Part shown: positions 1 to 64,000 of the stretch, piece after piece
Numbering within the stretch: the stretch's first letter is position 1
Layout: each line of letters opens with the position of its first letter
Virus record (IMG/VR): IMGVR_UViG_3300045596_000094
Location: 128,001-192,000 of that record
Direction: 5' to 3' (one strand)
Source: a virus
Lineage: Duplodnaviria; Caudoviricetes
Length of the DNA: 64,000 bases
Program-made: the position numbers and the translations under genes
Notes under the pieces: model-generated
What the model was told of the DNA's origin: nothing
The model's database searches: none
The model's input: only the letters and a program-made list of their open reading frames with translations

Positions 1-574
1 TATCCGCAACCACGCCAGTTTTACGCAAAGCATTGTCTACCGCAACTTGAACCATGCGAGCTTCGGCAGAAGTCATCGCGCCTTTAGCTACAAGGATTGC
101 GCGCATTTCTGTCGCTACGTTTTCTAATTCGCGCACAGCAGAAATATCGTTTTCTACTTGGGTCACACCTTCTTCAAGGGTTTTAACGCTAGACACAACG
201 CCAGCAGCTAATTTTTCTGGAGTTTCAGAACTGTCGTAAGCTTCTACAGGGGATTCTGGGAAATCTTCTGCATCGGTAGGCATTTCTGGATCAATTGTAG
301 ACACTTTGTTTCCTTTTTCCGTTTCAGCGATATTGTCAGAACCTTCTTTCTGTTCTGGAAGAGAACTGATCTCTTCTTGTGAAGTAGTACCAGCACCTGT
401 TTCAGTTGCTAGTTTTTCAACTTCTGTTTTATCAGTTGCATCTACAACTGTTTGTTCGCTTGCTGACGCTGTACCAGCAACCACGTTTTCATCATTTTCT
501 TTTACTAAACCATCTTCTTGAGAGGCTGTAGCGTTAATACGAGCGAGATAAGCTGCGCGTGGATCGTATGTCAT
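1..574 (-). CDS. Internal head/virion protein with acidic propeptide (5' part; runs off window start)
   Basis: ATG at 574 with GGAG SD; reads MTYDPRAAYLARINATASQE-DGLVKE..., acidic N-terminus with an S-x-E motif like phiKZ gp175 head-protease sites; missing from the ORF track because it is truncated. Confidence 0.7.
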   Translation of the reverse strand, partial: MTYDPRAAYLARINATASQEDGLVKENDENVVAGTASASEQTVVDATDKTEVEKLATETGAGTTSQEEISSLPEQKEGSDNIAETEKGNKVSTIDPEMPTDAEDFPESPVEAYDSSETPEKLAAGVVSSVKTLEEGVTQVENDISAVRELENVATEMRAILVAKGAMTSAEARMVQVAVDNALRKTGVVAD

Positions 575-595
575 TTCTTCCACTCCTGAGGGGAA

Positions 596-1108
596 TTATA
601 AATTACCAAAAAGTATTTGTGCTGTTACGAAGAAATCGTCAACACCACCATCACGACTCAACCAGTTCGATAAGAACTCTTCAGTTGTAGGGATATAGAT
701 GTGGTTCAGCATATGTTTCTTGTCAGACCAGCTTTCGCCTTCATTCTTGACGTTTACTAAATCATACCATGTGCTTACGCAGTATTTACGATTTCCACCA
801 TTGGTGAAGTTAACCGTATCGGTGATGAAATCTAACGTACTTTCTGCGATTAGAGGATTCTTCTGGAAATTAACCTTTAACCAGTTTTCCAAATTTCCAA
901 TGAGCTGTGCAACACGTTTGGTCAGTTGAGTGATTAACTCAAATGGCGGTATAGAAGTTGATTGGGAACGGTAAAGTTCCCATATACGCACAACTTCTGC
1001 ATCAGCAATATTATCACCCCATCCGATAGAACTCCGATTGACATTTTCGTATCGATTCGGTTCTAGGGAGAAGGCAACAAATTGAGGTGAGCAATTGAAG
1101 TTAGGCAT
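596..1108 (-). CDS. Hypothetical/virion-associated protein (170 aa)
   Basis: ORF overlaps upstream gene stop; inside head-protein operon. Confidence 0.6.
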   Translation of the reverse strand: MPNFNCSPQFVAFSLEPNRYENVNRSSIGWGDNIADAEVVRIWELYRSQSTSIPPFELITQLTKRVAQLIGNLENWLKVNFQKNPLIAESTLDFITDTVNFTNGGNRKYCVSTWYDLVNVKNEGESWSDKKHMLNHIYIPTTEEFLSNWLSRDGGVDDFFVTAQILFGNL

Positions 1109-2015
1109 CCCATTGGCTCTCCAAACGACGTACCTTTGCTACGAGGAGATCACGTTGACCTTCACGTTTTTCAAGTACTTTGGCTAACTGCGGATTTGGC
1201 TTTTTATCAAGAATCGCTTTGATACGTTCGATACGCAGTTCAATTACAGCAGCTTGTTCCTTGGCAGCAACGTGCTTACTATATTGATACTGAGTCCACA
1301 TATTACCAATCAACCACACTGGATCTAACTTAGATTCAAATAAGCCAAATCGCAATGGGTCGATTTTGTCGTTACCGTGTGAAGCTGTAGCGGCCTGAGA
1401 ACGAATTTCTGAAACAACAATTTCAGGAATTTGTTTGAAACGGTCTTCGATAGCTTCAACGGGTGTTAGTACGATATTTAATCCGCGAATATACGCATCG
1501 CGATAAGCTGCAAGATATTCAACTTCTGCTTCTGAAACACCGTCCAGCGCAGAACGCCCATCAGCAATCAAACGATTTTCTTCAGCTACTAGAACCGCAT
1601 TAACTAATGAACGCGTATAGTTGCTGACTAAGTTAACCGTATCTAGTAGTTGAATTGTATTTGCTTTAGAAAGCGTTAGAGCGCTTGCTGTGGTATCCGT
1701 TTGGAAATCAGCAGCTACTAGGCGATCGATAAGTGAAAGTGTCTGTACGGACGAATTAAGCGCCTCTTTGATCACTGTAAACATGTTACCACGTAAACGT
1801 GTCTGAACACCACTTGTAATCGCATCGTTATACAGTGAATAAACGTCAGTTTCAAATGAGCGACCATCAGCTAATTTACTAACGACCTTTTCCACCTGAG
1901 GGATTGTGTGGTTTACAATTGTGTCACGTACATTGGTAATTTGCGATTCAATTCGCTCATTATTCAATGGCGACTTCTTAGAAACCAACCCCATCACGTA
2001 TTTAATTGGGTTCAT
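1101..2015 (-). CDS. Virion (inner head) structural protein, phiKZ gp90-like
   Basis: 304 aa helical protein with C-terminal coiled coil; AAGGA SD; synteny. Confidence 0.55.
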   Translation of the reverse strand: MNPIKYVMGLVSKKSPLNNERIESQITNVRDTIVNHTIPQVEKVVSKLADGRSFETDVYSLYNDAITSGVQTRLRGNMFTVIKEALNSSVQTLSLIDRLVAADFQTDTTASALTLSKANTIQLLDTVNLVSNYTRSLVNAVLVAEENRLIADGRSALDGVSEAEVEYLAAYRDAYIRGLNIVLTPVEAIEDRFKQIPEIVVSEIRSQAATASHGNDKIDPLRFGLFESKLDPVWLIGNMWTQYQYSKHVAAKEQAAVIELRIERIKAILDKKPNPQLAKVLEKREGQRDLLVAKVRRLESQWDA

Positions 2016-2031
2016 TTAAGATGTTCCTTTA

Positions 2032-3396
2032 TTAGAAGCTTGGAGGTGTACCAGCTTGGATCAATTTGATGATTTCAGAAATGTCTGGACCGCTACCTTT
2101 AGTACCCGACTTGACTTGACGAATACTGAATTCAGATGGTAGGGCAATCGAATAGGTATAAAGGGTAACGAATTCATCGCGAGGGTTTACAACAGCGATC
2201 AACATAATGCCTGTGGCGTTCATGATGCGCTGACGTACACGGAAATCAGATAAGCGACCATACATATTTTCTTCAGCTTGACGAACCGTATCTTCACTTA
2301 CAACTAAGATAGAAGAGATCGTACCTAACGAAGGTGTAGCCGATACAACACCAGCAGCCATGTTATTTACATTGCGGCTAGTTAGTGCTTGATATAGGCC
2401 AGACTTATCCTGAATCAATGCTTTCTTCGTTTCAGCAAAGATATCACGCATAAATACAATGTCACGCCAGAATGATAGCTCGCCAGCTCGCCAGCTCGCA
2501 TAACGAGTTTTAAAGCTGTTGTCACGTTCAGACCAGTTTAAAATACGGGCAAGCACACGCGGTTGTGTCGGGTAAGTAATTAAACGGACAGTGATTGGGA
2601 TGTCACGTTTTACATTACCGTCACCAACGGTCATGGTTACGGTCTGACCGACTGATAAGTTTGCTACTGTGGTTAAATCTACACCAGATTTAAAACCAGA
2701 TACGATAGCGCCTTTATCTTCTTTTTTGTCGTCTTTACCGTTTTTGTTTTTATTCTTATCTTCAACACCGTCTTTACTGACCACCTCTGTCAAATCGCTT
2801 TCGGCGGAATAACGCGGCATACTGAAAGGTGTTAACGGCGCAACAGGCAAATCACTTTCATTAATATCGTCGTCGGTCAATTCTTTAATAGTCACAGAAC
2901 CACCTACAACCGGTGGGGTTTCTTGACAATCTCGACCGTCAACAATTCCGGCTAAATCTTCACGAATGTCTTCGTGAGAGGCTGTGAGGGCGCTTTGAGC
3001 AGCAGGCAATAGTATGGAATTGGCAACATTAAAAGCCATATTACGTGATGGATTTAACTTATCCAAAAGCATTGTGGTTTTAATATCACCCACATCAGTC
3101 GCGAGTGCTGCTGATGATAAATAGAAACCTGTAAAAACGCTGTTACATAATTTTAAAACGTCAGTTGTAAAATCATAAGGAACCAGTGAAGCATCAATCG
3201 CAGTAATTGGTTCTACGCGAGCAACTCCAGAAAACTCCACCAACGATTTCGCTGACATCTCTGAAATTTTACTCACGGCCTTGCCAACGGCACCTGCACC
3301 GGCAGCTAAACGCGTTTCAGGGTCTTTTAGTTTTTTAATGAGATCAGCAGCACCAACGGCGGCTGAGAGTGCGGAAACAACAGTGGTGATAGCCAT
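2032..3396 (-). CDS. Virion head/inner body protein, phiKZ gp89-like
   Basis: Start reassigned to ATG 3396 (MAITTVV, GAGG SD); S-x-E motifs (ASHE, SAE) in an acidic linker; synteny. Confidence 0.6.
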   Translation of the reverse strand: MAITTVVSALSAAVGAADLIKKLKDPETRLAAGAGAVGKAVSKISEMSAKSLVEFSGVARVEPITAIDASLVPYDFTTDVLKLCNSVFTGFYLSSAALATDVGDIKTTMLLDKLNPSRNMAFNVANSILLPAAQSALTASHEDIREDLAGIVDGRDCQETPPVVGGSVTIKELTDDDINESDLPVAPLTPFSMPRYSAESDLTEVVSKDGVEDKNKNKNGKDDKKEDKGAIVSGFKSGVDLTTVANLSVGQTVTMTVGDGNVKRDIPITVRLITYPTQPRVLARILNWSERDNSFKTRYASWRAGELSFWRDIVFMRDIFAETKKALIQDKSGLYQALTSRNVNNMAAGVVSATPSLGTISSILVVSEDTVRQAEENMYGRLSDFRVRQRIMNATGIMLIAVVNPRDEFVTLYTYSIALPSEFSIRQVKSGTKGSGPDISEIIKLIQAGTPPSF

Positions 3397-3419
3397 AAAT
3401 TTAACCTCAGGAGTTCGAA

Positions 3420-4541
3420 ATGGCGAATGATGATAATCAAGGTAATCAAGGTAAAGTACTTTTACCAAAAGATATTGTCTACGATGAGGCTACATTATTA
3501 GAGTTAGGTCGATCAGCCCCATTACAGAACGAAGCTCAAACAGACATATATAGAAGTAATGGTTTTGGACGATATACTTCAGCTTTAACTTCGAGTCTCT
3601 ATGGTTTGGATATTGCAGGAAATCATACCCCTGCCCCATTACCTTTAGAACAATATGGTTTGGTGTTCTTCACAAGACCAATGATGAATTTGTCATACGA
3701 TAACATAACGGCAGAACGAACCTTCTCCCCTATGTTAACCAAAGATCGTACGTCAGTAGCTGCGTATGTTCAGGCGACCCTAGACCCACTGGGTAATTGG
3801 AACTGTCCATTGGTGGATCCGCATAATGCTTTTATCCCTTTACTGTCAAATACATTACAGTCATTAGCTGGTTGGCAAGATCCTGTATTGGACACATACA
3901 CATCCGCTTCAGGGATGCATAGGCAACAATATAGTCTCGGTGATTCTGCAGTAAAGGTTCACGGTGTCTATCCGTTATCCGCAACATTCCGTAACGTACG
4001 CGGTAATGCTTTGGGGTATTTGTTCCATGTTTGGAACTATTACATCTCTTTGAGTTACGAAGGGATCTGTGATCCAATCACTGCCTTTATGCGGCACAAT
4101 ATCATCGATTACCAAACACGCATCTATAAGTTAACTTTAGATCCGTCTAGACAGTATGTAGAAGAAATCGTATCCTGCTACGCTGCGTTCCCACTTAATA
4201 ACCCAGCCGGTATCCGTGGTAACGTAAACGCTGGGGAAGTTCTGAATAAAGATATTGATGTCATGTCTCAGACATTTCAGGCTGTGGGTGCAACCTACTA
4301 CGATCCTGTTTCGATTTATGAGTTTAACACGGCTTCTACATGCTTGTCTAAAAATTTCAGAGATCCGGCTTTACGTGCAAAAACCATGCGGAGACTTTGG
4401 CCATCTGAATATAAAGCTTTCGCATACCGCGCGTACCCATTTATTGACCCAGAATCAGCAATGCTTCAGTGGTGGGTGACTAATGAGACACATCGAGAAA
4501 TCATGGGTGCTGTTTCATATCCGGCAAATAACATTAAATAG
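3420..4541 (+). CDS. Virion structural protein (baseplate/tube-like), phiKZ gp88-like
   Basis: 373 aa, AGGAG SD, GLVFFTRP motif, divergent from head genes and upstream of the large wedge gene. Confidence 0.55.
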   Translation: MANDDNQGNQGKVLLPKDIVYDEATLLELGRSAPLQNEAQTDIYRSNGFGRYTSALTSSLYGLDIAGNHTPAPLPLEQYGLVFFTRPMMNLSYDNITAERTFSPMLTKDRTSVAAYVQATLDPLGNWNCPLVDPHNAFIPLLSNTLQSLAGWQDPVLDTYTSASGMHRQQYSLGDSAVKVHGVYPLSATFRNVRGNALGYLFHVWNYYISLSYEGICDPITAFMRHNIIDYQTRIYKLTLDPSRQYVEEIVSCYAAFPLNNPAGIRGNVNAGEVLNKDIDVMSQTFQAVGATYYDPVSIYEFNTASTCLSKNFRDPALRAKTMRRLWPSEYKAFAYRAYPFIDPESAMLQWWVTNETHREIMGAVSYPANNIK

Positions 4542-4552
4542 GAGTTCTGTTA

Positions 4553-7500
4553 ATGGCAACTACCACAAGCGATAAATTAGCCGAATCAATTGATGCTGTT
4601 ATTCGTAACCCAAACGCAATGCAACGAATATCTCTTGATCTGGTCGAGGCATTAACTAACGGCGACACAATTATTGTTGATCCGTCCAACCCATTTGTCT
4701 ACGTTCAGGGGATCGCAGCAACGATGACTGCGGTTAGTTTGGATCGAAATGAGGCTGCTGCGCGTAAACTATATCCGTCAATGGCGCAAACTGAAGATGA
4801 CATCTATCGACACATGGCAACTCCGGATTTCTTGAATCGTTTTGCTAAGCCTGGGTCGGCAACCCTAGGTCTGGTTATGAATTTAACAGATGTATTAGGT
4901 CGCGCGGTACCAGTGGACGACGGCACGGGCGCGCGAGCAATCATTATTCCGAAACACACTCAGATACAAAAAGACAATATTTACTTCACTCTACAATACC
5001 CGTTAGTAATCAAGGTTTTGTATAATGAAACTTTAAGTATCTATTTTGATAATCGCGAATCGCTACTAAACTACACGTTACCTACAAATAGTGTATCTTG
5101 GCGTGTGGCAACAATCGATAATCGGGATATCCTTTTAATCGATGTCCCAATGCAAGCGGTACGCATTAGTAGTCAGATTATTCAACTTACAAGTTTCACG
5201 GGCTTTAATCGAAATATTACCTTTGAGGATAATTTCCACTATGCCCGTGCGTTTATTCGTGATCGAACTACATCTAATTGGAAAGAAATCGAAGTAACCC
5301 ACACTAAACAGATTTTTGATTCTAAAAAACCAACCATTTGTTTACGAGTGTTGAACAACTCTGTAGATGTTTACATCCCACAGATCTATTTTCAGAATGG
5401 TTTGATTCAGGATGCTGTGCGTTTAGATATCTATACCACTCTTGGTCCGATCGATATGGACCTCACTGAGTTAGGTGGCGACAATCTTAAAGTACGCTTT
5501 GATGATCTGGATTATAACGAGCTACAGAAATTTTCAGCCCCATTAGATGCCTTCACTATGTTTGCGGCATTTATACGAAGTCGTATTTCTGGTGGATCGA
5601 ATGCGGTCACATTCATGGAACTTCGTCGACGTGTCGTTAATCGCTCTACTGTCACTGCGGGTTTGCCGATTACAACGAATCAAATGGGTTCTGCGATGTA
5701 TGACATGGGTTTCCAGATGGGGACTACGTTGGACAACATTACGGATCGGCAGTACACGGCAATTCGTGCAGTGGAGCCACCGGATAACGGCACTACCGTA
5801 ACAGGGTTAGGTTGCTCAATTCAATTGGTAAATATAACTCTGCAGGATCTCATTGATTCTAAAATGGTGGCCGATACACCAAGTCGTTTAGTAATCACCC
5901 CGGGTACGTTGTTCAAGAATGTTGGGGGTTATATTCGTATCGTGGATGCTGACGAGTATAAAGATCTCCAAGATACCGCCCAGGCTTCTCCGGACGGTAT
6001 TGCGAATATCGTGAATAGTACTCAATTCTATTACACACCTTTCCACTATGTTCTTGATACAACGAATGAGTTGTTTACGGTACGCCCGTACCAATTAAAT
6101 GACCCATCAGTGGAAGGATCAGCAATCTATCAACAGAACGATAGTCTCGGCCTCGATTTAAGAACAGAATCTTACTCTATCGGGATGAATCCGGATGGTT
6201 CGGGTTACAGTATTTTAGCGACGATGACCGCTAACCTATCTTTAAAGATGTTACCAATTGATCGTATTTCGGCGCAATTGAGTTACGTTCCAAAAGATTC
6301 TACAAAACGCACTTGGGTTTCTGGGGAATTTATTTCTGCAGTTGATCCAAACAGTGGGCGTCCAGTTGACGATAAATGGATTTTCCGTTTCAATCTGGAT
6401 ACCAACTTCGACGTTAATAGTAACCATCAACTCAGTATGACTGAAACTGGTTATCCGGTTGAACTGGTGCATGACTTCGATATCCTTTACGTTGTGAAGA
6501 ACTTCGCTCCGCTGAACTCACAACCATCAGATATTGACACGATTATCTCTAAGGACCATATTGTTGATTTTGACTATCTAAGCACGTATTACGGGGCTAC
6601 TCAAGAAAAGCTTACCATTGAGTTCGGAAAGTTCTTGAAACACCTCTGGCGTCGTTCTAGAACGGTTTACGAGACTGTTGAGTACCTTACCTACGAGGAA
6701 GATGTTCCTGCGTTCTACACGCAAGATATCTACGCTCGGGATGAGAATGGTCATGTGATTGTGAAGTACAATTATGATACATCCGAGATCAGCTACGACA
6801 TACTCTTTAAGAAAGGTGATCCAATAATTGACGCTGACGGTAAACCAGTTTTGAAACATGCAAAAGGCGATTACGTACTTGGACCAAACCAAGAACCTAT
6901 TCCTAAGCAGAGTGATCGAGCACTGGATCGTGAGTTGGATCTATTCCTGGTTGATGGTCGATATTTCTTCGCAACCAATGATGAAACAGTAGACTATCTA
7001 AAAGAAAGTTTAGCGCAGATCGTGAGTTGGATTACCGAGGATATCGCACATCTTTCACAACGTTGTTTGGAACGGACAGATCTTTTCTATTACCCAAAAT
7101 CATCTGTTGGTTTGATTGATGTCATTGTTGGTGACGGCACACGTGTTCGTTTACCTGCCGATCAGAAGTTCACAGTTAAATATACTGTTCGTAAAGAAAA
7201 GTATAATAATGCTGAGATACGAGATAGTCTGCGTGAATCTGCTGCTAAGACTATTCTCAGTGCTATGACCAGTTTGCAACAGGTAACCGGTGGTGCGATC
7301 ACTCGTAACGATATTCTAAATACCATTAAGAGTTTACATCGAGATGATATCATCGATGTTGCAGTGAGTGGTTTCTTAGATGATCGCTATAGTGCTGCTT
7401 TGATCACAGACATGTCTTCCATTCCAACGATAGGTAAGAAGTTAGTGACGATGAGTAACTTAACTTTACAGGTGCAGGATGATGTTACTGTGGAATGGGA

Positions 7501-7555
7501 AATCCTAGATACAGATAACCAAACATCTCGTTATTCTAGCCGTAAAGAACAATAA
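4553..7555 (+). CDS. Baseplate wedge-like virion protein (phiKZ gp87-like; gp6/gpJ-like N-terminus)
   Basis: 1000 aa; DPSNPF...LYPSMAQT..DIYRH and ISGGSN..ELRRR segments resemble baseplate J/gp6 proteins. Confidence 0.6.
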   Translation: MATTTSDKLAESIDAVIRNPNAMQRISLDLVEALTNGDTIIVDPSNPFVYVQGIAATMTAVSLDRNEAAARKLYPSMAQTEDDIYRHMATPDFLNRFAKPGSATLGLVMNLTDVLGRAVPVDDGTGARAIIIPKHTQIQKDNIYFTLQYPLVIKVLYNETLSIYFDNRESLLNYTLPTNSVSWRVATIDNRDILLIDVPMQAVRISSQIIQLTSFTGFNRNITFEDNFHYARAFIRDRTTSNWKEIEVTHTKQIFDSKKPTICLRVLNNSVDVYIPQIYFQNGLIQDAVRLDIYTTLGPIDMDLTELGGDNLKVRFDDLDYNELQKFSAPLDAFTMFAAFIRSRISGGSNAVTFMELRRRVVNRSTVTAGLPITTNQMGSAMYDMGFQMGTTLDNITDRQYTAIRAVEPPDNGTTVTGLGCSIQLVNITLQDLIDSKMVADTPSRLVITPGTLFKNVGGYIRIVDADEYKDLQDTAQASPDGIANIVNSTQFYYTPFHYVLDTTNELFTVRPYQLNDPSVEGSAIYQQNDSLGLDLRTESYSIGMNPDGSGYSILATMTANLSLKMLPIDRISAQLSYVPKDSTKRTWVSGEFISAVDPNSGRPVDDKWIFRFNLDTNFDVNSNHQLSMTETGYPVELVHDFDILYVVKNFAPLNSQPSDIDTIISKDHIVDFDYLSTYYGATQEKLTIEFGKFLKHLWRRSRTVYETVEYLTYEEDVPAFYTQDIYARDENGHVIVKYNYDTSEISYDILFKKGDPIIDADGKPVLKHAKGDYVLGPNQEPIPKQSDRALDRELDLFLVDGRYFFATNDETVDYLKESLAQIVSWITEDIAHLSQRCLERTDLFYYPKSSVGLIDVIVGDGTRVRLPADQKFTVKYTVRKEKYNNAEIRDSLRESAAKTILSAMTSLQQVTGGAITRNDILNTIKSLHRDDIIDVAVSGFLDDRYSAALITDMSSIPTIGKKLVTMSNLTLQVQDDVTVEWEILDTDNQTSRYSSRKEQ

Positions 7556-7567
7556 AACAGCATAATA

Positions 7568-7593
7568 CTAGAGAGCCCCTAGGGGCTCTCTAG
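7568..7593. terminator. Bidirectional terminator; perfect 26-bp CTAG-centred palindrome
   Basis: CTAGAGAGCCCCT|AGGGGCTCTCTAG between convergent genes; CATAA before and CTATG after. Confidence 0.75.
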
Positions 7594-7601
7594 CTATGTC
7601 G

Positions 7602-9701
7602 TTACAATCGATTAAACACATCTGTACCTAAAGCCGTAATCAACCAATCAGGAGATTCCTCCCCTTCTAAAGGATGCTTAAACGGGCGGTAGATTAGTTT
7701 CTGTTTCTCTAAATACGATAAAGAATCCTTATTGGGAATCTCATGCGTGTAGAGATACTTTTTCTCGCCAAATAACCGTAACGCATCACGAATATCAGTT
7801 CGTTCATCGTCCCAGATCATGTCAAGATTTTCTTTGATGGCCGAATCGTTATCACGCACTACGTGAATATCCCCATATATCTGGGTAGCGATACGACGAC
7901 CATTTGGAGTGATTCCGTAATCTGGCGTGTCTTGCTCGAGATCAAGAACCTTTGGACGATGAATTAGTTTCTTCTGCATGAGTAACTCTAAAGCATACTC
8001 ATCTTCGATGTCTGATCGATTTAAGAAACTAGCACGATGAAACGTCTCCAGAAGCTTACTACAGTGACCACCCGGATACCCATCAATAATCTTAATGGTT
8101 TCTGCATCATCAAGATCCGGTACAAGTTCTGATACCGTTTCAGGGTAACTTTCACTAGACAACATACTGCTCACTAACTTACGCCCGCGTAAGATCCGCA
8201 ACTGTCGATCCAATACCGTTAACGGTAGTGAAAGCCCGTGATAGAAGCTTTCGTAGTAACGCAGTAAACCGGCATATATGGAGAATAGCGATTGTAGTGC
8301 CGTTAGGCGGCGCTGTACGTCCGCTAGCGGTCGAGTGTTAACATTATAAGAAGACGCATCGTCTAACTTAACTTTCACACCGCGTTCGACTTCTTTTAGT
8401 TTACGGCTAACCGAGTCGATACCCCGAGAGATGTTGGAGCCAAAATTACGATCCTCAGTAAACGGGTTACTGTAGTTTGCAACTTTTACAAATTCCCACG
8501 GACGTCGGGCACCAGTATCTTCTTGACGGAAAGCGAAGTTAATTGCTTCACGGTATTGAGATAACGTCTCATTCAAGGTACCGCCACCAACCTTCCACCA
8601 ACCAGCTAAACGATCTATGCCGGTAGAATCGATCGGCATATTAACGGGCCAGTTAGCCGGATCGTTTTTGACGAGTAAGTTGACGTAATCTTCGGTTTGT
8701 TGCATCAAACGACCAAGCTCACCACGCAATGCTTTCACGTGTCCTGATAAACCAGCCCCTTCTGCAATCATCCGCTGACCTGTCGTGAATCGACGACGGA
8801 AACGTTCTTTGGTTTTGTAATCCAAATAACGCATACAGAAGTCTTCTGTGGACGTGGCTTCTGTATATGGTGGGATGTCGCTGGCGGATGTCATTTCTTT
8901 AAATGCTTTCATGCCGTAGACTGCATCAATACGTTTTGCAGCAGCAAGCACTTCACGTCGGCGCACTAATAAAGAAACAGTCATGTGTGGTGATTGAAAT
9001 GCTTCAGAAACCATACTGATCACATTACGACCGATGGTCCTGCAGAAATTGAGTATCTGTTCAACCAAACGTAAAACGATTTCTTTGATCTTCAGACCCA
9101 ATGCTTCCATTGTAGTGTCGTATTTAGTTGTGGTATATGCCGCAGAGAACATTCGCGGATTACCAAAGTAATTTGGACATTCCACTAAACTCTCTAACGC
9201 AACAACCTCTTTACGAGAAATACCCCCAATGGATTCTAATGTCGCACGAATGTTTTCCAACTCATCTAATACCGAATCGTCAGGAATCGTCAACTCCATA
9301 GTTGTGATGGGTTGGTCTTCTTCATCGTTGTCAAATGAAGCTGATTCATTTTCAGCAATAAAATCATGACTTTCCGCGTCAGGAATCGGTTCGATTGGAT
9401 TTCGTCTGTCCAACATGCGTTTTAATCGCTGCTCCCAATCGCGCGCAGATTCGTATTCGGCATCATCAGGTTGTTTGATGGATGCTTTTTCATGATCTGT
9501 AACCGTACGATCTTGATCTAGATTAGTCAGCATGTGGTGCACTGATTTCAACGTACCTTCATCGGCATGCTCTTCAAGAACAGTTCCATCAGCATATGTC
9601 TGTATCTCAGGAAACCCTAAAACCGATTCATTCGAAACGGAAGCGAAAGGGTCAATCGCTGAGAGTTCCTCTGTAGAGAGGATGTTTTCTTCTATAGCCA
9701 T
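7602..9701 (-). CDS. Internal head protein (phiKZ gp86-like) with acidic propeptide and C-terminal tandem repeat
   Basis: 699 aa; several S/A-x-E motifs (VSNE, ALE, SSE); two similar ~60-aa repeats at the C-terminus. Confidence 0.55.
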   Translation of the reverse strand: MAIEENILSTEELSAIDPFASVSNESVLGFPEIQTYADGTVLEEHADEGTLKSVHHMLTNLDQDRTVTDHEKASIKQPDDAEYESARDWEQRLKRMLDRRNPIEPIPDAESHDFIAENESASFDNDEEDQPITTMELTIPDDSVLDELENIRATLESIGGISRKEVVALESLVECPNYFGNPRMFSAAYTTTKYDTTMEALGLKIKEIVLRLVEQILNFCRTIGRNVISMVSEAFQSPHMTVSLLVRRREVLAAAKRIDAVYGMKAFKEMTSASDIPPYTEATSTEDFCMRYLDYKTKERFRRRFTTGQRMIAEGAGLSGHVKALRGELGRLMQQTEDYVNLLVKNDPANWPVNMPIDSTGIDRLAGWWKVGGGTLNETLSQYREAINFAFRQEDTGARRPWEFVKVANYSNPFTEDRNFGSNISRGIDSVSRKLKEVERGVKVKLDDASSYNVNTRPLADVQRRLTALQSLFSIYAGLLRYYESFYHGLSLPLTVLDRQLRILRGRKLVSSMLSSESYPETVSELVPDLDDAETIKIIDGYPGGHCSKLLETFHRASFLNRSDIEDEYALELLMQKKLIHRPKVLDLEQDTPDYGITPNGRRIATQIYGDIHVVRDNDSAIKENLDMIWDDERTDIRDALRLFGEKKYLYTHEIPNKDSLSYLEKQKLIYRPFKHPLEGEESPDWLITALGTDVFNRL

Positions 9702-10903
9702 TTTTTATCCTTCCGTAATTCAACGTACCGATAAGCACAGGTTTGATGTGTCTTTAAAGAACCCGATAGTAGTTGTAGATTATCCACTCCTATTTTTAGA
9801 CCCTCGGCAAACTCATAGGTGAAATCCAATACCCGAACCAATACACCACAATAACAAGAAATCAAACGAGCAATATCGGTGATCACATCACCGTAATATC
9901 CATCCGTTTCACGCTGAGGTATATTCTGCAGACGATTAGAAAAACGGCTCATTTGTGATGATATTAAAGAAACCTTATCGGTCAAGGTTTTAGCAATGAC
10001 CTGAGTTTCTCTCACATTCTCAGCAAATGCATCTGTAGCTAACATTTCTAGACAGTTTATAAAACTACCCTTAGCCAGTTCTTCACGTCGAGCAATTAAC
10101 GATTCCGGTTCTCGCAGTAGTTGCTTTATATCATCAACCATATTGTCGATGGTTGATGATAAGTTATTCCCGTACCATGATTTATTGATTACATTGAGAA
10201 CAGTAGGTTCAATAGTCACCCCCATCGTCACGAATTTACTTTTGCTAAGATCCATTCGTTCCGCCATAGAGATCAGTTCACCCCGACTCAACACCGTAAG
10301 CGCGCGTTCAAGTAATTCTGTAATCTTGTCATTCTGTACAGTGATCGCATCATTTATTACACGTAATAAATTATTTAAACGATCGTATTGTTTTAAGTTA
10401 TCGGAGAGCGAGAAGAACAAAGGCATCTTCAATACATACTCAGATCGATCCAAATCCTCTTTTAGAAGTGGAAAATCCAAACATTTCTGGAAGTCATTCA
10501 TTCTAGGCGTTCTTAGTTGTGCGTCCTTACGAAATAGGGCGGTATAAGAACGAATCACAGGTTCACGCATGCGGAGAATTTCTTCAGGATCGTCTAAGTA
10601 GGAGACCTTATCATTAAAGTCCAAACGCTTACTAACAACCATTTCACATTCGCGAGCTGCGAGATTGCCACGGGTGGTTTCTTCTCTTATATAGTTGCCA
10701 AATAACGTATTTAGCAGTACAACAAAATCGGTGATCTGCTCATCCCTCAACTCCACAATTATTCCAGCATGATGTTTGATTTTCAAAGCATCATCTTCAT
10801 TGGAAATTGTAGCTTGACCGCAGAGAGCTTTCAACTTGTCGGTGTGAAAGCTCAAACTACGCTGGATGCTCAGACCCTTAGAGGTATTGACCATCCCATT
10901 CAC
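9692..10903 (-). CDS. Virion (head) structural protein
   Basis: 403 aa helical; ISNE motif near N-terminus; coupled with neighbours. Confidence 0.5.
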   Translation of the reverse strand: MNGMVNTSKGLSIQRSLSFHTDKLKALCGQATISNEDDALKIKHHAGIIVELRDEQITDFVVLLNTLFGNYIREETTRGNLAARECEMVVSKRLDFNDKVSYLDDPEEILRMREPVIRSYTALFRKDAQLRTPRMNDFQKCLDFPLLKEDLDRSEYVLKMPLFFSLSDNLKQYDRLNNLLRVINDAITVQNDKITELLERALTVLSRGELISMAERMDLSKSKFVTMGVTIEPTVLNVINKSWYGNNLSSTIDNMVDDIKQLLREPESLIARREELAKGSFINCLEMLATDAFAENVRETQVIAKTLTDKVSLISSQMSRFSNRLQNIPQRETDGYYGDVITDIARLISCYCGVLVRVLDFTYEFAEGLKIGVDNLQLLSGSLKTHQTCAYRYVELRKDKKWL

Positions 10904-10905
10904 CT

Positions 10906-11364
10906 TTATTCTTCAGTAGCTACTTCAGCGCTATATTGTTTTTGCAATTCCAAAGCAGCATCTGCCAAACCGCGCACTACCTGGGTGGTAAGGTCGCGAG
11001 TTTCAAACACAGCATCTTCAGTATTTGCTACAAGCGATTTTACTAAAGCGTTGGTTTCTGCTAAAGTGTCTGTAGGGGCGTGCACGAAGTTGTAACGTGC
11101 AGCATAAAGTTTCTTCACCATGTCTTTGACCTTAGGTAGGTCCAATAGATAAAGTTCATTTACTTCATCTAACATACGGTTGATAAAAACATTATGGTTA
11201 ACCCATGATTGTGCACCTCGACCCAATGGTTGTGCTGGAACCGGGATAATGAGCGCTAATGCTGCGGCTAATTCCATCTGAGTTGCTGTGGTCAATTCGT
11301 CAGTTTGGTTTTCACTGTATTGTGCACGCAATACTTCAACCATTTTCAATAAAGGGTTACTCAT
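10906..11364 (-). CDS. Virion structural protein (152 aa)
   Basis: ATGA overlap with upstream gene; head operon. Confidence 0.5.
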   Translation of the reverse strand: MSNPLLKMVEVLRAQYSENQTDELTTATQMELAAALALIIPVPAQPLGRGAQSWVNHNVFINRMLDEVNELYLLDLPKVKDMVKKLYAARYNFVHAPTDTLAETNALVKSLVANTEDAVFETRDLTTQVVRGLADAALELQKQYSAEVATEE

Positions 11365-12650
11365 TCTTTCTCTCCAAGAGCTTTAATTTTTGCAGCATTG
11401 ACAAACATGTCATTGTAAATCAGATCTTCAACAGTTTTCTGAAGTTCCTGTTCACGGCGTAGCTTTCCATAGAAAGGGATAAGCTTCTGCTGTAGGTAGG
11501 CGCTTACGCTTTCCTGATACTTCATTGTCTTTTCAATCTTCTCAGTAGATTCAATATCGCTGATTAATTTATCGACAAATTCTTTCTTATTTGGATCAGC
11601 TTCTTTCACTAGCTGAATTAGGCTTTGCTTGATTAAACGTACGCGTTGATCATCACGATCATACGGGGAAATTAAATCGTTAGGATATTTCAGAAGCGAT
11701 TCTTGAATGCGCGGCATGATCTTACCTAAGGTTGCGATCTTCGCCACCCCAACACCCACATCTGCAACAGCTTTCAAAACAGCCAGCCGAGAACCCGAAA
11801 CGCGATAAACTTCACCATTACCTAATTTGGAGTGTACAAGCGCAAGGTCTTTACCAAAACCAAAACGGACAGCAAACCCATCAGCAATTTGTTCTGATGA
11901 TTTGGCTTCATAAACCGAAGCACCCGTTTCACTACGAAGAAGATTTCGTGTATCACGAATAAAAAGTGTCTGTAGTGTGGCTGCATTCTGTTCAGCTGTT
12001 TGTTGGAGTAGTGGTTCGATTGCTACATCATCAATACCTAGGATTTTTGCACCATCTCTAAAGATTAACGCACGCTCTTTATCGGACTTAGCACCGGCAG
12101 CTGTGGCTGCAATCTGCGTGGTTACGAAAGAACCCATCGTGGTGTTTCGAAGAAAATAACAATAAGTAACAAAATGCCCAATCTCGTGAGCGATCGCTGC
12201 AGCAATCTCTCTAGCGGTGAGTCCACTTGCTCCAAACATAGTGTCTGATATCCAGACTGTAGCGGGGATCTTACTATAAACACCAGAAAGCTTAGATTTA
12301 ACTAAGTCAACCTTACCAATGGATTTACCTTCCTCACCTAAGGCAACCAATAGACGCCCTGCTGTATTAGACGCTTTACTAAACACCTGTTCCAGCGGGT
12401 GATTGCTGGTGAGGCTAGGGTAGGTGACGTATGCGTCGAATTTGTTATTTCTAAATATCTTAAAAGTAATGTTGGAATCGAAACGTTTATTGATTAGTTC
12501 AGCAATACCAGACTGATCAATTGCCTTAGAGCTATATGTACCTTCTAAGCGCAACCACTCAACCTTAGTAACCAACTGATTTCCGAAATCATCATGCTGA
12601 TATGGCATAAATTCCAGAGAAGGAACTACTCTATTCATATTAGTGACCAT
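11361..12650 (-). CDS. Virion-associated zincin (M48-like) metallopeptidase-fold protein
   Basis: IAHEIGH (HExxH) plus downstream EQIADGFA motif; PSLE near N-terminus. Confidence 0.65.
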   Translation of the reverse strand: MVTNMNRVVPSLEFMPYQHDDFGNQLVTKVEWLRLEGTYSSKAIDQSGIAELINKRFDSNITFKIFRNNKFDAYVTYPSLTSNHPLEQVFSKASNTAGRLLVALGEEGKSIGKVDLVKSKLSGVYSKIPATVWISDTMFGASGLTAREIAAAIAHEIGHFVTYCYFLRNTTMGSFVTTQIAATAAGAKSDKERALIFRDGAKILGIDDVAIEPLLQQTAEQNAATLQTLFIRDTRNLLRSETGASVYEAKSSEQIADGFAVRFGFGKDLALVHSKLGNGEVYRVSGSRLAVLKAVADVGVGVAKIATLGKIMPRIQESLLKYPNDLISPYDRDDQRVRLIKQSLIQLVKEADPNKKEFVDKLISDIESTEKIEKTMKYQESVSAYLQQKLIPFYGKLRREQELQKTVEDLIYNDMFVNAAKIKALGEKE

Positions 12651-12763
12651 TGGTTTTCTTGACTATACATAGCATTAGCAGTTTACCCTATAATGGATGC
12701 AGTAAAATATAATAGAGTTCCGCTTGCTATGATTCCCAGATTCCTAATAGTTAAGAGGCAACA

Positions 12764-14494
12764 ATGTCCGAAGTAATCGACATGTCGAAAATCACTAAAG
12801 CCGATGTTAAAGGGTTAGAATGTGTATTTGCCACATATGCATCAAATGTAAACGAACGAACCGATGCTCTCATTATAAAAGAAAACGTACATTTAAAAGA
12901 TGGTCGGGTGTTTCCAAATATTCGTATCATCAAAGATAAGGAATGGCCTTTCTATATTACCCGCAAAGGTTTCCAAAATCATCAAGAGCAAAAAGAAGCG
13001 GAGTTAATTGAACGACTACAGAAGTTTTCATCTACTCGCTTAAATCTCCCTAAGAAAATCATGAACGCGCTCAACATTTATTCACCGCGTGGCTCTCTGA
13101 GGGATTTATCAGAATCTCCGTATCTATACGGTACGGATATTCTTCCTACTTCTTTAATTAAACACGAATATCAAAAGAAGTGGACTGATTGTAAAACGAT
13201 GTCTTATAACGTGGCTGCACTCGATACAGAGACCGATGTGGAGCACGGTACAAACGAAGTGATCATTGCAAACATTACGTATAAAGGGAAGACATATTCC
13301 ACAGTAACGGAAAAGTTTGTAAATGGTAATCCGAATTTCATTGAAGATTGTTTTAAAGCAGCACAGCGTTTAGCTAAAGATGATTTCGATAAACTTGAAT
13401 GGGTAATTGAAATCGTGGATAACCCAGGTGAAGCATGCTACCGCGTTATTCAGAAAGCTCATGAATGGAAGCCAGACTTTGTCGACATTTGGAACATGAA
13501 CTTCGATATTCCGAAAATGGTCGAAATGTTGGAACGATATGGTTATGATTTAGCGGATACTTTTTCAGATCCTAAAGTTCCACCAGCCTATCGTTTCTTT
13601 GAATATCGAGAAGGTCCTGCGATCAAGAAAACGCAGTCTGGTAAATCTATGTCGATTCACCATGCTGACCGTTGGCATCGTTGTACGTGCCCTGCATCGT
13701 TTTACTTCATCGATTCGATGTGCTTATATAAACGTATCCGGGTAGCTGCTGGTAATGAACCTTCCTACTCTTTAAATGCGATCCTAGCTTCTAATAAACT
13801 GGAATCTAAGTTAAAGTTAAAAGAGTTAGAGGACGTAGAGAAAGACGGTGACGTTTGGCATTTTAGAATGCAACGCGATTATAAACCAGAATACATGGTC
13901 TATAACGTTATCGATGACCAACGTCTTTTAGATCTTGATGCTAAGACAGGTGACATCTCGCGAGCATTCCCAGCCTTAGCTGGTATTTCTGATTTCTCAG
14001 TGTATCACAAAAACCCACGTAAGATTGTGGATGATCTACATTTCTTCTATTTAGAGCGAGGTCAAGTATTTGCATCTACCTCACCATCTCTGGATAAGAA
14101 TGAATTAGATAAACATGTTGTTGGGATGAAAGATTGGATTGTCACACTTCCAAGCTATACCATCAACAATGGGATGTTCTTATTTAAGGATGCCCCGCAT
14201 ATCCGAACCATGATCTACCGCTACTTAGCCGATTTAGACATCTCAGGTACTTACCCCAATGAAGAAGACATTCTTAATATTAGTAAGGCAACAACTGCAT
14301 TTGAAACATGTCGCATTCAAGGTTTCAAAGAGCAAGAACAGCGTTACTTCGGTCTTACCTTAACTGGGGGTAAATCAAACGCTTTAGAGTTAGCGATTCG
14401 ATACGGTGGTTACCCTACTCCAGAGCAGTTATTAGAGCAGTTCGATAAGGATCATTCGATTGAAGGTTCTTTTGTAGAAAAGAAAGCGGCATAA
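12764..14494 (+). CDS. Split family-B DNA polymerase, 3'-5' exonuclease + motif A subunit (phiKZ gp82-like)
   Basis: ExoI ALDTETD, ExoII WNMNFD, ExoIII YNVIDD, PolB motif A DLDISGTYPN. Confidence 0.8.
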   Translation: MSEVIDMSKITKADVKGLECVFATYASNVNERTDALIIKENVHLKDGRVFPNIRIIKDKEWPFYITRKGFQNHQEQKEAELIERLQKFSSTRLNLPKKIMNALNIYSPRGSLRDLSESPYLYGTDILPTSLIKHEYQKKWTDCKTMSYNVAALDTETDVEHGTNEVIIANITYKGKTYSTVTEKFVNGNPNFIEDCFKAAQRLAKDDFDKLEWVIEIVDNPGEACYRVIQKAHEWKPDFVDIWNMNFDIPKMVEMLERYGYDLADTFSDPKVPPAYRFFEYREGPAIKKTQSGKSMSIHHADRWHRCTCPASFYFIDSMCLYKRIRVAAGNEPSYSLNAILASNKLESKLKLKELEDVEKDGDVWHFRMQRDYKPEYMVYNVIDDQRLLDLDAKTGDISRAFPALAGISDFSVYHKNPRKIVDDLHFFYLERGQVFASTSPSLDKNELDKHVVGMKDWIVTLPSYTINNGMFLFKDAPHIRTMIYRYLADLDISGTYPNEEDILNISKATTAFETCRIQGFKEQEQRYFGLTLTGGKSNALELAIRYGGYPTPEQLLEQFDKDHSIEGSFVEKKAA

Positions 14495-14519
14495 AGAAAA
14501 AAATAAATAGGAAGACTGG

Positions 14520-14547
14520 AATAGAGACTCCCTAGGGAGTCTCTATT
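14520..14547. terminator. Bidirectional terminator; perfect 28-bp CTAG-centred palindrome
   Basis: AATAGAGACTCCCT|AGGGAGTCTCTATT between convergent genes; followed by TTATG. Confidence 0.75.
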
Positions 14548-14574
14548 TACTTATGTCGTTAGGATAAAGCCAGA

Positions 14575-14901
14575 TCATTTACAGTCATATTGTTTTGATG
14601 ACTTTAAGGATATATATTTTTCTAGTTTTTGATAGTCTCGATCGATGACTTCTTCAGAAGCAAGTGCGGTTTTTAACTCTGGCTTCTCACCCGTAAAACA
14701 TACACGTAGATAATACTGATCACCAACACGGTAGCGTGCGAGCATAAATGCATCGGTCATGTCAATCACTTTATCGTCTGATTCAATGTGTTCGCAGTTT
14801 GGTGGTAATACACCGGTAATGGCATTCACCAATGGGTGTTCTGGGTAGTATTTAGGTGTAGTAGAGGTTTTGTTAAAAAGTTTCTTGATTGCGGTTAACA
14901 T
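14575..14901 (-). CDS. Hypothetical early protein (108 aa)
   Basis: TAAGGA SD; early-promoter operon. Confidence 0.6.
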   Translation of the reverse strand: MLTAIKKLFNKTSTTPKYYPEHPLVNAITGVLPPNCEHIESDDKVIDMTDAFMLARYRVGDQYYLRVCFTGEKPELKTALASEEVIDRDYQKLEKYISLKSSKQYDCK

Positions 14902-14927
14902 GATGAAGATTCCTTATGTAGTGAAGT

Positions 14928-15227
14928 TTAGATGCGGGTAACGACTTGATACCCTAATTTGCGTAATGCGGTTTGAAAAATAGTATACCCAGAGATAGCG
15001 GTGTCCCCTTTGCCAACATACAACCTTGTATTTGCGTTAGGGTTGATATTAGCTGATGTCAGTAATGTGGCAATCAATTTAGCCTTAGCCCGTGGTTGTA
15101 TTGCCTGTCGTCTAGCTGCTGATTGTACTAACGGTCGAATTTCTTTTGGTAAAGCGACGGCCTTATCAAGTGTAATTTCATCTGTAAGGTTATATGTTGT
15201 CATTGGGGTTTTATTTAAAGTTGCCAT
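14928..15227 (-). CDS. Hypothetical basic protein (99 aa)
   Basis: ORF in early cluster. Confidence 0.55.
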   Translation of the reverse strand: MATLNKTPMTTYNLTDEITLDKAVALPKEIRPLVQSAARRQAIQPRAKAKLIATLLTSANINPNANTRLYVGKGDTAISGYTIFQTALRKLGYQVVTRI

Positions 15228-15319
15228 TAATTAATGCTCTATGGTTATGTAAAAAATGATCGAGATGAGATTACTATGTAGGAACCAAACCCACCCTTAG
15301 GTAGGTTCGGCTTTTTTTA

Positions 15320-15652
15320 TTAGTGTAGGGTTCCGCCTACGCAGAACGGGTTCAGGGAAATATTTCCAAGAATGCAATCTAATGCTTCCTTAGCTTTCCG
15401 TTTTATAATTGTAGACTCATTCGGCGGTGCTCCGAAGACATCGACTTCTTGTGCTAGCACGAGCGGTTTGAAAGATGCTATCTCATCAGGATAGCATGTA
15501 ATTTTACCATCCCGATTAATAGGTATTTTCAACGTATGGTTGAAATGCGTATTTCTAAGAACATAGAAATTTAGGTCATCCCAAGCGATTTGTTTATCTT
15601 GTTCTGTATAAGTTTTAAGGGTTTTAGATTGAAGGTTAGAATACAGTTTCAT
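15320..15652 (-). CDS. Hypothetical early protein (110 aa)
   Basis: First ORF downstream of the promoter at 15731-15773. Confidence 0.55.
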   Translation of the reverse strand: MKLYSNLQSKTLKTYTEQDKQIAWDDLNFYVLRNTHFNHTLKIPINRDGKITCYPDEIASFKPLVLAQEVDVFGAPPNESTIIKRKAKEALDCILGNISLNPFCVGGTLH

Positions 15653-15730
15653 TAGGTAATCTCGTAAAGAAATTAAAATTAGTTTAAATTAATGTTCGAG
15701 CATTAATTTAAACAAATAGAGCACATTCCC

Positions 15731-15773
15731 TATTCACTTAGGTAATGTGTATCTGAAATAATTTTAATTGAGA
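15731..15773 (-). promoter_or_regulatory. Putative early (vRNAP) promoter
   Basis: Minus strand TACAC-ATTAC-N5-TGAA; one of 8 aligned copies; resembles phiKZ early TATATTAC. Confidence 0.7.
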
Positions 15774-15856
15774 CTGTACGCTGAAAATCCATAATTCTTA
15801 ATTTGGAGGGGTTTCGACCCCTCCACTTATGCCGTCATTTTATTTTGGTGACATAA

Positions 15857-15888
15857 ATCCTCTTACTCCCCGAAAGGAGTAAGAGGAT
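15857..15888 (-). terminator. Terminator hairpin (UUCG-containing loop on minus strand)
   Basis: ATCCTCTTACTCC...GGAGTAAGAGGAT just downstream of 15901..16767. Confidence 0.65.
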
Positions 15889-15900
15889 CATGTATGTTGT

Positions 15901-16767
15901 TTAGATTGCTTGTGAAATATAAGCGAGCAAATTAGTACGTTGATTCTGCGAAGTTACCGTGCGTTCAATTCCAGGAAGACTGATAGACTTCGAGAAATAT
16001 GTAGAACGTTTACGAGGGTTTGCAGCATTGACAATGATAGTCTGGAACAAATTGAACTGATCACGAATACCGTCATTCAATAAGTTAAAGGCACGGCACG
16101 CTAAACGATCAGTGAAAAGATCATCGGAGTGGCGATTTGCTAAATGTAAGATCACATCAAAACACATTGTAGAATCACCAACCTGACTATCTAATGCGCC
16201 AGTAACTGTACGATACCAAGCCATTTGATGTTTAGCTGCTTCTTCTAAAGTCACTGGACAACGAGCATTCATGTTTTTGTGGTATTGTTCAAAGCCACGA
16301 ATTGTACGTTTCAGTGTAGGGGTGTATTGTTCTGGATCTAATTTATATTTAGACTTAATGAAACCTTCTAGAGTTTCATTGCGAACATTTGGAGTAAGTA
16401 CATCTGTAGCTTTACCTACAAGTGTAATTCCCGGTACAACAACCTGCTCCACTTTAGCAATGACCTGATCGGTTGCTTCCAATTCAGCAACTGTCTGAAC
16501 TTTAGTTTCCGTTACTGGTTCTTCAACCTTCGGTTCTGGTTGTGGTTCAGGTTCTGATGGTGGGTTTTCTTGTTCCGGAGCTTCTTCATTTTGAACCGCA
16601 GGTACTTCTGTTTTATCTTCAGCAGGTACTGTTGGTGTTGGTTGCTCCGTTTCAGTAGTCACGGGAGTCTCTACAGCTTCTACAACTGCTTTTGCGGATT
16701 CAGCCGCTGCTGCTTTAGCTTTAGCTGCTGCGGTACGTGTAGTTGTTGTGCGTGGTTTATTAGCCAT
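15901..16767 (-). CDS. Hypothetical protein with disordered A/E/P/T-rich N-terminus (288 aa)
   Basis: AGGAG SD; directly downstream of vRNAP beta' gene. Confidence 0.65.
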   Translation of the reverse strand: MANKPRTTTTRTAAAKAKAAAAESAKAVVEAVETPVTTETEQPTPTVPAEDKTEVPAVQNEEAPEQENPPSEPEPQPEPKVEEPVTETKVQTVAELEATDQVIAKVEQVVVPGITLVGKATDVLTPNVRNETLEGFIKSKYKLDPEQYTPTLKRTIRGFEQYHKNMNARCPVTLEEAAKHQMAWYRTVTGALDSQVGDSTMCFDVILHLANRHSDDLFTDRLACRAFNLLNDGIRDQFNLFQTIIVNAANPRKRSTYFSKSISLPGIERTVTSQNQRTNLLAYISQAI

Positions 16768-16778
16768 TTGAAAAACTC

Positions 16779-18107
16779 CTAATAGGCAATAGCTTGAAGG
16801 TTAAGCGTTACAGTAGCAAGGGCTTTACCGTGCATACGCTTCATCTTATCATACATATAAACGTCACCAATGTTGGCAACAACAGAAGGGATACCGTTTG
16901 GTAGGCGACTATAAACTTTACCGATACATGTTGCACAGTAAGAAGAACCATCTACCTGGCAGTATTGTGGGGAATAGTACATGATGGTTTTACCATTCAG
17001 TGTTCCCACATTTTCTTTAGTAATTTCTTTTGGACCGCTTGGCGTTACTGCGTATAAACCGACCAGTCGTTTAACATTGTATCCATTGACCGTAATACGT
17101 TTACCTACAGTTGTACCGCAGAACTCTTTTGCAATTCTAGAGTTCATTGCCATACGGTAAGCGACTTTTACGTCAGCACCACCAAACTGGGTTTCTTTAC
17201 CACGGAAGTAAGAACCGGCACGAGCATCATTCACATGGGATGGAATATCTTTGATCTTCCATTTATCACGCAACGATGTGGCAATAAAGGTTGCTTCGCC
17301 ATCTGTACCAAAACCTGCAGAACCACCGATCATGGTTAATTGTTTCTTACGGGTTGGGTTAAAAGATTTACCCGTGATCAAGAAGTCACGTGCAGGATCG
17401 TTGGCAAATGATGCCTTATCGGCAGCAACCACCTGTTTCTCAATCTCCGCCTGAACCTTAATATCATGAAGCTGATGCGCGTTTTCTTTAATCAACTTAT
17501 CACGAAGCTTAATTACAGATGGATCTACGGTTAACGCTTTAGGAGAACCACTGGACGCAAATATAAATGCAAAGCCCGCCAATGCACCGCATGCCTCACC
17601 GTAAAGTAAATATTCGCGCACATAGACTTTCTGAGGGTCTTCCTCTTCGCCGACTTTCACATCATCAGTTAATAGTGAAGCCAAGGTATCTTCGAAACTT
17701 CCTGGAATTACATCGTTAATGAATTGGAACTTATCTTTAAAAGGATAATAAAGAAGAAACATATTCCCTAAGACAATACCGTACGTACTACTACACGCGG
17801 GGTTTTTCAAAGGTAACGCGTTTGCAGGAAGATTAATAATCTCCTTAGCATCAAAAGGAGCAATCCCTCGTTTGGTATCATCTAATCGTACAGGTGATCT
17901 ATTTCCCGTCTCATCAGGAATAGCAGCGTATAGATGATCGGTGTCGGTATGATCAAAGATAATTTGATAGTCATACGTGGCGTCCTGTAATAAAGGACGA
18001 TCTTTCTGAACACAGAAAGCCCCTACTACCCAAGCATAGCTTTTGTAAGCCCCTGCGTTCATCGCTTTGAGGAAGTAATCTAATCTAGTCATAGCTATTA
18101 ACCTCAC
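16779..18107 (-). CDS. Virion RNA polymerase beta' subunit (C-terminal part; phiKZ gp80-like)
   Basis: Bridge-helix-like RAGSYFRGKETQFGG, Zn site CGT...CQ....YCATC, trigger-loop-like MKRMHG. Confidence 0.8.
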   Translation of the reverse strand: MRLIAMTRLDYFLKAMNAGAYKSYAWVVGAFCVQKDRPLLQDATYDYQIIFDHTDTDHLYAAIPDETGNRSPVRLDDTKRGIAPFDAKEIINLPANALPLKNPACSSTYGIVLGNMFLLYYPFKDKFQFINDVIPGSFEDTLASLLTDDVKVGEEEDPQKVYVREYLLYGEACGALAGFAFIFASSGSPKALTVDPSVIKLRDKLIKENAHQLHDIKVQAEIEKQVVAADKASFANDPARDFLITGKSFNPTRKKQLTMIGGSAGFGTDGEATFIATSLRDKWKIKDIPSHVNDARAGSYFRGKETQFGGADVKVAYRMAMNSRIAKEFCGTTVGKRITVNGYNVKRLVGLYAVTPSGPKEITKENVGTLNGKTIMYYSPQYCQVDGSSYCATCIGKVYSRLPNGIPSVVANIGDVYMYDKMKRMHGKALATVTLNLQAIAY

Positions 18108-18960
18108 TCAGAGTAGCCTGCAGTACGGAATACACCCCATGCGCTTCGTTAATGTCTTCTACGAGCTGTTCGAGTTGTGTCTGTATAGTTTTAACTAATT
18201 CAACATTTCTTTGCCCTGTGAGCAAATAGAGCGAAATAAGCTCTAGCGCCACACGCTTATGATCTTTGAGATTGAGTGTGTGGAAATGTTCGGTAATCAT
18301 ATTTGTTAGTTGCTGGGCATTCATCCCTTTGACTAAGTATTGTTCACGAATCAAATTAATCACTGTAAGCTGTGGGTTACGTTCAGCAATTTTACGAATC
18401 AGTTCGATATTTTCTTCAGGGAAATCATCAGCAATTAATGCGTTCTTCGCGGTTAACCCCACAGAGTGTATTTCGTGGAGGCGATCAAAGAACATCAAAG
18501 GTACAACTTGCACACGATCATAGAACTCCATCTCGTCCATATCGACTATGATAGAAATAAGGCTATATAGTTTTGGCAAAGTTTCCTGATCATTACTGCA
18601 GATATTCATAATCACTTCATGCTGATCAAAACTATCGAGTAGACTAATTACTTCGTAAAGCTCTTTTAAGAATACTATGTCCTGACTGCTACAAATAATG
18701 TCGAATTCGGCAATGAGTTGCTTTAAGTACTTAATTAAAACGTCATTTAATTCATCCAAAATATCGGCTGATGTTTGATCTGACATTTTGTCAACCAAAG
18801 CGGTTAAAGAATCTAAAACACTAAAGACTTCTCTTTCTTTTAATAAGTCGATGATGGGTTGATATAGTGCAAGTTTATCCACACAGATGGTGGCAGTTAG
18901 AAATCGCTCTATCGGTTCAATAGTCGCGACATTCTGAGTGTCTGTAGGTTGCATGGTCAT
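18085..18960 (-). CDS. Conserved chimallivirus protein (phiKZ gp79-like)
   Basis: 291 aa acidic helical protein; synteny with gp80. Confidence 0.5.
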   Translation of the reverse strand: MTMQPTDTQNVATIEPIERFLTATICVDKLALYQPIIDLLKEREVFSVLDSLTALVDKMSDQTSADILDELNDVLIKYLKQLIAEFDIICSSQDIVFLKELYEVISLLDSFDQHEVIMNICSNDQETLPKLYSLISIIVDMDEMEFYDRVQVVPLMFFDRLHEIHSVGLTAKNALIADDFPEENIELIRKIAERNPQLTVINLIREQYLVKGMNAQQLTNMITEHFHTLNLKDHKRVALELISLYLLTGQRNVELVKTIQTQLEQLVEDINEAHGVYSVLQATLSEVNSYD

Positions 18961-18991
18961 ATATCCGTCTAGTATTTAATTACTGGGTCTC

Positions 18992-19007
18992 GCATTCATA
19001 TGAATGC
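18992..19007. promoter_or_regulatory. Palindrome GCATTCATATGAATGC; candidate back-to-back late (TATG) promoters
   Basis: Perfect 16-bp palindrome between divergent genes with TATG on both strands. Confidence 0.45.
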
Positions 19008-19037
19008 ATTTCCCTCTCATTTTTGATAAGGTTAGTT

Positions 19038-19625
19038 ATGGCTTATAAGCACCAAACAAAAGGGCGTAACAAACGCCGTACACAGGCGATCCAAAAAGCC
19101 AAAGGCGGGCATATCTCTCAAGACAAATACCGCTCTCTCTTAAACAAACTCGCTCAAACTGTTTTAACCGTTAAAGGTCAACAGCAAATCCTTACACAAG
19201 CTCCGCCGATTTTCAATGTTCGCCCTATGATCGAACGTGGTGAAATCGACCCAAAACTTCTTGATGCTAAAAAGTTGGTTGAATGTGGAAAACAGATTCT
19301 GCTTGCAGAACCAACTCTCGCCACACGCATTGAAAATCTTCTTAATAGAGCAGCCGACTTTCTAGACCACGCATATAAAGTGAACTTCGGCGGATTGTCT
19401 GAAGTCAATCAACTCAAGACAGTATCTCAGATTCTTGAAATTCAATCTGAATCAGAAGCCTGGGCTATTGATTTCACTTCTCAAATTCATGGACCGCTAT
19501 TGGAAGCAATAGATGTTCTGAATAAGGCTTTACCAGAAGCCAATCGTGTTGACGTAAAAGACATGCTCAACATGGTAAACGCACTAAAATTACTTACGAA
19601 CGAACAAGGTGAAACAAATGTCTAA
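19038..19625 (+). CDS. Hypothetical protein with basic N-terminus
   Basis: Start reassigned to ATG 19038 (MAYKHQ, TAAGG SD); helical. Confidence 0.55.
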   Translation: MAYKHQTKGRNKRRTQAIQKAKGGHISQDKYRSLLNKLAQTVLTVKGQQQILTQAPPIFNVRPMIERGEIDPKLLDAKKLVECGKQILLAEPTLATRIENLLNRAADFLDHAYKVNFGGLSEVNQLKTVSQILEIQSESEAWAIDFTSQIHGPLLEAIDVLNKALPEANRVDVKDMLNMVNALKLLTNEQGETNV

Positions 19626-21273
19626 TAACGAACAAGAACTTCCAATGTTAGATGAAGATGGTGTGGAGGTAACACCGCCGGAACCCGAAACGGTACCCCT
19701 CCTGGAGACTGTACCCGGTGATGTTCCACCAGAAAAACCGCAGGAAGATACGAAAGAAGACATTATCGATATTCCTGAAGTGAAACTTCCACGCACTGAG
19801 GCAGAGCCTAACATGCGTGTTAAGAAAGTGTTTGATGTCTATTCGGTTATTGATGAAACTACTAAGAGTAAAGATAAACGCGAACCTTTACTCTTACTGG
19901 CAAAACCATTCAAGTTTTTGCGTGAAGGTGCCGAATCAGAAGCTTGGACACTACTCACTGAAGACATGAGTAAAGATGAAGCTTTGCAGGAGTTCATGGC
20001 ACGCTTCTTCTATGCTGGAACTTTCTCATTAGGTCAATCCGAAATTAAAGATCGTGGATTCTTTGAAGGTTGGTTGGGTGATGAAGAAACACCAAATGAT
20101 TCGATCTTACAACAAATTCGTGACGATAAAAATTCAATTGCGATTGGTGCTCGTCGACCAGATATCGGTAAACAAGGTGGTCGTCGCTTAACAGGTAAAG
20201 CAGCACGTGCTCAAATTGGTTCTGTATTAGGTAACGGTATTACTACGAGCATTCCTTTACCACATACCGGTATCAACATGGAGTTTAGTGCGCGCGGTGA
20301 CGTTGAACTTCTTAACCTTGATTTAAAGATGGCTGAAGAACGTGTTAAAATCGGACATGATACAGCGGGAATGATTTTCCAATGTTCACAGTTTGGTATC
20401 TCAGAGCGTTTATTCAATTTCGCCATGGAATCGGTTACAGATGCGAATCTTCTTGGGTGGGATGATCCATCTATGGAGTTAGCAAAACTGATTCCGATTA
20501 CTGATTTACCAGTGATTTATTGGGGTGTTGCACAGACACTCTATCCTAACGGATACCCATTAGATTTACCATGTGCCTCTGGTCCATTAAACTGTAAACA
20601 TGTTGAACGTGTGAATTTGAATATTCAACGCATCTTCTGGATGAATCGTTCAAAACTTACAACCGATCAACAAAAGCAGTTGTCCGCGGTACGCCATAAA
20701 CACTCTCTAAACGATTTGGAGACGTACGCAAAAGAAGCAGCGAACATTCGTGAACATTCATTCGATGTTATTGTCAATGGCGCTAAGATGACACTGGAAT
20801 TAACAGTGCCAACTATTCACGAGCATATCGAAGCGGGTAAACGTTGGGCATTAGAAGCTGGCCGTGCTGTGGAAGATATCCTTCAAACAGATGATCCAGA
20901 TCCAATGCGTCGACTGGCGTACATGCGTCGAGTTATTGAAATGTCTTCTCTGCGGGAATATGTTTCTTGGGTTAAGAAAATTACCTTTGAAAATGGTAGT
21001 TATGTCGACAACAAAAATGTTGAAGATATCGAATATAACTTAACTCAACTTACACGTGGCGATGATGAAGTTGTTGATCAGATTTTCGCTGAAATTCAGA
21101 AGTTCATTGAGAAATCAACAGTCGCCATTATTGCTATTCCGAACTACGCATGCCCTAAATGTGAAACGGATCAGGCTACGACCGTATCTGAAGAACATCC
21201 AGAGCTTATTCCTTTGGACATCGAAAAACTTTTTTTCGAATTAAAGGACCGCAGACTAGCATCCCGTTTGTAA
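19609..21273 (+). CDS. Baseplate hub/tail assembly chaperone-like protein (T4 gp26/gp51-like; phiKZ gp77-like)
   Basis: Two Cys knuckles (LPCASGPLNC, YACPKC) and near-terminal LFF; real start may be ATG 19618. Confidence 0.55.
   Translation: MKQMSNNEQELPMLDEDGVEVTPPEPETVPLLETVPGDVPPEKPQEDTKEDIIDIPEVKLPRTEAEPNMRVKKVFDVYSVIDETTKSKDKREPLLLLAKPFKFLREGAESEAWTLLTEDMSKDEALQEFMARFFYAGTFSLGQSEIKDRGFFEGWLGDEETPNDSILQQIRDDKNSIAIGARRPDIGKQGGRRLTGKAARAQIGSVLGNGITTSIPLPHTGINMEFSARGDVELLNLDLKMAEERVKIGHDTAGMIFQCSQFGISERLFNFAMESVTDANLLGWDDPSMELAKLIPITDLPVIYWGVAQTLYPNGYPLDLPCASGPLNCKHVERVNLNIQRIFWMNRSKLTTDQQKQLSAVRHKHSLNDLETYAKEAANIREHSFDVIVNGAKMTLELTVPTIHEHIEAGKRWALEAGRAVEDILQTDDPDPMRRLAYMRRVIEMSSLREYVSWVKKITFENGSYVDNKNVEDIEYNLTQLTRGDDEVVDQIFAEIQKFIEKSTVAIIAIPNYACPKCETDQATTVSEEHPELIPLDIEKLFFELKDRRLASRL
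21231..21237 (+). other. Candidate -1 programmed ribosomal frameshift site T TTT TTC
   Basis: Correctly phased X XXY YYZ heptamer; -1 frame is open from 21192 through the whole 21306..21821 ORF. Confidence 0.6.
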
Positions 21274-21305
21274 AAGGTGGGAAGCTTCTAGATAATGACC
21301 CAGAG

Positions 21306-21821
21306 ATGGGCCATGTGACTAGACAGCGTTTTGGTAAGAATACAGATACTCTCAATTTATTATTTGAGTTTGCCGCTAAAGTAGGTAGATGTAATAATGG
21401 TTGGGAGGTCGCTTACTTCATGCAGGCTTTCTACGACAATGTGTATGGTTTATCAGATAAGATGTATCTGGAGAACTATGAGCGCAAAGAAGTGAATAAC
21501 TTCAACCGCCCATTGTCGATGGTCAGTATGAATAGTCGTGAAGGGTTAAGTGAGTTCTCAGGATATCGAAGACGTTTAGTGGAATACATGTCCTTTAAAG
21601 TAAAAGATAATACTGGGATGAGTTTTCTTGAATGGATTAATTTACCAACATTCATTCTAGAGCAACTCCTTGGCGATTTAAGACTACAGTTCCAAGAGCG
21701 TGAAGCAGAAGCGGAGCGTCAAAAACAAGCCATGTTAGATCAAGCTAATATGGGCGGTGCTAAGGATCCGCATACCTTGGCAATGGAACAACTCGCTGGC
21801 GGTTCGAAATACCGAGCTTAA
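21306..21821 (+). CDS. Tail-chaperone 'T'-like ORF, probably made as a -1 frameshift fusion with 19609..21273
   Basis: GMSFLEWINLPTFILEQLL resembles GT-type C-terminal helix-turn-helix; weak SD; in -1 frame of upstream gene. Confidence 0.55.
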   Translation: MGHVTRQRFGKNTDTLNLLFEFAAKVGRCNNGWEVAYFMQAFYDNVYGLSDKMYLENYERKEVNNFNRPLSMVSMNSREGLSEFSGYRRRLVEYMSFKVKDNTGMSFLEWINLPTFILEQLLGDLRLQFQEREAEAERQKQAMLDQANMGGAKDPHTLAMEQLAGGSKYRA

Positions 21822-21843
21822 ACAAAAAAAAATAATTGAATAA

Positions 21844-21873
21844 ATAGACTAGAGCCCTAGGGCTCTAGTCTAT
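21844..21873. terminator. Bidirectional terminator; perfect 30-bp CTAG-centred palindrome
   Basis: ATAGACTAGAGCCCT|AGGGCTCTAGTCTAT between convergent genes. Confidence 0.75.
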
Positions 21874-21876
21874 GCT

Positions 21877-22188
21877 TTATGGGTTTAACCCATCTCCAAA
21901 TGTGTGGTGTACAAAGTATTCACCACAAAGTAATTCTGCCGTATCAAATCCGCAACTATCGATAACCATTTGTTGGAATTCACCAGATAAGTTAACATCT
22001 GTAAACTCTGGGCCATAATTATCGTTACAGATAAAGTGGAGATCAACAACTTCTTCTGTAGGGAGAGTAATTCGAATATAACCGCCAGTACCGATGCTTA
22101 CTTTTAAAAGGTGTTGATATAATGTCTCGGAAGATTCCCAAGCTGTTATTGTTTCTGATCCCATTGGGTTTTTGATAGTAGTAATCAT
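21877..22188 (-). CDS. Hypothetical early protein (103 aa, acidic)
   Basis: TAAGGAAA SD; hairpin-bounded cassette. Confidence 0.6.
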   Translation of the reverse strand: MITTIKNPMGSETITAWESSETLYQHLLKVSIGTGGYIRITLPTEEVVDLHFICNDNYGPEFTDVNLSGEFQQMVIDSCGFDTAELLCGEYFVHHTFGDGLNP

Positions 22189-22229
22189 GTTAATTTCCTT
22201 AAAGGGTTTGGTTATTTAATATATGATAA

Positions 22230-22259
22230 AATGATTAGATCTCTAGAGATCTAATCATT
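22230..22259. terminator. Perfect 30-bp CTAG-centred palindrome
   Basis: AATGATTAGATCTCT|AGAGATCTAATCATT between tandem genes. Confidence 0.65.
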
Positions 22260-22267
22260 AAGTTATG

Positions 22268-22444
22268 TTATTGCTGTTTGAATTTCGATGCAGCAACAAA
22301 TCCAGCAGCAGCCGCACTTACGACAGCGATCACAATACCTGCGATCTTTGCTGCAATAACTGTCTTGGTTGATTTTGGTACAAAAACTGTTTCTGGCTCT
22401 TGAGCTGTGTTTTCAGTTTGGTTTTGAGTGTTTTGAGTATTCAT
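22268..22444 (-). CDS. Small C-terminally anchored membrane protein (58 aa; not in ORF track)
   Basis: MNTQNTQNQTENTAQEPETVFVPKSTKTVIAAKIAGIVIAVVSAAAAGFVAASKFKQQ; TAAGGAA SD. Confidence 0.7.
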   Translation of the reverse strand: MNTQNTQNQTENTAQEPETVFVPKSTKTVIAAKIAGIVIAVVSAAAAGFVAASKFKQQ

Positions 22445-22488
22445 GATGAATTCCTTAAAGTGAGTTTAAATAGTTTGTTACGTAAGAA

Positions 22489-22514
22489 GAATAGGAAACC
22501 TAGGTTTCCTATTC
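22489..22514. terminator. Perfect 26-bp CTAG-centred palindrome
   Basis: GAATAGGAAACCT|AGGTTTCCTATTC between tandem genes. Confidence 0.65.
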
Positions 22515-22521
22515 GGTATGA

Positions 22522-22812
22522 TTAAGCCTCTACAATTGCTTTAAGTATAGTCGCATAACGTGGGGCGTTAATACCCATTCCGAAAGAGGTGGTCTTTCTT
22601 AAAACATTCCCTGTTTTCGTGTATCCGCGTTTTACTAACATGTTAGCACACCAGTAATTAAATGCGGTAGACGCTACAATCGTCGTAGTAGTAATTGTTA
22701 GCGCTGCAGCTTTATTTCCTTTGCATGACTGCAAAATCATTTCGCCAGTTGCTTTGTCAGATTCAACAACAACATTAACTGTAGTAGCGATGATATTTAA
22801 TAAATTTTTCAT
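22522..22812 (-). CDS. Small putative membrane protein, paralog of 22892..23198
   Basis: MKNLLN...CKGNK...hydrophobic segment...KRGY; TAAGGAAA SD. Confidence 0.65.
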   Translation of the reverse strand: MKNLLNIIATTVNVVVESDKATGEMILQSCKGNKAAALTITTTTIVASTAFNYWCANMLVKRGYTKTGNVLRKTTSFGMGINAPRYATILKAIVEA

Positions 22813-22851
22813 GATGTGTTTCCTTAAAGAGTTTGGGTTGTGTGTTAATGG

Positions 22852-22881
22852 TATACTTGACAGCCGAAACTGTCAAGTATA
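22852..22881 (-). terminator. Terminator hairpin
   Basis: TATACTTGACAG-CCGAAA-CTGTCAAGTATA. Confidence 0.65.
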
Positions 22882-22891
22882 AATTTCATTT

Positions 22892-23198
22892 TTATTTGTC
22901 AGCGTAAATCGATTTGATTGTATTTACATGTACATCGATCTGAATCATTGATCCAGTTAGAATTAATGTGTCTAGAATTTGTGCGGTTTTCTTATAGCCG
23001 CGTTTTTTTCAACGCTCGAGAAACCAATACGTTTGATGCTGTTTGAATAGCCACCATGCTAACGTAGGTAGCGGTCGCTAAAGATTTATTACCTTTACAT
23101 ACGTTTAATAATCCTTCTGCACAGAGTTCGGCATCAACTTTACGTAATTCAGCTACGTTAGAGATAGTATTGATTGCTTTGTTGAATAAGTTTTTCAT
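22892..23198 (-). pseudogene. Frameshifted paralog of 22522..22812 (extra A in an A7 tract)
   Basis: Removing one A at 23003-23009 restores ...LKKRGYKKTAQILDTLILTGSMIQ...YADK*, matching the paralog's LVKRGYTKTGNVL. Confidence 0.7.
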
Positions 23199-23253
23199 AA
23201 TGATATTTCCTAAATGGGATATAAAAAGGTTTATTAAATAGGATTCGTTTTCC

Positions 23254-23296
23254 TATTCATAATGGTAATGTGTAAGTGAAATATTTTTAAATGAGA
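23254..23296 (-). promoter_or_regulatory. Putative early promoter
   Basis: TACAC-ATTAC-N5-TGAA with upstream TCTCATTTAAAA element. Confidence 0.7.
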
Positions 23297-23342
23297 TTTT
23301 TCACATGCACTTAGAGCCCGTAAGCTCTAAGTGCATTATGGT

Positions 23343-23468
23343 TTATTTAAATAACTTTGTCAATAATAAAAAGAAAAGATTTCTAACTCTATTTTCACGC
23401 ACATAAATGCGGATCACTTCATCACTCAACTCATCGGTATAATCTTCCGCTTTGTTATCGTTATCCAT
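23343..23468 (-). CDS. Small hypothetical protein (41 aa; not in ORF track)
   Basis: MDNDNKAEDYTDELSDEVIRIYVRENRVRNLFFLLLTKLFK; AAGGA SD; bounded by hairpins at ~23305-23336 and ~23526-23551. Confidence 0.45.
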   Translation of the reverse strand: MDNDNKAEDYTDELSDEVIRIYVRENRVRNLFFLLLTKLFK

Positions 23469-23556
23469 AAAGACATCCTTTCCCTTACTCATAAGAATTC
23501 AAAAGAAAAATATCTAAAGGTTAAGAGAGAAAGACCCGAAGGTCTTTCTCTAAAGG

Positions 23557-23892
23557 TCAAATGATGTCGCCATTATCAAAGATAAGAAACAGAGTCCAAA
23601 GATCTTCCAGACCCCCTAAGCGATGAAAAGAATCTTTTACGTGCTCGGGTCGTTCATTGCCAGTGTAGTCTTCCAACATTACTGCATCCGCAATCAAAGG
23701 TTCCAACCATTGTTTGATAACCTCATAAGTGTCACTTTTCTTTGGACGCAAAGTATGAGTTTCACCATTGACTGAAGTGACCACGATCTTTTTCGTGGAA
23801 ACTTCCCCACGCTGACAGATCATATCGATCACTTCCGAAGTGACCTCTACCGCTTTATGTCTAGCTAAAAGTACCTTTTCACGTTTTAACAT
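23557..23892 (-). CDS. Hypothetical protein (111 aa)
   Basis: Coupled to upstream ORF; followed by hairpin. Confidence 0.55.
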   Translation of the reverse strand: MLKREKVLLARHKAVEVTSEVIDMICQRGEVSTKKIVVTSVNGETHTLRPKKSDTYEVIKQWLEPLIADAVMLEDYTGNERPEHVKDSFHRLGGLEDLWTLFLIFDNGDII

Positions 23893-23895
23893 TAT

Positions 23896-24405
23896 TTATT
23901 CACCCATACAACCATCAATACTAGAACGAAAATAACAAGGATAGATATAATTACCCAAAACCGAGACACAGCCGCGCTTTCCTGAAGTATACGTGGTGGT
24001 AAAGGTAAATGCTGTTTCGTAATTATAAGACCCTTCGTTAACCAAAGGAGGGAACTCTATCTCCTCTGGCTGTTCAATCTTTTTTATCGGAGGTTCTCCC
24101 AACTGTAAAAGATCCACACGATTAACGCCCAGTAACTGACGTATTTCTTGAGGTGTATGTGATTGGAACATTCGCACCCCATTTACATACACCGGTTTAC
24201 CCGTTAATGCATCGTACATGGTTTGTGCTTTCACCACAATTTCATCGGAGTCTTCAGGGTCTTGGATCAGTCCTTTATCAGAACTCCACCACCAACCTTT
24301 AAGATCATGTTCAATTCCACGCAATTGAATTTCCTTCATAAATGACATAGTGGCAACAAAACCACCTTCGGCCACAATCACCATTCCACCTAATAACTTT
24401 GACAT
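23896..24405 (-). CDS. Hypothetical protein (169 aa)
   Basis: GGAG SD; operon context. Confidence 0.55.
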   Translation of the reverse strand: MSKLLGGMVIVAEGGFVATMSFMKEIQLRGIEHDLKGWWWSSDKGLIQDPEDSDEIVVKAQTMYDALTGKPVYVNGVRMFQSHTPQEIRQLLGVNRVDLLQLGEPPIKKIEQPEEIEFPPLVNEGSYNYETAFTFTTTYTSGKRGCVSVLGNYIYPCYFRSSIDGCMGE

Positions 24406-24422
24406 TCTTTCTCTCCAGATAT

Positions 24423-24812
24423 TTATTTAGCTACATTTGTTAAAGATAGACCCAGCTGTTTACAGATTGCAACAAGTTTTCGTTTCTCTGTACTGTTCGC
24501 AGCCTTTGTACGGATACGTGCCATGAGTTGTGTGAGGCTCATAAAGCTGAGTTTACTTAAAGTCTTATCCATCCATCCAAAACGGATTACAATTGTCTCT
24601 ATGATCTCTAGATCGCAATCACGACCTCGGAGATAATCTTCTATTTCTTCTAAGATATCTGCTTGGCGGTAATATAAGGGTTTGTACGTTACGCGTTTAT
24701 CCGACGCTGCGGCTTGAAACAAGAAAGAGATAGACCGTTCAATAAATACATAACGACCTTCTTTATCAATACCTTCGAATACGCCATTGATTTCTTTTAC
24801 TGATTTTAACAT
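24423..24812 (-). CDS. Hypothetical protein (129 aa)
   Basis: AGGA SD; operon context. Confidence 0.55.
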   Translation of the reverse strand: MLKSVKEINGVFEGIDKEGRYVFIERSISFLFQAAASDKRVTYKPLYYRQADILEEIEDYLRGRDCDLEIIETIVIRFGWMDKTLSKLSFMSLTQLMARIRTKAANSTEKRKLVAICKQLGLSLTNVAK

Positions 24813-24874
24813 TTAAATATTTCCTATATTGGATAAAGCATAAGTAAAACGGAAGGGGATTTCTCCCCTTCGCG

Positions 24875-27472
24875 TTATACCGTGATTCTTAAGAAACGGT
24901 TTTGGTGTGATTTCACCTTGCCGTTAAATTGTAACTTCTTCTCTTCATGATAAGCCATATGCTTACGGATATCAGAACAGATTAAGTAATAGAACTTAGG
25001 GGTTTGACCAGGGTAGTTTTTCAATACCCGTAATCGCCCTAAGACTTGCAGATTGGTTTTTTGACTTCTAAGGTTAGTTGTCATGAGAGAAGCAATCAAA
25101 TCCTCTAAGTCAAAACCAGTACCAAACGATTGCACTGTTGTAATCAATACATTCGCTTGTTTCGCTTCATCGTAGATATCCCCAGCCGAAGCTGCGTATC
25201 TTGCAAAACTAACATTTGGATATGCCTTCTCTAATACCTTCCATATAGCCGTAGCCATTTCCACTGAAGATACAAAGATACATGCCCGTTGCTTATCCTT
25301 ACGAATACTGAGGTACTCTTCCCGTAACCAGTCCACCATGATCTGAGAATAGGCTGCGAACATCTTCCTATTCTTGAGGATATAATCCTCGTAAGCATTG
25401 TGACTGTAATCGGTACTACCGCGATGTGATGTCTTTACCTGATCAGGCTTTTCAAGCGCGTACATCAATGAGTAAACATCGATGTATTTCAGATATTCCA
25501 CTTCAGGAGAACGAATCTCTTTCGGGAACATCACCGCTAAAACTCTGTCAAGGAAAGTACCATCTTCCAACGTAGCGGACAAGCTAAATGATTTACCTAC
25601 GTGTAGATAGAGCTCCTCTTTGAAATTCGCCCACAACGATAAGTGAACCTCATCCTTAATACGTGAACCAATATCAAAGAGCTCATACAGCTCATGTGGA
25701 CTACATGGGTAAACCCCATCTAATTCACCATTAAACTTTTCATACGCTTCAATGAAGTTAATTAAAGTTCTAGATGAACAGATAAACACCTTAACGTCAT
25801 CGAGTAACCCTGCTTCCACCATCTGCATGGCTTTCTTCAGGTCTTTAGAGCCCTGGATGTAAACCACTTCTTTCGAAGGATCTATATCAACAACTTTCTT
25901 CTTACCATCAAAAGCTTCTGACCAAAGGTTAAAGAATCGAGCTTCAATACTCACTAGGATCTTCCCACCAATGCGACAAGCGGCGGATAAAGCACAAAAT
26001 GTGTTGTGGGTTACAACAAAGTTCGTAGTAACATACAGGTGTTCAGGGTGATCAATAGCGATACAGGTGGTCTGATCTCTACCCACCAATTCAACCGAAC
26101 GAATATTTAACTTCAAATCTTTCGAGTATTGGTTATCATCGTTGATTCTTTCAGCTTTCCGAGGAAGACTGAAATATTGGGAAGGTTTCTGAGAACGAAC
26201 TAGAATATTCCATGACATTCTACCAGCCCTAGTTTCACCCTTATACGTAAAGTTCTTCTTCTTCGGAACCATAGTGCAGATATCACCAAGACTATGTGCC
26301 AGATAACGAAATTGGTCAGCCATTATTTGCGATGTTGTGGTAAATGCCATCTCACCACTTTTACCGACATAACCATCGGTATCCATCAAACCTTGTATAA
26401 GCGCTAAGCGAGCTTCGTACGGGGCATTCATGTAAACCTCAGGAATAACCTTCTCCCAAGCTCTACATCCATGCATACCTAATTCCTTAAGTATATTCAA
26501 TAGTGGGTTATTACCCCGTGGTAGTGTGTCTCGGTTCGCCCTAATAGCGTAAGCATTGCGAGAATCATCGCGCTGTAAGTAATACCCTAGATCCTCAAGT
26601 GGTTTTCGACACCTCTCAATAACCTCGATGTCTAACTTACAAATCGAAATACTACCGGTCGTTATTGCGCCGTCACCTAATAATACACCCACTAGGTATG
26701 GATCTAGTGGGAGATCACCGTTATGGAAACCTACGAATGGTTGCTCTATAAGAGGAACGTATACTCGTGGATTAGGCATCGAAATCAGCCGTTTCACCTC
26801 TAGAGTATCAACGACTCTCCATCTGCGATGAGGTACTGTGTTCACGTAATAGACTTTCCATAAATGTTGCGGACAACATTTAATCGTTCGACCATCGTAG
26901 AAACTAACATTATAAACATCAGTTTCTCCTTGAGGATAAACACCTATTACATTAGACACCGTTCCATCTGGACAAATGACCTTATCACCCACCTGCATGT
27001 CACCCATTCGCTTCCATCCAGTCGGGGTCAATACCAACTCTGAGTTGATACTTGCTTTCCCTTGACCGGTTTGAAGGTTTAGGATCTTCGTCACCCCTTT
27101 ATCGACCATATAGTCAATCAAGGGAATCTGATTCTCACGAGCTACGAAGCCAGGCATGAGCTTCAAATCCACCGGGGTGAATTTGTATAGCTCGGCATTC
27201 TCTTCGTCGTAGGTAAGTCCACGACTATCCATTAAAGTTTTGAACTCCGCCAGAGAGTGGATGTGGAATCTCCACTCTCTTTTGTTGTCCGTAAAAGCAG
27301 CGTATATTTTCTTCAGCGTGGGCGCTGGGGGTTTCTGCCCAAACGCCCGAGCCTTATACACACCACGGTAATCATAATCTGCCAAACGAAAGGCAAACTC
27401 TTTGATTGCTTTATACTGCCACCCATCGTGACCAGTGACAGTAAAGAAGTGAGTATAGGAGGTTATTAACAT
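24875..27472 (-). CDS. SF2 (UvsW-like) DNA helicase, phiKZ gp75-like, intein-containing
   Basis: Walker A LQTGQGK^T split by intein, DEVH, SAT, QVLGRLR. Confidence 0.85.
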   Translation of the reverse strand: MLITSYTHFFTVTGHDGWQYKAIKEFAFRLADYDYRGVYKARAFGQKPPAPTLKKIYAAFTDNKREWRFHIHSLAEFKTLMDSRGLTYDEENAELYKFTPVDLKLMPGFVARENQIPLIDYMVDKGVTKILNLQTGQGKASINSELVLTPTGWKRMGDMQVGDKVICPDGTVSNVIGVYPQGETDVYNVSFYDGRTIKCCPQHLWKVYYVNTVPHRRWRVVDTLEVKRLISMPNPRVYVPLIEQPFVGFHNGDLPLDPYLVGVLLGDGAITTGSISICKLDIEVIERCRKPLEDLGYYLQRDDSRNAYAIRANRDTLPRGNNPLLNILKELGMHGCRAWEKVIPEVYMNAPYEARLALIQGLMDTDGYVGKSGEMAFTTTSQIMADQFRYLAHSLGDICTMVPKKKNFTYKGETRAGRMSWNILVRSQKPSQYFSLPRKAERINDDNQYSKDLKLNIRSVELVGRDQTTCIAIDHPEHLYVTTNFVVTHNTFCALSAACRIGGKILVSIEARFFNLWSEAFDGKKKVVDIDPSKEVVYIQGSKDLKKAMQMVEAGLLDDVKVFICSSRTLINFIEAYEKFNGELDGVYPCSPHELYELFDIGSRIKDEVHLSLWANFKEELYLHVGKSFSLSATLEDGTFLDRVLAVMFPKEIRSPEVEYLKYIDVYSLMYALEKPDQVKTSHRGSTDYSHNAYEDYILKNRKMFAAYSQIMVDWLREEYLSIRKDKQRACIFVSSVEMATAIWKVLEKAYPNVSFARYAASAGDIYDEAKQANVLITTVQSFGTGFDLEDLIASLMTTNLRSQKTNLQVLGRLRVLKNYPGQTPKFYYLICSDIRKHMAYHEEKKLQFNGKVKSHQNRFLRITV
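26003..27055 (-). mobile_element. Class 3 intein (351 aa) with LAGLIDADG/DOD homing endonuclease
   Basis: Starts with Ala (ASINSELVLTPTG); block B HLW, block F TTCIAID, block G VVTHN followed by Thr; endonuclease motifs LVGVLLGDG and IQGLMDTDG. Confidence 0.88.
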
Positions 27473-27500
27473 TTGACTGCCCTTTTAAATCCGATATCGC

Positions 27501-29468
27501 TTAACCCCTTAGCAATTTATTGAATGGGTGAACCATTCGATGCTTGATGATATACGTATCAATCTTCGAGAAGAATGATGAGTAATGGTTTTCATAAGCC
27601 ATTGCTAAAGCGCTGTCACGACTAGCCATAATATCATTATAAGGTACTAGCTTGCCTTTGGTCTTATCTCTTGGAATACGATAATCGTTATTCTTCGGAT
27701 CTTCAGCCATAGCAGCTACTACTAATAATTCAATGTGGGCTATATTCACATCTAAACGAGAACGAACCAAATGCCAGAGCTTATTGATTGCCTCTGCTGG
27801 GGTTTTACATGCGGACAGTGTACCTTCACCAGAAGATGTTAATACACGTTTAATTTCCTGCATGTGTGCCGGCGTACTATACTGTACCATTGGCATATCC
27901 ATGATCGGATTTTTGAAGTTCCAATCAGATAAGTCAACGATATAATTCCCATCACTATCCACTTTGTTTTTACGTGAACGCATGTAGGTTAGGAACTCAG
28001 CTGTAAAGTACGCTCTACGCGATTCAGTACTGGTACCAATTTCGTAGTGGCGAACGATCGTATCGGCACGTGTGATAATGAAACGTACCGAAGTCAGAGA
28101 AGTTAAACGCATCGGACTAAGGGTATCGATATCATCTAGGAAGAAGATCTCCTGAATCTTAGATGCCTCTTTCTCTCTGAAGATGATCTCCAACTTCCCA
28201 TTTATTCCTTTCAGACGTTGACTTAGTAAGAACTTAGAAGAATCTTTCATATTCTCTAAATAGTCTAAATCCTCACCTCTAAAGACAAATGGTTCTACAG
28301 AAGCAGAACCTACCAAGTGTTTATTAGATAGAATGTTCTGTGTCACTTTCTTCTGCATGACCGTTGCAGCGATATGTCCAATATTATCACCAGGCATTAT
28401 CGAATCAGTCAATAACCCGTAGCAGCGTTCACAAACACCGTACCGATCACCCAACTTACAAAAAGCAGATGAACGCACGTTAATGAACGTACCACGTATG
28501 TTACGATCATCTACTGGGATGAGTTTTTCAGTATCATCATTCGGATCCAAATACCACTTACCACTAAGGTCTGTTGGTTTCTTACCCTCAGGGACATAGA
28601 GCGGCAAATACTCCTTAGACCCACAATCCATTCCCACGTGTACACGCCAGATTACTTCACATTCCAATTGGAGTTGTCGAGTTAAGTACTCCGAATCCTG
28701 CATTGCTTTGGATTGATAGAAGATCGACATAGCAGCTGTACGAGATTCCATTAATAAATCTTCCGGCTGCGTCAGACGAGATACGAAGCTGTCCAATACT
28801 GGATGGCGGAACATGTGGGAATCCACATCAGTGATGAAACCGTTTGGCCCGATACACTTATTAAACTGAGCAGGTTTAATCGATCTAGAACGATGAGCAA
28901 CTACCAAAGGAGAATCCTCAATACTCTCCTTATTTTCCATGGTGGTGTTAATTACCTTATAGACACGACTGATATCGGCAGGGATAACCCGTTCCTTAGA
29001 ATGGATGTCCACCAAAGCTTTATGAATATCTTCATCGTGCATGATATCAATATAGTCCATGATATTAATGGACATGACCATTTCTGGCAAATCGCGATAG
29101 AACTCAAACAACTGATCTGCAATCGTGTACATTCGATGAGTGATCACCGTTGTATCGAACGCTAGACCTTTCGCTTTGCACAATGTAAAACAGTCCCAGA
29201 AGATCGAGTTCATGATCTTGTCAGGTGTACTCGGAACAAATTCATCCTGGTCGGACAAATGATGTTCCATTTTGATAACAGATATAGGGAACTGCGCATA
29301 GAGTTCCCAGAGAAAACGGGTATAGATCATTTCACGTGTGGTGGAATATATTTCCCCATCATCGCAAACCACCCAGAACCCATCCACATCTGGTAACCCT
29401 ACTGTGAATTCTTCCAGCGGGATCTGGATTAAATCCCGCGCATTATACTTACCGTCTAGTACAAACAT
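27501..29468 (-). CDS. Non-virion RNAP beta' subunit, C-terminal part (phiKZ gp74-like)
   Basis: ESRTAA...SEYLTRQLQL bridge helix; DCGS...RSSAFC...VCERCYG Zn site; TQNILSNKH trigger loop. Confidence 0.85.
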   Translation of the reverse strand: MFVLDGKYNARDLIQIPLEEFTVGLPDVDGFWVVCDDGEIYSTTREMIYTRFLWELYAQFPISVIKMEHHLSDQDEFVPSTPDKIMNSIFWDCFTLCKAKGLAFDTTVITHRMYTIADQLFEFYRDLPEMVMSINIMDYIDIMHDEDIHKALVDIHSKERVIPADISRVYKVINTTMENKESIEDSPLVVAHRSRSIKPAQFNKCIGPNGFITDVDSHMFRHPVLDSFVSRLTQPEDLLMESRTAAMSIFYQSKAMQDSEYLTRQLQLECEVIWRVHVGMDCGSKEYLPLYVPEGKKPTDLSGKWYLDPNDDTEKLIPVDDRNIRGTFINVRSSAFCKLGDRYGVCERCYGLLTDSIMPGDNIGHIAATVMQKKVTQNILSNKHLVGSASVEPFVFRGEDLDYLENMKDSSKFLLSQRLKGINGKLEIIFREKEASKIQEIFFLDDIDTLSPMRLTSLTSVRFIITRADTIVRHYEIGTSTESRRAYFTAEFLTYMRSRKNKVDSDGNYIVDLSDWNFKNPIMDMPMVQYSTPAHMQEIKRVLTSSGEGTLSACKTPAEAINKLWHLVRSRLDVNIAHIELLVVAAMAEDPKNNDYRIPRDKTKGKLVPYNDIMASRDSALAMAYENHYSSFFSKIDTYIIKHRMVHPFNKLLRG

Positions 29469-29469
29469 T

Positions 29470-31497
29470 TTAATCCTCTACTGGTCGTTGAACGAATTCA
29501 AAACCAGATGCCATTAGATGGTTTGCCATGTGTTGCGTTACGCGGTTATTACCACGTGGAATAACCTTACGATCCAGAATGTTCTGAATGTTTGTAGGTT
29601 GTGGGGCTTTCAATAACATGTTGACGACATGCTTGTGGGTTGGTGGTGAGTTAGACATATCCAACATATCTACCGGTGCATCTGGGTCAACCAAAGAGGC
29701 TACAATACGATCCTCTGTTTCACCCAACGCACGAATCGCTTGTGGACGTCCAGGTGAAGCGTGCTTATCACCACGTGTAAGTTTACCCGGAATGCCTTGA
29801 GCCTGCATTACAGGGGAGCTTACAGCTGAGTAGTCATCACCGATCTTTTCTAAGAAGATAAAATACTGTTCACCAATCAATACCGGTTGTTCAGTAGAAC
29901 AATGTTTTCCATTAGAAGAGATGTATGTAACAGTATCGAAACAAGGTGGATAATGTTCACGTAGTTTTTCCATGGCTCTAGGATAATAAACTTCATTATC
30001 CGTAGGTAACCAGAGATAAATCCCATCACGAACCACTTCGTTCATATGCCGATCAATGTTCACTTTCTGAACCATATCGTACATTCGCGGAGACATGAGC
30101 TTATAGAACCCCATGAGTCGAGCTGTAGCCTGGGTCATGTTCCCACTACCCGCCAACTCACGAATCTCTTTGGTTAAGCGCATCATCACCGCTGTAATGT
30201 ATTGTTCATACATTCGACTCGGGTTTAATCGGTTAACAATAGAACCCGCATCCATGATTACATCAGCACGATTACCATCTTTATCGATAGGCATTTTTTC
30301 ATCAGGCCAGACATTTACAATAACCGCCTTACCGCCGCTATCGTCTGCCATTTTGTAAGATACTGTCGGAAGTAGATCGTAACGTACAGTGACAGTTACA
30401 GTCCATTCATTTAAAGGATTACCATTTACCACAAGACCTAAGTTACCACCCCCACGGGAACCATCATACGTACGCGAATACGCAGTTACCATGAGTTCTT
30501 GAAAAGGACCAGTGATCGGAGGATTCTTATTTCCTAATTCCGAACAGATCTTGTTGTACTCAGTAATGATGTCACGGTAGTACTCTTTGGACATTTCCCA
30601 GTAGCGGTGGCATTGTGCATCAGTACCCGTAGGTAGTGTTGGTTTTACAGAATGATTTCGTACGATGTCAATATCGATAACTTGAGCATTACGCTCAACA
30701 TACGTTCTACGATCAGTCTCTTCTTCCACACGTAAACCCCAACGAGAGAGTTGTACTGGGGCTAGACTTTCATCTATTTCACGAGTACCGAAGATTAAAC
30801 CAGAAGGTTTAACAAAATCCCCAACATCAGGAAATAGCTTATATTCGTTTTCATCGCCAAATAAATTTAACCCTACGGTATTTTCCCCGATGGACAATAC
30901 ATGAGTACCATATCCTTTAAATTCTGCCTTCTTAGCAAAACTCTCAGAGATAACGGCACCATCCTGAATGACTTCAGGGATACTCATGAAGGCAACTTTA
31001 CCGTTTAACCCATAACGGTAGTTACCTGCGTCGTCTATACTTGGGGATCTGGCTAATACTGTACCGCCTGCGATATGTTGTCCTGCTTGCATACCGCGAA
31101 GTTTCTGTGTTCGGTGAAAATCGAATCCTAATTTTTGATGATTTAAAGAATTTACTGGAATATAGATTGATCCAAATACCCCATCAATATCGCGATAGAT
31201 AACTAAGGTACCTGTAACAACACCATTACCCCCAATTAACCCTTTGGGTGTGCGCTTATGAATCACCTTACGGATGACAGCATCCTTAGGCATTTTGATC
31301 ATTGAGGTATAGCGCCCGAATTCACGTTCCATTCCAGTCTGGATACGTCGAATTTCAGCACCTTTCAAAGGCGGTGCTTGACCAATTTCTGAAGCAAACA
31401 TATCCCCACGTGAAGCAGAGATACTACCTACAAAAGGCTGTAACGCATGTACCTGAAGGAACTCAGGTCTAAGGGTATTATGTGTAGATTCAAACAT
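29470..31497 (-). CDS. Non-virion RNAP beta subunit (phiKZ gp71-73-like), uninterrupted
   Basis: QDG, YKMADDSGGK, MP.D..GNRAD, RLNP.R.YE, GETE motifs of beta C-terminal half. Confidence 0.85.
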   Translation of the reverse strand: MFESTHNTLRPEFLQVHALQPFVGSISASRGDMFASEIGQAPPLKGAEIRRIQTGMEREFGRYTSMIKMPKDAVIRKVIHKRTPKGLIGGNGVVTGTLVIYRDIDGVFGSIYIPVNSLNHQKLGFDFHRTQKLRGMQAGQHIAGGTVLARSPSIDDAGNYRYGLNGKVAFMSIPEVIQDGAVISESFAKKAEFKGYGTHVLSIGENTVGLNLFGDENEYKLFPDVGDFVKPSGLIFGTREIDESLAPVQLSRWGLRVEEETDRRTYVERNAQVIDIDIVRNHSVKPTLPTGTDAQCHRYWEMSKEYYRDIITEYNKICSELGNKNPPITGPFQELMVTAYSRTYDGSRGGGNLGLVVNGNPLNEWTVTVTVRYDLLPTVSYKMADDSGGKAVIVNVWPDEKMPIDKDGNRADVIMDAGSIVNRLNPSRMYEQYITAVMMRLTKEIRELAGSGNMTQATARLMGFYKLMSPRMYDMVQKVNIDRHMNEVVRDGIYLWLPTDNEVYYPRAMEKLREHYPPCFDTVTYISSNGKHCSTEQPVLIGEQYFIFLEKIGDDYSAVSSPVMQAQGIPGKLTRGDKHASPGRPQAIRALGETEDRIVASLVDPDAPVDMLDMSNSPPTHKHVVNMLLKAPQPTNIQNILDRKVIPRGNNRVTQHMANHLMASGFEFVQRPVED

Positions 31498-31525
31498 GAA
31501 TAAAAGTTTCCTTTATATACCACGG

Positions 31526-31552
31526 TTCATGTTAATATTGTGTATTTAAATC
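31526..31552 (-). promoter_or_regulatory. Putative early promoter for nvRNAP beta/beta'
   Basis: TACAC-AATAT-N5-TGAA. Confidence 0.6.
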
Positions 31553-31565
31553 AGGATTAAATAAA

Positions 31566-31922
31566 ATGGCACGCGGTCAAAGATTGTCTGAACGAATCCC
31601 TTCAGAAGGTCCTGAGGTTTTTTATCGGGACGATTTTAAAACAATGCTAGAACACCATATTCCGCTTTTAGCAACACATGTTAATGCAGTAGTTAGACCG
31701 ATCGAGCCAGCTACCGCAGTTCAGTTTGCAAGTGATTTTTATGGGGTTCTAATATATTTAGGCATACCGACACAATACCATTGGACTATTCTTCGAGTGA
31801 ATGGTTTGACTTCCCCTTATAGTTACAAAGAAGAAATGACGCAGATCGTTGTTCCACCTCTAGATGAGATAGATCAGCTCCAGCAAATCTGGTCTTCTAA
31901 CAACCAACTCTCAATGGGATAA
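31566..31922 (+). CDS. LysM-fold baseplate wedge-like protein (T4 gp53/tail X-like)
   Basis: DFYG...YHWTILRVNGLTSP...IVVP pattern. Confidence 0.5.
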   Translation: MARGQRLSERIPSEGPEVFYRDDFKTMLEHHIPLLATHVNAVVRPIEPATAVQFASDFYGVLIYLGIPTQYHWTILRVNGLTSPYSYKEEMTQIVVPPLDEIDQLQQIWSSNNQLSMG

Positions 31923-31990
31923 AAAATAAAGACACGCCGTTGGGTGTGTCTTTATTTATGCCACCTATCGAAATAAGTGGCATGTATTAC

Positions 31991-33703
31991 TTAGCGTGTA
32001 ACCTTAAATCCAACTTGCTGTTGTTGGACATATGGGTTTTGTTGATACATGCCTTGATTTTGCATTTGGTTATTCCAACCCATTTGCTGCATTGGTTGAC
32101 TTAACACCTGTACAACTTGACCCATTTGATTTACTAACAACTGCTGACCGTTCTGCCCAACAACGACCTGATGCCCTGGTGGTAACATTTGGTTGTTCTG
32201 TTGTCCGCCGTATTGGTTCATCATTTGCTGTTGTGGTGATGTTGGTTGTGTATACGGGTTTACTTGCGCAGTCATCATCTGATTTTGTTGATTCATCTGC
32301 GCTGCTGTACGATTCCATTGATCGAAAACCGTAGGTTGCTGTTGCTGTTGTGGTTGCACGTACCCTTGATTGATCATTGGTTGTTGAAACCCATTACCAT
32401 TAGTGGGATAATTACCAAATCCAGCTACGCCGGATACACCAGTTTGATATCCTTGTTGTTGATAATTGGCTGGAGTTGTGTACGGATTTAACATCGGACG
32501 TGCCTGAGCTGTCCGAGAGTCGTACGTACCGAAACCAGCCACCCCTGGAGCTGGCGGTTGTGCTTGGTTTTGTTGCTGCTGCACATAACCTGGAGCTGGT
32601 TGTGAGTTCATTGGCATCTGAGCCATTGGTTGTTGCTGAGGGGGTGTTTGATAACCTTGCTGGACCACTGGTTGTGGTTGTGGGCTTTGCAACTGGGGTA
32701 CATTTGCTGTATTGTTTGTTGCTTCTAAAGTAGCTGCCATACCAGGAGCAATTGAACGAGGGTTTTGCACGACTTCTTCCTTCTGTGTTCCCGCGAGCGC
32801 TTCGCCGTCGTTTCCGATCATTACTGGGACAATGTTTCGATATTTACTGAGATTTGATAAACGTGGGACAAAGTCTAGATCTGCCGACACGTAATCTGCC
32901 ATGCTAATAATCTCACCCGATTCTTCATCTTTATCTACGAATAAAGAACCGTAGATTTTCGTGATACGGTTTAGGGGTTCCATCACTTTGGTAAAAGATG
33001 TTGCTAATGCATGGAAGCCTGGTGCTTCCATTGAATCAGATGCTGCAGAATACGTATCTTCGACATCCCAATCCGGAAGAATGTAATCGAACAATGCTTT
33101 AAAGTCTTTCGAGTCACGTTTACGAACATCCCGATGTGCCCATGCAGTGCCTTCTGGCTTAAGCATTTCCATCAATAATGGGAAAGTGATTACAGATACG
33201 CGATTGAATACAGAACTACCGAATTTACCGCTACGTTTATTGAATACATTAACAACCCGAACATGCTTCATGTCGATTGCATCCAAAATACGCCCCAGGT
33301 TATTCTCACCTTTCTTATCCGCATCAGGTAAGATGGAAAGAATAGTGAGTTGATCCCCTGTTAGTTTATCATGTAACGATTTATCGCTAGCAATCTGATA
33401 AAGCTTTTGTGCAATATACGCAATAGAGAAACTGAGTTTAAATGTCACGACGGTTTTCAGATAATTCTGAATGGCACTATCGCCACGTGCTACGTTTTCA
33501 CTCATTGGATGAAATACTAAAGCGTTCTCAGGAACGCCGTGTAACACCGATGGTAACGGCATCAGTAAGTTGAGTTTATTTACTGATTGTGCTACTTGTT
33601 TATCTGGGTATTGTAGAAAGAGTTGCCCAGATTCATCATACGTGATGTTTAAAGCTTTTAGTAAAGGACCGTACAGTTCGGTTACAATATTTACAGGTTC
33701 CAT
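31991..33703 (-). CDS. Conserved chimallivirus protein (phiKZ gp70-like) with Q/N/P-rich C-terminal low-complexity domain
   Basis: FHPMSENVARGDS core; ~260 aa Q/N/P/G/Y/M-rich tail; synteny. Confidence 0.6.
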   Translation of the reverse strand: MEPVNIVTELYGPLLKALNITYDESGQLFLQYPDKQVAQSVNKLNLLMPLPSVLHGVPENALVFHPMSENVARGDSAIQNYLKTVVTFKLSFSIAYIAQKLYQIASDKSLHDKLTGDQLTILSILPDADKKGENNLGRILDAIDMKHVRVVNVFNKRSGKFGSSVFNRVSVITFPLLMEMLKPEGTAWAHRDVRKRDSKDFKALFDYILPDWDVEDTYSAASDSMEAPGFHALATSFTKVMEPLNRITKIYGSLFVDKDEESGEIISMADYVSADLDFVPRLSNLSKYRNIVPVMIGNDGEALAGTQKEEVVQNPRSIAPGMAATLEATNNTANVPQLQSPQPQPVVQQGYQTPPQQQPMAQMPMNSQPAPGYVQQQQNQAQPPAPGVAGFGTYDSRTAQARPMLNPYTTPANYQQQGYQTGVSGVAGFGNYPTNGNGFQQPMINQGYVQPQQQQQPTVFDQWNRTAAQMNQQNQMMTAQVNPYTQPTSPQQQMMNQYGGQQNNQMLPPGHQVVVGQNGQQLLVNQMGQVVQVLSQPMQQMGWNNQMQNQGMYQQNPYVQQQQVGFKVTR

Positions 33704-33716
33704 TGTTTACTCCAGA

Positions 33717-35243
33717 TTAAAATTGTGGATAAGGTTGATTTTGACCATTACCGAATACACCTAAGTTCTTTGCCATGAACTTAACGTCGCTTGCGATATT
33801 ATTTAAAACATTCTGACTACTTGTGACCATTGGTGTAAACGAAGCGTCGGCGTATGTTGGTGAGCAGTACGGTACTGGCGGTTGCCCATTGATAGAGATT
33901 TGAATATGCGAATCACCAAAAGCATCGATATGCGCAGAGATGCTAAACGGAATACCTTCTTGTAATGGCATATCACGGAAAATAGACAGCTCAGCATTAC
34001 GAACAAATGTGGCTAATGTCTGCTGGATATATCCTTGCGGTAATTCACCAAACAATGGCACAGGTGGATCTACCTGAACACTAATCTGACCAGTAGGTGT
34101 CATGTTGGTTGCGCGGATCGTGATACGACTCATCAAACTCTGTAACATGATGGCTGGTAAAGTTTGTAACAGATAAGTCGAAACAATCGCTTCCATCGAT
34201 TCATCAACACGCGCCTGCCCGCTACCCATTGGATCAAGTTGATACCACGGTTGGAAATCGCCAGCGTTAGACTGATAAATATCCAACTTCTTCGTTTCAC
34301 CCGTATTAATCACTTTTACAATTCCTTGTTGTGTGATCTCAGGGAATACATCTTTTAGTTCGTACCATGTCACATAGCCGTTTTCAACATAACCTGTGCG
34401 GCCCATTGAGATCTTCCCGATCAGCGGATCTTCGTAGAAGCTCAATTCACTTGCCCCTGCACCAGCTGCTGCTGCTGAATAAACGCCGTGATTACCACCG
34501 TTAGGATCCTCAAGCTGCACCGCGCGATATAGACTATCAAGAGAGGTCTGCAGGTATGTCGCCGGTAATTGGTTTGTTCGTCGAGACAATGAGGTTGAAA
34601 TAGCACTACGCATATCGCCAACGAACTGAGCATTCAACTGGCTAGTTTCCTGAGAAGACAAAGCGTACATTAAATCCATTGGACGAATAGTGCTTGGTAC
34701 TTGAATTGGTGCCATATTGGTTGGGTTGAATGTCGGGCGGGCCTGATTACCTATCATCTTAGGATGGATAACGTGGGAAGCATTTTGCACGTTAAAGAAA
34801 CCATTCGTATTAAATTCATTCGGCATGATTGAACTGATGGTGACACGGTTGTTCACGAACAACTGCATATTCGGATCAAAGTCATAACCACCATTTTGAA
34901 CTTGCACTACACCGGTAGAGTTACTGTAACCGGTATAGATATACTGCATTGAAGATTGTAAATTACCTGTATCAGGTACTGCGTGTAAAACAAAACGGTA
35001 ACGTTTATTTTGCCAACCGTTGGCAATGTTCACGAAACGATCCACCTGCGCTCCAGGTGTGATAATCTTCCCAGCAATCCCTGTCAGGTTGTCTGCGTGA
35101 ATCATGTCGCCCTGACGGGTCTGGTCAGCTAAAACGTTCATCATACGTTCGTCAACATGACTATTTAAAGAACGTGCGACCATATCGTTAGTTGTACCAG
35201 TTTCGATAAAGAAGATTGATGTAATGCGAAGATTAGCGTTCAT
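33717..35243 (-). CDS. picA: Probable phage-nucleus protein importer PicA/Imp1 (phiKZ gp69-like)
   Basis: 508 aa; lies between gp68-like and gp70-like genes; FIETGT N-terminal motif; assignment mainly syntenic. Confidence 0.65.
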   Translation of the reverse strand: MNANLRITSIFFIETGTTNDMVARSLNSHVDERMMNVLADQTRQGDMIHADNLTGIAGKIITPGAQVDRFVNIANGWQNKRYRFVLHAVPDTGNLQSSMQYIYTGYSNSTGVVQVQNGGYDFDPNMQLFVNNRVTISSIMPNEFNTNGFFNVQNASHVIHPKMIGNQARPTFNPTNMAPIQVPSTIRPMDLMYALSSQETSQLNAQFVGDMRSAISTSLSRRTNQLPATYLQTSLDSLYRAVQLEDPNGGNHGVYSAAAAGAGASELSFYEDPLIGKISMGRTGYVENGYVTWYELKDVFPEITQQGIVKVINTGETKKLDIYQSNAGDFQPWYQLDPMGSGQARVDESMEAIVSTYLLQTLPAIMLQSLMSRITIRATNMTPTGQISVQVDPPVPLFGELPQGYIQQTLATFVRNAELSIFRDMPLQEGIPFSISAHIDAFGDSHIQISINGQPPVPYCSPTYADASFTPMVTSSQNVLNNIASDVKFMAKNLGVFGNGQNQPYPQF

Positions 35244-35267
35244 GTGGGATTTCCTTTAGGATAATAA

Positions 35268-36851
35268 TTAAACGTTTGTTTTCCAGTTCTCAAGAGTTTC
35301 AAAAAGCTGATAATGCTTTTGTTGAATCTCATCGAGCTTTCCTGTAAGTAGATCAATTAGTTGATGCACTATATTTGCAGGCACAGTCATGTGACCATGT
35401 CTATCTACAGTCGGAACCATGTCTTGGGTTAAGAACCCCGGCGCTCTGATTGCTTTACGACAACGAGTAAGTCTCACACCCATCGTGTGCAAAGCAGGCA
35501 TCGCAAAGTTATTTGACTTTGCTTTCGCTACCCGGGTACGTTGTTGTATCTGGTACGGATACATTTTATCTAGTTTGTTGATGTGCTCCAAAGTTGGTTT
35601 AAGTAGGCGATTATCTAACCCAGAACCGCCACCAGATTTTAGATTCAATCCAGTAGAGATTAAAGCCAGTTCATGATAACCCCAGTGATGTAGTAAACAC
35701 TGAGTTGCAATCATTGCATTAATGTTTGTACGTTTTTCTAATACCTCGTAAAGAGTTGGTGAGATAGCAGTAGAAAGAACCCATTGCGCTAGGATGACAT
35801 TAGATTCATCATACATCTCATTTTCTAAACCAACCGTTACTTCCAATACAGCATTAACCAATTGTTCAGGAATGGTGTCATCGATTGTTCGACACATTTC
35901 GTACACATTCTCAGCGAATACGTCAGAGGTCACTAGATTACCAAAAGGTAAATCCTGTTTCACTCGGAATGTTTCTAAGAAAGATGGATCTTTCTCGCCA
36001 TCAACTACAGAAGAAGCGTTTCGTTTCTCCTGAATCACATCCCCGAATTTCTTCTCCATATTACGCATGGTTGTATCAATATAAACTGATACCTGAGAAA
36101 TCACGTTCGATACTGATTCATCTGCATGAATATTTATCATTCCTAATTTACGGACAATCAATACACCCGCGATCCATTCTGGAATTTCTTCACGACCAAT
36201 ACCACCTAAGATATTACTGATGGATTGGGCCTGTTTACTACTACGATGAGATTCCTGAATATAAACCAGTAGTCTACCAAATGCCGGGTAGTTCTTCAGG
36301 TTAGATTTTCGAATCAACTGATAGGCGCGGAATTCTTTCTGAGCATCAGGAACTGAATCTTTCGTAATACTAATGAACTCACCCCAGATCGGAATTAACA
36401 TTCGAATAGCAGATAGTAGAACCACCAACTTAATATAATCATCACGCAAATACGTTTTGTCTTTGGTAAATGATTCGTCAACCTGATTATAACTGGTTTT
36501 GACGTTACTAGGAACAATGATACCGCCTTTGATTTCTACAAAGTAATGAAACTTTGCTGGATCTATTAAATCAAATATGCGTTTAACGATTGTTTCTAAT
36601 TTGTCTTGCGTAAGTTGCATGGATAAAGGATTCAGTAATAATTCTTTTGCTGAAAGATAATGATCCCATAATTGATCTTGTTGTTGTGGGGTTAGGTTGG
36701 CTTTTATAAATCTGTTAGCAACATCAAAAACACCACCAGCATTTAAAACATTACTCGACTTATATAGTGTATTGGTTGAGAATACTAAAGCTTCCCCGTC
36801 ACTTTTAACAACCCTGACAGATTCACGGTTATTATCAAACTCTAAGAACAT
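35268..36851 (-). CDS. Non-virion RNAP promoter-specificity (sigma-like) subunit, phiKZ gp68-like
   Basis: 527 aa; TY.R.DY..L....R...PIWGEFI motif; synteny. Confidence 0.7.
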   Translation of the reverse strand: MFLEFDNNRESVRVVKSDGEALVFSTNTLYKSSNVLNAGGVFDVANRFIKANLTPQQQDQLWDHYLSAKELLLNPLSMQLTQDKLETIVKRIFDLIDPAKFHYFVEIKGGIIVPSNVKTSYNQVDESFTKDKTYLRDDYIKLVVLLSAIRMLIPIWGEFISITKDSVPDAQKEFRAYQLIRKSNLKNYPAFGRLLVYIQESHRSSKQAQSISNILGGIGREEIPEWIAGVLIVRKLGMINIHADESVSNVISQVSVYIDTTMRNMEKKFGDVIQEKRNASSVVDGEKDPSFLETFRVKQDLPFGNLVTSDVFAENVYEMCRTIDDTIPEQLVNAVLEVTVGLENEMYDESNVILAQWVLSTAISPTLYEVLEKRTNINAMIATQCLLHHWGYHELALISTGLNLKSGGGSGLDNRLLKPTLEHINKLDKMYPYQIQQRTRVAKAKSNNFAMPALHTMGVRLTRCRKAIRAPGFLTQDMVPTVDRHGHMTVPANIVHQLIDLLTGKLDEIQQKHYQLFETLENWKTNV

Positions 36852-36889
36852 CTTTCACTCCAGATTAAAATAATGGATAGTTCCACCTT

Positions 36890-36930
36890 ATCAAGATAAT
36901 AATGTATAGCTGAAATTTCTTACGATTGAA
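36890..36930 (-). promoter_or_regulatory. Putative early promoter
   Basis: TTTCAGC-TATAC-ATTAT-N5-TGAT. Confidence 0.6.
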
Positions 36931-36993
36931 TTTTGCACGAGAGTAAGCTATACTAGCCCCGTGTAAGGGCTAGTATATCTGTTTAGTCATTAG

Positions 36994-37740
36994 TTAAAAG
37001 TCATCAGCGAAATCGCCATCATCAAAATCACTACCACCGGCAGAAGCGCCAGAGCTACTGTTATTGTAAGCAGGTTTCTTCTGATAGCTGTTACCGCCAC
37101 CATTGTTGTTCCCGCTCCAACCACCTTTATTACCACCCTGCTGTCCACCACCAGCATTCTGAGGATCTTGACCCGCACCTGCCATTACAGCGTATACAAG
37201 GGCCATTGAACGCTCAGCAAATAAATTAGCATGGAAACGAGAGATCATACCTTTATCTAGATCGCCCGATTTAGCACGGAAACTATGATAGTAGTCGGGT
37301 TTAAAGTAAAACTTCACTTTAGGGGCATTACTCGTAACGCGATCAATTACAGAAATCCAAACCTGACCATCTTCGTCTTTACCGACCATCGTTTCAGAAA
37401 CAGTTTTTTGACGTACGTTCGGATCTGTGCGATCTTCTTTTTTGATCGGCTGCATGTTAGCAATGCTGAAAGTTTCCGGCGGTGTTGTATCTAGCGCCAG
37501 ATGTTGAATGAGTTTCATCACCACACCAAACGTGTCTAGATTCATACCTGCTGAAATACGAGAAACACCAGAACCATTATCACAGTTAGGAAAAACTGTG
37601 AATTGGGGGTTATTGCGGTAAATACCAACTTTCAACGAAGGGGGCTTGGCTCCTTTCTGTACAGGTGCCGCTGTTAAGTTTAATTTGCGCTCATCTAAAA
37701 TGGTTGTAGCGCGTGGAGCTGATTGATATTGTCCAGCCAT
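36994..37740 (-). CDS. chmC: Nucleus-associated nucleic-acid-binding protein ChmC/Imp6 (Whirly-like; phiKZ gp67-like)
   Basis: 248 aa; beta-rich N-domain, G/N/S-rich disordered tail, acidic DDGDFADDF end; directly upstream of gp68-like gene. Confidence 0.7.
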   Translation of the reverse strand: MAGQYQSAPRATTILDERKLNLTAAPVQKGAKPPSLKVGIYRNNPQFTVFPNCDNGSGVSRISAGMNLDTFGVVMKLIQHLALDTTPPETFSIANMQPIKKEDRTDPNVRQKTVSETMVGKDEDGQVWISVIDRVTSNAPKVKFYFKPDYYHSFRAKSGDLDKGMISRFHANLFAERSMALVYAVMAGAGQDPQNAGGGQQGGNKGGWSGNNNGGGNSYQKKPAYNNSSSGASAGGSDFDDGDFADDF

Positions 37741-37764
37741 TATTACTATTCCTTCGAATGTTCA

Positions 37765-37782
37765 CTATAGGATGCTAAACGC
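37765..37782 (-). promoter_or_regulatory. 18-bp motif GCGTTTAGCATCCTATAG (copy 1), candidate middle promoter/operator
   Basis: Identical copy at 55989-56006; both lie just upstream of minus-strand operons. Confidence 0.5.
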
Positions 37783-37800
37783 AATTATTTTTCACTGACC

Positions 37801-38655
37801 CTAGAATTGCTGGATCATTCTTGCGAGAGGCTTATCGTTTAATCGATTCATTTGAGCATCAATTAAACGATCCGTTGTTGTTTGATTCCACCGGCTAGCG
37901 ACGGAGAAATCAAGAATTTCTTGTTTTGCCTTAGGGGGCAAACCGGCAAATGTTCGACCATCTCCGAAGATTTGAATCGTTTTACGACTGAATGGAATTC
38001 TTTCCATTCCTTCGTTACCGGTCCTTCCTTTCAGCTTAGTGAACCAGCGATGCCGGTTCTTAATTGTACCAGTATGACTTTCTAACAAATCTAGATTTCT
38101 AGCATTTGCATGAGGTACAAGATCCACAGGGAAATGAGTGAGGATGATATTTCGTTCATCAGGAATAGGTACTTTAACATCACAAACCATGATGTTTAGT
38201 TTTCCTTGTTTTGCTAAACGAATAATTTGATCAACAACGTAGTACTCAATATTCTCGTAGAGGTTTGTTGGTTTTGGTTCTCTTAATTTAGCTAAAGGAT
38301 ATTCCCGTTGCAGCGTATTAAAAGTACAAACATAATAAACCACTGAAAGTTTTTCGTGAGATTGGTCCGAGATAATCACAGGAATATCTCTAATCTCTTC
38401 TAAAACCTTTTTAAGATAATGTTGAGCTGTCCATGTTGTCCGCAATTCTTTCTGCACAGCACCATGTAGATTCCGAACCAAAGTTCGGATATTAACGAAT
38501 AAATTATCGTACTGTGTATAAGGTAGTGGATTTGTAGGTTTTACGTTTTCGTTGATACCAAAGAGAGTTTCAAATGCGAGGGACGTACCGATCGAAACCG
38601 CATACTGCCCCTCTGTAATCTCATCGCCCTGAATTGCTTTAGCTAATAACGCCAA
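37801..38655 (-). CDS. Conserved 5'-3' exonuclease/PIN-like protein (phiKZ gp66-like)
   Basis: FVNIRTLVRN, LTHFPVDL, LLESHTG motifs; next to SbcD. Confidence 0.5.
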   Translation of the reverse strand: MALLAKAIQGDEITEGQYAVSIGTSLAFETLFGINENVKPTNPLPYTQYDNLFVNIRTLVRNLHGAVQKELRTTWTAQHYLKKVLEEIRDIPVIISDQSHEKLSVVYYVCTFNTLQREYPLAKLREPKPTNLYENIEYYVVDQIIRLAKQGKLNIMVCDVKVPIPDERNIILTHFPVDLVPHANARNLDLLESHTGTIKNRHRWFTKLKGRTGNEGMERIPFSRKTIQIFGDGRTFAGLPPKAKQEILDFSVASRWNQTTTDRLIDAQMNRLNDKPLARMIQQF

Positions 38656-39805
38656 TCATATTCTCCACAATTTTACTGCATCGAAGTGCACGTTCAGGAT
38701 TCTGGTCATTCAAGACAAGACGGATCTCATCTAGAATATTATCACGAGTAAGAATGGGTAACTGCCTCATTTGCTTCGTTGCTTCTTCCACTGTGATTTT
38801 CTTTTTATTATCAGATTCACGTTCAACCGTGAAACGAATGAAAGGGAATATATCTGCAAGACGTCTACGCATATCGCCTGCAACATCGCCCTTCTTACAT
38901 AGAAGGCGCACATTACCCGGAGATCGATTTTCACCTAGAGTTCTAGACACTAAAGCTAGAACGTCTTCTGGAGCGAAGCCGTGGACTTCTAGAGTGAGGT
39001 ATCTCATTGCACCGTAATTTTTAACAAACTGAACATTTCCGTGTAAAACTCGGATATGACCTTTATCCATTTCTTCGTTATGACTTAGCCGATCAAAAGA
39101 ACCTTGAGCTAAAATCTTACCGTGAATGGAATGTTTGTGAATATGCCCAATGTCAATGAAATGTCTTACTATCGCATTGTATTTGTCAGGATCATGAAAT
39201 CGATCCTTAATTGCTTCAATGTTGGGTAATTGGTGTGGGAAAGCGCCATGCATACAACCAATATCGACTTGAGTGATTCCGCGTTCATCCAGCAATGACT
39301 GAACAACATCCCACGTTTGTTCTGGTGTTGCTCTCGCCTCATCAGGAACATACAGTACATCAATGCCGAACTTATCGATTCGTTCAATATGAATCTGATC
39401 AATGTATTTCAAATCACACCGATAGTTATAATTGACATTCGTTTCATGGAAGATAAATGATTGATCCCAGTCATGTAAAGGTGTCCCTTTTAAAACTCGA
39501 ACCGCGATACCGCGCTTGACACACATTCCGATAAAACGTGCGACCCAAGCACGAACAGCTACCGCCGCAGAGGAATCAAATTCCATCTGAGAATCGAACA
39601 CATCTCCAGAAATGAAGATGATATCCAACTTACCTGTCTCGTCATTATCGGGAAATGCGTAAGTTTCCAAATTGTGGATAATGAAGTCTGTAGGTGTGTT
39701 GGGGTGCCCTAAATGAATATCCGATATAAAAGCCATATTCAGTTTAAGGGCGGCTGAGATTTGATCTAATGAACTTAGACCCATCTCTGTTAAAATATCA
39801 GACAT
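38639..39805 (-). CDS. sbcD: SbcD/Mre11-like metallophosphoesterase nuclease
   Basis: SDIHLG, SGDVFD, GTPLHD, MHG, GHIH motifs. Confidence 0.85.
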   Translation of the reverse strand: MSDILTEMGLSSLDQISAALKLNMAFISDIHLGHPNTPTDFIIHNLETYAFPDNDETGKLDIIFISGDVFDSQMEFDSSAAVAVRAWVARFIGMCVKRGIAVRVLKGTPLHDWDQSFIFHETNVNYNYRCDLKYIDQIHIERIDKFGIDVLYVPDEARATPEQTWDVVQSLLDERGITQVDIGCMHGAFPHQLPNIEAIKDRFHDPDKYNAIVRHFIDIGHIHKHSIHGKILAQGSFDRLSHNEEMDKGHIRVLHGNVQFVKNYGAMRYLTLEVHGFAPEDVLALVSRTLGENRSPGNVRLLCKKGDVAGDMRRRLADIFPFIRFTVERESDNKKKITVEEATKQMRQLPILTRDNILDEIRLVLNDQNPERALRCSKIVENMIGVIS

Positions 39806-40446
39806 TAGAATAACTCGTAATCGTCATCGTTGTCATCTACAGCAGAATCTTCTTCTACAGCATTGGGTTTGGTAGATTCAGCCTCACCGGGTAACGTGTA
39901 GCGTGGGAAACCGTAGTAATCGAAAATTACGTTCCATTGACGAATTTCGTCATATGAACCGGCATGTAAAATTACATTAGGGAGGATACGTTGTTTGATG
40001 AAACGATCACCTTCTGCAGGATGGACATTATACATGTTACCCGCTGTTTCAATTAATTGAAACATTTCCTCACCACCAATTCGAAGAGAGTCACGAGGTG
40101 CTCTGAAAATAGCGGGTACGGTAAACATCACAGTACCGTCAGCGGCAACAATCTCTGTAGGTAGATATGGGGACGGAACTGATTCAATCCATCGTTGCAT
40201 CATGTTACCCACTAGATGTTTTTCATCGAAATCGTAGGCATCGCCAGAAGCAGCGCGCATGTCTTGTAACATTTTATCGGCAACTTCTTTGTCCATTCCG
40301 CGGAGATCAAAGAAAGGTAAGAAGTCACGTTCAAAAATATCTTGTCGAAGTTTCTGCGCTGGTTTACGTACCAAGAAGTCCAACATCTGGGTATCTTCTT
40401 TTGTATTGTCTCTTGAAGCGGGATTGCCATCCATAGGTACTGTCAT
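39805..40446 (-). CDS. Conserved hypothetical protein with acidic tail (phiKZ gp64-like)
   Basis: Start reassigned to MTVPMD (40446), just after upstream stop; FERDFLPFF and FTVP motifs. Confidence 0.5.
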   Translation of the reverse strand: MTVPMDGNPASRDNTKEDTQMLDFLVRKPAQKLRQDIFERDFLPFFDLRGMDKEVADKMLQDMRAASGDAYDFDEKHLVGNMMQRWIESVPSPYLPTEIVAADGTVMFTVPAIFRAPRDSLRIGGEEMFQLIETAGNMYNVHPAEGDRFIKQRILPNVILHAGSYDEIRQWNVIFDYYGFPRYTLPGEAESTKPNAVEEDSAVDDNDDDYELF

Positions 40447-40447
40447 T

Positions 40448-40687
40448 TTAAACCATCCAAATATAAAGGGATTTAGGAACGGGATTGTTACGTATATGAT
40501 CACCAAACACCCAACCAGCTACTTGTTCAGGTAACCCTGAGGTGTTTGTTCTAATGTGAAATACCGTGCGATTATTATCACAGGGTTTGTAATCAACCAA
40601 CATGAAATTTGTTTCATTATGCGGGCAAGATTCGCTATAATTTATAGAAATCGGAGTACCCATTACATCAACTGTCATCTGACTCAT
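40448..40687 (-). CDS. Small hypothetical protein (79 aa)
   Basis: ATGA overlap with upstream gene. Confidence 0.5.
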   Translation of the reverse strand: MSQMTVDVMGTPISINYSESCPHNETNFMLVDYKPCDNNRTVFHIRTNTSGLPEQVAGWVFGDHIRNNPVPKSLYIWMV

Positions 40688-41103
40688 CGTTTCACTACCT
40701 CAGCTATACGAAGTAACTGCGTCCCTTCAATCATTACCGTCTGATGGAGCGAACCTCGACCAGAACTGGTTGCGAACCATGCACCTAGGAGGATCTCATA
40801 GCGATTCTCTATTTCCGCACCGGTATAGGTATCTCTTACCGGCGTAAAGGTTACCTCAACCTGTGCATCATCCACGTAGTTCTCAACCATAATCAAGAAA
40901 TCATTTTGAATGCGGTTACAGGTTTCTTCAATGTTGTTTGGGTTCTGTTGGATTGCGTAAATTAATGAACAAAGTTGACCTTGGAACGTATTCGATTGCG
41001 AATAGTTGGTTCCAATATAATCCGCTAGAGCCATTTGCACTTTTTCATATGGTCCTTTCAACCAACCCGCCCGATCTAAAGTCGGGTAAACATTTTCAGC
41101 CAT
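40684..41103 (-). CDS. Conserved protein, possible gp25-like fold (phiKZ gp62-like)
   Basis: PTL...GW, NYSQS motifs; helix-helix-beta pattern. Confidence 0.45.
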   Translation of the reverse strand: MAENVYPTLDRAGWLKGPYEKVQMALADYIGTNYSQSNTFQGQLCSLIYAIQQNPNNIEETCNRIQNDFLIMVENYVDDAQVEVTFTPVRDTYTGAEIENRYEILLGAWFATSSGRGSLHQTVMIEGTQLLRIAEVVKR

Positions 41104-41164
41104 AATCTGCTCCGAAATAGAAAAAAATAATAGGACCGAAATCCTATTATTACCTAATCAACAA

Positions 41165-41800
41165 CTAAAGCATAGCATTAGCTGGTGAAGTCGGATCTTC
41201 TTTACGACGGCTAAGATGCATTTTCATATGTGCCCAGGTTTCCATGATCGCTGTTTGATCAGCTAGGTCAAGATTCATGATTTCTGTTTCTGGAGTATCG
41301 AACTCACCTAAGTACTCTACACAGATCTCCTCTTCGGTATCGCCCACTTGTTGGAATACACCATTGACCACCGCTTTATAAGCTAAGGTCTCTGTGGGAT
41401 CAATATCACGATGTTCCTGATCTACCCAACGCCCGTCATAACCAGCAATTTCTTGACGATAATACATATCACGTACACCAGGACACGCCATGATATATTG
41501 TAGCATAGTGTTTGGTGCGTTTTGCAATTTACCGATAGTATCTAGAACTTGTACATGATCAGGCATCCAGAAAGATTCCACTTTCCGTACAAGTGCCTTA
41601 GCCATACGGGTAATGTCGTTATATGCTAACGCATCAAAAACTGTACCTACTGTATTTTGGAAGAAAGTCCGTGCTTCTGGAAGCATTTGACTTTGGATTG
41701 CTTCATTCCGTTGGAGACACCATTGTGCCGTCATCGGATCTGGTGCACCACATGCAATGGCGCTAAACGTATTTGAATCACCATTAATAAATGTAAGCAT
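41165..41800 (-). CDS. Conserved chimallivirus hypothetical protein (211 aa)
   Basis: LQNAP..M..YIMA.P..R..Y...I.GY and terminal DPTS motifs. Confidence 0.55.
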   Translation of the reverse strand: MLTFINGDSNTFSAIACGAPDPMTAQWCLQRNEAIQSQMLPEARTFFQNTVGTVFDALAYNDITRMAKALVRKVESFWMPDHVQVLDTIGKLQNAPNTMLQYIMACPGVRDMYYRQEIAGYDGRWVDQEHRDIDPTETLAYKAVVNGVFQQVGDTEEEICVEYLGEFDTPETEIMNLDLADQTAIMETWAHMKMHLSRRKEDPTSPANAML

Positions 41801-41888
41801 TAGTAGTTTCCTTTATCTTCTCCAAAGAATATGATTTACTGTCATTTTTAAATGGTCGAAAATCACTCAATTTTATTACCTCTATCAC

Positions 41889-41920
41889 TATTCACTTTAA
41901 TATTGTATATCTAATAATTG
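41889..41920 (-). promoter_or_regulatory. Putative early promoter
   Basis: TATAC-AATAT-N5-TGAA. Confidence 0.6.
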
Positions 41921-41975
41921 TTTATTTATACTTCGTTCATTTATTATGAACTTGATTTAACTTCACAGGCTTAAC

Positions 41976-42575
41976 ATGAACGTTTTTATTTGTAACGGTG
42001 CTCCTTTTTCTGGTAAAGATACACTCGTAACTAAGATCCTCTCTTACTTTGGTGAGCACGGTGTACTCACTCGTTTTAAAGATCCGTTATATGCTCGTTT
42101 CTCTGAGAGACACAATCTACCTTTAGAGAAAGTTATTGAAATATGTAATGGTCCTCAGAAGGACCAACCGTGTGATCTAATCGGTGGTTTGATTCCTCGT
42201 CAAGAACTTATCGATATCAGCGAAAACGGTATTAAGAAAGAACTAGGGGAGACAGGCGTAGCTTATCTCACTGCTGAAAATATTCTTTCTACAGAAGAAC
42301 ATGGTCGAAAAACATTTGTTATGCCAGATGGCGGGTTTGAAAAAGAACGTGCATATTTACAAACAGCGTTACGCCGTTTCGGTTTGACTGGGTTATATGT
42401 TTTGCGTATCCTACGTGATGGTTATACCTTTGAAGCTGTAAATGATTCACGTAGTTTTGTTTCTAATCCTGATCTAATCATTGATAATAACGTTCACGAA
42501 TCTGAAGAAGAACGCGGTAACCATATGTTCCAACAATGGAAGGTTTGGTACGAAACTGAAATCATGCAAAAATAA
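41976..42575 (+). CDS. Deoxynucleoside monophosphate kinase (T4 gp1-like)
   Basis: P-loop NGAPFSGKDT, FKDPL, PRQ.LI..SE, PDGGF..E. Confidence 0.8.
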   Translation: MNVFICNGAPFSGKDTLVTKILSYFGEHGVLTRFKDPLYARFSERHNLPLEKVIEICNGPQKDQPCDLIGGLIPRQELIDISENGIKKELGETGVAYLTAENILSTEEHGRKTFVMPDGGFEKERAYLQTALRRFGLTGLYVLRILRDGYTFEAVNDSRSFVSNPDLIIDNNVHESEEERGNHMFQQWKVWYETEIMQK

Positions 42576-42624
42576 AAATAGAGCACATATGGAGCGGGTT
42601 TCCCCGCTCTGTATGTTTATGCTT

Positions 42625-43206
42625 TTATACACAGGTGCGATTCCCCGTAATGCGGAATTGTTGTGCGTTTTGATAATTGATGGAATAACTAACAATCTCA
42701 CATCTACCATTAATAATCACGTGTGATTCGTAATTATTCATACCGTATGGGTTGTATTCTGGATCTAGGCGATATTGGTCTTCGATGTGGATTTTTGTAT
42801 GGGCTATACCTGTACGTTTTTCAGTATCTAACCAAATAAGGTCGTAAACAGTCTCCATATCCGCTTGTTCATCTGCCCCCATATCCTGCTTAAATGTGGG
42901 TGCGGGAATATCGGCTACAGGTACTTTATCGCTAGCCACTGCAGCAGCACCTATTGCTGCTAGTGCTCGGATATCTTTATCGTTAGGATTTCTATCTACT
43001 TCAATTCCAGGAAATTCTTTAGGGGTACTGTTAGCCATTTGACTATATATTGCTTCGGTTTCTTTTACCTGTTGCTTTTGGTGGTTCTGCCATTTATAAT
43101 AGCCCCAAAATGCAAGGAATATAAAGCCATAAAGGATACAACGTTGTGCTGTGAAAAATTCTTTATTTGTAGACATAGCGGTTTCCTTAAATTTGATTAA
43201 TGTCAT
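42625..43206 (-). CDS. Single-pass membrane protein
   Basis: N-terminal TM (CILYGFIFLAFWGYY); real start likely MSTNKE at ~43176 (AAGGA SD). Confidence 0.6.
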   Translation of the reverse strand: MTLIKFKETAMSTNKEFFTAQRCILYGFIFLAFWGYYKWQNHQKQQVKETEAIYSQMANSTPKEFPGIEVDRNPNDKDIRALAAIGAAAVASDKVPVADIPAPTFKQDMGADEQADMETVYDLIWLDTEKRTGIAHTKIHIEDQYRLDPEYNPYGMNNYESHVIINGRCEIVSYSINYQNAQQFRITGNRTCV

Positions 43207-43245
43207 AGTAGAAGAGAGAGTATCCCGAAGGATACTCTACTCGGT

Positions 43246-44865
43246 TTATGCTGTCTTTTTACGTTTCTTACGTTTATCTCGACCACCACGTAACCAGTTC
43301 GCCATTGTGAATGTTTGTGGCGCTTGTTGCGTAAATGCTCCAGATACCGTTCTTGGATTGTCCATACTCAGTACAGAACGAGATGGTGCAAGACGAATGA
43401 AACGTTTATCCATTTCTTTATCTAGAATTAACCAGATGTGTAATGCATCGCCGTCAAAGTCTGCATTTGGCCCATTTGTGATATTCACGGACATTGAGAT
43501 TGTACGAATACGAGGATCAGTTTTGACCTTGGTAATTCGACAACGCTGCATTGACGACTTCTCTAGAGAAGGTGGTCGTTGGAAAGTACATGGGATACCA
43601 CCACCAGCTTCCATGATTAGTTCTTGAAAGATCTGATCTAGTAGTGGGTGATAGTTGTTGGTGTGATCATCAATGAACTTGTTTGCTACTTTAGGGGAGT
43701 ACCCTTTTCGCTTTAACTTATTCATGATGTGGGTTCGGAACATCGCTACTGCTGGTGCCCACGGTACATGTAACTCATCATGCTGATGGGTTTCATTGAT
43801 ACTGGTAATTACGGCACGCATAGAGAACGCTAAGCGTCCACCAAATACATGGCGTCGATATTCCCCTTGCTTAGAACCTGCAGTGCCTGAAATAAAGGCT
43901 TTACCAAATTCAGCCATTCGTTTCGTACAATGTACTGCTCGTCGATTACAGACAGAGAACTTAATCTTCTTATCTGAGTTTGCAATGGAAATCCCAATCT
44001 GTTTTACCGCATACATGGCATCGGAGGCTGTAGCCATTGAAACGTCAACCCATGTTCCAGAGTTATTTGTTTCTAATACAACCCCCAAAGAAGAAGGCAT
44101 AGCTAGATATTGAGTAAACACTCGAGTTTTATCCGCAATGTATTTTTCAATAAATATGGCTAATTTACGATCTTCTAGGTTCTTGTCACCTAATGGCGTA
44201 TTCATTAGAAGCCAAGTCCCTTCTACCTTACCTTCGCGTAGATCTTGGAAAGCGGCTGCAACATCTGCATCGGTCATACCTTCGATATTACGTGGTTTCT
44301 TACGTAATAGCATTAAAGACACAAACAGACGCATAATGGTTGCAAAATTATCATGGAAGAAATTGAGATTTCTTTCTTGCTTCGTAAGATTGAAATTCTC
44401 GAGTATCTTAGCATAATCTTTCTGCTTCTTCGGATCTGGATCTGGGTAGGAAGGATTGACAAACCACTCCAACATATTCCAACCAGTCTTTGTGAGGTAG
44501 CGTGAAGTCACTGCCCACCAACCAGGAGCAATGAACTTATTAACACCATCAGGGGTACGTACCCACAGGTTAGATTCCAAGGGTTTATCTAAAATATCTA
44601 GACATTCGGTATTACAATTCGGACAAATGAGTCCTTTATTGAATGGTCCAGACATTTCCCCACATGAACATTTTGGAACTGCTTTCATTACATCGCCTTG
44701 GTAGCGTGTATAAAGCAGCGAGTTCAGCTTATCCTGTCCTTCCTTTGTTGTAGTATCGATATCGTTTGCTATTAATACTGGATAAGTTGCCGATGCTACG
44801 ATTCTCTCGTAATCCGGAAAATCTGGCATCTCTGTTGTGGCAATAGGTGGTGGGAAACTTAACAT
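43246..44865 (-). CDS. Non-virion RNAP beta' subunit, N-terminal catalytic part (phiKZ gp55/56.1-like), uninterrupted
   Basis: Zn finger CSC...CPNC, RAVI, QRPPSL, catalytic NADFDGD. Confidence 0.9.
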   Translation of the reverse strand: MLSFPPPIATTEMPDFPDYERIVASATYPVLIANDIDTTTKEGQDKLNSLLYTRYQGDVMKAVPKCSCGEMSGPFNKGLICPNCNTECLDILDKPLESNLWVRTPDGVNKFIAPGWWAVTSRYLTKTGWNMLEWFVNPSYPDPDPKKQKDYAKILENFNLTKQERNLNFFHDNFATIMRLFVSLMLLRKKPRNIEGMTDADVAAAFQDLREGKVEGTWLLMNTPLGDKNLEDRKLAIFIEKYIADKTRVFTQYLAMPSSLGVVLETNNSGTWVDVSMATASDAMYAVKQIGISIANSDKKIKFSVCNRRAVHCTKRMAEFGKAFISGTAGSKQGEYRRHVFGGRLAFSMRAVITSINETHQHDELHVPWAPAVAMFRTHIMNKLKRKGYSPKVANKFIDDHTNNYHPLLDQIFQELIMEAGGGIPCTFQRPPSLEKSSMQRCRITKVKTDPRIRTISMSVNITNGPNADFDGDALHIWLILDKEMDKRFIRLAPSRSVLSMDNPRTVSGAFTQQAPQTFTMANWLRGGRDKRKKRKKTA

Positions 44866-44907
44866 TATTGTTCTTCCATAATCAGATAAATAAAAAAGAG
44901 GGTATAA

Positions 44908-44935
44908 AAGAAAGCTGGCCGAAACCAGCTTTCTT
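44908..44935 (-). terminator. Terminator after chimallin
   Basis: AAGAAAGCTGG-CCGAAA-CCAGCTTTCTT; U-tract on minus strand. Confidence 0.7.
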
Positions 44936-44955
44936 AGATCTTATTTAATTACCGA

Positions 44956-47082
44956 TTAACCGTAGAAGTTAAATGGTCGTGCTTCACCGATGTTGTAGAT
45001 TGAACCTTGAAGCTGTGAAGAAGCCTGTTGATACAAACCAGAACCTACGTTTGGATCTACCATTACAGAAGACCAATCTTGGATCGTTTGAGTGTAGACT
45101 TGTTGTTGAGAGTTTAACAAAGTATTGTTAGAGTTCAACGTGAAGCCTGTCTTCTCGATTGCTTCAACCAATGCTGTAACGAAAGCAGCAGAAAGGTCAA
45201 ATTTAGTTGTATAACCTTTTACATGTACTTCTGAGCAAAGCGCACGGAAGATACGTAGGCGGTTATCTAAACGCACCAATGGTTCTTCGATCGTAGTTAC
45301 AGTCGTAGCCAAGTAGTCCTGCACTAATTGAATATTACCAGCGGCAATGTTCAAAATAGCAAGTAAGTCTAGTTCACGTAAATCGCGGTATTCACCTTCT
45401 GGGTTTTTGTAGAAACCAGTATGGTTACGGTCACGAGTTTCACGAACAACAGGAATACCAGCTGCTGCTTCAATAGAAACACCACATTTCGCCGCGTAGA
45501 TAGAACGGAAACGACCACCCGTTAAGTTATCTGCCGCATTTACGATTGCTGCGTTTGCATTGCTACCATCAGTACCTGCAGCTTTAGCAAATACATCCAA
45601 TAACCAGCCATTAGAAGAAGCTTGTTCAATTTCTAATGTATATACTGGGCTTGGAGAAATTGCTGTTGCGATTAACTGTTGAAGTTGTTGATCAGATTCA
45701 ATAGTTAAAAGACCGGGCTGATTATCTTGAGCCAAGTGAGGAAGCTGCCAGCCCAAAGCACCAAGGTTACGTAAGTTACCACCAGTAGAACGGTTGTAGC
45801 TATCGCTCCACTGAATACCATAGCCACGGTTACGGTTCAGTGTAGTTAAGTTCGCGATACCCAATACTGCAAATTCTAAAGCAGAACCAGTCATACGTGA
45901 AACCAACTGAGTGATTGTAATACGTGGAACGTAATGGTATTGCGGTTGACCTTGTTGGAACATTGGGAAGTTGTTCGCTGCACCAAATGTTGATTGTGGA
46001 GCTGTGTATAGCAAATCTACATACGCAGCAGAATCAGTTAATTCGCGCTGAGTATTAGATTGAATCACTTGTTGCTTAGCGCTACGATACTGCATGATCA
46101 ACTTCGCAGTAATGTCAGAACGCACTGGTAAACCTGTTGCAGTGTGTTTGTCTTCATTTACAGCAAATTTACTTACGATAGAAACGTTTGGATCAGTTTT
46201 AATTTTATCCAAGTTAAATGCGTAAGCTTGGGCTTGAGGATCGCAACGACGAAGAGTAGCATCGATTGCGTCAGCAGCTTCGTTCAAGATTTTAGTTACT
46301 GTAATTTCGTCACGTACATTTGTTTGGCTGTAGATAACCTGCAGACCAGCATCAACAATGTTTGTTTCGTTTTTGTAGTAACGAGAAACTTCTTTGTGGA
46401 CCAAGTGTTTCAAATCATCTTTAAACGCATCAACCGGAGTAAGAATGATTTCAATTACATTGCCATGAACTTGCTGTGTTAAAGTTTCCAATGGTGGTCG
46501 TGAAGTTTCTAAGATCCAGCTTTGAACTGCAATTGTATTTTTGTTGTTTACTGATTGGAAAGTAGAAACAGCAAGAACAGTAAAGCTACCAGTTACCGAT
46601 TTCGGTACAACATGGAAGTTTAATACGCCTTGAGAGTTTGCACCACTAATCGTAGATTTGTCCTGAATTTCTTTTACCATTTTCAAAAGGGCAGCTGCAT
46701 CAGTATCGCCTTGGTCAGCTACTTGGAAACGTGGGTTATAATGGTCGAACATCATTTGAGCTGTGTTTGCGAAAGAGTTAGACATTGAAGGAGTCCCTTG
46801 ATATTGAGTTTGCGTTTGAGTTTGTTGAGCGTTAGTGTTATTGGTAGTAGTACGCTCCTGACTTGCTACCTTAGTTGCCTGAGCCATTGCTTGACCCATT
46901 GCCGTTTGCGGAACTGGTTCCACAACTGGAGAGACAGTTGCTTTTTCTGGAACTGGTTCAACCTTCGGTTCTGGTTGTGGCTCAGCGGTTCGTTCCTGAT
47001 GCTCGGCTTGTGCCTGAGCTTGAGCTAATGCAGCAGCATCTGCTTCACGTTGTTTCTCATTAGCTTTCTTTTGAACTGCCAT
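44956..47082 (-). CDS. chmA: Chimallin, major phage nuclear shell protein (phiKZ gp54-like)
   Basis: ~708 aa from MAVQKK (GGAG SD); directly upstream of nvRNAP beta'-N; GLPVRSD, YVDL.Y, P...IT, GFY.....RDLRELD.L motifs; highly-expressed codon usage. Confidence 0.85.
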   Translation of the reverse strand: MAVQKKANEKQREADAAALAQAQAQAEHQERTAEPQPEPKVEPVPEKATVSPVVEPVPQTAMGQAMAQATKVASQERTTTNNTNAQQTQTQTQYQGTPSMSNSFANTAQMMFDHYNPRFQVADQGDTDAAALLKMVKEIQDKSTISGANSQGVLNFHVVPKSVTGSFTVLAVSTFQSVNNKNTIAVQSWILETSRPPLETLTQQVHGNVIEIILTPVDAFKDDLKHLVHKEVSRYYKNETNIVDAGLQVIYSQTNVRDEITVTKILNEAADAIDATLRRCDPQAQAYAFNLDKIKTDPNVSIVSKFAVNEDKHTATGLPVRSDITAKLIMQYRSAKQQVIQSNTQRELTDSAAYVDLLYTAPQSTFGAANNFPMFQQGQPQYHYVPRITITQLVSRMTGSALEFAVLGIANLTTLNRNRGYGIQWSDSYNRSTGGNLRNLGALGWQLPHLAQDNQPGLLTIESDQQLQQLIATAISPSPVYTLEIEQASSNGWLLDVFAKAAGTDGSNANAAIVNAADNLTGGRFRSIYAAKCGVSIEAAAGIPVVRETRDRNHTGFYKNPEGEYRDLRELDLLAILNIAAGNIQLVQDYLATTVTTIEEPLVRLDNRLRIFRALCSEVHVKGYTTKFDLSAAFVTALVEAIEKTGFTLNSNNTLLNSQQQVYTQTIQDWSSVMVDPNVGSGLYQQASSQLQGSIYNIGEARPFNFYG

Positions 47083-47145
47083 TTGAGATCTCCAAATAAT
47101 AAGTTTATACAACAATATTGATCAATATTGAATAGTAACTCTACC

Positions 47146-47187
47146 ATTCAAGTTTATAGTGTAAGCCTAAAAATCTTTTAAATGAGA
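47146..47187 (-). promoter_or_regulatory. Putative early promoter for chmA
   Basis: CTTAC-ACTAT-N5-TGAA with upstream TCTCATTTAAAA element. Confidence 0.65.
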
Positions 47188-47313
47188 TTTTTTGAGATAC
47201 TAGATTCCTGTATGCGCCCCGACGAAAGGGCATTAGTTCTATAGTATATAGTAAACGACATTTATTTTTTACACGAATACTGTGATACCCATTTAGCATA
47301 TCAGAGATTAGTC

Positions 47314-48402
47314 ATGCTTAACATATTCAATCCACCGTTCATGGGCGGTCGGACACCACCTGTTCTACCGATGTACGATTACGTCGTACGAACAATGAAT
47401 CGAGAAATGAGTCGCGTTAAAGACTACTACCGAGAGAATAACTTCTCTTTAGAGAACACGCATCGAATCATCAAATTATTGATTGATCTTCAATCGTATA
47501 TGGATTGTAGTCCGGAAACACTCGTTAGGGCTGTACGTATTGATCTACCAAGATTATGTCGAACATACGGAATTACATCTGCTTTGGGTAATGGGGGTAT
47601 CCAAACTCGCGGCGAAATGTTTAAACAAAATTGTGCTGACGTTTTTATCTCTGTAGAATACGATTTCGATGTAAAAAAATGCTATACCTATTTTCAACAA
47701 CTGCAACCCATTAAAGTTCTGAGCCATGATTTTACCGATATTGGTTTTGGCTTGGCTAATGGTAAATATAATAGTCAAGAATATGGTACATGCGTTTTCT
47801 CTATTGATATCACCATGCTCGCTTTACAGTTTAAGGCGTGGTGGGATAAAGAACGTTACATCAAAGAGCAAGACATCAATCTCCCCACCCATATTTTCGC
47901 TCAGCGTTACCCTATCGTAAATATACTTGGGACACATACCGATATTGCTATTTTCAATCGTTTAATTTCGTTATTGAAAGGTAAAGAAATTCCAAACAGT
48001 CGAAACCAACACAGTTTCATGGTGGCTGATGTTAGCCCGCAATTAGATAAAACGCATTTACAGCTAATAGATAAACTAAAAGCTACAAAAACAGATTATC
48101 TACAAAGACTAAACGCGATACCGTCACTGCAGTTCGGTTCATACTTCCGTTCAACGAATCATCCAGATCTAGCTGTCACAAGGAATAATCGTTGGGCGAT
48201 GACTTTAGCCAGATTGAACACTGTGGAGTTTCTCCTAGAAGTGGATAGAGTATCCAATAGCGAAGCTACAAATATGTACGAGCGAGAATTGATGGCTCGC
48301 GAACTTCGTATAATGTTTAATGACCGATCATTAACTCCATATTTACCTACAGTTACAGTAGATCGAATTACCCGAGTATATTCTGAAGTGAGTAGAGAGT
48401 AG
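47314..48402 (+). CDS. Conserved chimallivirus protein (phiKZ gp52-like, virion-associated)
   Basis: 362 aa; divergent from chmA, convergent with DNA polymerase; IDITMLALQF motif. Confidence 0.55.
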   Translation: MLNIFNPPFMGGRTPPVLPMYDYVVRTMNREMSRVKDYYRENNFSLENTHRIIKLLIDLQSYMDCSPETLVRAVRIDLPRLCRTYGITSALGNGGIQTRGEMFKQNCADVFISVEYDFDVKKCYTYFQQLQPIKVLSHDFTDIGFGLANGKYNSQEYGTCVFSIDITMLALQFKAWWDKERYIKEQDINLPTHIFAQRYPIVNILGTHTDIAIFNRLISLLKGKEIPNSRNQHSFMVADVSPQLDKTHLQLIDKLKATKTDYLQRLNAIPSLQFGSYFRSTNHPDLAVTRNNRWAMTLARLNTVEFLLEVDRVSNSEATNMYERELMARELRIMFNDRSLTPYLPTVTVDRITRVYSEVSRE

Positions 48403-48419
48403 CCTTAGGGCTACTCTCT
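48394..48419. terminator. Bidirectional terminator hairpin
   Basis: AGAGAGTAGCC-TTAG-GGCTACTCTCT followed by TTATG. Confidence 0.7.
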
Positions 48420-48431
48420 GACTTATGTCTT

Positions 48432-50651
48432 TTAATCGTCGTCCCCGTCACCCATATAGAGAACAGTATATTCCTCCTCTACCAATGGAATGCCGTAAAT
48501 CATTCCATCTTCAGGAAGAGAATACTCGTCAGATAGAATCCGTGTTTTCTTATCATTCTTCATGTAGAATCCTAAAGATTCAAGAACAATGTAGAATGTT
48601 TTCAATACTTCAGATACAATCCCACGAATATCTACCACCCCACGAATCTCTTTCGGGATACCATGGGTAGCTAAAGCTTCACGCGGTAAACGGAAAAGTT
48701 TAACATCGTTTTTACGGTTGTCCTCCACCCAACGTTCTAGATTACGACGAATCGTAATATCGTCAATTGAATCCAACCAAGCTTTTACGGCAGTCTTATT
48801 CGGAAGACTTACTGATACCTTGATTGCCCGATAAGGGGGTTCTGGCGCTTGACCGTATTTCGCACCAAACACCTCGTTCCAGAAAGTGTAACTCTGATAT
48901 GCTACTGCGTCTTCGCCTTGAGAGTACGATTCTGAACCTTTAATCTGAACACCATTCATAAACTCGAAACCACCATTATAGATATCATCAATAATACGTT
49001 TCTCTAGTTCAAGAATCGGACGAAGTGCTTGATCTACTGTAATTGGTTTATTGTTCATGATAGAATCAATAATCCAACGCATATAGTTGTGTGCTTGCTC
49101 ATTAATAAAAGGTGGTACATTCGATGAACGAAGGTTTACACCCTTCACTTCCAGAATACGTTTATTCGTCGCATACACGTTACCTTCACCCGCAGTGATA
49201 AGTGTGAAATAATGTTTGGCTAACGAGGTTAATGTATAGACTGGGAAGATATATTCATTCTTCATTTCTAACTGTGTGAGTTGAGAAGGATCAACCCCCA
49301 AGTTAGCCGAATACATCATTAGGGTATGTGTTGTTAAACCCGCAATTAAGAAAGTTACAACATATTCAATTGACATCGCCTCGTGACTGAAAGGGATATC
49401 GCCACCATACTTATCACACCAATACTGCGTTGTAAAGATCGTTGAATCTGTATCTGAAGTCGGTACAGACTTACGTCTAGAGTTCGGGAATTGTGCAATC
49501 GAGTGTGGCAGATAATCGGCTTTCAAGAAAGCAGATATAAACTTCTGGTATCTAGAGCAAACCTCTTGCATGTTCTGCGCAGTCAATGCTACTGCGTGAT
49601 ACGCTTCTGGTTTCTTCTCCTGAGCATCGGTAAGTAACATCCCTGAGATGATAGGTGAGCAGAGTAAAGAAGCAATGGCTGTGAAGTTATCATCTAACCC
49701 CTTAATAATACTTTCAGGATCGGGATGCGTACCTTCTTTCATCTCGGCTAATGACTTTAAGAACACTTTGACAAAATCACCATTATGTTTGTCAATGTGA
49801 TATAGGTCACCTGAATAAAGCCATGCTGCTCGCTCAGCATCGGTAAGTGATTTCAGTGTTTCGTAGATCTCACGCTCATGTTTTTCACTTGTCCAATAAT
49901 ACTGACTCGAATGGCGTACTGCCTCCATGCAATCATCAGCAGTTGGTCGATGAATACCCATGGTGTTGAAACATTCTTCTATCGTAGCAGTGTCGCTATA
50001 TTGCGCCGCTGTAAGAATGTGGAACGTTACAATTGCTGGAGCGTAATAGTGTCGTAACCCACCTAGAATCTTTTCATTATTCGAGTTCGCATAACTTGTA
50101 GCACAACGACAAGTGGATGTTAACGAAGAGTGTGAGGACTTATTATACCCAGGGGTACTTGAAGAAGCATGTGTTCCAGATACAGAGTTATTCTTTACCT
50201 TTCGGGATTCCTGTAAGGTTTTAAAATAAGCTGCTGCCTCATCTTCAGCACGCATACGACAAACAAACATTTGTTTCTTGTCTGCTTTACGTAAATTCAT
50301 GTTTAGCTGAATGTACTCAGCTAAAATAGATTTTTTGATCTTGGGAGGAACGTAACAGGTTAGACTTGGTGCAATGATATATCCATCGCTATTCAACGCA
50401 TCAAGGTATTCAAATAACCCACGCTCACAAATCTCACGGTCACCGTTTTCTTTTCGTCTAAGGAACATTACCTTAGGGTCTTTTAAAGCGAAAGCACCGT
50501 TCAAACCAACAACTTTATTGACATAATCCAAAGCATAGTCAAAAGTGACGTTTCTTCTTTTCATTAAGTAGAAAGCAAGATCTTTTTTGGCAATATCTAA
50601 GACATCATATTCCCGTATATATGTTTCGGGAGGGCGTGTAAAATAACCCAT
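48432..50651 (-). CDS. Split family-B DNA polymerase, catalytic subunit (phiKZ gp50-like)
   Basis: Motif B Q..RKVKNNSVSG, motif C SDTDS, KHY, KGV.L. Confidence 0.85.
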   Translation of the reverse strand: MGYFTRPPETYIREYDVLDIAKKDLAFYLMKRRNVTFDYALDYVNKVVGLNGAFALKDPKVMFLRRKENGDREICERGLFEYLDALNSDGYIIAPSLTCYVPPKIKKSILAEYIQLNMNLRKADKKQMFVCRMRAEDEAAAYFKTLQESRKVKNNSVSGTHASSSTPGYNKSSHSSLTSTCRCATSYANSNNEKILGGLRHYYAPAIVTFHILTAAQYSDTATIEECFNTMGIHRPTADDCMEAVRHSSQYYWTSEKHEREIYETLKSLTDAERAAWLYSGDLYHIDKHNGDFVKVFLKSLAEMKEGTHPDPESIIKGLDDNFTAIASLLCSPIISGMLLTDAQEKKPEAYHAVALTAQNMQEVCSRYQKFISAFLKADYLPHSIAQFPNSRRKSVPTSDTDSTIFTTQYWCDKYGGDIPFSHEAMSIEYVVTFLIAGLTTHTLMMYSANLGVDPSQLTQLEMKNEYIFPVYTLTSLAKHYFTLITAGEGNVYATNKRILEVKGVNLRSSNVPPFINEQAHNYMRWIIDSIMNNKPITVDQALRPILELEKRIIDDIYNGGFEFMNGVQIKGSESYSQGEDAVAYQSYTFWNEVFGAKYGQAPEPPYRAIKVSVSLPNKTAVKAWLDSIDDITIRRNLERWVEDNRKNDVKLFRLPREALATHGIPKEIRGVVDIRGIVSEVLKTFYIVLESLGFYMKNDKKTRILSDEYSLPEDGMIYGIPLVEEEYTVLYMGDGDDD

Positions 50652-50740
50652 TGTTAATTCCTTCGACTACCTTTACATACCTTAGTCAAACAGCATAAAA
50701 AATAATTACCCGACCCCATTTGGAGTCAGGTATTATCCCA

Positions 50741-51145
50741 TTAAAGACTTTTAGTCACAATGTTACTTACAGTGTAGTTACGTGAAGATAAAAGTGCTCG
50801 AATATCGTCAATATCCGAAACACCGGATCCACTGATGGTGATAATGATATCTGTTTTAGATACTGTTTTCACACTTAATGGATCAATCCATGGTAACCCT
50901 ACAGCTGTAACATCCCCGACCGCTGGGCGTATGATAGCATATAGATACCCACGATAGTCGTTAGGTGTACCTTCAGGTAAGGTCGGGTAAACTAACTGAT
51001 GTTTCACAGCTGGGTCAATATATTTCACCTGATCCCATGTCGTGATCCCTTCTAGGATAACATCTGTAAAATTATCACTAATTACTGCTTCAGGAATCAG
51101 TCGAAAGGAAACGGTTTTCCCAACCTGGTCTAATGTTAAGGACAT
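50741..51145 (-). CDS. Conserved SH3-like hypothetical protein (phiKZ gp49-like)
   Basis: H..VYP.LP.GTP and GLPWI motifs; next to DNA polymerase. Confidence 0.55.
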   Translation of the reverse strand: MSLTLDQVGKTVSFRLIPEAVISDNFTDVILEGITTWDQVKYIDPAVKHQLVYPTLPEGTPNDYRGYLYAIIRPAVGDVTAVGLPWIDPLSVKTVSKTDIIITISGSGVSDIDDIRALLSSRNYTVSNIVTKSL

Positions 51146-51148
51146 TTC

Positions 51149-51463
51149 TTACTCCAAGCTCAATATTACGGTATTAGGTTCTTCAGAGACACGTATGTCT
51201 TTCAATCGGGATGCGGGAATACCGAACCCAACTATTCGACCTCTGAGTTCACAAAGTACCCGTGAAAGACGCGGGTACTGTTCGCTGTACTGTGACCCAT
51301 CAACAAGCAAATAGTGAACCAAAGAACCGAATCCCTTAGGGTGTTCCATAAAGCACTCGATTGGTTCATCACGGTATCCGTCTTGCTGAAGAAGGTCTGG
51401 TAGGTCTAAAACGATTTCCTCAGTATTGAGGGTCGTTACCTGTATTTTTATTTGTGTTGCCAT
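51149..51463 (-). CDS. Small hypothetical protein, paralog-array member
   Basis: 104 aa; overlaps upstream ORF. Confidence 0.55.
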   Translation of the reverse strand: MATQIKIQVTTLNTEEIVLDLPDLLQQDGYRDEPIECFMEHPKGFGSLVHYLLVDGSQYSEQYPRLSRVLCELRGRIVGFGIPASRLKDIRVSEEPNTVILSLE

Positions 51464-51842
51464 CTGGTTTACCTAGTTGAATATGGAAAGGTCCTTCGAA
51501 TCCAACGAAACGCCACGGACATGAGCCGTCACTATCGAACCATTGGAATTCTTTAAACTTTTGTTTTAGAGCGTAGATAAGCTGTAAACAACAAGCGGAC
51601 ATGTTTTCTATTTGACCGTTACAAAACGGATAGAGGTGATATTTCATATTCAGTAAAAATAACTGAAGATCTTCTTCATATCTTGAACTACCTGCGACAC
51701 TCACGCACTCTGACACAATCGATTCTGTAGTATAGGGGATTTGTCGGTACTGTGCTGTATTGTCACCGATGGATGGTGCCATCTCCATCAGTGCGCCGTT
51801 TACCTGCAAAACCAATTCCGCTAAACCTAAAGTAATAAACAT
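51420..51842 (-). CDS. Hypothetical protein, paralog-array member
   Basis: 140 aa; C-terminal DG..PWRF. Confidence 0.55.
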   Translation of the reverse strand: MFITLGLAELVLQVNGALMEMAPSIGDNTAQYRQIPYTTESIVSECVSVAGSSRYEEDLQLFLLNMKYHLYPFCNGQIENMSACCLQLIYALKQKFKEFQWFDSDGSCPWRFVGFEGPFHIQLGKPDGNTNKNTGNDPQY

Positions 51843-51856
51843 AATAAATATCCTAA

Positions 51857-52279
51857 TTAAGTAATTGTGATTTTGAGACCGTCAGTATCGAGCCTACCTG
51901 CTTTGATCTTACGACCATTGCACATAGACTGGCTGATTAACTGCGTGACGAAAGGATTGCCCGTATAAAACATACGTAGGTATTTAAAAACAAATATTAG
52001 ATCGTGAAGAAGCATACTCACAGGATCTGTATTCGGGTCAGACATTATACCTATATAAGCGGCATACACCGCGTCACTAGATTGAGATAAAACGATACTT
52101 GATGCAAACTGTCTGAGTTCAATAAATGAATCAATACGAGGGGTTAAACCCTGTATTGAGTTCAGGTAAGTGAAATAGATTAACTCTTCACTTCCAATGA
52201 GTGGGACTATTCGTTCCATTACCTTGGAATATATTCCAACATAAGGTGGGATGGGTATAGTTAATTCGATATCCGACAC
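51857..52279 (-). CDS. Hypothetical protein, paralog of 54465..55250
   Basis: IELTIPIPP and VFK.L..FYTGNP shared with paralog. Confidence 0.6.
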   Translation of the reverse strand: MSDIELTIPIPPYVGIYSKVMERIVPLIGSEELIYFTYLNSIQGLTPRIDSFIELRQFASSIVLSQSSDAVYAAYIGIMSDPNTDPVSMLLHDLIFVFKYLRMFYTGNPFVTQLISQSMCNGRKIKAGRLDTDGLKITIT

Positions 52280-52655
52280 TTAAAAAGTCATCCTCTAAAA
52301 TTCTGATTTTAACATCAATAACTGAACATCCTTGAAAGTGCATTCTCGGTTGCTCAATAAAATGTTTAAATAGTCGGTTAAATAAATCCTCGTAAACGTC
52401 AAATGGTTCAAATCGATTGTAGACGAAATAAGCCGTAGTGGACATATCCGGATCTTTAATTTGACGCTCCAGCCAATTTGACCACCGCAACTGGATATCG
52501 TTGTTGGCTAAACCAAGTAAGATAAGATCAACAATTGATGGTACAGGTATTCCTGCGACCATCGCATCATCGATTACGCTGCCAAGTTCTGAGTCGTTGT
52601 AAGGACTCCGATACACTAGCTGGAGATCGTCTATAGTTGTCTTCTGCAAGAGCAT
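52188..52655 (-). CDS. Hypothetical protein, paralog-array member
   Basis: 155 aa; overlaps both neighbours. Confidence 0.5.
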   Translation of the reverse strand: MLLQKTTIDDLQLVYRSPYNDSELGSVIDDAMVAGIPVPSIVDLILLGLANNDIQLRWSNWLERQIKDPDMSTTAYFVYNRFEPFDVYEDLFNRLFKHFIEQPRMHFQGCSVIDVKIRILEDDFLSVGYRINYTHPTLCWNIFQGNGTNSPTHWK

Positions 52656-53013
52656 CTACCTCCACAAAGTAATTGCTGAACTGTTTTTCTGAAGTAAGTT
52701 CCACGTGTTTCACATTCCTACAATAGAAATAACACTGCATCGCTAAGGGTAGTTTAAAAAACCAAGTTTTGACCACCGCCTCAATAATCGCTAAACCTAG
52801 TTTAATTTCAGTTTCAGCATAGTTAGGATCATTCCAATGACCTCTGGCTTGAGAGATCACCTTTTCAGTATGTGTATCAAAGCAACTATCGTCCATCAAA
52901 CGAATATCTGCAAGAATTAAATTCAGGACTTCCGAGATATTCATATCTAGAAAATTGATGATAGATAGATGGTCTGGAGTGAACGGTACTGTTTCAGTTA
53001 CCAATAGTTCCAT
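52567..53013 (-). CDS. Hypothetical protein, paralog-array member
   Basis: 148 aa; TAATG stop/start overlap. Confidence 0.55.
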   Translation of the reverse strand: MELLVTETVPFTPDHLSIINFLDMNISEVLNLILADIRLMDDSCFDTHTEKVISQARGHWNDPNYAETEIKLGLAIIEAVVKTWFFKLPLAMQCYFYCRNVKHVELTSEKQFSNYFVEVDALAEDNYRRSPASVSESLQRLRTWQRNR

Positions 53014-53471
53014 TAATGCCCTACCAATGTTCCAGCGAGATAACCGTAAGGTAAATTCCCGTACAGTGTTGTACTGTCAATCTGGTCCATATCAACCATG
53101 TAATACAGAATTAATCCTTGCTCTATTTCTTCAATTTGCATGATATCTAAATGAACCAGAAAAGAGGTTAGCAAAGAAACATTCAGATATTCGGTAAATA
53201 TCTGAAGAAGTTTCTCTCTCGCGTCAATCATACGACACTGTATCGCATCGTTGCTATGTATTGATGGATCGGTTTCATTCTCCCACGTGTCGTAAAACGC
53301 CGCCAGATCTTGTCCAGACTTACGCGCAAAAATGATTGTGTTTAACCACATGTAAGGGTCAGGATACCCTAGAACTCTTAATTCCCTGCGAAGAAAAGCG
53401 GGGAGAATCGGTTTAGGGATAATCACCGATTGCATGTTCGGAACATGACCGAGTACATCTTGATCTAACAT
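53013..53471 (-). CDS. Hypothetical protein, paralog-array member
   Basis: 152 aa; TAATG overlap. Confidence 0.55.
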   Translation of the reverse strand: MLDQDVLGHVPNMQSVIIPKPILPAFLRRELRVLGYPDPYMWLNTIIFARKSGQDLAAFYDTWENETDPSIHSNDAIQCRMIDAREKLLQIFTEYLNVSLLTSFLVHLDIMQIEEIEQGLILYYMVDMDQIDSTTLYGNLPYGYLAGTLVGH

Positions 53472-53938
53472 TATTCTCTTCCTCTAAAATGATTGACGTG
53501 TGCAATATCAATCAAAATACCATCTTGTTCTACTGAGGCGTTAAATAATCTCAAGCCCAGAAGCTCGTATTTGAATTTTAATTTCAGAGAATTAAACATC
53601 TCCAATAAAATTTCACCAATTGAACTAAAAAGTAGAGCGGTATAATGACAAATAATCGAAACAATTTGTTTGGGTGGTAGTTTTGTATCTGCAAATAGAT
53701 ACTCGGTACGTACCCTATCAAAAACGTAACTGAGATTACCGTGTTCGATTTCTCTTTCGAGATTAAAATAATCGGGAATGTAAATTTTGCCGTCAAAACT
53801 TACCTGACCATTAAGTCGAATATGTGAAAATATGATTTCGAAGAGGTACGCTTCATTAAACCCTAAGTCAGTTATGGATTTCCACACATCGTTATTTTTC
53901 AAAGCATGGAATTTCTCAGTGGGTAATATGAACAACAT
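53471..53938 (-). CDS. Hypothetical protein, paralog-array member
   Basis: 155 aa. Confidence 0.55.
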   Translation of the reverse strand: MLFILPTEKFHALKNNDVWKSITDLGFNEAYLFEIIFSHIRLNGQVSFDGKIYIPDYFNLEREIEHGNLSYVFDRVRTEYLFADTKLPPKQIVSIICHYTALLFSSIGEILLEMFNSLKLKFKYELLGLRLFNASVEQDGILIDIAHVNHFRGRE

Positions 53939-53957
53939 AAAAGCCCCCTAGCCGATC

Positions 53958-54464
53958 TCATTCGAGACCAGCTATTTCTAGGTATTTGTAAGGAACGAAC
54001 TCGTTTCTTTCCTGTGCCTTGATTACTTCTGCACGAAGAACCTCTGTAAGATTTCTAGAAGGTTCTGTGCAGTATAGTTTCACCTGTAACGTGCGCTCCC
54101 CAATCAACTGATAACTGGTGTCGACAACATAATGATACCTTAACGCTTCGATAGCTAGGTTTAGCTGATGTGCAGGGGTCAATAACGCTGATGATAACTC
54201 CATTATTAACCCATGGTATCGTTCGTAGGGGATTCTGTAATTTTGTAGAATCTCTAAAACGTCGTAATCGGCAGTTTGATAAGAAATGGTCTTTTCAATT
54301 AAACCAATAGCTGACCTCAAGAATACGAAGGCCAATGCCTGAGCATCAGTTTCGTTATTCTCAAAATCAACTGTCGGTGTAAAGAGACTTTTGAGTCCGC
54401 CGAATAACATATCCACGGGGATATTGAATATCCGTGGAATTTCTTCTGCTGGAACTGATTGCAT
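53958..54464 (-). CDS. Hypothetical protein, paralog-array member
   Basis: 168 aa; abuts upstream stop. Confidence 0.55.
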   Translation of the reverse strand: MQSVPAEEIPRIFNIPVDMLFGGLKSLFTPTVDFENNETDAQALAFVFLRSAIGLIEKTISYQTADYDVLEILQNYRIPYERYHGLIMELSSALLTPAHQLNLAIEALRYHYVVDTSYQLIGERTLQVKLYCTEPSRNLTEVLRAEVIKAQERNEFVPYKYLEIAGLE

Positions 54465-55250
54465 TTATAATCCTACGATTAGTTGCTGTGCAATTTCATG
54501 GTTTTTCTGAGCCTGTTCCCAAGAAACAGAACCGCGGGTTCGTTTGGATTCTCTTTTAGGAATATTTCCAATAATAGAATAACCATTTAATCGAATCCCT
54601 TCAGCTTCCATAGCTTTTGCTTCAGCAAAGGTTAGTTTAGGTGGTTCTTCATCTACGTATAGATAAAGGTCCAATCCAGAATGAATATTTCGACCTATGT
54701 GCTGTGGTACAAATTCAGCGTATCGATCCATAAGAGAAACCAGATATTCGTGACACATTGGGTTTCCTCTATAGAAAGCTTCCACCGATTTAAAAACATT
54801 GTCTAACTGTTCCTGGGTTGCTAAAAGTGAATCTTTATCAACATTAGGGAAACAGCTTTTGAAACGTTTCAGGATAACAGACTTCATTTCAGCTAGAGCG
54901 ATACAGCTATCTTCTTCAGATAGGAAGTATGTGGCTAAAATTACCATTCCAGATATTTCATCCAGTGTGGGTGCTAGGGGAACGTTATCGTGAAATTCTG
55001 TATAGCGTCGATGTTCTTTACGTATCTCACCTACAAGGAAGGTATGCGTTAAAGGATCACTATTGAGAACGATTTGCTGTTCCAAATTGCGAATATTATT
55101 TTCTACCGAGACTTTTAAATTGTCGCGTGCGGCTTTTAATTGTGTCCATTGCTCGATAGAAATTATAGATTTAAAGTACTCATTAAATTCCTTTACGTAC
55201 ACCGATCCTTCTGGTGGTAAAGGTATGGTGAGTTTAAACTGTTGTGACAT
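54465..55250 (-). CDS. Hypothetical protein, paralog of 51857..52279 with coiled-coil insert
   Basis: Likely start MSQQFKLTIPLPP; VFKSVEAFYRGNP. Confidence 0.55.
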   Translation of the reverse strand: MSQQFKLTIPLPPEGSVYVKEFNEYFKSIISIEQWTQLKAARDNLKVSVENNIRNLEQQIVLNSDPLTHTFLVGEIRKEHRRYTEFHDNVPLAPTLDEISGMVILATYFLSEEDSCIALAEMKSVILKRFKSCFPNVDKDSLLATQEQLDNVFKSVEAFYRGNPMCHEYLVSLMDRYAEFVPQHIGRNIHSGLDLYLYVDEEPPKLTFAEAKAMEAEGIRLNGYSIIGNIPKRESKRTRGSVSWEQAQKNHEIAQQLIVGL

Positions 55251-55659
55251 CGAGAAACACTCCGTATGGCATTCGACTAATATTAAACATTCTCTCAAGA
55301 GGGATTCCATTCATGACAACGAGACCCCTCAGATCTACATAGAGTAAGCGTGTATGGTGAATAATGGCTTCTAAGATTTTATCTTGGAATTGTAAAACGG
55401 TTAACCCAATATTTTGGAAAGTATTCCAATAATGGAACTCTATATTTGCAATAACTGTTTTCGTTCGACAAATAGTTTCTCTGAAATATTGGGTTGGGAT
55501 ATCTTGTAAAGCAGCAAATCGAAACTTACGTAAGAGATCCTGAGCGATAAAAAAGCATGTACTTTCACCAACATCTATTTTCTCTAAAAGTAATAGTTCC
55601 TTCGGTACTTTGTGTTGTTCATAGGCAGGAAGGTTTACTGCCAATTTATTTAAAATCAC
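55234..55659 (-). CDS. Hypothetical protein, paralog-array member
   Basis: 141 aa; overlaps neighbours. Confidence 0.5.
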   Translation of the reverse strand: MILNKLAVNLPAYEQHKVPKELLLLEKIDVGESTCFFIAQDLLRKFRFAALQDIPTQYFRETICRTKTVIANIEFHYWNTFQNIGLTVLQFQDKILEAIIHHTRLLYVDLRGLVVMNGIPLERMFNISRMPYGVFLDVTTV

Positions 55660-55975
55660 GATACACCTCTATTCCATATAACCAATTCTCTACTACCTTG
55701 AAACGGATACCGAAGTCGTTAGAAGTCGCCTCCCTCAAAAGGTAGATGATTCTTCTAATGTCTCTGTCAATTGCAAGTTCCATCCATGTATTCCAAATAT
55801 TGGTTTGATATACTGCGGGATAGCTAAGCTCACAAGGAATCGCGTAGTGGGTATTGAGTTTATTGACTAAGATATTCAAGAGTGTGTTTGTAGCTATTTC
55901 TTCTTCATCTAGGAAACCTGGATTATGTCCTTCTAGGTATTCCATTAGATTATCTAACTGAAATAAATATAACAT
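55646..55975 (-). CDS. Hypothetical protein, first gene of array
   Basis: 109 aa; GAGGGAG SD. Confidence 0.55.
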   Translation of the reverse strand: MLYLFQLDNLMEYLEGHNPGFLDEEEIATNTLLNILVNKLNTHYAIPCELSYPAVYQTNIWNTWMELAIDRDIRRIIYLLREATSNDFGIRFKVVENWLYGIEVYRDFK

Positions 55976-55988
55976 AAAACTCCCTCAT

Positions 55989-56006
55989 CTATAGGATGCT
56001 AAACGC
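55989..56006 (-). promoter_or_regulatory. 18-bp motif GCGTTTAGCATCCTATAG (copy 2)
   Basis: Identical to 37765-37782. Confidence 0.5.
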
Positions 56007-56022
56007 TGTAATTAATTACACG

Positions 56023-56050
56023 TATTCAGAGTGATAATGTGTATCTATTT
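56023..56050 (-). promoter_or_regulatory. Putative early promoter
   Basis: TACAC-ATTAT-N5-TGAA. Confidence 0.6.
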
Positions 56051-56089
56051 TTCTTTAGAATAGTATGATTACCGATAAGGAAACCCATT

Positions 56090-56926
56090 ATGAATCCAAT
56101 CACATTTGCGCTGAATCGGATCGTTAAATACGGTATCCCTAAACCGATTCTCCAGATGACTTTCTTGAGTCGTCATATGGTTGATCGATATACCTTGGAT
56201 ACCTTAGAATCTCAGATTCGGACTGTTGTTGTGGAAGATCGTGTATTAGAAGATTTAAACATAGTGCATGGTACGCAAATAACGGTACCGCTAGCCGACT
56301 GTAAGCGATTAGACGGTGACTTCTATACAGGTACGTGGTATGTCCCTAAAGAGCTTACTGGGGGTAAAAAGATTACCTCTGTATATCACTTGACTCAAGC
56401 AGCGGGTATGATTTCCACCCAAGCCAGTGCCAATAACTCACAAGGTATCTATACCTCTACGTTTACGAGCTTTTCAAAATCTGGTGCTTTGTTTGGCGCT
56501 GCACAACAACTATCTCGTTCTGTAGAACCGGTACATGTTGTTTCTAACGCCTTATGTTATCTCATCGGCGAAAACACAGTACACATCAAAGATACAGTTA
56601 TTGTACCTGCAACGATGCATCTACGTGTAGTAGTTGAGAACGACGATAACCTAAACCATATTCAGATCCCTTACTATACGGTTATTCATGAACTGATTGA
56701 GGAAGCTGTTAAGTCGTATATCTACAATAACTTAACCTTAGAGCAAGATAACGTCTTCATCAATTCTGGTGGTGAACTAAATAAGTTCAGAGATATTGTA
56801 GAAAGCTACAGTGACTCAGAAGCTATTTATCGTGAGAAATTGGAAGAGACGTACAAATCTCTGGCACTTAACGATTCGGAAAGCTGGCGACGTCATTACC
56901 AATCACGGTGTGGCGGTTCATGGTGA
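56090..56926 (+). CDS. Conserved virion (neck/adaptor-like) protein, phiKZ gp42-like
   Basis: MNPI..AL..I...IP..IL; LIGENT; AVKSYIYN; GGEL....IVE.Y.D motifs; TATG upstream. Confidence 0.55.
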   Translation: MNPITFALNRIVKYGIPKPILQMTFLSRHMVDRYTLDTLESQIRTVVVEDRVLEDLNIVHGTQITVPLADCKRLDGDFYTGTWYVPKELTGGKKITSVYHLTQAAGMISTQASANNSQGIYTSTFTSFSKSGALFGAAQQLSRSVEPVHVVSNALCYLIGENTVHIKDTVIVPATMHLRVVVENDDNLNHIQIPYYTVIHELIEEAVKSYIYNNLTLEQDNVFINSGGELNKFRDIVESYSDSEAIYREKLEETYKSLALNDSESWRRHYQSRCGGSW

Positions 56927-56948
56927 AAAATAAAACATAAATCAAGTA

Positions 56949-56976
56949 CAGTAGAGCGCCCTAGGGCGCTCTACTG
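56949..56976. terminator. Bidirectional terminator; perfect 28-bp CTAG-centred palindrome
   Basis: CAGTAGAGCGCCCT|AGGGCGCTCTACTG. Confidence 0.75.
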
Positions 56977-56977
56977 G

Positions 56978-57617
56978 TTATTCACCGAAAGGTGATATGT
57001 GCGTTAACTCGTAGCCTACAACAGGTCTACCTTTGACAAAGCTGTTATGGACTGACCCTGGCAAGATACCGGACAGCTTAGCTAGTTCGTCAGCGGTCGC
57101 AATTCCGGTCATGGTGCCGTCCACCCATAAACCATACGCACCCTTTATAATTCTCTGAGGCCAACCGAGTTGATTAAAATATCTCAATTGAAGTTCAGTG
57201 AATCTAGGTAATCGATGTGGTTGATCAGCATATCTAAAGATATATCCACTCATTGGAACCTTAGCCTCATCACGGCAAGCCGCACGAACACCGGCTTTCA
57301 AACACCCGGTAGCATCACTTGCTTCTGTTAGTGCCGGGTATGTTTTCGCCTGACCGGTTCTAAGATCTAAAGCAAGTACTGGGCGGTTAGATTTTCTAGC
57401 GCGCATCGCGTCATCCAATTCCAACCATTCCTCATCGGGGTATTTAAACCGCCATCCATCATCTATACGAATAGAGTTTCGTTTAAGCCTACCTTGAACG
57501 GTAGTCTTATCGAGTCCCGTAAGTACAGCGGCATCACCTAGTGATTTAGCTGTGAATGATTCACCAGATTTGAAAGAACCTTCGCTTTGGAGCGACTGTT
57601 CTTTTTGTTACTGCCAT
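56978..57617 (-). pseudogene. NUMOD1/IENR1-repeat DNA-binding protein; frameshifted homing-endonuclease remnant with no nuclease domain
   Basis: ATG 57617 with GGAG SD stops after 18 codons; +1 frame gives FKSGESFTAKSLGDAAVLTG...GWRFKY and continues into the 148-aa ORF (RPVLALDLRTG...YPALTEAS...GYIFRY). Confidence 0.6.
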
Positions 57618-57653
57618 TGATTCTCCCGAATTAATAAAAAACATAAGTCACAG

Positions 57654-57683
57654 ATTAGAGAGTCCCCTAGGGGACTCTCTAAT
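57654..57683. terminator. Perfect 30-bp CTAG-centred palindrome
   Basis: ATTAGAGAGTCCCCT|AGGGGACTCTCTAAT followed by TATG. Confidence 0.7.
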
Positions 57684-57690
57684 TATGCTG

Positions 57691-58392
57691 TCATAAAGCG
57701 GTAGGGCTATATACTTTCTTCGCGGGTGGGTTTGCAATGAGATCAGCTATTTTGTCGATTAATCGATTCATTCTAGGAGTATTTCGAAATTCATCTCGAG
57801 CAGATTCAGCCAATAGACTTAGCCCCGTCAGTTTTTCAGGTAAGGCTGTCATCTCAAAGATCATATCGACTAACCCCTCACCCAAAGGAGTTTGGGCATT
57901 TGCTTTCGGTTTAATCTTAGCATTGTAATACCCAATTACGTTCGCATCAGTTTCATGATCGTAAACCACACTCCAGCTTATGAATTTAACATACTGATCA
58001 GAACTACCGGGTACACCAATATCCAACGTGATCAATGAAATACCTGCCCAAGGTAAATGGGGTACTGGGTAAACACTGGACGTTAGCATTAGTTGGAATT
58101 TCTTTTCAGCATAACCAGTGAAGTAAATACGTTTCTTCACTGTCTTATCTTTGGCATCAATACCAATACGAAATTCACGAATAATGTTAGCGAGCATTTC
58201 ACGATGTTCCGATTCTTCCAATGAAGCGTCGGCTTTAGTTAGGGTCATGTAACGATCAACTTGCTTAAAGAGCTCACCTGACATACGAACTGTCTTTGGT
58301 TTGATTCCTTTGAAGTATTCAAGTTGATACTCTTTAAATGCTGGAGTTGGGCGGAGTTTACCTTCCGCTGGTTTGTACGAGGTAGTAATCAT
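57691..58392 (-). CDS. Hypothetical early protein (233 aa)
   Basis: ORF downstream of promoter 59103-59140. Confidence 0.6.
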   Translation of the reverse strand: MITTSYKPAEGKLRPTPAFKEYQLEYFKGIKPKTVRMSGELFKQVDRYMTLTKADASLEESEHREMLANIIREFRIGIDAKDKTVKKRIYFTGYAEKKFQLMLTSSVYPVPHLPWAGISLITLDIGVPGSSDQYVKFISWSVVYDHETDANVIGYYNAKIKPKANAQTPLGEGLVDMIFEMTALPEKLTGLSLLAESARDEFRNTPRMNRLIDKIADLIANPPAKKVYSPTAL

Positions 58393-58404
58393 TAGGTAAA
58401 TGCC

Positions 58405-58800
58405 TTATTTCAGTTTATGTTTGTATGGTCTAGAAATGATCTCACTATAGTCTCTTGGACGCATATAGTTTCGATCGATGACTTGTGCATTTTTAAATGT
58501 AAGAATGCCAACAACGTCAATAGTTTCTGTACCGATATAATTTTCATGCAAATCGACTTCACCGGGTTGGGGTTCAGTTTTGATTGTAACACGAGTCAGA
58601 AGAGTTCTCACCCCATCTGGGAAAGTCCCACGAGCAACCCATACTCGGTTACGGTACATAACTACATCACCACTTTTAATAGTGAGATGAACCGTGGGAT
58701 CGAATTTAGGTAAAGGTGCTGGAGTGAACATATCTTTAATGGTTTCTTTAAGAGCCCAAGCTTCCCCTTTGAGTATGGTGAGCTTACTTCGAAGATCCAT
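58405..58800 (-). CDS. Hypothetical protein (131 aa)
   Basis: AAGGAG SD; overlaps upstream ORF. Confidence 0.6.
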   Translation of the reverse strand: MDLRSKLTILKGEAWALKETIKDMFTPAPLPKFDPTVHLTIKSGDVVMYRNRVWVARGTFPDGVRTLLTRVTIKTEPQPGEVDLHENYIGTETIDVVGILTFKNAQVIDRNYMRPRDYSEIISRPYKHKLK

Positions 58801-59041
58801 TAATTTTCTCCTTTAATCGCTTAGATGCGTTATGATACTGTACAATAATTAAACCCAACAGAAAATAGCAGCCGTAGTAGATTACATCAAAGAAGAAAGT
58901 CGATTCACCTTCGTAATACGCTTCATCGCCAGCTAAGCCAAATGCCCCAGCAATGTTAATAAGAAGTAATACAATAACTACCCACAATGTAACTTTCATC
59001 ACAGTTGTAGTTGAAACCCATTTATCAAACAATTTGTTCAT
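58784..59041 (-). CDS. Small two-TM membrane protein
   Basis: Two hydrophobic helices, basic C-terminus; AGGAG SD. Confidence 0.65.
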   Translation of the reverse strand: MNKLFDKWVSTTTVMKVTLWVVIVLLLINIAGAFGLAGDEAYYEGESTFFFDVIYYGCYFLLGLIIVQYHNASKRLKEKINGSSK

Positions 59042-59102
59042 GGTGTTAGCTCCTAGGCTTTAGATTTCATAATAAAGAGTGAGAGATAGCTTATGCTATC
59101 TC

Positions 59103-59140
59103 ATTCACTTTTATAGTGTATATCTGAAATCTTTTTATTT
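59103..59140 (-). promoter_or_regulatory. Putative early promoter
   Basis: TTTCAGA-TATAC-ACTAT-N5-TGAA. Confidence 0.7.
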
Positions 59141-59142
59141 AA

Positions 59143-59712
59143 TCATAGGTAGGTGTGGGGTGGTTCCTTTAATAGGAATCCGTTAGACACGCCGACCATA
59201 GTACCCACACTATCAATAGTTGCGAAAAATAGCTCGAGATCATTGCGAGTACAGAATAGGAAATCTCTAAGATCCATTTTAAGTGTAGCATAGAGCTTAC
59301 CTTCAGCATCAAGTTCATATTTTTCTACTAAGGCACGTAGACGCTGGTTACGGTCACGATCTACAAACTCGTCGGGAAACATTGGTGGGTCAAACCGTAT
59401 TTGCGGTTTTGCCTTTTGTAATACTGGGAGGAGTGCTTCTTTGGATTTGCACCCACAACGCACTCTAACTTTCTTTAAAAGGGATAATTCACGCGTGAAG
59501 GTTTCTAGACCAAATGCATCGATGATACTTTCGATAGTTCGATTATCGTAAGTAATATCTGTAAGTGTGCGGTTATTAAAGTATAAACGAGTTTTCCGTT
59601 CAGTACCGTCTGCGATGTTAAGTTGAAGATTTGCACCAGAACCAACGAGAAGACCGACATTGTTTGCTACTTCTTTATTAGCCTCGTTTAAAATTAAATC
59701 AATAAAATGCAT
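59143..59712 (-). CDS. Hypothetical protein, tandem paralog of 59699..60301
   Basis: N-terminal ~75 aa alignable by eye (I.L....KE.A......SG...Q; DNR....D..GL). Confidence 0.6.
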   Translation of the reverse strand: MHFIDLILNEANKEVANNVGLLVGSGANLQLNIADGTERKTRLYFNNRTLTDITYDNRTIESIIDAFGLETFTRELSLLKKVRVRCGCKSKEALLPVLQKAKPQIRFDPPMFPDEFVDRDRNQRLRALVEKYELDAEGKLYATLKMDLRDFLFCTRNDLELFFATIDSVGTMVGVSNGFLLKEPPHTYL

Positions 59713-60301
59713 TTGGAAACTCCGTTGGGTCTTTCGGTAAAAGATAAATATTGTAAATGCCTTGGAATAATCCTTCTAGGTCCATGATTACGGGGTAAGC
59801 TTTTAATTTCAAACCTAGCTCTAGATCAAAACTAGGGCCCACTGAAACGAGAAGAGAGATTACCTCATCGTTCAGGTAAACTTTCTCCACTCGAGCGTAT
59901 GCGCTGTCATAGTCGATGACATCCAAAGCCTTCGGGTTATGTAGTGATGGCTCTCCATGGTGAAGTCTAAGGAATCTGCCTTCGCGTTCAAGATACCTGT
60001 GGATTTTATCCAGATTGAAACGACTACCATCTAGCATCAGCGGGATAACTAAGGTTTCACGCATAGACTCCAACATGGAATTTAAGCCCAATTTATCCAA
60101 AACAGTTTGGCGATTATCGACCTCTTGTTGGAATCCAGTAATGGAGCCTCGTGAGAAGTTCATGAAGGTTCTTACTCGTTCGCCATCAAAATCATCAAAC
60201 ACGATGACTTGACCTGCAGTGCCTGAGAGAATCATGGAACGTAAAGCCTGAGCTTCTTCTTTCGTTACATTACTCAGTTCAATTTGAATTTCTGTTTTCA
60301 T
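59699..60301 (-). CDS. Hypothetical protein, tandem paralog; possible degenerate prohead-protease fold at C-terminus
   Basis: Similarity to 59143..59712; HGEP..H.P...ID...A.V..V pattern. Confidence 0.55.
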   Translation of the reverse strand: MKTEIQIELSNVTKEEAQALRSMILSGTAGQVIVFDDFDGERVRTFMNFSRGSITGFQQEVDNRQTVLDKLGLNSMLESMRETLVIPLMLDGSRFNLDKIHRYLEREGRFLRLHHGEPSLHNPKALDVIDYDSAYARVEKVYLNDEVISLLVSVGPSFDLELGLKLKAYPVIMDLEGLFQGIYNIYLLPKDPTEFPNAFY

Positions 60302-60325
60302 TTATTTCTCCAGAGTTACGTAAGT

Positions 60326-60694
60326 TTATTTATTCGTTTTCAAGAATTCTTCGAAAGCCGTAAGCACCGCTTTCCCTGTTTGATAAGCTACTTGCGGTCG
60401 AAGGAAAATCTCACTATGCCATACACTACTGGCTTTATAGGTGTCAATGTGCGGCAATCTAGCGCTCACTAGAACTACTTCACTCATGGCTAGATTGGTT
60501 AGCCATAAAGCGTAATCGACCCGCTCACCATCTACCACGTAGTCTTTAGCTACAATTTCAATGTTTAGACCAGTTAACCTTTTAGCATGTTCCAACTCTC
60601 GACGAAATAGATCCATTGTATCACTAGAGATTAACTGAGGTATGTTTTCCACGTCACGCGCAACATTTTTCAAACACTTCATTTTATCGTACAT
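60326..60694 (-). CDS. Hypothetical protein (122 aa)
   Basis: ORF in accessory operon. Confidence 0.55.
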   Translation of the reverse strand: MYDKMKCLKNVARDVENIPQLISSDTMDLFRRELEHAKRLTGLNIEIVAKDYVVDGERVDYALWLTNLAMSEVVLVSARLPHIDTYKASSVWHSEIFLRPQVAYQTGKAVLTAFEEFLKTNK

Positions 60695-60766
60695 TAATAC
60701 ACCGATGACATAAGTGAAAGGTAATGAAACCCTAAAAGAATAGCTCTAAAAGGGTTTCAAGGTTAA

Positions 60767-61141
60767 TCAAAAGTCAGGGCGGGCATATACAAGAACGAAA
60801 TCGCTAGGATCTCCGGCTTCATTCACCAAATACAATGGTACCATGGTGAGTTGATCTACCGCTTCTTGAGAAATATCGATAAAGAATCGTACTGAAAACT
60901 CTAGCTGATTGTTGATTTTCTCTACATCATCAACAACAAAGCTAGGTTCTTCAACAGATAAAAGGCGTTTTAATTTTGCCCCTGCAGAAAGAATTTCCAG
61001 GTTATTACCAGTTCGAATTTCCCCCACCAGAGATCCGTTTCTAAGCGCCTCTTGAATGATATTAAGCGACGCCTCTACTCGATTTTTTTCAAGAACATCG
61101 CCACGAATCTTAAAGGTTTCCGAAAATGACATACCAATCAC
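60767..61141 (-). CDS. Hypothetical protein, possible degenerate prohead-protease fold
   Basis: LVGEI...RL......F.V..V......L...V pattern. Confidence 0.45.
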   Translation of the reverse strand: MIGMSFSETFKIRGDVLEKNRVEASLNIIQEALRNGSLVGEIRTGNNLEILSAGAKLKRLLSVEEPSFVVDDVEKINNQLEFSVRFFIDISQEAVDQLTMVPLYLVNEAGDPSDFVLVYARPDF

Positions 61142-61158
61142 CCACTTTTGAAGTTAAA

Positions 61159-61542
61159 TTAATTCTTACCAAGGATCTCTATTTGAACTTTGGCAGTACC
61201 TGATTTCATCATATCTAATGCTTTAGCGGCACCTTGACTTAAATCCAATACACGATTACCGTGGAAAGGACCGCGATCATTTACCTTAGCAATGACTGAT
61301 TTCCCATTAGCTACGTTTGTAACACGTACCATTGTTCCTAGAGGGAGTGTCCGATGTGCGGCTGTTAAACCGTACATGTTGAACCGCTCACCACTAGCGG
61401 TCTTCTTACCGTGATGTGCACGACCGTACCACGATGTCATACCTGTCTGGTATATCCCTGATGCTTTCGCATGCGCTTTACTTAAAGTAAATAGTAAGGC
61501 ACTCATAAGCACCAAAAGCATTGTTCCAAAACGCTGTTTCAT
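61159..61542 (-). CDS. rlpA: RlpA-like double-psi beta-barrel lytic transglycosylase with signal peptide
   Basis: SWYG..HHGKKTASGERF....LTAAHRTLPLGT.VRVTN...VNDRGPF...RVLDLS. Confidence 0.9.
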   Translation of the reverse strand: MKQRFGTMLLVLMSALLFTLSKAHAKASGIYQTGMTSWYGRAHHGKKTASGERFNMYGLTAAHRTLPLGTMVRVTNVANGKSVIAKVNDRGPFHGNRVLDLSQGAAKALDMMKSGTAKVQIEILGKN

Positions 61543-61574
61543 TCTAGCTCCTCGCTATTTCTGTCAACAACGAA

Positions 61575-62651
61575 TTAGACTACCTCCATCAAGTTCACAC
61601 CTAAGTATTCACTTAAACGCTCGATACAGTCTTCGTTCTGTAAATTGAATACAGGAATCCCGAAGTGGTTCGCAACATTAATTGCTGTTGCAGTACCACC
61701 TGTCTTCTTCGTTGTCTTTTCCTCTGCACCATCTGGAGTCCAGCATAGGAGAAATTCAGATGGTCGGGAGATTGAAACACCCATCACTTCAAATACATTT
61801 CGAATATGTAATTCGCGATACTCTTGTTTCAACCAACGCCATGCAGGGTGTAACTTCGATACAATTGATACGGCTAGATTATAAGCTTCTGAGTCTGGGG
61901 GCACGACTTGTGTATGTAGTGAATACGAACCTCGTCCAACTGGACCAAAACGTATTCGGTGACCCTCAAGTGCATTATCCCAGACTACCCTATCAGCACC
62001 CTCAGCATCTCCAGTACAAGCCATTAAAGCAAATCGTCTAGATAATACTTGAACAGCTGAACCAAGATCGTCTTTACCATCGAAGGTAATCTTTCGAGAA
62101 CCTACACCGGTAAAGCGAGGATGTTGTCGGTGGGTCAGATCATAACGTCTTCTAAACATATCTCTAAGTTTCTTAGGGATCTTTTCGAATCCGTATAATT
62201 CGACCGACAAATCAAAGTCTACAAATTTTAGATGGTAGATAATGAGGTGTAAGACCACTTTAGGGTCTAGACCTCCTAAACCGCAACCCAGTGCTGGAAT
62301 TGCGATACGCTCTAAACGATCGCGATAAGGATAGTTCATCAGGAAATTTCTTAGATGAAGTAATCCTTTTCGAATATAAGACAATCGTGAGGGTTTCTCC
62401 CAATCTTCCTTGGTTGGAAAATTACAGATTAACTTCTCATTCTCGTCTGTTACGAATACCCCGAAATTCGCAATCGAATAGGCATGCTGTTTACAATAAT
62501 GGATATACTCACGATCGTTCTGCTTATAGCGTTGTTTAAACTGTTTCGCTAAACCAGCACCCATTTTACCCCGAGTATTTACAGGGTTCACCAGAAGCCC
62601 AGCATCAGAGCTGAATATGCTTCCAGTTTTAAAGATAAGATGTAGCGCCAT
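61575..62651 (-). CDS. DarG-like macrodomain fused to SLOG (DprA/YspA-like) domain
   Basis: VNPVNTRGKMGAGLAKQFK, NFPTK.DW, IAIPALGCGLGGL; C-domain FTGVGSR, TGDAEGAD, GGTATA...A....IPVFNL. Confidence 0.8.
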   Translation of the reverse strand: MALHLIFKTGSIFSSDAGLLVNPVNTRGKMGAGLAKQFKQRYKQNDREYIHYCKQHAYSIANFGVFVTDENEKLICNFPTKEDWEKPSRLSYIRKGLLHLRNFLMNYPYRDRLERIAIPALGCGLGGLDPKVVLHLIIYHLKFVDFDLSVELYGFEKIPKKLRDMFRRRYDLTHRQHPRFTGVGSRKITFDGKDDLGSAVQVLSRRFALMACTGDAEGADRVVWDNALEGHRIRFGPVGRGSYSLHTQVVPPDSEAYNLAVSIVSKLHPAWRWLKQEYRELHIRNVFEVMGVSISRPSEFLLCWTPDGAEEKTTKKTGGTATAINVANHFGIPVFNLQNEDCIERLSEYLGVNLMEVV

Positions 62652-62665
62652 GAGTAAATCCTTTC

Positions 62666-63253
62666 TTAGCTAATATCGTCGTCAATAACGATCAGAGCTA
62701 ATTCTATTGCATTTTGGTTTATCTCCTCACCTAAAGGAGAGATCTTTGGTGGGGTGTGGATGGTATCTAGGAAATCGCCGACAGACCGATTTAAACCTTC
62801 GTCGAAATAATAGGTTCGAATGATTCTATCTAGGTACGAATTAGGTCCGTGCGGTAGATCTTCATCTATACGAATATACGCCAACGGTTTAAAAATACCG
62901 TGATCTAGGAAACCGTAAAAATGATGTTCGCGCTTAACCACCCAACAACAGATGCGTTCACGATATTTATCCGCATCCAGATTATCCGGCGAATAACGAC
63001 AACCGCCATTTATAGTGCCAAACAGGGTGATCAGTAATTCAATCGTGGGCTCGATAGGCTGAAACTTACCCGTAGCCCAATGACTATTCAGTACTGCGGT
63101 GAGTTTTTCTAAGGTAAAAGGATGGCATGGGAACATAAATACATTCTTCCAGATATTTCTTAACCATTGTTTACGCATTTGCATCCCTACCGTGGACGGT
63201 GGAGGCTGAACCCGTGGCTTTGGAAAGAGAATAGTAATGATCTCTAGCGGCAA
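62666..63253 (-). CDS. Hypothetical protein (start uncertain, possibly ~63178)
   Basis: Overlaps the AAA gene end. Confidence 0.5.
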   Translation of the reverse strand: MPLEIITILFPKPRVQPPPSTVGMQMRKQWLRNIWKNVFMFPCHPFTLEKLTAVLNSHWATGKFQPIEPTIELLITLFGTINGGCRYSPDNLDADKYRERICCWVVKREHHFYGFLDHGIFKPLAYIRIDEDLPHGPNSYLDRIIRTYYFDEGLNRSVGDFLDTIHTPPKISPLGEEINQNAIELALIVIDDDIS

Positions 63254-64000
63254 TGATCTCCTTCACTTCCGCTACGGTTTCAGAACTGCGTATACTCACA
63301 ATACTGTCTAACGGTAGTTCCTTCGATTCTAAATCCTGAAGATAGGTCAACCGGGGATCGCCTTCCTCGAAACCAATAGCGTTAAGTACCGTTTCGAATG
63401 AAGGGTAACTGAGTTCAATCTTGTGATTTACGCGTCCTGGACGATAAATGACGTCTTGGATTTTGTCGATAAAGTTCGTTGTCATGAACACAACAACATT
63501 CTTTAAGGGTTTGACACCATCTAAGAAATTCAAGAAAACAGAATAGTCACCTTTATCTGTATTACGACCATAACGGTCTTCTACTTTAGGTTCTGTGTTG
63601 AGAAAACTATAACCGTCGATATCTTCAAACAAAACGATAGTATTGCGACCTTTTAATGTTGCATTTAATAACATATTTATACCAGAGATTGATTGGTACG
63701 GGCTCGCAATAATAAGATTGATTCCATATTTAGATGCGAAGTGTCTAATGAGGTTAGTCTTACCTGTTCCTGGAGGGCCGTAGAGCATGAACGTTTCTCG
63801 TTGTGGCCTCCCCACGCGCTCATACCAATCTGGTTCGTTTGTGAAACGATCCATAATGGTGTTAATGCGACTGTATATTTCTGGATCTATAAGTTGTTTC
63901 TGTTGCCCGTAGAAACTTTCCAAATAACCACTGAATGTTTCAGCAGCGATGGTGCGTTGAAAGGACCGTACATCGCTGCTGACCGAATAAACTCGGGGTA
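63171..64000 (-). CDS. AAA+ ATPase (BCS1-like); 5' end beyond window
   Basis: Walker A GPPGTGKT, Walker B VLFEDID, TTN, RPGR; frame stays open to 64000. Confidence 0.8.
   Translation of the reverse strand, partial: PRVYSVSSDVRSFQRTIAAETFSGYLESFYGQQKQLIDPEIYSRINTIMDRFTNEPDWYERVGRPQRETFMLYGPPGTGKTNLIRHFASKYGINLIIASPYQSISGINMLLNATLKGRNTIVLFEDIDGYSFLNTEPKVEDRYGRNTDKGDYSVFLNFLDGVKPLKNVVVFMTTNFIDKIQDVIYRPGRVNHKIELSYPSFETVLNAIGFEEGDPRLTYLQDLESKELPLDSIVSIRSSETVAEVKEIIAARDHYYSLSKATGSASTVHGRDANA

Follow-up and report, generated by a model that had tools for sequence, protein, structure and literature searches.

The gp77-like core gene of the Chimalliviridae carries near its 3′ end a run of T's on two invariant Phe codons, from which the −1 frame is open through a conserved extension that records currently list as a small gene of its own. 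A conserved programmed −1 ribosomal frameshift on tRNA-Phe is the best explanation of this arrangement and, judged from the comparison of sequences, a probable one. The phiKZ-like phages, which form a nucleus, belong to the best-studied giant phages. A sequence-only reading of the locus had proposed that a Chimalliviridae core gene, located apart from the tail genes, is fused to the next ORF by a programmed −1 frameshift, and this core proposal is strongly supported by the ortholog data reported here. That reading also knew of no description of such recoding for phiKZ-like phages; in agreement with this, no description of the site was found among the searchable papers on phiKZ/Chimalliviridae frameshifting or gp77, and the public genome records examined give two separate genes with no frameshift annotation.

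The gp77-like locus and its reading frames

The window, i.e. the whole stretch of 64,000 nt that was analysed, encodes a protein with orthologs in phiKZ (gp77), PhiPA3 (gp074), 201phi2-1 (gp136) and RAY (gp267) and a match to phrog_4585 (E 2e-88). The corresponding core gene cg18 is given as 'hypothetical protein' in the supplement of PMC10299810. Conserved Cys pairs (C322/C329 and C515/C518) make the term 'Cys-knuckle', used for this protein before, fair as a description. Neighbouring genes encode a vRNAP beta subunit, gp79-like and gp78-like proteins, small proteins and an intein-bearing helicase. Because the stop of the gp78-like gene overlaps the gp77-like start codon (Table 1), the two genes are considered one translation unit, and the same order is found in phiKZ, PhiPA3 and 201phi2-1. 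The palindrome behind the extension likely forms a hairpin that terminates transcription from both sides and ends the plus-strand unit 19023-21821; it was recognized by reading the sequence and is absent from the output of a simple terminator scan.

Pfam searches yielded no match for the gp77-like part or the extension, and a PDB sequence search with the family profile gave none either. IMG/VR scans found no relatives and megablast against phage records returned no match. For the fold of the gp77-like protein (model pLDDT 51) there was no Foldseek match at E ≤0.001, and the best VIA-align hit (Z 5.3) concerned helices only; hence, no function was drawn from this model.

The start assigned by the ORF lister, GTG 19609 (19609..21273, 554 aa), falls within the AAGGTGA ribosome-binding site of ATG 19618. 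Moreover, relatives of the protein begin with MS..., and the ESM Atlas record begins at the Met of ATG 19618. For these reasons, products of 551 aa and 734 aa are more probable than products of 554 and 737 aa; the sequence-only reading had given 554 aa, and ~737 aa for the fusion.

At the site, the zero-frame codons of the window are CTT (21229-31), TTT (21232-34) and TTC (21235-37), followed by GAA TTA AAG GAC CGC AGA CTA GCA TCC CGT TTG and the stop codon TAA at 21271-21273, 11 codons 3′ of the heptamer. The −1 frame is open from 21192, 13 codons 5′ of the heptamer, reads ...TTT TTT CGA ATT AAA GGA CCG... across the site and continues stop-free past ATG 21306 to the TAA at 21819-21821. The sequence thus agrees with the in-phase X XXY YYZ heptamer first noticed 11 codons from the stop, and with a −1 frame that is open into the ORF 21306..21821. 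The Shine-Dalgarno before ATG 21306 is weak, as had been stated: GAG abuts the ATG and AAGGTGG lies ~23 nt upstream. Where the two frames overlap, AAAGGACC is invariant in all eight clade members and dictates K-D for one reading frame and K-G-P for the second. Runs of seven or more T's on the coding strand of ORFs of at least 120 aa occur three times in the whole 269-kb genome, versus ~27 expected by composition, and a long open −1 frame follows only the run at the gp77-like site (196 codons, versus 2 and 15 behind the other two).

Table 1. Features of the gp77-like locus (positions in the window)
Feature	Position	Strand	Remarks
gp78-like gene, upstream	19023..19625	+	stop overlaps ATG 19618 by 8 nt
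gp77-like core gene, Chimalliviridae cg18	19618..21273	+	zero-frame product ~551 aa
TGA, last −1 frame stop 5′ of the site	21189-21191	+	
T TTT TTC slippery heptamer	21231-21237	+	in phase, on the invariant Phe542-Phe543 codons
−1 frame extension	21237..21821	+	194 codons + stop; joins residues 1-540 (from ATG 19618) to give ~734 aa
Doubly coded overlap	21238..21273	+	zero frame ELKDRRLASRL then stop; −1 frame RIKGPQTS...
ATG of the annotated separate 171-aa gene	21306..21308	+	not conserved; weak Shine-Dalgarno
30-bp palindrome	21844..21873	.	22 nt past the extension stop; sequence read

Conservation of the site and of the extension

The comparison covered 27 chimallivirus genomes or contigs with 16-70% protein identity: besides the window there were 7 contigs of metagenomic origin and 19 isolates on Pseudomonas, Erwinia, Serratia, Klebsiella, Vibrio, Ralstonia, Burkholderia and Cronobacter. 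The DNA of the window's closest clade (relatives P0001-P0005) was represented by contig L006 alone, at 70% identity. An alignment of orthologs had been suggested as a check of the frameshift. In this check, a T-run on the homologous Phe-Phe codons was present without exception. Each of the 27 sequences also has a −1 frame that opens 2-46 codons before the site and stays free of stops through a homologous extension of 151-195 codons. In two further genomes the −1 relation was seen by tblastn coordinates alone. The canonical in-phase heptamer T TTT TTY is present in 23 of the 27; the imperfect sites are those of PhiPA3 (G TTT TTT), Psa21 (A TTT TTT), PS119XW (A TTT TTC) and pVa-21 (CTT TTT ACG).

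Given the two Phe residues, the TTT/TTC use of each gene and its frequency of T at third positions, T TTT TTY is expected with a mean of ~0.11 per genome (range 0.008-0.25). The Poisson-binomial probability of 23 canonical sites is 1.2e-19 if independence is assumed for 27 sequences that share phylogeny, and ~1e-8 by our own estimate if ~12 deep lineages are taken instead. SURPRISE13 uses TTT at 0 of its 17 other Phe codons and yet has GTT TTT TTT at the site. Because Phe-Phe is invariant at the protein level, the phase of the run does not count as independent evidence. Measured against the codon use of the genes themselves, the site is not a chance occurrence.

All public records, like the gene callers, have two genes here, and one could suppose that the downstream ORF is initiated on its own, from ATG 21306 or from other or non-canonical starts, with the T-run a by-product of Phe-Phe. 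A Met does occupy the MGHVTR position in the window and in two or three close relatives, and some independent initiation at ATG 21306 could occur in this phage. However, besides its weak Shine-Dalgarno, this ATG is already gone in the 70%-identical L006, where the column holds ACG (Thr); other contigs have Asn (L007, L009-L012) or a gap (L008). The peptide [KR]L[IL][DN].DP..GHV of the window's clade reaches upstream of the window's ATG. Across the 27 genomes, the first ATG, GTG or TTG of the −1 frame lies 8-85 codons past the site. In many of them, phiKZ included, it lies 44-85 codons past the site and within conserved columns, e.g. 85 codons in KTN4 (phiKZ-type), 77 in PhiEaH1, 70 in L007 and 68 in RAY, so that residues upstream of every canonical start are conserved; the columns GH[VI]..FG and R.aY-D..yGI precede the first start codon. 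Hence, in these genomes the first part of the extension is translatable only by read-through from gp77. With a stop density of 0.03-0.18 per codon for that frame in the gene bodies, a stretch of n codons between site and start would be open by chance with P ~0.9^n per genome, and both the TTT and the preceding third-position T run counter to the genes' own codon usage. We regard the reading as two ordinary genes as largely refuted by these comparative data and its probability as very small.

Among 1.84 billion proteins, 43 representative homologs of the extension (105-182 aa) were found, none of them fused in frame to a gp77-like body, which indicates that the two-frame layout is kept everywhere. 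This also bears on the suspicion that one long gene had been split, through a miscalled homopolymer or a frameshift mutation that arose recently. Homopolymers are error-prone and the RTH11 record looks miscalled at the run, but 27 assemblies, made independently in many laboratories and on many platforms, all show this split. Downstream of Phe-Phe, the zero-frame tail is conserved as well (FF.LKDRRL in the window's clade, FFTLA.Q[RK] elsewhere), and a second strain in a public run retains the heptamer with no indel and with equal run length. An artefact or gene decay is accordingly given next to no credence.

Ribosomal versus transcriptional slippage

In the mechanism that we propose, a ribosome on the gp77-like mRNA would meet U UUU UUC with tRNA-Phe in the P and A sites. 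The majority of ribosomes would stay in the zero frame and terminate 11 codons on, yielding a short form of ~551 aa. A fraction would slip back by one base, whereupon both tRNA-Phe could re-pair fully, and would read 194 more codons in the −1 frame to produce a long form of ~734 aa, bearing the helical C-terminal domain now annotated as a separate small gene. The slippage on the ribosome, its efficiency and the roles of the two isoforms are what we infer here. By analogy with G/GT of lambda, a fixed ratio between the two forms would be expected, with an additional binding or oligomerising domain on the long one.

The AlphaFold model of the extension (pLDDT 72) is mostly helical with a long C-terminal helix. 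Its best PDB matches (Z 5.0; death domain, MerR-like, bHLH-zip) are all within noise, and a comparison with BFVD matched uncharacterised chimallivirus homologs alone; a likeness to the helix-turn-helix of lambda 'T', as suggested before, was therefore not recovered.

Searches around the site found no Shine-Dalgarno-like stimulator upstream. Downstream folding energies were mostly within one standard deviation of those of shuffled sequences (z mostly −1 to +1), RNAalifold gave no consensus structure in the clade, and neither a consistent hairpin nor an Rfam family was found downstream of the site. Many phage frameshift sites are without a stimulatory element.

The same long isoform would result from transcriptional slippage, if a phage RNA polymerase (the non-virion multisubunit or the virion enzyme) added one U at the run. 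In line with this, a homopolymer of 5-8 T's is present in every genome, no ribosomal stimulator was found, and the RTH11 record is one T different at the run. The roughly ninefold scarcity of runs of seven or more T's on the coding strand of this genome would also fit a slippage-prone polymerase, but homopolymer avoidance is general and fits ribosomal slippage or mutational instability too. The run lengths are 5 (2 genomes), 6 (4), 7 (19) and 8 (2). In the known bacterial cases, efficient transcriptional slippage needs runs of ~8-9 or more (Thermus dnaX, IS elements, Shigella mxiE), whereas 25 of the 27 runs here do not exceed seven and six have only 5-6, with the reservation that chimallivirus polymerases may differ. 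Furthermore, nine runs end in ...TTC rather than lengthen, and it is the in-phase heptamer that is conserved and not the length: BONAISHI and VP4B have six T's followed by C, preserving the codon pattern instead of the run length. Because of these two genomes, and because only 2 of the 27 runs reach eight T's, the ribosome fits better than the polymerase, and we consider transcriptional slippage, the main rival, unlikely.

Relation to known recoding systems and implications

Frameshifting by −1 in tail chaperone genes is known from lambda (gpG/gpGT), P2 (E/E+E′), Mu and many siphophages and myophages. Ribosomal frameshifting in the gp77-like gene would resemble lambda G/GT in that the −1 slip lies near the 3′ end and yields a short and a C-terminally extended product with a common N-terminal part. 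In both systems, moreover, the downstream 'gene' is without a reliable start, the layout is conserved beyond the sequence and a strong stimulator may be dispensable. Yet the gp77-like body has ~551 aa compared to ~100-150 aa in tail chaperones, and the heptamer is U UUU UUY instead of the G GGA AAG of lambda. No tail-chaperone family appeared when 15 members were scanned with Pfam at E up to 10. The HK97 chaperone 2ob9 was matched at Z 3.8, which is within noise, on the model of pLDDT 51, and the gp77-like gene is not located between tail tube and tape measure genes. The identity as a G/GT tail chaperone, as once proposed, is thus not supported, given the missing family match, a size about four times that of gpG, and vRNAP and head genes plus a helicase as neighbours.

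Frameshifts at the 3′ end are also known for T7/T3 gene 10A/10B and for capsid and tail genes of Listeria phages. Here the likeness would consist in a low-level −1 slip a few codons from the stop, a U-rich Phe site (G GUU UUC in T7) and a minor longer isoform. In those genes, however, major capsid or tail proteins are lengthened by a short stretch, while the gp77-like extension amounts to a conserved domain (151-195 aa). E. coli dnaX (tau/gamma) has a homopolymeric heptamer at which conserved −1 slippage sets a two-isoform ratio, much as proposed here. There, in contrast, slippage yields the shorter of the two proteins, and a Shine-Dalgarno-like sequence upstream and a hairpin downstream act as stimulators, neither of which was found at the gp77-like site.

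The sequence-only reading had further likened the upstream protein to T4 gp26/gp51, which are baseplate hub assembly chaperones (PF12322, T4_baseplate). This lead is repeatable by hhalign and in the ESM Atlas but weak, and it does not reach the Pfam threshold. The families share a mid-protein Cys pair and a C-terminal ..TV..A.P..CP.C.. followed by ..FFEL near the C-terminus. Comparison of the gp77 alignment with T4 gp26 by hhalign gave a probability of 36% (E 3.7e-4) over the C-terminal 38 columns, but a profile-against-profile comparison gave 6%. ESM Atlas neighbours of residues 205-554 were mostly clusters with PF12322 on 14-24% of members: 22 of the 30 named neighbours were clusters in which less than a quarter of the proteins carry PF12322 (16% for the cluster listed), and one structural neighbour (TM 0.63) belonged to a cluster with 14% PF12322 members. 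The PF12322 Pfam model (gathering score 24.5 bits) did not match the window protein and matched one of 15 relatives at E 0.28; a six-frame search with it gave no match in this genome and five isolate genomes, but the control genomes were likewise silent, so that this negative carries little weight.

T4 gene 26 also gives two products, but according to its annotation via an internal start, and the gp77 family is ~2.5 times longer than T4 gp26/gp51. The Phe-Phe of T4 gp26 is written TTC TTT, with neither a slippery site nor an extension; if gp26 is a true relative, the Phe-Phe residues need no T-run. That chimalliviruses have in the gp77 family their counterpart of T4 gp26/gp51, with the frameshift making from one gene the chaperone forms that T4 makes from two paralogs, is a tentative idea and on balance doubtful. 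Should this weak link hold, both isoforms may act in assembly. The counterpart idea, if true, would extend the fixed-ratio logic of G/GT from tape-measure chaperones to hub chaperones, in a family whose annotated genomes have all overlooked it.

For annotation, one gene with two isoforms would mean a change in some 190 public genomes (187 records matched). In the databases consulted, the length given for the downstream 'gene' varies from 74 to 182 aa with the start chosen in a record, and because the records treat it as a small, unrelated gene of variable start, the extension has not been counted as a core gene. It should not be named gp76, since 'PHIKZ076' in RefSeq is a different gene on the other strand. 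Antisense oligomers against PHIKZ077 were marked as toxic (PMC12571901) and are uninformative for this reason.

The frameshift would add a conserved core protein form and, away from tail-chaperone genes, a clean new case of conserved recoding. Proteomics data, knock-downs and transposon hits for the locus would have to be reread, as a disruption of the 'downstream gene' would remove the long form only. The two-isoform layout would also offer a simple and testable way into the function of this locus.

Reading frames at the end of the gp77-like gene

The IMG/VR virus record to which the window belongs measures 269 kb and has terminal repeats; in it the gp77-like gene has a split RNA-polymerase beta subunit, gp78-like and gp79-like genes and an intein-bearing helicase as neighbours. 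Its product was assigned to phrog_4585 (E 2e-88), and tblastn located it in 187 phage records, all of them from phiKZ-kind jumbo phages, the orthologs including phiKZ gp77, PhiPA3 gp074, 201phi2-1 gp136 and RAY gp267. A supplement to PMC10299810 has the gene as core gene cg18, a 'hypothetical protein', and the downstream ORF (RAY gp266) is absent from that list.

Coordinates of the features discussed (window positions unless another sequence is named)
Feature	Position	Strand	Remark
ORF as listed	19609..21273	+	GTG start
gp77-like gene, short form	19618..21273	+	ATG start
Last upstream -1 frame stop	21189-21191	+	TGA; frame open from 21192
Phe-Phe codons in context	21229-21237	+	CTT TTT TTC
Heptamer	21231-21237	+	T TTT TTC
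Zero-frame stop	21271-21273	+	TAA
Extension stop	21819-21821	+	TAA
Nine A's, then perfect 30-bp palindrome	21822-21873		palindrome common to convergent minus-strand gene
Split RNA-polymerase beta subunit			phrog_2962, E 1e-111
gp79-like and gp78-like genes			neighbours
Helicase, 865 aa	24875-27472	-	large homing-endonuclease-like insertion (intein) in P-loop region
Other coding-strand T-runs of at least seven in long ORFs	194981 and 208811 of the whole genome (G000:C1)		outside the window
RTH11 junction	L001:4088-4639		OQ790161.1
KTN4 annotated part of extension	L004:4338-4580		80-aa ORF
PhiEaH1 gp77 ortholog	L022:192-1741		NC_023610.1
T4 gp26	L030:3803-4429

Because the codons at the site read CTT TTT TTC in the frame of the gp77-like ORF, T TTT TTC forms an in-phase X XXY YYZ heptamer, with the coordinates and phase that the sequence-only reading had given. 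It is followed by 11 zero-frame codons (ELKDRRLASRL) and the stop. The -1 frame runs unbroken from its opening through the heptamer and ATG 21306 to its own stop, and no well-placed Shine-Dalgarno sequence was seen upstream of this ATG. The short and long products had been put at 554 and 737 aa, counted from GTG 19609. Since this GTG falls within AAGGTGA, which serves as ribosome-binding site for ATG 19618, relatives start with MS and the ESM Atlas copy of the window protein starts at the Met of ATG 19618, sizes of 551 and 734 aa are more likely. ATG 19618 and the stop of the preceding gene share an 8-nt overlap.

In assembled contigs spanning the site, a strain from the public sequencing run X5 carries T>A at 21189, changing the TGA to AGA, with no effect beyond an earlier opening of the -1 frame; the heptamer is intact and the run has the same length. 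One public contig (X3) has an extra A at 21823.

Conservation of the layout and choice of Phe codons

Junction DNA was compared for the window, 7 metagenome contigs (33-70% protein identity) and 19 isolate phages from 8 host genera. In all 27 the homologous Phe-Phe codons close to the C-terminus carry a T-run, the zero frame continues past it for another 8-44 residues, and the -1 frame stays closed until 2-46 codons before the run. The sequence-only reading had proposed checking orthologs for a conserved heptamer and an open -1 frame; past the run this frame is open in 27/27, across 151-195 codons with homology to the downstream ORF of the window, and 23/27 have T TTT TTT or T TTT TTC as their heptamer, the exceptions being PhiPA3 (G TTT TTT), Psa21 (A TTT TTT), PS119XW (A TTT TTC) and pVa-21 (CTT TTT ACG). 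Two further genomes have the -1 relation by tblastn coordinates alone. That the arrangement is an artefact is extremely improbable.

In the Xanthomonas phage RTH11, body, conserved zero-frame tail (FFTLLGQR...) and extension each occupy a frame of their own around seven T's, and the annotated 628-aa CDS continues into 67 Arg/Ala/Pro-rich residues. With an eighth T, which gives the run length of RAY and SURPRISE13, the frames would fall into the standard layout; the oddity is probably a homopolymer miscall, the alternative being a real variant.

As Phe542 and Phe543 are invariant in the gp77 family, codon choice was tested against a null model conditional on Phe-Phe, with the TTT/TTC ratio and the frequency of T at third positions taken from each gene itself. 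The expected chance of T TTT TTY was 0.008-0.25 per genome (mean 0.11), so that 23 heptamers in 27 genomes correspond to P = 1.2e-19 if genomes are treated as independent, and to P near 1e-8, by our estimate, with about a dozen deep lineages. The GC-rich phages illustrate this best: SURPRISE13 has eight T's at the site although TTT occurs in 0 of its 17 other Phe codons, and TTT:TTC use is 2:19 in PhiPA3, 2:16 in RP31 and 3:17 in BUCT660. The similar C-terminal ..FFEL of T4 gp26 has its Phe-Phe written TTC TTT, and neither slippery site nor extension was found on reading that gene; if a true relative, it likewise shows Phe-Phe without a T-run.

Probable ribosomal frameshifting and possible polymerase slippage

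Judged from these sequences, ribosomal -1 frameshifting at the heptamer is probable. The site is ideal for tandem slippage of tRNA-Phe, with UUU and UUY both re-pairing with UUU. Neither an upstream Shine-Dalgarno-like stimulator nor a consistent downstream hairpin (z mostly -1 to +1, in a few genomes -2.5 to -3.9) was detected at the site, nor a consensus structure by RNAalifold or an Rfam family. Many phage frameshift sites have no stimulator. As none was found here, efficiency would probably be modest.

The main rival, to which we give a rather low probability, is that the phage RNA polymerase slips on the run and adds one U to the mRNA. In favour of it, the genome shows strong avoidance of homopolymers, with 3 coding-strand runs of T7 or longer against 27 expected by composition (about nine times rarer). 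Against it, run lengths at the junctions range from 5 to 8, most being 7, the last base of nine sites is C so that the run is not extended, and the in-phase heptamer is kept even where there are only six T's. The window site is the sole T7+ run on the coding strand of this genome with a long open -1 frame behind it.

Of the other two such runs, one is a T7 located 61 codons into a 403-aa ORF; the other, a T10, comes after eight codons of a 300-aa ORF and probably precedes the true start of that ORF. In neither case does an open -1 frame follow.

Relatives, the extension and the two predicted products

No Pfam family matched either the body or the extension. AlphaFold modelled the body poorly (pLDDT 51), and no fold match resulted; its model of the extension (pLDDT 72) is helical with a long terminal helix and matches uncharacterised chimallivirus proteins only. 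The suggested likeness to T4 gp26/gp51 (PF12322) recurs across methods and is weak in each: it appears among ESM Atlas neighbours, in 1 of 15 relatives at E 0.28 and in hhalign against T4 gp26 (36% over the C-terminal CP.C...FFEL motif), but with profile set against profile it reaches only 6%, and it is a weak lead. The T4 gp26 C-terminus, ...CPECGKTHAHVIRGLKEFFELL, resembles ...CPKCE...IPLD..LFFELKD of the gp77 family; T4 gene 25 starts in the -1 frame of gene 26 at a TAATG overlap, without a slippery site. Membership of the lambda G/GT tail-chaperone families, the identity first proposed, is not supported by position, size or sequence, the likeness being confined to two isoforms that a -1 shift would yield.

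The first ATG, GTG or TTG of the -1 frame lies 8-85 codons past the heptamer (KTN4, of phiKZ type, 85; PhiEaH1 77; RAY 68; among the metagenome contigs, L007 70 and L010-L012 45). With -1 frame stops in the gene body at 0.03-0.18 per codon, 45-85 open codons before a start are unexpected by chance. In many genomes the conserved columns GH[VI]..FG and then R.aY-D..yGI precede the first start in the alignment of -1 products, and in the window's clade the peptide [KR]L[IL][DN].DP..GHV[TS][RK] is conserved upstream of ATG 21306, which is ACG in the 70%-identical contig L006 and absent in L007-L012. The 8/8 clade members share an invariant AAAGGACC immediately behind the heptamer, against AT-rich codon usage; it codes for K-D when read in the zero frame and for K-G-P in the -1 frame, the pattern to be expected if translation uses both. 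Two separate genes are very unlikely. In public databases the downstream protein measures 74 to 182 aa with differing starts, a variety that gene callers yield without a real start.

In KTN4 the annotated Met lies deep inside the conserved domain, while a further 85 open codons of the -1 frame separate it from the T-run. The name 'PHIKZ076' in RefSeq denotes another gene, on the plus strand; the extension therefore has no standard gp number in phiKZ. In the Erwinia phage PhiEaH1 the gp77 ortholog at the record's start has no annotated CDS, and only an 81-aa piece of the extension (1496-1741) is annotated.

Public records of the 19 isolate phages hold no joined CDS at this locus, and a full-text literature search found no description of a frameshift there. 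In-frame fusion of the extension to the gp77-like body occurred in 0 of 43 representative homologs, out of 1.84 billion proteins; the two-frame layout is therefore maintained everywhere, which would be consistent with a need for both products.
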